Source: an uncultured virus (IMG/VR IMGVR_UViG_3300035208_003515) (Duplodnaviria; Heunggongvirae; Uroviricota; Caudoviricetes). Taken from it: a DNA stretch of 20,000 bases. The position numbers were made by a program, and so were the translations under genes. The DNA is taken from IMG/VR virus record IMGVR_UViG_3300035208_003515. One strand, given 5' to 3'. Positions 1 to 20,000 of this stretch are shown piece after piece. Numbering within the stretch: position 1 is the first letter of the stretch; every line of letters begins with the position of its first letter. Below the pieces are notes generated by a model, which worked only from the letters and a program-made list of their open reading frames with translations, had not been told where the DNA came from and ran no database searches.

Positions 1-379
1 TAGATTATTAAAACCAGGTGGAATTATGGCAATCTGGGTATATTCAAATGAAGGCTGGAAGGCACGAGCGTTTAACTTTGTCTCAGGAATACACCGGCTA
101 TACACTACGAAAATGAATCGAAACTTGCTCTATTCAATCTGCAAACTGGCAGTACCTTTTTACTATTTACATAGGATACCAATTATAGGGCTTTTTACCA
201 TTGCTTTATTTCCAAGTTCACTTCATCCAAAGGCCGAATGGCGAGTTCTTGATACTTTTGATTGGTATTCACCCAAATATCAGTGGAAACATTCTTATAA
301 AGAAGTAGTTGGATGGTTTAAGGGATTTAAGGACATAAGGAAACTCGGTTTTCCAGTAGCGGTTAGGGGAGTTAAATGA
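1..379 (+). CDS. Class I SAM-dependent methyltransferase, C-terminal part (5' end outside the window)
   Basis: The frame is open from position 2 (RLLKPGGIMAIWVYS...DTFDWYSP). It resembles the C-terminal half of the methyltransferase at 5601-6368 (LLKEGGTISIWVYS...DAFDVFSAP). Confidence 0.75.
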   Translation, partial: RLLKPGGIMAIWVYSNEGWKARAFNFVSGIHRLYTTKMNRNLLYSICKLAVPFYYLHRIPIIGLFTIALFPSSLHPKAEWRVLDTFDWYSPKYQWKHSYKEVVGWFKGFKDIRKLGFPVAVRGVK

Positions 380-552
380 AGTTGCTCAAATGGTATATCA
401 GATGGATAGATGCGCACCCATTCTGGTCAGTTGCCATTGCTATGTTGCCGTTCATGCCATTTTTTATTGTATATTGGTGTAAATATCATGGCACAGATGA
501 ATATAATGATATCAATACATGGAAATATTGGATAGGGGCAGGCGTTAAATGA
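376..552 (+). CDS. 58-aa small membrane protein (not in ORF track)
   Basis: [62 protein letters not shown] overlaps with both neighbours fill the gap exactly; one hydrophobic segment. Confidence 0.7.
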   Translation: MKLLKWYIRWIDAHPFWSVAIAMLPFMPFFIVYWCKYHGTDEYNDINTWKYWIGAGVK

Positions 553-2465
553 AGAATATTGACCGTTACGCTGCCGTATCCGGATACATCCTTATCTTTG
601 CCTCAATCATTGTCTTGAAAGTAAGGGACTTTCACCCTATCTATATGGTTGCAGCAGTCATTGGCCTACTGGCAATCACGGTTTACTTATTATGCAGGGA
701 TAGGCTATTTGTCGATGAGAAGTTAGATATTGTGGTCAAGGCTTTATGGAGTCTGCTGAAGGATAGATTAACAGCAATCCACAAATCGAATGGGTATGGG
801 TGGTTTGGCATCTTTGTAGCATTATCTTACCTTATAATTGCGCTGGTTATCTTCCTGATGTGCCCCGATCAATATGAAAAGCCTTTACCTTATTATATAT
901 TCGTTGCTGTGGCAGTTGGGATACTATTTTATCTGTCAGTCTATGAAAGTAAAAGAGTGAGGATTTACGCTATCTTGGTGTTGGCCTGTGTAATAGGGTT
1001 GATGCATATATGGACTGAGACTTTGATGTTTTCAGGATTGATAGGGATTGATCCCTGGTCACACATGAGGATGGTTACTCAGGAACTTAAAGATGTAAAA
1101 GACTGGACGTACTTGGGTGGATATTACTCAGCCGTCCATTTTTACTTGAAGTGGGCTATGGATTTGGGGTTGGATTACCGGATGGCTGCGCTAATATTCT
1201 TGGGTAGTGTCCAGATGGTAGGCAATATCGTCTTTTCATTCTTACTTGGTAAAGAGTTATTCAATATCAAGGTAGGCGTAGTCGCTGCGCTCATGCTTTC
1301 CTGTGCAAACTGGAACATAACCTTTGGGGAGTGGATCATCCCGAATAGCATTGGAGCGACTTTTGCACTGGCTACGGCCTATCTCATGATTAAACAGTAC
1401 AAGCATCACTGGACAATCTTTATAATCGGGGCGATTTTAGCGGTAAGCTACTTCTCCCACATGATAATTATGGTATGGGTGACAGGGACAATTATTTGTT
1501 TTACAGTGTTTCCTATCATATTTACACCGGATAAAAGCATAAAGCAAGTCTTAATTATGCTGGCGAAGCTAAGTGTTGTCCCAGTGATATTGATAGGGTT
1601 GGTGATAGCGTGGTTGATGTTTACTACAAATGGCCCAGGACTCTATGATACGGCAGTATCAACTAACTTCAATCCAGCATTTGGGATGACCTACGCAATA
1701 GGCAAAGCCCCTCTCTATGAAGGTCAACCTGTGGCTGTAGTGGTACAGGATAGTTTAAAGATATTTGACGAAATGTTTGTCAATTCAATAGGGTTTTTGT
1801 CTTTTATAGGGATAGCATTGATAGGGGTTTTAATGATGCTGAGGCGCAGCCGCTTCAATATTACCTTCTCTATCTTGTGTGTGACGGTGTTAGCGATAGG
1901 CTTTTTCCCACCTCTGTTCGGGTTTTCACTGGTTGAAATGCGCTGGTGGTATCTTGCTCAGTGTTTGATGGCAGTGCCTCTGGGTGCTGCACTGGTTTAT
2001 TTAACACAGGGTAAACGCTATGCAGTGTTGATAATGAGTGTACTGGTAATGGCAGTCGTGTTTTTTAACATTATCGGGCTTATGAGTAACAATACGCAGC
2101 GTGCCTTATCCCCAAATCAAATCGTCCGATATGGATTGACAGATAAAGAGATGGCAGGATTGATTGTTGCCACAAGCTATAACCCAAATAAAATAGGATC
2201 GGACACCTATTATCTCTCGTATGTAGTCAGTGATATAAAACGCCTATCAAGGGCAGAATGGATAGAAGATCACATATTTAAAGGTGACTTCAGAGATTGT
2301 GAAGCGGATGTGCTTTTAATAAGGGATTCACTCTACCGTGAACCATTCGGATATGGTGGAGGGACAATTTACCGTCTAAACTTCAATCCGGCTGACATAG
2401 CAGCGAAGCAGGGATACCGGTTAGTCTATTCAAATGGTGATATTCAGTGCTTAATACGGAGGTAA
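549..2465 (+). CDS. Polytopic membrane protein, probable GT-C-fold glycosyltransferase-like
   Basis: 638 aa with many hydrophobic segments, an acidic loop motif (GIDPWSH) followed by a Y-rich loop, and a soluble C-terminal domain, in a glycosylation context. The family is inferred, not searched. Confidence 0.55.
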
Positions 2466-2466
2466 T

Positions 2467-2748
2467 GTGATGAAATATAGAAAGAAGCCAATAGTGGTTG
2501 ATGCAGATATCTATCGTGCAGGAATGGAAGATGGTTTTCTGTTAGAATCATATCTACCCATAACCCCGACTCCAATGATGCGAGCTATTAGTAAGATTGT
2601 GCTTGAAGGGCAAGTTGCATTTCCTTATATAAACACTCTTGAAGGTCGTCATTTCATAAGTCGTGGTGATTATATCATTATAGGTGTGCAAGGTGAACGA
2701 TATCCCTGTAAGCCCGATATTTTCGAAGCAACTTATGAAAAGGTATAG
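2467..2748 (+). CDS. Phage-type conserved hypothetical protein (PGDYG-like)
   Basis: Pattern YRKKP..V.A...TLEG....[22 protein letters not shown] is typical of a widespread phage family. Confidence 0.7.
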
Positions 2749-2751
2749 TCT

Positions 2752-3798
2752 ATGAAAATAGCTATTCTTGTAGCTGGTCTACCCCCTCTCTATAATGGTG
2801 GGACTGAAATAGCCACTGTAGAATTAGCTAAGTGCGCCTCTAAGAAACACGAGGTACACATAATAGCAGGAACAACACAGGATGGGGAGTATAAAATCAA
2901 CGGCTTAAACATCCACACAGTTAAAACAGTCAAGGCACACTACTTAGATGCCATACATTTCGTTCCAGGGGCTTTAAAAACGATGTTAAAGATAAAGCCT
3001 GATGTAATCCATGCCCAGGGTACTAAAATGGCACTGGCGGCCTTTGTAGCGTCAAAAATGACACGAATCCCGTATATACTCTATGGCAGAGGTGAGATTT
3101 ATACAAAATGGTTTGGGAAAGACTTTATGACCTGGCTTTTAGTGAATGGGGCAGATCGTGTAATCGCTCAAACACAACATATGGCAAAAGCCTTTGAAAA
3201 TTACACTGATAAAGAGATCGAAGTCATACCTAACGGAATAGATGCAGGGCGATTTCAGTTTGACAGGTGGGCGAAGTCCTCTCATTTAAAGGTAGCTGTC
3301 ACAGTTGGAAGGGCAAGGCCGGAGAAAAACCTTGCCTGCTTTGTAGATGCCATGAAATATCTTGAAAAAGAACTGAAGTTCGATCATGCTATGGGTGTTA
3401 TTGTTGGTGATGGTGAGCAAATCCCTGAATTAAAGAAGAGAGCGGAAGGTTCAAATATAAGGTTCATGGAAGCAGTAGACAATTCTGAAGTGCCCATGAT
3501 TCTTAAAAGCGCCGATGTACTTGTGAATACCAGTCTTTCAGAGGGTTTTCCGATGGCTATTTTAGAGGCAATGGCAGCCGGTTTACCTGTTGTAGCATCA
3601 AGGGTAACGGGAATACCTGAGATAGTAGGCAATTTAATTAACGGAATAGTAGTTGAGTCTGATGATTATAAGGCTACAGCGTTGGCAATTCATCAGATTT
3701 TCACTAAAACCATCATGGCTGACCTATTCAAAAGGAATAATCAGGCGAAAGCTAAGTTGTATAATTGGGATAGTGTAGTGGAAAGGCTTTATAGATGA
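2752..3798 (+). CDS. Glycosyltransferase family 4 (GT-B)
   Basis: N-terminal GG.E, KPDVIHAQ, IPNGID and the EX7E motif SEGFPMAILEAMAAGLPVVAS. Confidence 0.92.
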   Translation: MKIAILVAGLPPLYNGGTEIATVELAKCASKKHEVHIIAGTTQDGEYKINGLNIHTVKTVKAHYLDAIHFVPGALKTMLKIKPDVIHAQGTKMALAAFVASKMTRIPYILYGRGEIYTKWFGKDFMTWLLVNGADRVIAQTQHMAKAFENYTDKEIEVIPNGIDAGRFQFDRWAKSSHLKVAVTVGRARPEKNLACFVDAMKYLEKELKFDHAMGVIVGDGEQIPELKKRAEGSNIRFMEAVDNSEVPMILKSADVLVNTSLSEGFPMAILEAMAAGLPVVASRVTGIPEIVGNLINGIVVESDDYKATALAIHQIFTKTIMADLFKRNNQAKAKLYNWDSVVERLYR

Positions 3799-5604
3799 GC
3801 GATATTAAGCAGAAGCGCAAACGAAAGCGAATATTCATTATAGTTGGGTTGGCTCTATTTGCATGTGGGGCAGCAGTTGGTGGATATTTCTATTATCAGC
3901 ACCAACAAGAGAACAAAATACCTGAAATTCCTCTAAGTGAAGCTGTGCTGTTATCTAAGGCGCATGTATTTAGTGATATGAAGATAGGCGATAGTCAGAT
4001 TACTTTAACAGTGGCATCAGGATTTACTGATTGGGATTCAATAGCTACCGTAGATACTGATAAAAAGTCTGTCAATTTAAATACAAATAGTAAGGTTACT
4101 GTTGATGTAGGTAGTCTATCGTTAAATGACTTGCAGGATATAGGCTTTGTTGCACCGAAATCATATACTCACAACAGCCAATCAGAAGGTTTTAATTGGG
4201 GTTCACTTCCTGGTATTGTATTACCACTATTGTTTCTTGGTTGGTGGGTTTATATGGCTGTTGTTCTTCTCTGACATAATAGCAGGTGGATTTAATAAGT
4301 ATAAGAAGGATAAAACATCCATATTGTTCTCTGATATTGGTGGATTGTTAGATGCCAAAGAAAAACTGTTAGAGGCTTCACGGTTTATAACAGACAAGTC
4401 TTATTTCCTTAACGTAGGGGCAAAAGTCCCACGTGGAATATTATTAACCGGTGCGCCAGGAGTAGGTAAGACTATGCTTGCACGGGCAATGGCTACTGAG
4501 GCGGGTATAGGATTCTATTATGCTTCAGGAACAGAGTTTCATAGCTATTTTGTGGCGATGGCATCAAGGCGTGTCAAAAAGCTATTCAGATTGGCAAAAC
4601 AGCATCCAAGTATTGTGTTTATTGACGAGTTTGATTCGATAGGTATGGCTCGTAGTTTCAGAGGAACGGATATGTCTACTGATAACGAACATACTCTTAA
4701 TCAGCTACTTGCTGAAATGGATGGGTTTAAAAAAGATACTCAGGTTATCGTTATTGCAGCTACTAACCATCCCGAAGTGCTTGACCCTGCATTGTTAAGG
4801 CCAGGTAGATTCGATAGGCAGATAACCATATCGTTACCTACACTTGCTGAAAGAAGTGAGATAATCAAGATACATCAGAAGGGCAAACCTATAGCAGACG
4901 ATGTTGATATAGATGTTATAGCAAGGCAAACAGGCGGTTTAAGTGGTGCTGATTTGGCAGGAATGATGAATGAGGCAGCGTTGATAGCTGGACGACAGTG
5001 TAAAGATAAGATCAATATGGTTGATATCTCCAATGCCATAGACAATGTTACTGCTGGGAGTGAGCGTAAAGCACTTGTATTGACTGATGTTGATAAAAAG
5101 GTACTTGCTTATCATGAATCAGGCCATGCGCTTGTAGCCTCAATGTTCCCTGAGTGCGGGAAGGTACAGCGGATATCTATTTTGCCTCACGGAATGGCAG
5201 GTGGATTCACACGATTATCAGAAGATAAAGAGAAGTTGGTAATCACAAAGAAAATAGCAATGGAGAATATTTCAATATTGTTTGCCGGACGTGTTGCAGA
5301 GGAAGCAGTTACAGGTGATCTAAGTAGTGGCGCACAAAACGACATAATGAAAGCCAACCAAATAGCTACTGAAATGGTCGCTCATTATGGGATGGGAGCA
5401 AAGTTCGGACTGAGATATTATGATACATCGAGCAAAGAAGCTAATCCTATTATTAATGAAGATATAAAAAGCATCTTGGATGATTGCTACGTGACAGCAA
5501 AACAGGTTATCGAAGGCAACCAGGACAAGTTAAATAAGCTGGCAAGCAAACTCATTGAAGTGGAAGCCTTAAATGCTGATGAAGTAGAGGATTTGTTGAA
5601 ATGA
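3795..5604 (+). CDS. ftsH: FtsH-family ATP-dependent zinc metalloprotease split by a +1 frameshift near 4231-4240 (ORFs 3795-4274 and 4147-5604)
   Basis: The first ORF has TM1, an extracytoplasmic domain and the start of TM2. The second has the rest of TM2, Walker A GAPGVGKT, Walker B IVFIDE, SRH LDPALLRPGRFDR and the zinc motif HESGH. Confidence 0.88.
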
Positions 5605-6368
5605 CCTTAAAAGAACGTACTGCTGCAAGTTTTGGCTTTGAATGGGCAAAGTTCAATGATATATTTGCTGAATATGAAGCCAATTTCCTCAGTTATATCG
5701 CTCCCATAGATAAAGACTTTTTCAAAGGTAAATTAGTCTTAGATGCTGGATGTGGCGCTGGTAGACACTCGTACTTTGCAGCCAAATATGGGGCAAGTGT
5801 TGTAGCAATTGATCTCAGTGAAAAGTCAGTTCAGTCAGCCAGAGATAATCTAAGTGATATGGATGCTCATGTTATACAGAGTGATATCTGCACTTTTGAA
5901 CACCACAGGAAATTTGACTACATCTTTTCAATAGGAGTGCTTCATCACCTTCCCGATCCGCAGGCCGGATTTAATCATTTAGTCACACTTTTAAAAGAAG
6001 GTGGCACTATATCAATATGGGTTTACAGTAAAGAGGACAATTGGCTGGCAATTAATTTCTATGAGCCTATAAGGAAGATCACAACCAGGTTGCCACATAA
6101 ACTACTCTACTATTTATCTTATATTCCTGCTTTAATAGTGGAGATATGTAATAGGTTGAAGCTTCCAATCTTCAGTTATTACATCAAGTTCCCTTTTAAG
6201 ACGAAATTGAATGATGCCTTTGATGTGTTTTCAGCACCGTCAGCAAGGTATTATTCGCTTGGGGATATTTACGATTGGCTTTTACAGGCTGGCTTGCGGG
6301 ATTGCCACCCCCATTATCGTGTATTAGATGGAGTAATTAAAGGAATCATAGGGATGGGTAGAAAGTAA
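5601..6368 (+). CDS. Class I SAM-dependent methyltransferase
   Basis: Motif I VLDAGCGAG, AIDLS and FDYIFSIGVLHH. Confidence 0.9.
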   Translation: MTLKERTAASFGFEWAKFNDIFAEYEANFLSYIAPIDKDFFKGKLVLDAGCGAGRHSYFAAKYGASVVAIDLSEKSVQSARDNLSDMDAHVIQSDICTFEHHRKFDYIFSIGVLHHLPDPQAGFNHLVTLLKEGGTISIWVYSKEDNWLAINFYEPIRKITTRLPHKLLYYLSYIPALIVEICNRLKLPIFSYYIKFPFKTKLNDAFDVFSAPSARYYSLGDIYDWLLQAGLRDCHPHYRVLDGVIKGIIGMGRK

Positions 6369-6411
6369 CTAAAACCTTTGCCGTAGTAAACAAAATTTAT
6401 CACTAAAACTA

Positions 6412-6441
6412 TTGACAGTGACATATAACACATGGTATGCT
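6412..6441 (+). promoter_or_regulatory. Sigma70-type promoter of the tRNA array
   Basis: TTGACA (6412-6417), 18-nt spacer, extended -10 TGgTATGCT (6433-6441). Confidence 0.8.
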
Positions 6442-6450
6442 ACTAAAACA

Positions 6451-6591
6451 ATGCTCAAGCAAATAGGTACACAAACATCAACAAGTGAACGCCTTACTAA
6501 AACGGCGGTTAGATTTGCATTGCCATCTTATTTACACAATATTGATATATCACAGGATTGGCAATCGAATTTGAGGGTTTGTAAAGTCTAA
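6451..6591 (+). CDS. Putative 46-aa leader peptide (uORF) of the tRNA array
   Basis: MLKQIGTQTSTSERLTKTAVRFALPSYLHNIDISQDWQSNLRVCKV*. The ATG is ~3 nt after the predicted TSS with no SD (near-leaderless), and the last codons overlap the antiterminator arm. Confidence 0.6.
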   Translation: MLKQIGTQTSTSERLTKTAVRFALPSYLHNIDISQDWQSNLRVCKV

Positions 6592-6653
6592 GTACAAAGA
6601 CTAAGTAATAAGGATAACATGAACCCTCAAGGATAAAACCAAGAGGGTTTTTT
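6571..6653 (+). terminator. Attenuator: antiterminator 6571-6582/6619-6630 competing with intrinsic terminator 6622-6653
   Basis: AACCCTC (6622-6628) pairs either with GAGGGTT (6643-6649, followed by a T tract) or, as part of ATGAACCCTCAA, with upstream TTGAGGGTTTGT. Confidence 0.7.
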
Positions 6654-6658
6654 AGTGG

Positions 6659-6675
6659 ACTTTAATAATTGAATA
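6659..6675 (+). promoter_or_regulatory. boxA-like antitermination element (similar copies at 6833-6849, 7217-7233, 16600-16616)
   Basis: ACTTTAATAATTGAATA resembles rRNA-operon boxA (CTTTAACAA core) and recurs just before RNA genes. Confidence 0.5.
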
Positions 6676-6678
6676 TGT

Positions 6679-6752
6679 GGCTGTGTCAGCTAATGGCAGG
6701 CTAGAAGTTTTTCACACTTCCAATCAGAGTTCGATCCTCTGTACAGCCACCA
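6679..6752 (+). tRNA. tRNA-Glu(TTC)
   Basis: Acceptor GGCTGTG/TACAGCC; anticodon arm GAAGT-TTTTCAC-ACTTC; encoded CCA. Confidence 0.88.
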
Positions 6753-6753
6753 C

Positions 6754-6828
6754 GGTCTATTGGTGTAGCGGTTTGCATGTTTGCTTGTCAAGCAATTGGT
6801 GATGGTTCAACTCCCTCATAGACCGCCA
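6754..6828 (+). tRNA. tRNA-Asp(GTC)
   Basis: GGTCTAT/ATAGACC; loop TTGTCAA; G73; CCA. Confidence 0.88.
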
Positions 6829-6853
6829 AAGAACTTTAATAATTTTATATTGT

Positions 6854-6943
6854 GGAGAGTTGGCAGAATATGGTAATTGCGGCGGTTTGCTAAACCGTTG
6901 ACCCTAAAAAGTCACACTGGTTCAAATCCAGTACTCTCCGCCA
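6854..6943 (+). tRNA. tRNA-Ser(GCT)
   Basis: GGAGAGT/ACTCTCC; loop TTGCTAA; long variable arm; G73; CCA. Confidence 0.93.
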
Positions 6944-6947
6944 ATGT

Positions 6948-7024
6948 GGTGGGAATAGTGTTAGTGATTAGCACGAGTGGTTGTGACCCACTTAGGACTG
7001 GTTTGAGTCCAGTTTCTCACCCCA
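6948..7024 (+). tRNA. tRNA-His(GTG)
   Basis: Encoded G-1 opposite C73; loop TTGTGAC; A19/U56 variant; CCA. Confidence 0.9.
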
Positions 7025-7028
7025 AAAT

Positions 7029-7105
7029 GGGGCTGTAGCTCAATTTGGGAGAGCGACTCGTTTGCACCGAGTAGGTTGGAGGTTCAATTCCTCTCAGTTC
7101 CACCA
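7029..7105 (+). tRNA. tRNA-Ala(TGC)
   Basis: GGGGCTG/CAGTTCC with G3:U70; loop TTTGCAC; CCA. Confidence 0.93.
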
Positions 7106-7106
7106 T

Positions 7107-7184
7107 GCCAGCGTAGCTCAGTCTGGTAGAGCGGTTGTTTTGTAAACAACGGGTCGCAGGTTCAAATCCATGCCGTTGGCTCCA
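7107..7184 (+). tRNA. tRNA-Thr(TGT)
   Basis: GCCAGCG/CGTTGGC; loop TTTGTAA; one bulged A in the T stem; CCA. Confidence 0.9.
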
Positions 7185-7240
7185 AAGTATTTTTGCGTTA
7201 GTAGCGTGAATATAGCACCTTAATATATGAATAGTTGTTT

Positions 7241-7317
7241 GCAAGAGTAGCTCAATTGGATAGAGTACGTGCTTGCCAAGTACGAGGTTGCGAGTTCGAT
7301 GCTCGTCTCTTGCTCCA
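7241..7317 (+). tRNA. tRNA-Gly(GCC)
   Basis: GCAAGAG/CTCTTGC; loop TTGCCAA; U73; CCA. Confidence 0.92.
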
Positions 7318-7318
7318 T

Positions 7319-7393
7319 TGAGGGTTCGTCTATAGGAAGGACACTGTGTGGCCGCACAGTAACGGTAGGTTCGAGTCCTATCACCCTCAGCCA
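7319..7393 (+). tRNA. Non-canonical tRNA-like RNA, anticodon undetermined
   Basis: Perfect acceptor TGAGGGT/ACCCTCA, G73-CCA, D arm and TTCGAGT T loop, but a 6-nt anticodon loop (TGGCCG) and a 6-bp T stem. Confidence 0.75.
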
Positions 7394-7394
7394 T

Positions 7395-7469
7395 ACTTCG
7401 GTAGTTCAATGGTAGAACACCTCCCTGTTAAGGAGATAGTTGAAGGTTCGAGTCCTTCCTGAAGTGCCA
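7395..7469 (+). tRNA. tRNA-Asn(GTT)
   Basis: ACTTCGG/CTGAAGT; loop CTGTTAA; G73; CCA. Confidence 0.92.
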
Positions 7470-7470
7470 T

Positions 7471-7546
7471 ACTCTCATCGTCTAGTGGTTCAGGATATCA
7501 CCCTCTCACGGTGAGGACATCGGTTCAAATCCGATTGGGAGTACCA
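7471..7546 (+). tRNA. tRNA-Glu(CTC)
   Basis: ACTCTCA/TGGGAGT; loop CTCTCAC; CCA. Confidence 0.92.
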
Positions 7547-7559
7547 TATTTGTCTTCAT

Positions 7560-7634
7560 AGGTCAGTCGTTCAGCGGCTAGGACATTTGCCTCCAAAGCA
7601 AAATACGAGGGTTCGAGTCCTTCTTGACCTGCCA
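7560..7634 (+). tRNA. tRNA-Trp(CCA)
   Basis: AGGTCAG/TTGACCT; loop CTCCAAA; G73; CCA. Confidence 0.92.
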
Positions 7635-7640
7635 AAATAC

Positions 7641-7715
7641 GCAATCGTAACTCAATGGCAGAGTGCCTGCCTTTTAAGCAGTACGTTGTGGGTTCGACTC
7701 CCACCGATTGCACCA
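7641..7715 (+). tRNA. tRNA-Lys(TTT)
   Basis: GCAATCG/CGATTGC; loop CTTTTAA; CCA. Confidence 0.93.
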
Positions 7716-7716
7716 A

Positions 7717-7792
7717 CGAAGCGAAGTTCAATTGGCAGAACATCGGTCTCTTAAACCGAAAGGTATGGGTTCAACTCCCATCGCTTCGACCA
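7717..7792 (+). tRNA. tRNA-Lys(CTT)
   Basis: CGAAGCG/CGCTTCG; loop CTCTTAA; A8; CCA. Confidence 0.92.
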
Positions 7793-7793
7793 T

Positions 7794-7868
7794 CAGAGCG
7801 AAGTGTTTATGGCAGCACACGTGCCCTGGGAGCACGAAGAGAGTGTTCGAATCACTCCGCTTTGACCA
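7794..7868 (+). tRNA. tRNA-Pro(TGG)
   Basis: CAGAGCG/CGCTTTG; loop CCTGGGA (C33); A8/U14; CCA. Confidence 0.88.
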
Positions 7869-7870
7869 AT

Positions 7871-7946
7871 GCCTCTTAAGTGTTTACGGATTACACATCT
7901 GCCCTCCAAGCAGAGGTAGAGGGTTCAAGTCCCTCAAGAGGCTCCA
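7871..7946 (+). tRNA. tRNA-Gly(TCC)
   Basis: GCCTCTT/AAGAGGC; loop CCTCCAA (C33); A8/U14; U73; CCA. Confidence 0.88.
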
Positions 7947-7947
7947 A

Positions 7948-8024
7948 AGGCGAGTAGCCCAATTGGCCGTGGCAACCGGCTTAGAACCGGAAATATGCGA
8001 GTTCGAATCTCGCCTCGCCTACCA
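7948..8024 (+). tRNA. tRNA-Leu(TAG), short variable loop
   Basis: AGGCGAG/CTCGCCT; loop CTTAGAA; A73; CCA. Confidence 0.88.
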
Positions 8025-8025
8025 T

Positions 8026-8100
8026 ACAGTCGTGGCTTGATAGGGAAGCAACTCTTTTACACGGAGTGATATGCAGGTTCGAATCCTGCCGACTGTACCA
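8026..8100 (+). tRNA. tRNA-Val(TAC)
   Basis: ACAGTCG/CGACTGT; loop TTTACAC; CCA. Confidence 0.9.
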
Positions 8101-8124
8101 AAAGTATATAAACCATTGTGTTGT

Positions 8125-8202
8125 GCTTGGGTAGCTCAGTCTGGTAGTAGCACTTCCCTGAAGAGGAAGGTGTCGTTGGTTCAATTCCAACTCCAAGCAC
8201 CA
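8125..8202 (+). tRNA. tRNA-Phe(GAA)
   Basis: GCTTGGG/TCCAAGC; loop CTGAAGA; CCA. Confidence 0.92.
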
Positions 8203-8203
8203 A

Positions 8204-8278
8204 GGCGATGTAGCAAAGTGATAATGCGGATGCCTGCAAAGCATCAGATCGGTGGTTTAAATCCACTCATCGCCTCCA
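8204..8278 (+). tRNA. tRNA-Cys(GCA)
   Basis: GGCGATG/CATCGCC; loop CTGCAAA; U73; A19/U56 variant; CCA. Confidence 0.9.
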
Positions 8279-8279
8279 T

Positions 8280-8354
8280 ACTGGGGTAGCTCAACGGTGG
8301 AGCAGGACTCTGATATAGTCAAGGTTGAAGGTTCGATTCCTTCTCCCAGTACCA
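8280..8354 (+). tRNA. tRNA-Ile(GAT)
   Basis: ACTGGGG/TCCCAGT; loop CTGATAT; CCA. Confidence 0.9.
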
Positions 8355-8359
8355 AATTT

Positions 8360-8433
8360 GCAGTGGTCGTTCAATGGTAGGATGCCAGTCTTATATACTG
8401 GAGATGGGAGTTCAATTCTCTCACACTGTACCA
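8360..8433 (+). tRNA. tRNA-Ile(TAT)
   Basis: GCAGTGG/ACACTGT (one mismatch); CCAGT-CTTATAT-ACTGG; CCA. Confidence 0.85.
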
Positions 8434-8436
8434 CTT

Positions 8437-8510
8437 AGAGCGTTAGTTCAGTGGGAGAACGTCCGTCTCATACGCGGAACACGATTGTCCGATTCAATCA
8501 CGCTCTACCA
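8437..8510 (+). tRNA. tRNA-Met(CAT), probably elongator
   Basis: AGAGCGT/ACGCTCT; loop CTCATAC; T loop TCCGATT; CCA. An Ile2 identity is not excluded. Confidence 0.8.
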
Positions 8511-8511
8511 T

Positions 8512-8589
8512 AGGTAAGTAGCCCAATTTGGCAGAGGCATTAGGTCGAGATCCTATTCAGTACGGGTTCAAATCCCGTCTTACCTACCA
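8512..8589 (+). tRNA. tRNA-Leu(GAG), short variable loop
   Basis: AGGTAAG/CTTACCT; loop TCGAGAT (C33); CCA. Confidence 0.85.
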
Positions 8590-8590
8590 C

Positions 8591-8666
8591 GGGCGAGTAG
8601 ACCAACTGGCAGAGTCGTTACGCTCAAACCGTAAAAGTACTGGTTCGAATCCAGTCTCGCTCACCA
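8591..8666 (+). tRNA. tRNA-Leu(CAA), short variable loop
   Basis: GGGCGAG/CTCGCTC; loop CTCAAAC; CCA. Confidence 0.88.
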
Positions 8667-8670
8667 ACAT

Positions 8671-8749
8671 GGCTCTGTAGCCCAACTGGTAGTATGGCAA
8701 CTGCCTTAAGAGCAGAAAAGTCTCAGTTCGAATCTGAGCAGAGCCACCA
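8671..8749 (+). tRNA. tRNA-Leu(TAA), short variable loop
   Basis: GGCTCTG/CAGAGCC; loop CTTAAGA; CCA. Confidence 0.88.
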
Positions 8750-8760
8750 TTTATCTTTAT

Positions 8761-8835
8761 ACGCTCGTAACCTAGTGGAAAGGTAGCTACCTTCTAAGTA
8801 GCCAAACGTGGGTTCGAGTCCCACCGAGCGTACCA
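8761..8835 (+). tRNA. tRNA-Arg(TCT)
   Basis: ACGCTCG/CGAGCGT; loop CTTCTAA; A20; CCA. Confidence 0.92.
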
Positions 8836-8838
8836 CAT

Positions 8839-8915
8839 TCGTCCGTAGTTCAATTGGATGAACGTCTGTTTCCTAAACAGAATGTATATGGGTTCAAGTC
8901 CCATCGGGCGAACCA
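8839..8915 (+). tRNA. tRNA-Arg(CCT)
   Basis: TCGTCCG/CGGGCGA; loop TTCCTAA; A20; CCA. Confidence 0.9.
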
Positions 8916-8916
8916 T

Positions 8917-9007
8917 CGGCGGGTGTGCTTAGTGGCGATAGCGATGGTCTGTAGAACCATTACCCACGTGGTAAACACCGCAGGTTCGACTCCTGCTCCG
9001 CCGACCA
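8917..9007 (+). tRNA. tRNA-Tyr(GTA) with C1:G72
   Basis: CGGCGGG/TCCGCCG; loop CTGTAGA; long variable arm; A73; CCA. Confidence 0.9.
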
Positions 9008-9010
9008 CTT

Positions 9011-9086
9011 ATCCCAGAAGCTCAAATGGAAGAGCGGATGTTTGCGAAACATCAGGGTATGGGTTCAATTCCCATCTGGGATACCA
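9011..9086 (+). tRNA. tRNA-Arg(GCG)
   Basis: ATCCCAG/CTGGGAT; loop TTGCGAA; A8; A20; CCA. Confidence 0.9.
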
Positions 9087-9097
9087 AGTAGATTAAT

Positions 9098-9184
9098 GGG
9101 TAGTTGGCAGAATGGCTAATGCGCTCGTCTCGAAAACGGGTGAACCGAAAGGTTTTGTGGGTTCGAATCCTACACTACCCGCCA
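9098..9184 (+). tRNA. tRNA-Ser(CGA)
   Basis: GGGTAGT/ACTACCC; loop CTCGAAA; long variable arm; G73; CCA. Confidence 0.93.
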
Positions 9185-9190
9185 AATTTT

Positions 9191-9266
9191 GTCCCCATAG
9201 CGCAATGAACAGAGCGTTACGCTTCGAACGTAAAGGTTGTAGGTTTGAGTCCTACTGGGGATACCA
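9191..9266 (+). tRNA. tRNA-Arg(TCG)
   Basis: GTCCCCA/TGGGGAT; loop CTTCGAA; A19/U56 variant; CCA. Confidence 0.88.
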
Positions 9267-9267
9267 C

Positions 9268-9356
9268 GGGAGGTTGCCAGAGTTCGGTAATGGCACAGTC
9301 TTGAAAACTGACGGAGCGGAAACGCTGCGAAGGTTCAAATCCTTCACCTCCCGCCA
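9268..9356 (+). tRNA. tRNA-Ser(TGA)
   Basis: GGGAGGT/ACCTCCC; loop CTTGAAA; long variable arm; G73; CCA. Confidence 0.93.
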
Positions 9357-9357
9357 T

Positions 9358-9432
9358 CGCAGACAGGGCAAACGGTTAAGCCACTGGCCTCATAAGCCTG
9401 GGGATTGGGTTCAACTCCCAAGTCTGCTACCA
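9358..9432 (+). tRNA. tRNA-Met(CAT), initiator-like
   Basis: C1xU72 mismatch, CGC start, loop CTCATAA, T loop TTCAACT. The anticodon stem CTGGC/GCCTG departs from the canonical three G:C pairs. Confidence 0.8.
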
Positions 9433-9433
9433 T

Positions 9434-9507
9434 TCTCCTGTCGTCTAATGGTCGGACAGCACCCTTTGAAGGTGAGAATGGGGGTTCGATTCCCTCTGGG
9501 AGAACCA
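9434..9507 (+). tRNA. tRNA-Gln(TTG)
   Basis: TCTCCTG/TGGGAGA (U1:A72); loop CTTTGAA; CCA. Confidence 0.9.
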
Positions 9508-9508
9508 T

Positions 9509-9584
9509 TCCCGAATCGTCTAACTGGTAGGACGTGATACTCTGAATATCAAAATGGGCGGTTCGAACCCACCTTCGGGAACCA
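9509..9584 (+). tRNA. tRNA-Gln(CTG)
   Basis: TCCCGAA/TTCGGGA (U1:A72); loop CTCTGAA; imperfect T stem; CCA. Confidence 0.88.
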
Positions 9585-9595
9585 AACGAATAAGA

Positions 9596-9627
9596 AGCCC
9601 CTGTTAGAAGTAGCAGGGGCTATTTTT
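9596..9627 (+). terminator. Intrinsic terminator of the tRNA array
   Basis: AGCCCCTGTTA-GAAG-TAGCAGGGGCT followed by ATTTTT. Confidence 0.85.
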
Positions 9628-9634
9628 ATAAGTA

Positions 9635-9663
9635 TTGACTAAATACTACTTAATAAGTAAAAT
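9635..9663 (+). promoter_or_regulatory. Sigma70-type promoter for the asnB-like operon
   Basis: TTGACT, 17 nt, TAAAAT; SD-like AAGGTGA at 9671-9677. Confidence 0.7.
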
Positions 9664-9687
9664 TAAGCACAAGGTGATTAAAAAATT

Positions 9688-11541
9688 ATGTGTGGAATAG
9701 CCGGAATTTACGGGCGTAACAATACAGATCAGATTACTAAGATGGTTCAATCCATTCAACATCGTGGTGGAGATGGCAACCGAGCCTACACAGATGAAAA
9801 AGTAGCATTGGGACATTCAAGATTAGCCATCATCGACCTCTCAGATAAAGCTACACAGCCCATCTATAATGAAGATGGCTCAGTTATCTTAGTAGTCAAT
9901 GGGGAAATCTATAATTACAAGTCTCTTCGTGAGCAGTTGATTGAAGTCGGACATACCTTTAAGTCAGATTGTGATAGTGAAGTCATAGTCCATGCCTATG
10001 AAGAATGGTATGATGATTTTATTAATAAACTAAGTGGCATGTTCGCACTTGCATTGTATGACAGGAGAGAAGATAGGCTGATTTTAGCCCGTGACCCCAT
10101 CGGTAAGAAGCCCCTCTATTACTGCTGGAAGGCGGGGATACTTTATTTTGCATCGGAAATCAAGGCCATCCTTAAAATCATTCCGGCAGAAGTCAACTAT
10201 GATATGATCTCTACCTATTTAATGTACCAGTATTCAATGGGTAATGAGACTTTATTCAAAGGAATACGGAAACTTGCCCCAGGTTGCATGATGGTTTCAA
10301 ATGGTAGAGGGCATTTAATCAAGAAATACTGGGAGATAGATGATAGGCCGGTCATTACCTGTAATGAAAGGCAGTTAATCGGGACATTGCAGACATATTT
10401 AGAGTGGTCGGTCAAGGCGAGGTTGCAAGCAGACGTTCCAGTAGGGGCGTTTTTATCAGGCGGGATTGATTCAAGTTCTGTGGTTGCGCTGTGGAGATCA
10501 CTTGCCTCTAATCCAATTCATACTTTTACTGCCAGCTTTGAAGGCCATTCTGAAGCTGTATATGCTAAATTAGTCAGTGAACATTTAAGTGTAGAATATC
10601 ACGAAGTACCGATTACTGCTGATATGGTAGCAACAGATATTTCTAAGATAACATGGCATCACGATGAACCTCTTGGAGATGCTGCAGTCATAAATAATTA
10701 CTATCTCGCTCAGGAAGCAAGGAAATATGTCAAAGTAGTCTTAGCCGGTGAAGGTGGGGACGAATTGTTCGGCGGATATCCGTGGTATAAATACGCCCCG
10801 CACCTTGAGACAATGACTAAAACACCTGTATGGTTGCGGAAATTCGGGCAGCGATGGTTAGGGAACGGCAATCCTTTAGATTGGGATGATAAGTTTGACC
10901 GGATACTTCAGTTCCCCATGCAGCAAACTACGGAAGAGATGCTGTTATACCCGACTACATCAATGAGTTTATTGAACCTATCCTGGTTGACAGGCAAACC
11001 ATATCAGGAATTAAGAAGGGAAGTGATCTTAAAAGCACGCACTCCTAACGTAAAGTCATTGTATAATAAGATGTTGGGGATAGACTGCCTTAATTTACTA
11101 CCTGAGAAGTTCTTAATGAAAGCGGATAAGGCAACAATGGCTCACGCTTTAGAAGAACGGCTGCCACTGTTAGATAAAGATATAATTCAATACGCCTTCA
11201 GTTTGCCCACTCACTTAAAAAAGGATAAGTACATTCTAAGGAAAGCAGTAGAGGATTTACTACCAAGCGAGATAGTATGGCGAAAGAAGGCAGGGTTTGG
11301 CACTCCGGTAGCAGAATGGCTGAATAATCCGCAGATGAGGCTTATAACAATGCACTGTTTACGGGATGGCAAGTTATTAAAGGAAATATGCGTATCGGAA
11401 AGATTATCTAAGTTGGGGAAGTATGTAATGGATGGTAAGTTGAAGTCAGGTGGAGCGTTATCTCTGAATGTATCCGGTATGATTTGGAACTTGGTAGCCT
11501 TGCAGGTATGGCATGATAAGTATTTTGGAGGTGAGCAATGA
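9688..11541 (+). CDS. asnB: Glutamine-hydrolysing asparagine synthase-family amidotransferase
   Basis: N-terminal MCGIAG (Ntn catalytic Cys), RLAIID, NGEIYN, LSGGIDSS and GEGGDELFGGY. Confidence 0.93.
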   Translation: MCGIAGIYGRNNTDQITKMVQSIQHRGGDGNRAYTDEKVALGHSRLAIIDLSDKATQPIYNEDGSVILVVNGEIYNYKSLREQLIEVGHTFKSDCDSEVIVHAYEEWYDDFINKLSGMFALALYDRREDRLILARDPIGKKPLYYCWKAGILYFASEIKAILKIIPAEVNYDMISTYLMYQYSMGNETLFKGIRKLAPGCMMVSNGRGHLIKKYWEIDDRPVITCNERQLIGTLQTYLEWSVKARLQADVPVGAFLSGGIDSSSVVALWRSLASNPIHTFTASFEGHSEAVYAKLVSEHLSVEYHEVPITADMVATDISKITWHHDEPLGDAAVINNYYLAQEARKYVKVVLAGEGGDELFGGYPWYKYAPHLETMTKTPVWLRKFGQRWLGNGNPLDWDDKFDRILQFPMQQTTEEMLLYPTTSMSLLNLSWLTGKPYQELRREVILKARTPNVKSLYNKMLGIDCLNLLPEKFLMKADKATMAHALEERLPLLDKDIIQYAFSLPTHLKKDKYILRKAVEDLLPSEIVWRKKAGFGTPVAEWLNNPQMRLITMHCLRDGKLLKEICVSERLSKLGKYVMDGKLKSGGALSLNVSGMIWNLVALQVWHDKYFGGEQ

Positions 11542-12035
11542 GAATAGCTTACGCTGACCCACCATACTTAGGATGTGCTAACAAGTACCCCGAAAAGAAA
11601 GAAGTTGACCATGTAGAGTTAATAGCGCAGCTGCAAACCTATGATGCTTGGGCGTTATCTTGTCATTCACCATCACTGAAAGTCCTATTGCCGATGTGCC
11701 CTGATAATGTGAGAGTGGCAGCATGGGTTAAGCCATTCTGCACTTTCAAGGTCAATGTGAATCCTGCCTATGCGTGGGAGCCTGTGTTGTTCGTTCCTCT
11801 CAAAAGAGACAGATACGTAGATACTGTGCGTGATTGGGTCATATCAAATATCACTCTTAAAAAGGGAGTAGTTGGAGCGAAGCCTACTGACTTCTGCTTT
11901 TGGTTGTTTGAGTTGCTTGGTGCTGGAGAACAAGATGAGTTAGATGACTTATTCCCTGGGACAGGAATAGTCAGCAAGTGTTGGCAATCTTATATAGAAA
12001 TGAAAAGTTGTAAGCAGGGAGAGTTAATGCTATGA
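11538..12035 (+). CDS. Compact amino-methyltransferase (DNA N6-adenine/N4-cytosine type), phage-like
   Basis: Catalytic YADPPY at the N-terminus, followed by KP and motif I-like DLFPGTG at the C-terminus (beta-like order). Confidence 0.7.
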   Translation: MRIAYADPPYLGCANKYPEKKEVDHVELIAQLQTYDAWALSCHSPSLKVLLPMCPDNVRVAAWVKPFCTFKVNVNPAYAWEPVLFVPLKRDRYVDTVRDWVISNITLKKGVVGAKPTDFCFWLFELLGAGEQDELDDLFPGTGIVSKCWQSYIEMKSCKQGELML

Positions 12036-13162
12036 AAATATTAATCTGTGCAGCCCTCTTTGCCCCACATATAGGTGGATATGAAAAGAATGTATCTATA
12101 ATAGCCAAACGATTAGCAAATAACGGTCATAGAGTAGATGTATTAACCTGCAACACTAATAATGCAGCAGACTATGAAAGCAGTTTAGATGATAAGTTCT
12201 TTATAATAAGGTTGCCCGCTTGGAACTTGCTCAACGGTGCGTATCCTGTCCCTGCCATATCACTGAAAACACTCTGTATGTTGAAAAGATTGCATGATTA
12301 TGATGTGGTTTTAACGCAGACACGGTTTTTCGCTACTTCATTCTTAGGATACTTGATTGCCTTGATTAAAAATATACCTTTAATAGCAGTAGAGAGAGGT
12401 ACTTGTCATTCAGTAGTACAGAATAAAACCGTAGGACTAATAAATAAGTTTTACGATCACACGATAGGGACTTTAATAGTTAAATCAGCGAAGGTTAATG
12501 TTGGAGTTTCACAGGCAGCAGCGGATTTTGTTAAGCATTTGGGTGGTAAGTGCAGGGTAATCTACAACGGCATAGACTGTGACCGAGGCCGGACGCAAAT
12601 AATAACGGATAACCCGTCAAAAGAGCGTTACATTACATTCGTAGGCCGTTTAATCTATGCAAAGGGTGTGCAGGACTTGCTGTGTGCCTTCCGTAACATA
12701 GAGCGATCTGATTTACGGTTAAGGATTGTCGGGGATGGCAATTATCGGTCACAGTTAGAACAATATGCCAAAGATTGGGGAATTGAAGATAGAGTGAGGT
12801 TCTACGGTGAGCGCAAAGACGTGATTGATTTACTGGAAGAGTCCGATATCTTCGTAAACCCCTCATATTCAGAAGGACTTCCGACTTCTGTAATGGAAGC
12901 AGCCAGTGTCGGTTTACCGATTGTAGCAACGGATGTAGGTGGAACGGATGAAATCATCAATAATATGGATAGCGGGATACTAATTCCACCAGGACAGCCG
13001 GACATGATAGCCGGAGCAATCAAGGTTTTGCTCCATGATGAACGGTATGCAAAGGTCATGGGATTGATGGCTAAAAGGAATGTCATGGAGAAGTTCAATT
13101 GGGATACTATTACAGAGCAATATCAGAATCTAATAAAAGAGGTGTGCAATGGCAGGAGATAA
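12032..13162 (+). CDS. Glycosyltransferase family 4 (GT-B)
   Basis: PHIGGYE, IYNGID, FVGRL...KG and SEGLPTSVMEAASVGLPIVATDVGG. Confidence 0.93.
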   Translation: MKILICAALFAPHIGGYEKNVSIIAKRLANNGHRVDVLTCNTNNAADYESSLDDKFFIIRLPAWNLLNGAYPVPAISLKTLCMLKRLHDYDVVLTQTRFFATSFLGYLIALIKNIPLIAVERGTCHSVVQNKTVGLINKFYDHTIGTLIVKSAKVNVGVSQAAADFVKHLGGKCRVIYNGIDCDRGRTQIITDNPSKERYITFVGRLIYAKGVQDLLCAFRNIERSDLRLRIVGDGNYRSQLEQYAKDWGIEDRVRFYGERKDVIDLLEESDIFVNPSYSEGLPTSVMEAASVGLPIVATDVGGTDEIINNMDSGILIPPGQPDMIAGAIKVLLHDERYAKVMGLMAKRNVMEKFNWDTITEQYQNLIKEVCNGRR

Positions 13163-13442
13163 GATTAGAATTAGGCCGGAGTGGATGCAAGCAAATCCAT
13201 GTAAGAGTTGTTCTATGAGTGGTAGGGCAGAGTGCCAAGAATGCAATAGAGATAAAGAACCCGTAAAAGAACTACTGAAATATCTAAATATAGATATGGT
13301 TTGGTTGCCACCCCAGAGCGTTAAAATGCGTAAATATAAAGACTCTCCCGTAACAGCGCATATTAGAGTTGGGACAGATATGAGAATGATGGCACAATCA
13401 TCTATTGAATCAATGCTAACGCAACTGGAGGAAATAAAATGA
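13149..13442 (+). CDS. Hypothetical protein with two CxxC motifs
   Basis: CKSC...CQEC; overlaps both neighbours; GAGGTG SD. Confidence 0.65.
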   Translation: MAGDKIRIRPEWMQANPCKSCSMSGRAECQECNRDKEPVKELLKYLNIDMVWLPPQSVKMRKYKDSPVTAHIRVGTDMRMMAQSSIESMLTQLEEIK

Positions 13443-13576
13443 GAGATTGGTTATTCGTATTCTTTCTACTGGCAATGTTAATAGGTGTTTGGGTTTCACT
13501 GTATGGTGGGCAGGAAAAGATAGGCATTGTGGTAGCGTGGTTATCGTTGGGTTGTATGCTGTTCTTTATTTACTAA
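13439..13576 (+). CDS. 45-aa two-helix membrane protein (not in ORF track)
   Basis: MRDWLFVFFLLAMLIGVWVSLYGGQEKIGIVVAWLSLGCMLFFIY; GGAGG SD and ATGA overlap. Confidence 0.7.
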   Translation: MRDWLFVFFLLAMLIGVWVSLYGGQEKIGIVVAWLSLGCMLFFIY

Positions 13577-13589
13577 AAGGAGAAGTAAC

Positions 13590-13781
13590 TTGAAAAAGAT
13601 AGGTAGCGTAGCTATTCATAAAATCATTGAGAATGAGTCTATTAGCAAGCGCACAATAGTTTGTGGGGAAAAGTATTCCATAAACCTCGATTGCTCTTTA
13701 TATTGGAAAGATGTTAACTGTATACCGTGCCTTACTATTGGTATCCTGAGGCAATCAATAACTGGGAATCATGAGGAATAG
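13590..13781 (+). CDS. 63-aa hypothetical Cys/His-containing protein
   Basis: AGGAG SD with TTG start; H...CG...V.C..C pattern; abuts the next gene. Confidence 0.6.
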   Translation: MKKIGSVAIHKIIENESISKRTIVCGEKYSINLDCSLYWKDVNCIPCLTIGILRQSITGNHEE

Positions 13782-14692
13782 TGATGACAAAAAAGATTGC
13801 ACTCGTCACCGGCAGCGCAGGTTTCATCGGAAGTAATCTCTGTGAAGCGTTGATTAAACGGGGATACACCGTCACCGGAATAGACAACTTATCCACTGGA
13901 AGGATTGAGTATATCATGGGGTTAGACATGGCCTTCTTTGAAGGATCGATAACCGACTTAACCTTTATGCGCCCCCTCTTCCAAGATGTAGACTATGTAT
14001 TCCACCAGGCTGCCCTTCCCTCAGTCCCACGGAGCGTAGCTGATCCCCTTGCTTCAAATAATGCCAATGTCAATGGGACTTTAAAAGTTTTAGTGGCAGC
14101 CCGTGATGCTGGAGTAAAAAAGGTCATCTACGCCTCAAGTTCCTCAGTATATGGGGATACCCCTACACTTCCGAAGGTAGAGACAATGGCAACTCACCCT
14201 ATGAGTCCCTATGCCGTATCAAAACTCGCCGGTGAGAATTACTGTAGGGCTTTTAATAAGGTGTATGGGCTGGAAACGGTATGTCTCAGGTATTTCAATG
14301 TATTCGGCAGGCATCAGACAGCGCATTCGGCCTACGCCGCCGTGATTCCTCTATTCGTTAAAGCACTCATGGAAGGTTCTAATCCTGTAATCTTCGGTGA
14401 TGGTAAGACTTCAAGGGACTTCACTTACATTAAAAACGTGGTCGATGCCAATATCCTCTTTGCAGAAAACGATGCAACAGGGGTATTCAATATAGCATGT
14501 GGGGAGAGGCATACACTCAATGAACTGGTAAAACTAATATCAGTAACCATTGATAAATCATACAAAGTAATTTATAATGAAGAAAGAGTAGGTGATGTAA
14601 AACACTCACTTGCGGATATTTCAAAGGCAAAAAAGGAAGGCTATAATCCGAAATTCAATCTCGAAGCGGGGCTAAGAGATTTATTATTATAA
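13781..14692 (+). CDS. NAD-dependent nucleotide-sugar epimerase/dehydratase (WbpP-like UDP-GlcNAc 4-epimerase group)
   Basis: VTGSAGFIGS, HQAALPSVPRS, ASSSSVYG, YAVSK (YxxxK) and LRYFNVFG. Confidence 0.92.
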   Translation: MMTKKIALVTGSAGFIGSNLCEALIKRGYTVTGIDNLSTGRIEYIMGLDMAFFEGSITDLTFMRPLFQDVDYVFHQAALPSVPRSVADPLASNNANVNGTLKVLVAARDAGVKKVIYASSSSVYGDTPTLPKVETMATHPMSPYAVSKLAGENYCRAFNKVYGLETVCLRYFNVFGRHQTAHSAYAAVIPLFVKALMEGSNPVIFGDGKTSRDFTYIKNVVDANILFAENDATGVFNIACGERHTLNELVKLISVTIDKSYKVIYNEERVGDVKHSLADISKAKKEGYNPKFNLEAGLRDLLL

Positions 14693-14712
14693 AAATAAAA
14701 CGGAGGAATCTA

Positions 14713-15615
14713 TTGAAAAAAGTCTTAATTCTTTTACTTGTCATGGCATGTCTCATGGTTATCCCTGCATCAGCATCAGCAGACCTTTTAACTCTTGGTC
14801 TGGACAATAAGGATGGATCATGGGCAAGGATTGTTGATAGCACAGAAGGAACACTCACTTATGAATCCAGTGGAGTGGTCTTCACTTACACATTTGAGGC
14901 TACGGGATTGGAAAATGACACTGAGTATTCCTTAATCTACTACGCTAACCCGTACCCTGGTTGCAATCCTGGTAAACTTATTGGAACAGGGACATCAAGT
15001 GGAACAGGCACACTTTCAATTTCAGGTAGTCCTAACCTTGATATGAACATCCCAACTCCGCCTGATTCTAACATGACTACAGACCATTCAGTTGCGCCGG
15101 ATTTCTATACACACCCATTCGGGGCAAAGATATGGCTTGTCCCTTCGGACTGTTACAACTCAACTACTAATTCGATTACTTCATGGAGTCCGTCAAGGTT
15201 CTTGTTTGAGACAGACTTGATTAATTACACAGATACGGATTTGACAGGTGGAACTTCACTACCTACAACGGTTACTGTAACGGAACAGGTCTCTACTATA
15301 GGATTATCAGTCAGCCCTGCATCACTGAACTTTGGAAGTGTTGCAATAGGCTCGTGCTCGGCTGAATTACCGATTACCCTTACTAACACTGGCAATGTCC
15401 CAATAAAAGCCACAGCGAACCCCTCAGCGGGCATAAATGCAGCTTGTATGCAGCTCCAGCCAACTGGAGGCACGTATTCATCTGCGGTAGGGTGGGTATC
15501 ACCTGTAATTCCTGTAGGGGGTTCATTAGTAGTCAATGCAAAACTTTGTCCTACGATAGCATATTCAGGCACAGTGCCAGGGACGTTAGGTTTCAATGCA
15601 TCATTCGCTCCGTAG
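14713..15615 (+). CDS. Secreted Ser/Thr/Gly-rich protein with C-terminal Ig-like (ASH/PapD-like) domain
   Basis: Signal peptide MKK...ASASA; VSPASLNFGSV...ITLTNTGNVP pattern; GGAGG SD. Confidence 0.7.
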   Translation: MKKVLILLLVMACLMVIPASASADLLTLGLDNKDGSWARIVDSTEGTLTYESSGVVFTYTFEATGLENDTEYSLIYYANPYPGCNPGKLIGTGTSSGTGTLSISGSPNLDMNIPTPPDSNMTTDHSVAPDFYTHPFGAKIWLVPSDCYNSTTNSITSWSPSRFLFETDLINYTDTDLTGGTSLPTTVTVTEQVSTIGLSVSPASLNFGSVAIGSCSAELPITLTNTGNVPIKATANPSAGINAACMQLQPTGGTYSSAVGWVSPVIPVGGSLVVNAKLCPTIAYSGTVPGTLGFNASFAP

Positions 15616-16000
15616 TCTATTCAGTCTCTTGGTAGGGGTGGCACTACTTTTGTGTAGTGCTGCTCCTATACTTGCGGATGCAGGCGTGACCATTGAAACG
15701 ACAGTTACAGTCACAGGCGGCTCAGGTGGGGGTTATTATGGGGGTGGAACAACCTATGTAGAGCCAGAGACCTACAGTCAGCCAACTTCACATGGGGGCT
15801 ATATCCCCACTGTACAGCAGCCTGTTCAAATCCCTACTCCATCAGTAAGCCTACAACAGTCAGAAAGCACTACAGTTACGGATACCCCAGTAAAGGAAGA
15901 GCTCAAGATAGACTGGTTATTGGTTGTCTGCATTATTACTATCGTAGCAGTGGCTACAGGGATAATCGTTATCCTGATTAAAAGACGGAGGAAGTATTAA
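15596..16000 (+). CDS. Exported low-complexity protein with C-terminal membrane anchor
   Basis: Signal-like N-terminus, Gly/Thr/Pro/Gln-rich linker, hydrophobic helix and KRRRKY tail. Confidence 0.7.
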   Translation: MHHSLRSLFSLLVGVALLLCSAAPILADAGVTIETTVTVTGGSGGGYYGGGTTYVEPETYSQPTSHGGYIPTVQQPVQIPTPSVSLQQSESTTVTDTPVKEELKIDWLLVVCIITIVAVATGIIVILIKRRRKY

Positions 16001-16131
16001 TGATAGACTATGAGGTAAACGGGTTGTTGTTTGTGTTGGCTTTGGGGGCTATGTTGACCGCTGCATTAATTATCGCAGTGTGTACCTGGCTCTACTATAG
16101 GAGACAGGATAAGAGGAAGGTAAGGAAATGA
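16000..16131 (+). CDS. 43-aa single-pass membrane protein (not in ORF track)
   Basis: MIDYEVNGLLFVLALGAMLTAALIIAVCTWLYYRRQDKRKVRK; TAATG and ATGA overlaps. Confidence 0.65.
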   Translation: MIDYEVNGLLFVLALGAMLTAALIIAVCTWLYYRRQDKRKVRK

Positions 16132-16367
16132 TCGCCACCATCTTACCCTGTGAAAAGTGTGGGCGGGTAGAAGTCACCGGCGACCTGAAAAGAATAGATG
16201 GCAAACCAAATGTCCGTTTATGCGCTCTTCACTTTGCAGAGGCCATCAGTTCCCAGACCTATCATCCCAATGTTGACCTGATCCGGCGGGAGATGAAGCG
16301 CTCACTTCTAAAACAATCCGAGTATCTTTCACCAAAAGGTATTGACTTAAAAGCACAAAGCGTATAA
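16128..16367 (+). CDS. Hypothetical zinc-finger-like protein
   Basis: CEKC...CALH; ATGA-coupled to the upstream ORF. Confidence 0.6.
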   Translation: MIATILPCEKCGRVEVTGDLKRIDGKPNVRLCALHFAEAISSQTYHPNVDLIRREMKRSLLKQSEYLSPKGIDLKAQSV

Positions 16368-16370
16368 GAT
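16342..16370 (+). promoter_or_regulatory. Sigma70-type promoter (unit 1)
   Basis: TTGACT, 17 nt, TAAGAT. Confidence 0.6.
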
Positions 16371-16386
16371 AACATAGTATCACTAC

Positions 16387-16434
16387 GAGGGTAAACGCTT
16401 CAGGGTTAGTCCGAAAAGGGTTTGCCCTCATTTT
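16387..16434 (+). terminator. Hairpin/terminator (end of operon and/or ~55-nt sRNA)
   Basis: GAGGGTAAAC (16387-16396) pairs with GTTTGCCCTC (16420-16429), then ATTTT. Confidence 0.6.
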
Positions 16435-16441
16435 ATAAGGC

Positions 16442-16470
16442 TTGACAATATATCACTGAATTAGTATTAT
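16442..16470 (+). promoter_or_regulatory. Sigma70-type promoter (unit 2)
   Basis: TTGACA, 17 nt, TATTAT. Confidence 0.8.
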
Positions 16471-16475
16471 GAATG

Positions 16476-16548
16476 TGCATCCACCTCCTTACTAAGAGGC
16501 TTCGTCCCAAAGATCGAAGGGTGGAAACGGGGCGAGGCCTCTCTTTTT
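16476..16548 (+). ncRNA. Candidate ~72-nt sRNA carrying an anti-Shine-Dalgarno sequence
   Basis: CACCTCCTTA, then a 14-bp stem AGAGGCTTCGTCCC/GGGGCGAGGCCTCT and a T tract; own promoter. Confidence 0.6.
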
Positions 16549-16562
16549 ATAATCATTAACTA

Positions 16563-16591
16563 TTGACAAGTGATTGAGTAACTGTTATAGT
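16563..16591 (+). promoter_or_regulatory. Sigma70-type promoter (unit 3)
   Basis: TTGACA, 17 nt, TATAGT with an extended TG. Confidence 0.82.
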
Positions 16592-16597
16592 ATAAAA

Positions 16598-16922
16598 GTA
16601 CCTTAACAAGTGAATATTCTGTTTAGTGGCAGAAAGGAATGCGGCTGAAAAGGAACGTATGCCGGAGTAAGCGCAGGGTGCGTAATTGTACGGGAAGTGC
16701 CCGAAAGTGGTAGCAGCCCTTCTGAGATTGACCGTAAGCCCCGATCAGGCATAGGCAAGTATCTCAGCTAAACAGATTATTTTGCCGCTCAGTAATGAGC
16801 AAGTACCGGTTCAATGGCAGGACTGGGGTGGAGCAGATAGCGTTGAAGCTCCAGTCCTAAAGTAGCCTCTCTAATTGTAGAAGTCGTTAAGCGTCATCCA
16901 AGATTAGAGGGGCTTTCTTTTT
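16598..16922 (+). ncRNA. Candidate structured non-coding RNA(s) of unknown family
   Basis: No ORF in the track. boxA-like leader, closing stem TCTGTTTAG/CTAAACAGA, several internal stems, a second domain at 16783-16858 and a terminator-like stem 16864-16914 with T tract. Confidence 0.65.
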
Positions 16923-16923
16923 A

Positions 16924-16952
16924 TTGACAAATACAGATGATTACTTTACTAT
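16924..16952 (+). promoter_or_regulatory. Sigma70-type promoter (unit 4)
   Basis: TTGACA, 17 nt, TACTAT. Confidence 0.8.
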
Positions 16953-16976
16953 GAAAGTAAATACATAGGAGATAAG

Positions 16977-17033
16977 ATGCCAAAGGCTAAGGGTAAGAAA
17001 GACGCACAGCGTAAAGCCCGCAAGGGTAAATAA
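16977..17033 (+). CDS. 18-aa highly basic micropeptide (not in ORF track)
   Basis: MPKAKGKKDAQRKARKGK; AGGAG SD at 16967-16971; own promoter and terminator. Confidence 0.65.
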   Translation: MPKAKGKKDAQRKARKGK

Positions 17034-17057
17034 CCATCCCTACCGGATAAAGGTAGC

Positions 17058-17088
17058 TCCCTCCAGGTTATGATCTGGGGGGATTTTT
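17058..17088 (+). terminator. Intrinsic terminator at the convergence of the + and - gene blocks
   Basis: TCCCTCCAGG-TTATGA-TCTGGGGGGA-TTTTT. Confidence 0.75.
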
Positions 17089-17090
17089 CT

Positions 17091-17279
17091 TTATTCGCTG
17101 TCGCGGAAGATTGTTGCAGCTAAACAGTAGTTGCGGATGTTTAAGGTAAGGCATTCGCAATACTGGCACTCGCAGCGCTCTATTAAGCCTTTCTTTTTAT
17201 CGGGTGTCCGGTTAGTACAGTGGAAGGGTGTTATGGATGCTATGAAACGGCGAAGTTTGTACCACATTGCTTTACACAC
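17091..17279 (-). CDS. Cys-rich hypothetical protein
   Basis: 62 aa with CECQYCEC; AGAGGAG SD upstream on the minus strand. Confidence 0.6.
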   Translation of the reverse strand: MCKAMWYKLRRFIASITPFHCTNRTPDKKKGLIERCECQYCECLTLNIRNYCLAATIFRDSE

Positions 17280-17310
17280 TCCTCTTTACAAATTTGTCTC
17301 TATCATCACA

Positions 17311-17496
17311 CTATTGTGGTTTTCTTTCAACGGTATAGGTAATAGGCCCGAAGGTCGCGACTAATCGAGTAAGCTGAGTGTTAAGGATCGCATCTTTAAT
17401 CCAACTTGCAAAAGCTGAACCCATAAAATCAGCATCATCCCATTTTACCGTACTCTTAACCTTCGGGTTCTTAAGACTTGTGGTTTGAATAATCAT
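17311..17496 (-). CDS. Hypothetical protein
   Basis: 61 aa; AAGGAG SD; ATGA overlap with the upstream gene. Confidence 0.65.
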   Translation of the reverse strand: MIIQTTSLKNPKVKSTVKWDDADFMGSAFASWIKDAILNTQLTRLVATFGPITYTVERKPQ

Positions 17497-17750
17497 AGTC
17501 TATCTCCTTTTCTCGAATGCCCTCTATCATCACGCTGTTGCTTGGTGACGTAAGCTCTGGCCACTGCATCGACCCAGGGTGTCAACAGAAATAGTCCGTA
17601 CAAGATACCTGACACTACCAGACCCATGAGCTTTTGCCAGAGCTCAGCAAATAGCGCATTCACAATATATGCCATAGCAAATGCAGTCAATAAAAGCATC
17701 CCGCTACCCAAAGCAATTGCAAAATAAATCATGTATTTTTTCAGCATCAT
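17493..17750 (-). CDS. Two-TM hypothetical membrane protein
   Basis: Start re-assigned to MMLKKY because GGAGG lies at 17754-17758; two hydrophobic helices. Confidence 0.65.
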   Translation of the reverse strand: MMLKKYMIYFAIALGSGMLLLTAFAMAYIVNALFAELWQKLMGLVVSGILYGLFLLTPWVDAVARAYVTKQQRDDRGHSRKGDRL

Positions 17751-17760
17751 TAACCTCCGG

Positions 17761-17979
17761 CTATTTATTTTTGAATCGCCCATCAACACAAGGACATGGA
17801 TGATACCATCGGCCTCGTATCCTTACAAGATCACCTTGTATTGAGTCAATAGTTTCTAAGGTGTAGGATTTGTCTGATTGAGGGTCTTGTATCATAGGGC
17901 AGAGCACATCAATGTGGAAATGTGAGCCTATCCCCTTCAGCACAAGCACGTCCTTTTTAAGTAAATCTGATAAATTCAC
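17761..17979 (-). CDS. Hypothetical protein
   Basis: 72 aa; H....C...PCPC pattern; tightly packed in the operon. Confidence 0.6.
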   Translation of the reverse strand: MNLSDLLKKDVLVLKGIGSHFHIDVLCPMIQDPQSDKSYTLETIDSIQGDLVRIRGRWYHPCPCVDGRFKNK

Positions 17980-17984
17980 TGTGG

Positions 17985-18221
17985 TTATCTCCTGTAAGGC
18001 AAGTTGATGTGCGGGAATATGAAGCGGGCTAAATTCTCAGGTAGTTTATCCCCTTCCCGTGCAACTTGCTCACACGCTTGCTTATGTGGGAGTCTATGGT
18101 CGCATCCATTAAAATACGCAGCCCAGTCAATACCCTCTGTTACTACAGCTACGATTGCAGCAGCGTAGTAGTTAGCATTTGCGTAAAGCCCTGATATTAC
18201 CTTACGATCTCCTATAGCCAT
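17985..18221 (-). CDS. Hypothetical protein (78 aa)
   Basis: Start re-assigned to MAIGDRK (GAGGAGGA SD, 1 nt after the upstream stop); DWAAY...GDKL...ARFIFP...PYRR. Confidence 0.7.
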   Translation of the reverse strand: MAIGDRKVISGLYANANYYAAAIVAVVTEGIDWAAYFNGCDHRLPHKQACEQVAREGDKLPENLARFIFPHINLPYRR

Positions 18222-18222
18222 A

Positions 18223-18729
18223 TTAGTCCTCCTCTGCAAGAATAGCATCAGTAGGTATATTATCACCGCACACGACGGCATCGACTTCCTCATCGTGAGC
18301 CTCAATATATTCTTGTTCTTCAACATGCTGTGTAACTTTGACCATCCGGCATTTTGCCGTAGGTGGCCCGAGTAGAACAATTTTAAGCGCGGGGCGTTCA
18401 CAGCTGACGGAATCCTCGTAGATAATGCCCTCAGATTTAATACGTGTGCGATTCCACATTAAACCAGCTGATACGACAGGGCTAAAAAAGACGTTAGCCT
18501 CAGATGCAAATAGCGTGCGCATTCTATCCATCCATGTTTCGTCGTGACCGTGAAAAGTAAGTTCAAGCGTAGGTGGATTGAATTCAGGGCGGAAATAATA
18601 AGAAGAAAACGGCAGATCAAGTATATTGGCAGGGAGGTATTCAGCAAGAAGTTGCCAGAATATGTAAAGGTCAGATATGCATTTGTTGTGGGCAGTGATG
18701 TCCCTTAGAATTTCAGTATGGATAGACAT
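18223..18729 (-). CDS. Hypothetical protein
   Basis: 168 aa; GGAGGT SD; acidic C-terminus. Confidence 0.7.
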   Translation of the reverse strand: MSIHTEILRDITAHNKCISDLYIFWQLLAEYLPANILDLPFSSYYFRPEFNPPTLELTFHGHDETWMDRMRTLFASEANVFFSPVVSAGLMWNRTRIKSEGIIYEDSVSCERPALKIVLLGPPTAKCRMVKVTQHVEEQEYIEAHDEEVDAVVCGDNIPTDAILAEED

Positions 18730-18748
18730 TAATTATACCTCCGACTAT

Positions 18749-18949
18749 TTACTTACGCTTTACGAAAACGCCCTTCTCAGCCCGTTTATGAATGATTGCT
18801 ACCTCTCCGGGTGCTAAGTTATCAATAACCTGCTTAGTGCCCTGAATTTTGGCTGTTAGACAGCATTCGTGCATCTGTATGCTACCATCCGGCAGTATTT
18901 CTACAATACCAGTTGATAATAGCCAGTCTTTATAGGATTGTTGTATCAC
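18749..18949 (-). CDS. Hypothetical protein
   Basis: 66 aa; GTGA overlap with the upstream gene. Confidence 0.6.
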   Translation of the reverse strand: MIQQSYKDWLLSTGIVEILPDGSIQMHECCLTAKIQGTKQVIDNLAPGEVAIIHKRAEKGVFVKRK

Positions 18950-19269
18950 TCGCCCCTATTCCTTGTGGACTGTCTTTTATAATTCTGGAACTCATCAATC
19001 TCAGCATCATTGTACTTGAATTCAAAGCATTGCCAAGATCGTTCGTGGTGCTGTATGCCGTTATCGTCTATCCCGATATATAATGTATATAAGTGGGTAG
19101 GGATGATGGGGTATAGCCATTTTTTAATAGCATACCGAAGTTGCCTAATTGGTTTAATGAACTCTAACCATCCAGTTACTAAACCAAATAAGGATAAAAG
19201 TGCCACTGAACCAAAGTATAGTGCGAATGGGAAAAGCAAAATAGCAATCACGGATATTAAAGTTTTCAA
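18946..19269 (-). CDS. Hypothetical membrane protein
   Basis: Likely TTG start just after the upstream stop with a GAGAGG SD (the ORF track extends it to 19332); hydrophobic N-terminus. Confidence 0.6.
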   Translation of the reverse strand: MKTLISVIAILLFPFALYFGSVALLSLFGLVTGWLEFIKPIRQLRYAIKKWLYPIIPTHLYTLYIGIDDNGIQHHERSWQCFEFKYNDAEIDEFQNYKRQSTRNRGE

Positions 19270-19270
19270 C

Positions 19271-19546
19271 TCAATTGCCTCTCTTAGCGAATTTACCGGC
19301 TCTATCTCTGCGCTGTATGATGATATCTTCACCAGGTTTTGCGCTGACTACTTTAGGGTAGTCTTTGAGTGATGGAATCAAAGTGTTCTGTAACCAGTCT
19401 ATAGCCCCTGGCGTCTCTTTAATTTTGGTGATCTCAGCTAACAGCACCAATTTGCACCAGGAGTTTATAGACCGCTGGTCTGCTTGGGCTGCGCTCTTTA
19501 TAAGGGCATGTTCTTGATCTGTTACATAGAGCTTTATTGTTGTCAT
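19271..19546 (-). CDS. Ribbon-helix-helix DNA-binding protein
   Basis: MTTIKLYVTDQEHALIKSAAQADQRSINSW fits the beta-alpha-alpha RHH pattern; GGGAG SD. Confidence 0.65.
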   Translation of the reverse strand: MTTIKLYVTDQEHALIKSAAQADQRSINSWCKLVLLAEITKIKETPGAIDWLQNTLIPSLKDYPKVVSAKPGEDIIIQRRDRAGKFAKRGN

Positions 19547-19558
19547 ATGCTCCCTCTT

Positions 19559-19864
19559 TTATCCCTCCGTCGCTTTTTCAAGAATAGCACGTATTNNNNN
19601 NNNNNTACGTAAGTTAATGGCCGCTGAGTTAATCAAAGGCAGAAGCTTATTAGCATCCGGGATGACGAATTTAATGTAGCTCTCATTTGGAATAGGTATT
19701 TCAATAGTATTAAACCGAAGTTTACAAGATAGGCACTCCCTTCTCCTGCGTACAGTATTAGTCTGTGAATGCCAGCGGGAGTCAGTTACCCGGCTTGTTC
19801 GGTTACATTTGCAAGTAGGGCAATAAAACCGGGAGCTCGTATCCTTGCTGTTATATCTACTCAC
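19559..19864 (-). CDS. NrdR-like zinc-ribbon protein lacking the ATP-cone (contains assembly gap)
   Basis: CPTC...SRVTDSR......VRRRRECLSC..RF.T.E matches the NrdR N-terminus. Confidence 0.75.
   Translation of the reverse strand: MSRYNSKDTSSRFYCPTCKCNRTSRVTDSRWHSQTNTVRRRRECLSCKLRFNTIEIPIPNESYIKFVIPDANKLLPLINSAAINLRXXXXIRAILEKATEG
19596..19605. other. Assembly gap (10 N)
   Basis: Run of ten N. Confidence 0.99.
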
Positions 19865-19873
19865 TGTAGGGAT

Positions 19874-19903
19874 AGTATAACCCTACTATATCCCCTTTGT
19901 CAA
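19874..19903 (-). promoter_or_regulatory. Sigma70-type promoter of the minus-strand operon
   Basis: Reverse complement reads TTGACA, 18 nt, TATACT; GTG start ~3 nt after the predicted TSS. Confidence 0.75.
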
Positions 19904-20000
19904 GCCAGCCCGCCCATAAGATCAATACCAAGTACATCCCTACCGGCAGCGCACCAATAATCCCATACGTACATAAAGGGGTCTTTGGGAAGAAAAAAAG

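Follow-up and report, generated by a model that had tools for sequence, protein, structure and literature searches.

Positions 6412-6678 of the window (the whole 20,000-nt stretch of uncultured Caudoviricetes DNA analyzed here) most likely hold a leader-peptide transcription attenuator, a switch read by the ribosome that would gate promoter-driven transcription into an array of tRNA genes. From the sequence comparisons given below, we put the probability of this reading at about 0.8.

Arrangement of the leader in the window

All features described here lie on the + strand. At 6412-6441, where the original prediction had placed it, a sigma-70-type promoter (TTGACA, an 18-nt spacer, TGgTATGCT) matches the consensus at ten of 12 positions; its -35 element is at 6412-6417, its -10 element TATGCT at 6436-6441 and an extended -10 TG at 6433-6434. 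The ATG of the leader ORF (6451) lies 9 nt past the -10 element, a distance that is mostly 6-7 nt in the related leaders described below, and no Shine-Dalgarno sequence precedes it. Given this spacing, the mRNA likely has a 5′ leader of only 1-3 nt, which agrees with the near-leaderless ORF of the original prediction and puts a short ORF with a usable predicted start at the 5′ end of the transcript. The ORF (6451-6591; 46 codons and a stop) translates to the 46-aa peptide MLKQIGTQTSTSERLTKTAVRFALPSYLHNIDISQDWQSNLRVCKV, which aligns with the related leader peptides.

All 20 amino acids are encoded in these 46 codons (P 0.007-0.022). The same holds for 42 of 3640 segments of 46 aa from the window's own proteins (1.2%), for 2.2% of i.i.d. 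samples and for 0.65% of pooled phage proteins. The 35 distinct codons of the ORF had been called near random, and proved somewhat more unusual than that (simulated mean 30.6, P(≥35) = 0.048). Nineteen of the 20 amino acid types are encoded upstream of the antiterminator arm. The sole Cys codon (6580-6582) sits within this arm, and hence a ribosome stalled at it would keep the arm covered.

Between the leader ORF and the tRNA genes lies the expected intrinsic terminator, whose stem pairs GAACCCUC (6621-6628) with GAGGGUUU (6643-6650) and whose T6 tract is at 6648-6653. It is modest, with eight pairs, an internal loop and a ΔG of -13.3 kcal/mol (range of estimates -13.3 to -13.8 kcal/mol), and one of 200 shuffles was as stable. 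A simple terminator scan with a loop limit of 8 missed it, its loop being 14 nt. The competing antiterminator pairs 6570-6582 with 6619-6631 through 13 pairs including G:U, one more than the 12 bp first claimed (ΔG -18.3 kcal/mol, z -3.1; 1/200 shuffles as stable). Since 6621-6631 is common to both helices, they are mutually exclusive. We refer to the antiterminator 5′ arm, read as codons 41-44, as arm 1 (6570-6582); to the common segment, which pairs with arm 1 in the antiterminator or with arm 3 in the terminator, as arm 2 (6619-6631); and to the terminator 3′ arm, which runs into the T tract that encodes the U run, as arm 3 (6643-6653). The leader ORF traverses arm 1 and stops 7 nt beyond it, the stop codon being 16 nt past the start of GAGGGTT. 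A further hairpin upstream (6509-6573; ΔG -16 kcal/mol, z -2.4), comparable to segments 1:2 of the trp attenuator, extends over the first 4 nt of arm 1 and is present in the minimum free energy (MFE) structure of the full leader. Its role may be that of a pause or an anti-antiterminator.

The tRNA array (6679-9584) carries 35 genes with encoded CCA ends, and serves all 20 amino acids. ARAGORN found 34 of them, while Rfam added one (9358-9429) and omitted three of ARAGORN's; the union of 35 and the first gene at 6679, 26 nt past the T tract, are as originally given. A boxA-like motif, GGACTTTAATAA (6657-6668), ends 11 nt before the first tRNA and matches the rrn boxA GCTCTTTAACAA at nine of 12 positions; the rrnB boxA has the sequence TGCTCTTTAACAATTTATCA (PMC2176067). 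No promoter was found between 6653 and 6679, and the array therefore depends on read-through. A strong intrinsic terminator (9596-9621) ends its transcription unit, followed by a promoter for the next gene (9635-9663). Of the array's 33 tRNA species, the leader covers 28, a number reached by 2.2% of windows of gene sequence, which average 22.2. Because the array decodes 51 of 61 sense codons, codon-anticodon matching is uninformative for the window (41/46 leader codons decodable by the array vs 86.6% of codons in the window's genes).

A search for loci related through a methyltransferase yielded one, L001, whose 6771 bases contain no tRNA genes. This suggests that the array was inserted as a cassette, and it ruled L001 out as a source of a homologous leader. 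A search for loci related through an AsnB-like protein found none.

The structures were also compared by folding. In a kinetic proxy, the transcript stopped ahead of arm 3, and 30 nt were blocked to stand for a ribosome. For the window and for all 15 of 15 related loci, arm 1 held arm 2 without a ribosome or with an early stall, and arm 2 was free with a ribosome on the last ten or so codons. Equilibrium folds were mixed: the MFE structure of the window was the terminator plus the 6509-6573 hairpin both without a ribosome and with one at codons 8, 13, 22 and 26, and the terminator was the MFE structure in every state in 7/12 related loci. Whole-leader equilibrium folds thus do not cleanly reproduce the switch, and we treated them as uninformative on the kinetic choice. 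Equilibrium folds are likewise not known to reproduce the switch of the trp leader, where the choice of structure is kinetic. The positioning of the ORF such that ribosome location picks the structure is seen in the geometry of the window and in the ribosome-block proxy, but not consistently at equilibrium. The proposal that stalling anywhere upstream gives read-through stands in the kinetic proxy only, and does not extend to the last ten or so codons, the only Cys codon among them.

A family of leaders preceding phage tRNA arrays

A three-arm pattern retrieved 87 stretches from IMG/VR, or 61 after removal of redundancy. tRNA genes were present in 33 of the 38 loci scanned, and 42 of 46 distinct leaders had tRNAs downstream on the same strand. 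By comparison, only one of 120 matches in bacterial genomes had a downstream tRNA, and many of these matches were classical Ile/Leu/Val-rich or Thr-rich leaders. The GAGGGTT/AACCCTC pair is itself a generic terminator core, which also occurs in unrelated bacterial leaders and beside tRNA T-arms. An ATG-initiated ORF of 15-60 codons ran across arm 1, with its stop 0-45 nt past the start of the arm, in 92 of 101 loci. Eighty-seven of these 92 share one frame and read GAG GGT. The window reads TTG AGG GTT instead, a frame found in 2/92 (e.g., L137); since the geometry is kept, the minority frame is a mark of divergence and no grounds for exclusion from the family. Twenty-nine of the 46 distinct leaders have a -10 element whose end is 6-9 nt from the ATG and count as the leaderless type; a Shine-Dalgarno sequence is present in ten. 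A boxA-like motif (≥9/12 matches) occurs in 42 of 47 family spacers, as opposed to 6.6% of shuffled spacers, and as in the window a tRNA array follows shortly 3′ on the same strand. The leader peptides that we group as class A have a KHLPL..GW motif in common.

The family was found in uncultured phages. blastn of the class A and class B leaders against cultured phages gave no match, and the window region matched cultured phages through its tRNA genes only. We considered the tRNA region of T5 as the same device and rejected it, since its small ORFs lie directly against the tRNAs, with neither a terminator nor an alternative pairing. A pattern built from the window's first tRNA gave no matches, nor did metagenome_contigs yield any to a 32-base pattern specific to the window's arms. 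For the window leader itself, only near-identical contigs were retrieved and no orthologue of moderate divergence, and the case for its conservation therefore rests on family membership. In Rfam scans of the window and of two family leaders, only tRNA reached the gathering threshold. His_leader was the weak best match of the two family leaders (21-23 bits vs a gathering score of 49), and neither these two nor the window leader had a T-box match at E ≤ 1.

A second sample, picked without regard to the arms by a boxA plus tRNA-Gln pattern, comprised 42 loci and 32 distinct leaders. Every one of these arm-blind leaders had the terminator and arm 1, together with an ORF 37-43 codons long. Eighteen encoded all 20 amino acid types and 14 encoded 19. 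The null for 40-aa windows gives at least 19 types in 3.65% and 20 in 0.06%. The presence of all amino acids, which had been offered as only suggestive, is therefore a trait conserved before near-complete arrays. The stop codon lies 11-18 nt past the start of GAGGGTT in this sample and 9-30 nt past it in the first IMG/VR leader set, so its position is fixed relative to arm 1, as the original prediction had called for.

Covariation of the three pairing segments was seen as well. Among the arm-blind leaders, the arms change in three-way compensatory fashion, e.g., GAGGGTT/AACCCTC, TAGGGGTT/AACCCCTA, GGGGATTTT/AAAATCCCC and GGGGGCTTGT/ACAAGCCCCC. In alignment A3, which comprises 28 sequences, 98.0% of cells are paired in the antiterminator, with three pairs changed on both sides, and 99.6% in the terminator, with five such pairs. 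None of 500 shuffles reached either value, and slid controls gave at most 81%. A covariance model (R1) built from A3 with the window left out matched the window at 6569-6657 with 30.9 bits (E 1.7e-4, a rough value), the next best match being 11.7 bits. These comparisons place the window, as a divergent member, in a conserved class of attenuators that are predicted to be read by the ribosome and to gate phage tRNA arrays. The trp/his-type geometry first noted in the window is thus borne out at the level of sequence, with the element almost always directly upstream of tRNA arrays.

Leader composition was compared with array content at 12 loci with 8-kb flanks; L231 and L232, which had no clear leader ORF, were excluded. 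Of the amino acid types of the arrays, 96.9% were found in the array's own leader, compared with 83.3% in shuffled pairings (p = 5e-5), and the fraction of leader residues within the array's amino acid set was 0.716 vs 0.546. Leader residues were enriched in the array's amino acids over the locus proteome in nine of the 12 loci (binomial p < 0.05). Of the 61 sense codons, any one of these arrays can decode only 12-45, yet 216 of 301 leader codons ahead of the arm were decodable by the leader's own array. Genome G008, with two arrays, provides a reciprocal case: the matched leader-array pairs share 9/9 and 11/11 types, and the crossed pairs 5/11 and 3/9. The match is weak or saturated at some loci (10/14 types in L223, p = 0.37 in L228, saturation in L224 and L225). 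Leaders before partial arrays list those arrays' amino acids. By these family statistics, and by the 20 of 20 amino acids and 28 of 33 species of the window, the regulatory codons fit the product of the controlled genes.

Other explanations for the leader

A factor might control the array instead. Here, a repressor on ACTAAAAC repeats, an RNA-binding antiterminator or, as in a T-box, an uncharged tRNA would pick the hairpin or shut the promoter, and the ORF would be a by-product. We consider this improbable. The ACTAAAAC box occurs in seven exact copies in the window against 0.92 expected, a count reached by none of 200 shuffles, and four copies cluster in 6368-6503. Box 1 is at 6368-6375; box 2 (6402-6409) ends 2 nt before the -35 element; box 3 (6442-6449) falls on the expected start of transcription, past the -10 element and ahead of the ATG; and box 4 (6496-6503) forms part of the ORF, where it occupies the loop of a small CGCC/GGCG hairpin. 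With exact copies on both sides of the -35 element, at the start site and within the leader, the box is possibly an operator. The repressor TrcR of the Anabaena tRNA operon is likewise reported to bind direct repeats, which there span the -10 element and the start site (PMC8421152, PMC10272220). The single substitution across 6369-6800 in a related contig (run X5), C6449T, falls in box 3. The repeats are specific to the window, however, with none seen in the related leaders inspected. As a family signature the box was rejected: a triple-box scan of IMG/VR returned at least 126 stretches, none like the window. T-box and other non-tRNA Rfam families all scored below threshold, and a factor alone leaves the conserved ORF, frame, stop position and amino acid census unexplained. 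A repressor acting in addition to attenuation could amount to dual control, which is not a true rival.

Next in rank, and unlikely, is that the promoter, ORF and terminator form an independent small gene or a ~200-nt RNA with its own terminator, the array being transcribed by leak-through or from elsewhere and the complementarity of arms 1 and 2 being incidental. The unit is indeed self-complete, and the common motif of the class A peptides might mean that the peptide itself matters. Moreover, a further promoter follows the terminator in 11 of 37 family spacers, where attenuation would therefore control only part of the transcription of the array. The window has no such promoter, however, so its array needs read-through. 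A small-gene origin also does not account for the covariation of arm 1 with arms 2 and 3 across lineages, nor for a leader composition that follows array content, reciprocally within one genome too. Likewise, 19-20 amino acid types in ~40 residues in every one of the 32 arm-blind leaders would be unexpected for a folded small protein.

Lastly, the terminator may serve only to end upstream transcription, with the ORF and alternative pairing having arisen at random in an AT-rich spacer, as the generic arm core and the only moderate improbability of each single window feature (P 0.005-0.05) would allow; the strong promoter upstream of the terminator, the full architecture in 0/960 shuffled leaders, the unique covariance-model match in the window and the family evidence (tRNA association, arm covariation and leader-array match) make this very unlikely.

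Proposed mechanism and relation to known attenuators

Under the attenuator reading, the promoter would start an mRNA with the first codon almost at its 5′ end. A lead ribosome that paces RNA polymerase would reach the last ten or so codons and cover arm 1, leaving arms 2 and 3 to pair and transcription to end at ~6653. Should the ribosome lag or stall earlier, arms 1 and 2 would pair once arm 2 is made, and no terminator would form. The read-through polymerase would then cross the boxA-like element, probably loading Nus factors for the untranslated array, and proceed into the tRNAs. The leader samples nearly all amino acids and 28 of the array's 33 tRNA species, and for this reason tRNA output should rise when almost any one of these runs short. 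The new tRNAs would restore fast reading and turn the array off again, a negative feedback. The trigger is presumably a shortage of tRNA, with tRNA cleavage, starvation and antibiotics as candidate causes. Slow reading by ribosomes would thus probably lead the phage to make tRNAs of its own.

In enterobacterial attenuators (trp, his, leu, thr, ilv and pheA), ribosome position decides between terminator and antiterminator. The phage element resembles these in its promoter-proximal short ORF, in the terminator before the controlled genes and in the antiterminator strand common to the terminator. Multivalent thr and ilv leaders likewise list several amino acids, and Colwellia Ile/Leu/Val-rich leaders use identical GAGGGTT/AACCCTC arms. 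Unlike the enterobacterial systems, the phage element controls tRNAs rather than biosynthetic enzymes, and its leader has no single-codon run; instead, it surveys as many as 20 amino acids, in a set that matches the array. Its ORF traverses the antiterminator arm itself, such that a segment 1 is not strictly needed. Many of the phage leaders are leaderless mRNAs, and a boxA-like element follows the terminator. In E. coli, pheST is preceded by an attenuator with the pheM leader, which stands before the phenylalanyl-tRNA synthetase gene and reports the supply of charged tRNA. Both it and the phage element are leader-peptide attenuators, but pheST responds to one amino acid, governs a synthetase rather than tRNA genes, and is cellular, not viral.

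The mycobacterial whiB7 leader and leaderless poly-Cys uORFs are reported to be leaders in which a stall on a short uORF relieves premature termination (PMC10274678, bioRxiv 10.1101/834739). In being leaderless short ORFs they resemble many of the phage leaders; they differ in controlling a transcription factor or cysteine-related operons, and are not known to match a tRNA set or to occur in phages. The Anabaena trn operon, an array of 26 tRNAs under the repressor TrcR, is reported to be silent and to come on when translation is impaired (PMC8421152, PMC10272220). Its promoter direct repeats recall the ACTAAAAC boxes of the window. Control of trn is by a DNA-binding repressor at the promoter, whereas the phage device would be an RNA switch read by the ribosome; the terms "attenuat-", "leader" and "terminator" are absent from PMC8421152.

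As with the rrn-type boxA, a GCTCTTTAACAA-like motif stands just before untranslated stable-RNA genes in the phage family, the copy in the window having diverged. By analogy, it would bind NusB/S10 and may counteract Rho. T-box riboswitches also choose between terminator and antiterminator to report tRNA status, but they do so by binding uncharged tRNA directly, with no ORF required, whereas the phage element centers on a conserved ORF. In a search of the full-text literature, we found no published account of leader-peptide control of tRNA genes.

Among the proposals for why phages carry tRNA genes are that these compensate for codon usage, stand in for host tRNAs lost to degradation, or let the phage evade anticodon nucleases. 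With somewhat better than even odds, we suggest that a self-correcting "codon census" loop controls phage tRNA arrays. In it, the leader holds one or a few codons for each tRNA species supplied, any shortfall turns the array on, and the new tRNAs turn it off. Such a shortfall could come from anticodon-nuclease cleavage of host tRNAs, from host shut-off or from a late-infection mismatch in codon usage. The sequences would make this device modular, with two arrays in one genome each having a matched leader, as well as often leaderless, boxA-coupled and widespread in uncultured phages.

A conserved leader that lists its array's amino acids would mean that the phage gauges decoding speed for those codons and supplies tRNAs on demand. 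It would extend trp-type attenuation to stable-RNA genes and to pan-amino acid sensing. The switch gives a sequence signature for locating regulated arrays, and the leader would be a compact natural part that reports translation capacity. If the codon-census reading is true, this would be the first leader-peptide attenuator known for tRNA genes, and phages would carry in it a built-in sensor of host defenses that target tRNA.

A self-contained tRNA unit and its leader in the window

The genes of the window are compactly arranged, largely on one strand, and include glycosyltransferases, an FtsH-like protein with AAA and M41 protease domains (4147-5604), a methyltransferase (5601-6368), an asparagine synthase (9688-11541), an epimerase and a small protein with an NrdR-like zinc ribbon (19559-19864, minus strand). 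This gene content agrees with a large uncultured phage, as do the lack of a close relative among the cultured phages searched and the occurrence of near-identical DNA in metagenomes from groundwater, landfill and aquatic sites. The methyltransferase and asparagine synthase genes flank a unit with its own promoter (6412-6441), a 230-nt leader, a tRNA array (6679-9584) and a strong closing terminator (9596-9621), past which a new promoter is found (9635-9663). The array serves all 20 amino acids, and the 35 genes of the original prediction correspond to the union of two methods: ARAGORN called 34, while Rfam contributed one more (9358-9429) and missed three of ARAGORN's, with tRNA-His (6949-7024) and tRNA-Pro(tgg) (7794-7868) absent from the Rfam listing at gathering. 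A tRNA-like gene at 7319-7393, below Rfam gathering, was assigned a four-base anticodon (GGCC) by ARAGORN; its anticodon loop could be read as 8 nt, in a frameshift-suppressor-like or degenerate tRNA. Since an IMG/VR relative identified by its methyltransferase (60% identity) carries no tRNA genes within the 6771 bases fetched, the promoter-leader-array-terminator unit (within 6369-9687) looks, by sequence comparison, like a cassette inserted after the methyltransferase gene. In a related contig from sequencing run X5, similarity to the window is lost immediately before the cassette.

Each part proposed for the leader was recovered. The promoter, which includes an extended -10 TG, agrees with the consensus at 10 of 12 positions. 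The 46-codon ORF (6451-6591) is present and lacks a Shine-Dalgarno sequence; its ATG is 9 nt from the -10 element, a near-leaderless arrangement common to the family of phage leaders described below. The intrinsic terminator (6621-6650 plus T6) has a predicted stability of -13.3 to -13.8 kcal/mol, and the alternative helix between arm 1 (6570-6582, the 5′ antiterminator arm) and arm 2 (6619-6631, the segment shared by both structures) one of -18.3 kcal/mol; for each, 1 of 200 shuffles was as stable. The peptide does contain all 20 amino acids, as found for 1.2% of 46-residue windows in the window's own proteins, 0.65% in pooled phage proteins and 2.2% of i.i.d. samples. The count of 35 distinct codons was correct and is somewhat more unusual than the original description of it as near random expectation, since only 5% of simulated ORFs have as many. 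The 46 codons of the ORF test 28 of 33 array tRNA species, compared with a mean of 22.2 ± 2.5 for gene windows, 2.2% of which reach 28.

Four exact ACTAAAAC direct repeats (6368-6375, 6402-6409, 6442-6449 and 6496-6503) lie on both sides of the -35 element and overlap the expected start site. The window contains seven copies against 0.92 expected, and allowing one mismatch revealed no additional clustering within it. The arrangement is reminiscent of the Anabaena tRNA operon, which is reported to be repressed by TrcR through repeat operators (PMC8421152, PMC10272220). No such repeats were seen among the related leaders inspected, and by analogy they may form an operator, adding a repressor layer peculiar to this phage. 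The X5 DNA contig has four listed differences from the window in the final 25 bases of the methyltransferase gene and a single one within 6369-6800, C6449T, which lies inside a ACTAAAAC repeat; no other natural variation was observed in the leader. DNA contigs of another phage, from two landfill runs, match the window at 6641-6697 only, the terminator loop upstream being different.

Related leaders ahead of phage tRNA arrays

We scanned IMG/VR for GAGGGTT and AACCCTC separated by 30-55 bases, with GAGGGTTTT following after another 8-24 bases, a pattern for which fewer than one chance match is expected on a rough estimate with uniform base composition. The scan returned 87 stretches, 61 of them non-redundant. 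tRNA genes lay within 1.5 kb in 33 of 38 representative loci, and 42 of 46 distinct leaders had same-strand downstream tRNA genes, usually starting 14-80 nt past the terminator. When 185,579 bacterial and archaeal species genomes were scanned, at least 120 stretches matched, and among the matches listed 1 of 120 had a downstream tRNA. Many of those listed are classical leaders, such as the Ile/Leu/Val-rich ORF (...ILVVVIIKSPRGFSLS) with GAGGGTT/AACCCTC arms of a large Colwellia group (L237, L240 and many others) and the Thr-rich leaders with the same arms in Calothrix and relatives, heterocystous cyanobacteria (L262, L263, L329); further matches are tRNA T-arms adjoining terminators by chance. 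The arm sequence alone is thus a generic attenuator and terminator core, and the phage matches are distinguished by their placement ahead of tRNA arrays. Phage-type leaders were also found in two contigs binned as bacterial genomes, an Erysipelotrichaceae MAG (L254) and a genome contig (L321) with tRNA-Trp 9 nt past the terminator, and these are therefore probably phage or prophage DNA.

In 92 of 101 loci, arm 1 is crossed by an ATG ORF of 15-60 codons whose stop lies 0-45 nt past the arm start. We also assembled an arm-blind sample, picked solely by a boxA-like motif and the start of the first tRNA-Gln (42 loci, 32 distinct). Only 12 of these 32 leaders have GAGGGTT arms; every leader of the 32 has a terminator, preceded by an arm complementary to its 5′ arm, and a 37-43-codon ORF running through that preceding arm, with the stop codon 11-18 nt past the arm start, so the predicted conservation of the stop position was borne out. 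The three arms co-vary, as in GAGGGTTTTGG / CCAAAACCCTC, GGGGGTT (a G:U variant), AAGGGTTTGTG / CACAGACCCTT, TAGGGGTTGT / ACAACCCCTA, GGGGATTTTG / CAAAATCCCC and GGGGGCTTGT / ACAAGCCCCC. Pairing in a 28-sequence family alignment (A3) reaches 98.0% in the antiterminator core, where three pairs changed on both sides, and 99.6% in the terminator, where five did. For both helices 0 of 500 shuffles matched the observed values, and slid controls were at most 81% paired. The expected covariation of the three pairing segments is thus seen both in paired changes and in three-way arm changes. G:U pairs are frequent, which points to pairing at the RNA rather than the DNA level. At the sequence level, then, both the geometry and its conservation are evident.

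All 20 amino acids occur in 18 of the arm-blind leaders and 19 in the remaining 14, whereas among 40-residue windows of phage proteins 0.06% have 20 types and 3.65% at least 19, and 19-20 types are kept even in very divergent peptides such as MKNISIHLSMTLCAKSATTWQADYRLPRSENNGFIVSVGVVYS. The reading frame at arm 1 is GAG GGT in 87 of 92 family ORFs. The -10 hexamer ends 6-9 nt (mostly 6-7) before the ATG in 29 of 46 distinct leaders, which from this spacing are predicted to be leaderless mRNAs; 10 have an AGGA-type Shine-Dalgarno sequence and 7 fit neither start criterion. In one subset, class A, the ORF contains a conserved small hairpin (CUCACGC ... GCGAUUGAG) located roughly 35 and 12 nt ahead of arm 1, which may serve for pausing and in part accounts for the apparent peptide conservation (..CSR..).

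A generic detector applied to the window recovered exactly the parts originally predicted, and the full architecture appeared in 0 of 960 shuffled leaders. A covariance model built from A3 without the window (R1) gave 6569-6657 a score of 30.9 bits (approximate E 1.7e-4), and no other match in 40 kb exceeded 11.7 bits. In DNA alignment with the family, the -35, -10, ATG, arms, T tract and boxA-like motif of the window are all collinear. Its leader is longer and its peptide aligns weakly (16-30% identity), with a W..R spacing that occurs in divergent members as WQSISR or WQADYR. Arm 1 is framed TTG AGG GTT, as in L137 and in only 2 of 92 family leaders overall, and holds the leader's sole Cys codon. 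By these comparisons, the window is a divergent member of the family.

The boxA-like motif (GCTCTTTAACAA-like, rrn-type; the rrnB boxA is named in PMC2176067) follows the terminator and, in the family loci, precedes the first tRNA by 25-30 nt; at least 9 of 12 positions match in 42 of 47 family spacers, a score reached by 6.6% of shuffled spacers. The window copy (6657-6668) matches at 9 of 12. The motif probably allows polymerase to stay processive across the untranslated array. In 11 of 37 spacers (L364, L374, L382, L150, L188, L131 and others), a second sigma-70-type promoter follows the terminator and precedes boxA, so those arrays are served by two promoters in tandem and attenuation acts on the first alone; the window spacer has no second promoter.

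Correspondence between leader and array

To compare leaders with arrays we used the 8-kb flanks of 14 loci, of which L231 and L232 were dropped for want of a clear leader ORF. The leader includes every amino acid of the array tRNAs in 10 of the 12 loci kept. Leaders cover 96.9% of their own array types versus 83.3% in shuffled pairings (p=5e-5), and the fraction of leader residues within the array's amino-acid set is 0.716 versus 0.546. For instance, the leader MTYFICKFEEYMTWEGSRD precedes an array of exactly Ile, Tyr, Phe, Glu, Lys, Lys, Met and Cys, and an Asn/Ile/Thr/Leu/Arg-rich leader precedes Asn, Asn, Ile, Arg, Ile, Thr and Leu. Under strict wobble, 216 of 301 leader codons ahead of the arm are decoded by the locus's own array, although arrays decode only 12-45 of 61 sense codons. 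Enrichment in array amino acids relative to the own-locus proteome was significant in 9 of 12 loci (binomial p<0.05), the exceptions being L224 and L225, which are saturated, and L228 (p=0.37). The cleanest control is a 330-kb phage contig (G008; L226, L227) with two arrays of complementary amino-acid sets, each preceded by a leader that matches it: coverage is 9/9 and 11/11 types in the matched pairs and 5/11 and 3/9 in the crossed ones. Class A leaders precede full arrays of 25-27 tRNAs for 19-20 amino acids.

Proposed switching and relation to known attenuators

As a kinetic proxy, we cut the transcript just ahead of arm 3 (6643-6653 with the T tract, the terminator 3′ arm) and applied a 30-nt ribosome block. 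Arm 1 held arm 2 without a ribosome or with the A site at codon 2 to ~37, and a ribosome on the last ~10 codons or the stop codon freed arm 2. The outcome was alike in the window and 15 of 15 family loci, the stop-codon result in three class C loci being a steric artefact. At equilibrium, a hairpin at 6509-6573 (-16 kcal/mol) plus the terminator was the window's ground state without a ribosome or with one at codons 8, 13, 22 or 26; the antiterminator was favored at codons 4, 18, 30 and 34, and the terminator was favored in every state for 7 of 12 family loci. The claim that stalling anywhere upstream permits read-through therefore holds in the proxy for codons 2 to ~37 but not in the equilibrium folds. 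As isolated helices, the antiterminator is more stable than the terminator (-23.0 versus -18.6 kcal/mol, family mean; -18.1 versus -13.3 kcal/mol, window).

We infer switching itself, and since the equilibrium folds disagree with it, the choice between helices would have to be kinetic. The structural decision in the trp attenuator is likewise kinetic. In the proposed mechanism, a ribosome on the last ~10 codons would free arm 2, and one that is absent or further upstream would leave arm 2 on arm 1. In the window model, the codons sensed could be all upstream ones, or only ~16-37 if the 6509-6573 hairpin behaves as trp segments 1:2.

No Rfam family covers the leader element, and full-text searching of mostly open-access and recent papers turned up no description of tRNA genes controlled by a leader peptide, though an older one, for example from the T5 era, may exist. 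The tRNA region of phage T5 differs in lacking this geometry, with no terminator/antiterminator, and is interspersed with small ORFs after promoters. An ORF of this region, T5.070 (L354, record 34627-34755), encodes 42 residues, six of them Cys (CxxC-type), directly upstream of tRNA-Cys. The mechanism itself is of an already known kind, trp-type attenuation; the new points are tRNA genes as its target, the census-like leader and the phage setting.

Follow-up and report, generated by a model that had tools for sequence, protein, structure and literature searches.

Results

Genomic context of the locus

The locus described here lies in a 20-kb window, a stretch of metagenomic DNA considered as one strand, which carries an array of 34 tRNA genes at 6679-9584 as called by ARAGORN. 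Rfam matched 32 tRNAs at 6679-9581, one of them not called by ARAGORN, and the total for this window of a phage-like genome is 34-35 tRNA genes. One ARAGORN call, at 7319-7393 and directly after a tRNA-Gly(gcc) gene, has a four-base anticodon (ggcc) to which no amino acid was assigned, and it falls below the gathering score of the Rfam tRNA model. The other genes of the window encode glycosyltransferases, an FtsH-like AAA protease, an asparagine synthase, a methyltransferase, and a nucleotide-sugar epimerase, and many open reading frames (ORFs) have no family assignment. The FtsH-like protein (4147-5604) possesses an AAA domain and a peptidase M41 domain and matches phrog_30773 (E 6e-121). Its gene, which has TTG as start codon, shares 128 nt with the 159-codon ORF before it, and the Pfam matches of the protein begin only at residue 89; translation may in fact start at a later codon, or there may be a link between the two frames. 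Elsewhere in the window, a run of 10 N (19596-19605) breaks a minus-strand ORF of 101 codons; the NrdR zinc ribbon (PF22811, E 4.6e-12) is matched at its N-terminus.

The owner of the window is most likely a large phage, because there are PHROG hits and because one neighboring protein has a relative in IMG/VR (47% identity). Since the 20-kb window contains no hallmark virion gene, phage ownership stays a likelihood. T4-type marker genes were likewise absent from the 20 kb, and a search of 16 neighboring ORFs with PADLOC and NCBIfam returned nothing informative. The stretch was found in public sequencing runs of groundwater, landfill, and leachate metagenomes (12 rows from 6 studies), and no RNA run was listed among these 12 rows. 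Two of the 12 rows contain at least half of the sampled words, one of them perhaps being the source itself.

Genes are arranged in a plus-strand block that extends up to 16367 and a minus-strand block that begins at about 17300. The GC skew is +0.14 in 16001-17000, as in the upstream plus-strand coding blocks, and is negative past 17000; its value in 16001-17000 fits plus-strand transcription of the unit that is the subject of this report. DnaA boxes, sought as a sign of a replication origin, were not enriched (4 observed vs 6.5 expected).

Organization of the four mini-units

Four plus-strand mini-units, here called U1 to U4, lie between the plus- and minus-strand gene blocks. In each of them a sigma-70-type promoter precedes a predicted short RNA, which ends in a hairpin and T-run, and U1, U2, and U4 share the promoter-to-terminator build of U3, the third of the four. 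The U1 promoter lies at 16342-16370. U2 spans 16442-16550, with a promoter at 16442-16470 that matches 11 of the 12 consensus positions and a terminator at 16529-16541. U4 (16924-17083) possesses a promoter at 16924-16952 (10/12), an 18-codon Lys/Arg-rich ORF at 16977-17033 behind an AGGAG sequence, and a terminator at 17058-17083. The product of this ORF reads MPKAKGKKDAQRKARKGK, and the terminator that follows it is strong.

U3 spans 16563-16922. Its promoter, TTGACA-17-TATAGT at 16563-16591, matches the consensus at 11 of 12 positions and carries a TG before the -10 box (TGtTATAGT, an extended -10). Transcription would start near 16598. Promoters of this quality (11/12) occur four times in the 20-kb window, compared with 0.67 expected from 100 shuffles, in agreement with the preliminary description of the locus, which had assigned the RNA a consensus promoter of its own. 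Two of these four promoters fall within the 800-nt ORF-free stretch, where they drive U2 and U3. No promoter or terminator signals were found on the minus strand of the U3 stretch, and composition favors the plus strand of U3.

The U3 leader (16598-16612) contains CCTTAACAA, which had been described as boxA-like. It is followed by the 5' arm of a closing helix, P1 (16613-16626, AATATTCTGTTTAG), which pairs with a 3' arm at 16768-16781 (CTAAACAGATTATT). Between the two arms lie a purine-rich inner domain of 95 nt (16627-16721), comprising the joining region J1/2, the stems P2 and P3, and a CGGG/CCCG hairpin (16691-16703), and the P4 hairpin (16722-16767), in which CTGAGAT and ATCTCAG form 7 pairs around an imperfect inner stem. 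Downstream of P1 is a spacer (16782-16863) with two predicted hairpins (16787-16800 and 16819-16858) and then the terminator (16864-16922), a long hairpin (16864-16912) with a 13-pair stem that is followed by CTTTCTTTTTAT, the T-run extending to 16922. A simple terminator scan missed this structure because its loop limit was 8. A weak CopA-like match at 16830-16921 (26 bits vs a gathering score of 60) is due only to the shape of the terminator hairpin.

The units are closely joined. The U2 terminator ends 22 nt before the U3 -35 box, and the hairpin and T-run of U3 abut the U4 -35 box. The junction between U2 and U3 reads '...CTCTTTTTAT..TATTGACAA', and that between U3 and U4 reads 'CTTTCTTTTTATTGACAA'.

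Several other features of the window touch on this organization. The U2 RNA would be about 75 nt long; its 5' end, CCACCUCCUUAC (GCAUCCACCUCCUUACUA), is predicted to be single-stranded and is followed by the long terminator hairpin. We take GCAUCCACCUCCUUACUA to resemble the anti-Shine-Dalgarno 3' end of 16S rRNA, and the U2 RNA could pair with Shine-Dalgarno (SD) sequences. Past the last tRNA gene, at 9596-9663, a strong terminator of 11 pairs and then ATTTTTAT stands within 14 nt of a promoter, TTGACT-17-TAAAAT, that precedes the asparagine synthase gene; this terminator-promoter junction has the same design as those between U2, U3, and U4. Just upstream of the first tRNA gene, at 6412-6655, a promoter (TTGACA-18-TATGCT with a preceding TG) and a terminator-like hairpin at about 6622-6653 form a possible further ORF-free unit of about 200 nt. 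It has the 10-mer AACAAGTGAA in common with the U3 leader (16605-16614) and CCTTACTAA in common with U2, each match alone being at chance level.

Coding capacity of U3

No plus-strand ORF of at least 30 aa overlaps 16598-16925, which confirms that the unit lacks an ORF as first described. The longest small plus-strand ORFs within U3 reach 27 aa at most, and none has a well-spaced SD sequence. The best of them is a 24-codon, Arg/Lys-rich frame at 16639-16713. A spurious 51-codon minus-strand ORF yielded no candidate when it was sought in the protein collection, and no trace of a broken ORF is visible in U3.

That U3 serves to express one or more very small proteins, such as the product of this 24-codon frame, is highly improbable. 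Several small frames do exist, and the neighboring U4 encodes an 18-codon basic peptide behind a good SD sequence. However, the sole SD-like purine run in U3 directly abuts the ATG of the 24-codon frame, leaving no spacer, the other frames have no SD sequence, and the 24-codon frame crosses a region that differs in the variant strain described below.

Searches for known RNA families and relatives

Rfam 15 covariance models were applied at the gathering score over the window and, at E<=10, to segments of 1 kb and 201 nt. No family reached the gathering score across the core, and the only matches in the window at that score were the 32 tRNAs. At E<=10, in both the 1-kb and the 201-nt searches, the core was overlapped only by noise (mir-1205, 13.4 bits; SNORD15, 8.6 bits), and no riboswitch, antitermination, or ribozyme family matched. 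ARAGORN called no tRNA or tmRNA near 16598-16925. These results bear out the earlier statement that the RNA corresponds to none of tRNA, tmRNA, RNase P, SRP, or 6S RNA. The suggestion that it is a ribozyme fares differently: nothing points to one, no ribozyme family being matched even weakly. As to the proposed association with a tRNA array, the array and U3 do lie in the same genome, but nothing else ties them together and they are 7 kb apart.

Relatives of U3 were sought in collections from which the window itself is absent, namely IMG/VR viral contigs, metagenome contigs, and genome contigs. Exact or degenerate pattern scans gave 0 matches in the IMG/VR contigs; the 5 matches in metagenome contigs were all unrelated on inspection, as were the 13 in genome contigs, which were mostly coding. 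Against phage and plasmid records, blastn and megablast gave no match, with only chance stretches of 22-28 nt at E<=10. Neighboring proteins were also used as search handles. One led to the single IMG/VR relative, whose contig ends before the region and, over its full length, has no match to the unit; two others had no relatives. Among the papers listed in a survey of literature on structured RNAs of huge phages or of tRNA clusters, none was relevant.

Comparison of related strains

Contigs from four public runs were aligned to 16100-17300 and resolved into three haplotypes. These contigs derive from a de Bruijn-graph assembly, whose joints have sides of 30 letters only. The first haplotype is that of the window, with 0 differences over U3 in runs X2 and X5 wherever covered.

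The second haplotype, a relative in run X3 (record 9), has 36 differences over 16108-16550, mostly in the 5' part of a 79-codon ORF, with 5 listed past 16238. Its departure from the window comes at 16550, directly behind the U2 terminator; of the 30 letters that follow, 23 agree with the U4 promoter and 14 with the U3 promoter by hand count. The X3 run has zero depth over 16551-16878. Because of this departure point, the U4-like letters, and the lack of depth, U3 appears to be missing from this related strain, the break falling at the repeated junctions of a T-run plus TATTGACAA. A related strain in X3 also has 7 differences in U4 over 16973-17033.

The third haplotype, found as a variant in run X2, parts from the window sequence at 16607/8, 16650, 16712, 16781, and 16864. 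It keeps 16608-16650 and 16712-16781, blocks that contain both P1 arms, J1/2, the P3 3' arm, and all of P4. Joints connect 16650 to 16712 and 16781 to 16864, and there are loose ends before 16607/16608. The leader up to 16607 is replaced by other sequence, and the 61 nt of the middle (16651-16711), which contain the 5' half of the proposed pseudoknot, the P2 3' arm, and the P3 5' arm, are diverged or replaced. In place of the 82-nt spacer the variant has about 190 other letters, by arithmetic on record 7 (355 letters), and its terminator (16864-16920) has 4 differences in 57. The right limit of the conserved blocks is the exact end of P1 (16781), and the left limit (16608) lies 5 nt outside P1. 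No other observation speaks as strongly for a discrete P1-clamped unit as these conserved blocks do; the alternation of 100% identity with more than 20% divergence, however, fits a recombination mosaic as well as selection on an RNA. In U2, the X2 variant diverges past 16493 yet keeps CCCAAAGAT and GGGTGG.

The pattern of conservation also bears on the idea that U3 is a mobile element of the MITE type, in which the P1 arms would be terminal inverted repeats and the presence of the conserved block elsewhere would reflect transposition. Inverted ends matching at 13 of 14 positions do bracket about 170 bp, and the block 16608-16781 is differently flanked on both sides in the X2 variant. Nevertheless, there is no second copy within the 20-kb window, no target-site duplication is visible at the ends, and the middle of the variant differs, which would be unexpected for a recently moved element. 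Moreover, the X2 variant locus keeps the homologous terminator, and it thus represents the same cassette diverged rather than a new insertion site. We consider transposition a very improbable origin for the block.

Predicted fold of the core RNA

The preliminary description had proposed a multibranch RNA closed by a stem, with several internal stems, a pseudoknot, and a boxA-like leader. All of the stems quoted there are present in the sequence at the coordinates given for them, and the closing stem is longer than described: P1 is a 14-nt helix with one mismatch (13/14), formed by 16613-16626 and 16768-16781. In the isolated core, pair probabilities are 0.64-0.99 for P1 and 0.63-0.99 for P4, and both helices occur in the minimum free energy (MFE) fold as well as in the centroid, the P4 3' arm directly abutting the P1 3' arm. 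The CGGG/CCCG hairpin has a pair probability of about 0.8. The internal stems are thus partly upheld, P4 and this hairpin being well predicted, whereas P2 (TGCG/CGCA), with a pair probability of only 0.01-0.02, is at chance.

Dinucleotide shuffles of the 174-nt core separate the helices in the same way. Of 300 shuffles, 4 contain a perfect stem of at least 9 pairs and 10 contain two stems of at least 7 pairs, as in P1 and P4. Three stems of at least 6 pairs, a count that includes the pseudoknot complement TATGCC/GGCATA, are found in 59 of 300, and eight stems of at least 5 pairs in 137 of 300. P1 is the only 14-nt inverted repeat with one mismatch in the window (loop 20-250), and the mean in shuffled windows is 0.83, with at least one in 34 of 60. 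The fold energy of the core gives z values of -0.17 (16598-16790), -0.93 (16616-16778), and -1.19 (16608-16781) relative to shuffles, so that as a whole the multibranch fold is no more stable than shuffled sequence. The whole U3 unit has a z value of -2.41 because of its 3' hairpins. For the minus strand of the core stretch, the fold is more favorable relative to shuffles of that strand (z -2.91).

The leader and the pseudoknot fared less well than the closing stem. With the E. coli boxA consensus, as it is generally known, and up to 3 mismatches allowed, the leader gave no match, and the pattern matched 10 times elsewhere in the window vs 8.4 expected. The letters of the pseudoknot are present at the chance level given above for three stems of 6 pairs, and in the MFE fold its 3' half is occupied by other pairs inside P4. 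We regard P1 and P4 as credible. We find no support for a multibranch, pseudoknotted fold, for a boxA leader, or for the idea of a ribozyme.

It is accordingly quite unlikely that U3 represents a new class of multibranch RNA, perhaps a ribozyme, in which a four-way junction is combined with a pseudoknot between a loop and an internal loop. Such a class would be in keeping with the lack of any Rfam family at E<=10, with the existence of every named stem, and with the good prediction of P1, P4, and the CGGG/CCCG hairpin. Against it stand the very low probability of P2, the frequency with which shuffles yield a 6-pair complement like the pseudoknot, the use of the pseudoknot 3' half within P4, and the failure of any ribozyme family to match even weakly. 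In addition, the X2 variant differs in the 61 nt that contain the pseudoknot 5' half, the P2 3' arm, and the P3 5' arm.

The order of promoter, P1-closed structured domain, terminator, and small ORF would also suit a cis-acting leader, in which the clamped domain senses a ligand or modifies the polymerase and gates read-through of 16864-16922 into the U4 ORF and beyond. With several predicted helices closed off by P1, purine-rich joining regions, and a length of 150-170 nt, the U3 core resembles riboswitch aptamers built on four-way junctions and other Rfam families. Unlike these, it has no family match at E<=10 (201 nt), and neither a regulated gene nor a competing terminator pairing was seen: when the full unit is folded to its MFE, the core and the terminator form separate structures. 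A promoter of its own precedes U4, the 82 nt that intervene between core and terminator have two hairpins of their own and are replaced in the X2 variant, and neither riboswitch nor antitermination families matched. A cis-acting role is, on balance, very unlikely.

Complementarity of the U3 RNA to the rest of the window was limited to chance-level matches. Among them, the P1 5' arm (ATTCTGTTTAG, 16616-16626) could pair without a mismatch with 11 nt in the anticodon arm of the phage tRNA-Arg(cct) (8873-8883), as if P1 were the anticodon stem of this tRNA with the loop swapped for 141 nt; chance explains this complementarity, the BLAST E-value being 1.2.

Discussion

The cassette described here is real. 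As a candidate small RNA, U3 is plausible, has one good helix, and is still unproven; it is not a demonstrated new structured RNA or ribozyme. The reading we prefer, with a confidence that stops a little short of an even chance, is that a large phage-like genome carries in U3 (16563-16922) a transcription unit that is accessory and complete in itself, and that its product is a non-coding RNA and not a protein.

The main competitor is an empty or decayed cassette, in which the promoter and terminator work as junctions, the interior is functionless, and the stems, apart from one fortuitous long inverted repeat, are chance. We judge this unlikely. The z values of the core (-0.17 to -1.19), the chance-level frequency of the 5- to 6-pair stems and of the pseudoknot, and the expectation of one 14-nt inverted repeat per window all agree with an interior that lacks function. 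The same can be said of the lack of a relative in any collection scanned and of the related strain that appears to be without the unit, which would hence be dispensable there. On the other side, the one long inverted repeat of the window sits exactly in a strongly promoted, ORF-free unit, its arms coincide with blocks that are unchanged in the X2 variant, P1 and P4 are jointly rare in shuffles (10/300), and there is no trace of a broken ORF.

If U3 does make a non-coding RNA, a sequence of events can be proposed from its signals. Host sigma-70 RNA polymerase would start near 16598 and stop at the hairpin and T-run of 16864-16922, yielding a primary transcript of about 320 nt. The 5' half of this transcript (16613-16781, 169 nt) would be clamped by the AU-rich P1 helix with its 13 of 14 pairs; P1 would stack directly on P4, and the 95-nt purine-rich domain would bulge out between them. 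The clamp may delimit a discrete, stable small RNA of about 170 nt, which a double-strand-specific RNase would perhaps trim out at the clamp. We infer that this RNA could act in trans on some target, as a regulator or a decoy, during infection. Recombination between strains at the repeated terminator-promoter junctions may bring the unit in, remove it, or exchange part of it, and U3 would be an early-type accessory unit that takes part in cassette swapping in the manner of the cassettes of T4-type phages.

Those cassettes, the promoter-early stem-loop (PeSL) cassettes of T4-type phages (Arbiol et al. 2010; Comeau et al. 2014), provide the closest framework for the arrangement seen here. As described, PeSLs are sigma-70 consensus promoters joined to stem-loop terminators, and they are concentrated in hyperplastic regions, where they mediate indels between close relatives (PMC2839356; PMC4122927). 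U3 agrees with the published description in having an intergenic sigma-70 consensus promoter joined to a stem-loop terminator in a variable region. Judged from the 30 letters beyond its departure point, the X3 strain appears to run from the U2/U3 junction straight to the U3/U4 junction. U3 departs from the description in other respects. PeSLs flank small ORFans with an SD sequence and a start codon, whereas U3 has no credible ORF; and the junction motif was seen a few times in one 20-kb window rather than as a genome-wide family, in a genome that is not shown to be T4-type. The best reading is that the junctions of U3 are PeSL-like and that U3 is a swappable accessory small-RNA cassette.

Stable phage RNAs that lie beside tRNA genes are known in T4, where the species 1 and species 2 RNAs (rnaC and rnaD) are made together with the tRNAs and released from the shared transcripts by tRNA-processing enzymes. 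As in T4, the genome considered here is that of a tRNA-rich phage, in all likelihood, with a candidate extra structured non-coding RNA, and the T4 RNAs are, as generally known, 100-150 nt long and of unknown function. Unlike these RNAs, U3 has its own promoter and terminator and lies 7 kb from the array. A second precedent is provided by the long closing helices around 16S and 23S rRNA, which bracket stable RNAs for excision by RNase III. In U3, too, an AU-rich helix of about 14 pairs flanks a predicted structured RNA just inside a promoter-proximal leader; in contrast to the rRNA helices, P1 is shorter than typical RNase III substrates, and the leader has no boxA.

A more ambitious proposal is that the 169-nt domain founds an undescribed class of phage RNA, consisting of a conserved P1-P4 'handle' and an exchangeable purine-rich inner domain that is swapped between strains. 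Such an RNA would be made early from its own promoter, its inner domain acting on some factor of the host or the phage as a sponge or decoy; the ribosome or a tRNA 3'-end would be possible targets, through SD-like and UGGN runs. We hold this proposal to be doubtful, and any claim that the RNA forms a new class would require homologues.

Should the RNA of U3 prove real, the very few RNAs known from large environmental phages that are neither tRNAs nor CRISPR RNAs would gain a further member. Its existence would also mean that swappable promoter-terminator cassettes, known for small ORFans, can carry pure RNA genes. The four mini-units together, one of which (U2) has an anti-Shine-Dalgarno-like free 5' end, suggest a small RNA-based module for host takeover.
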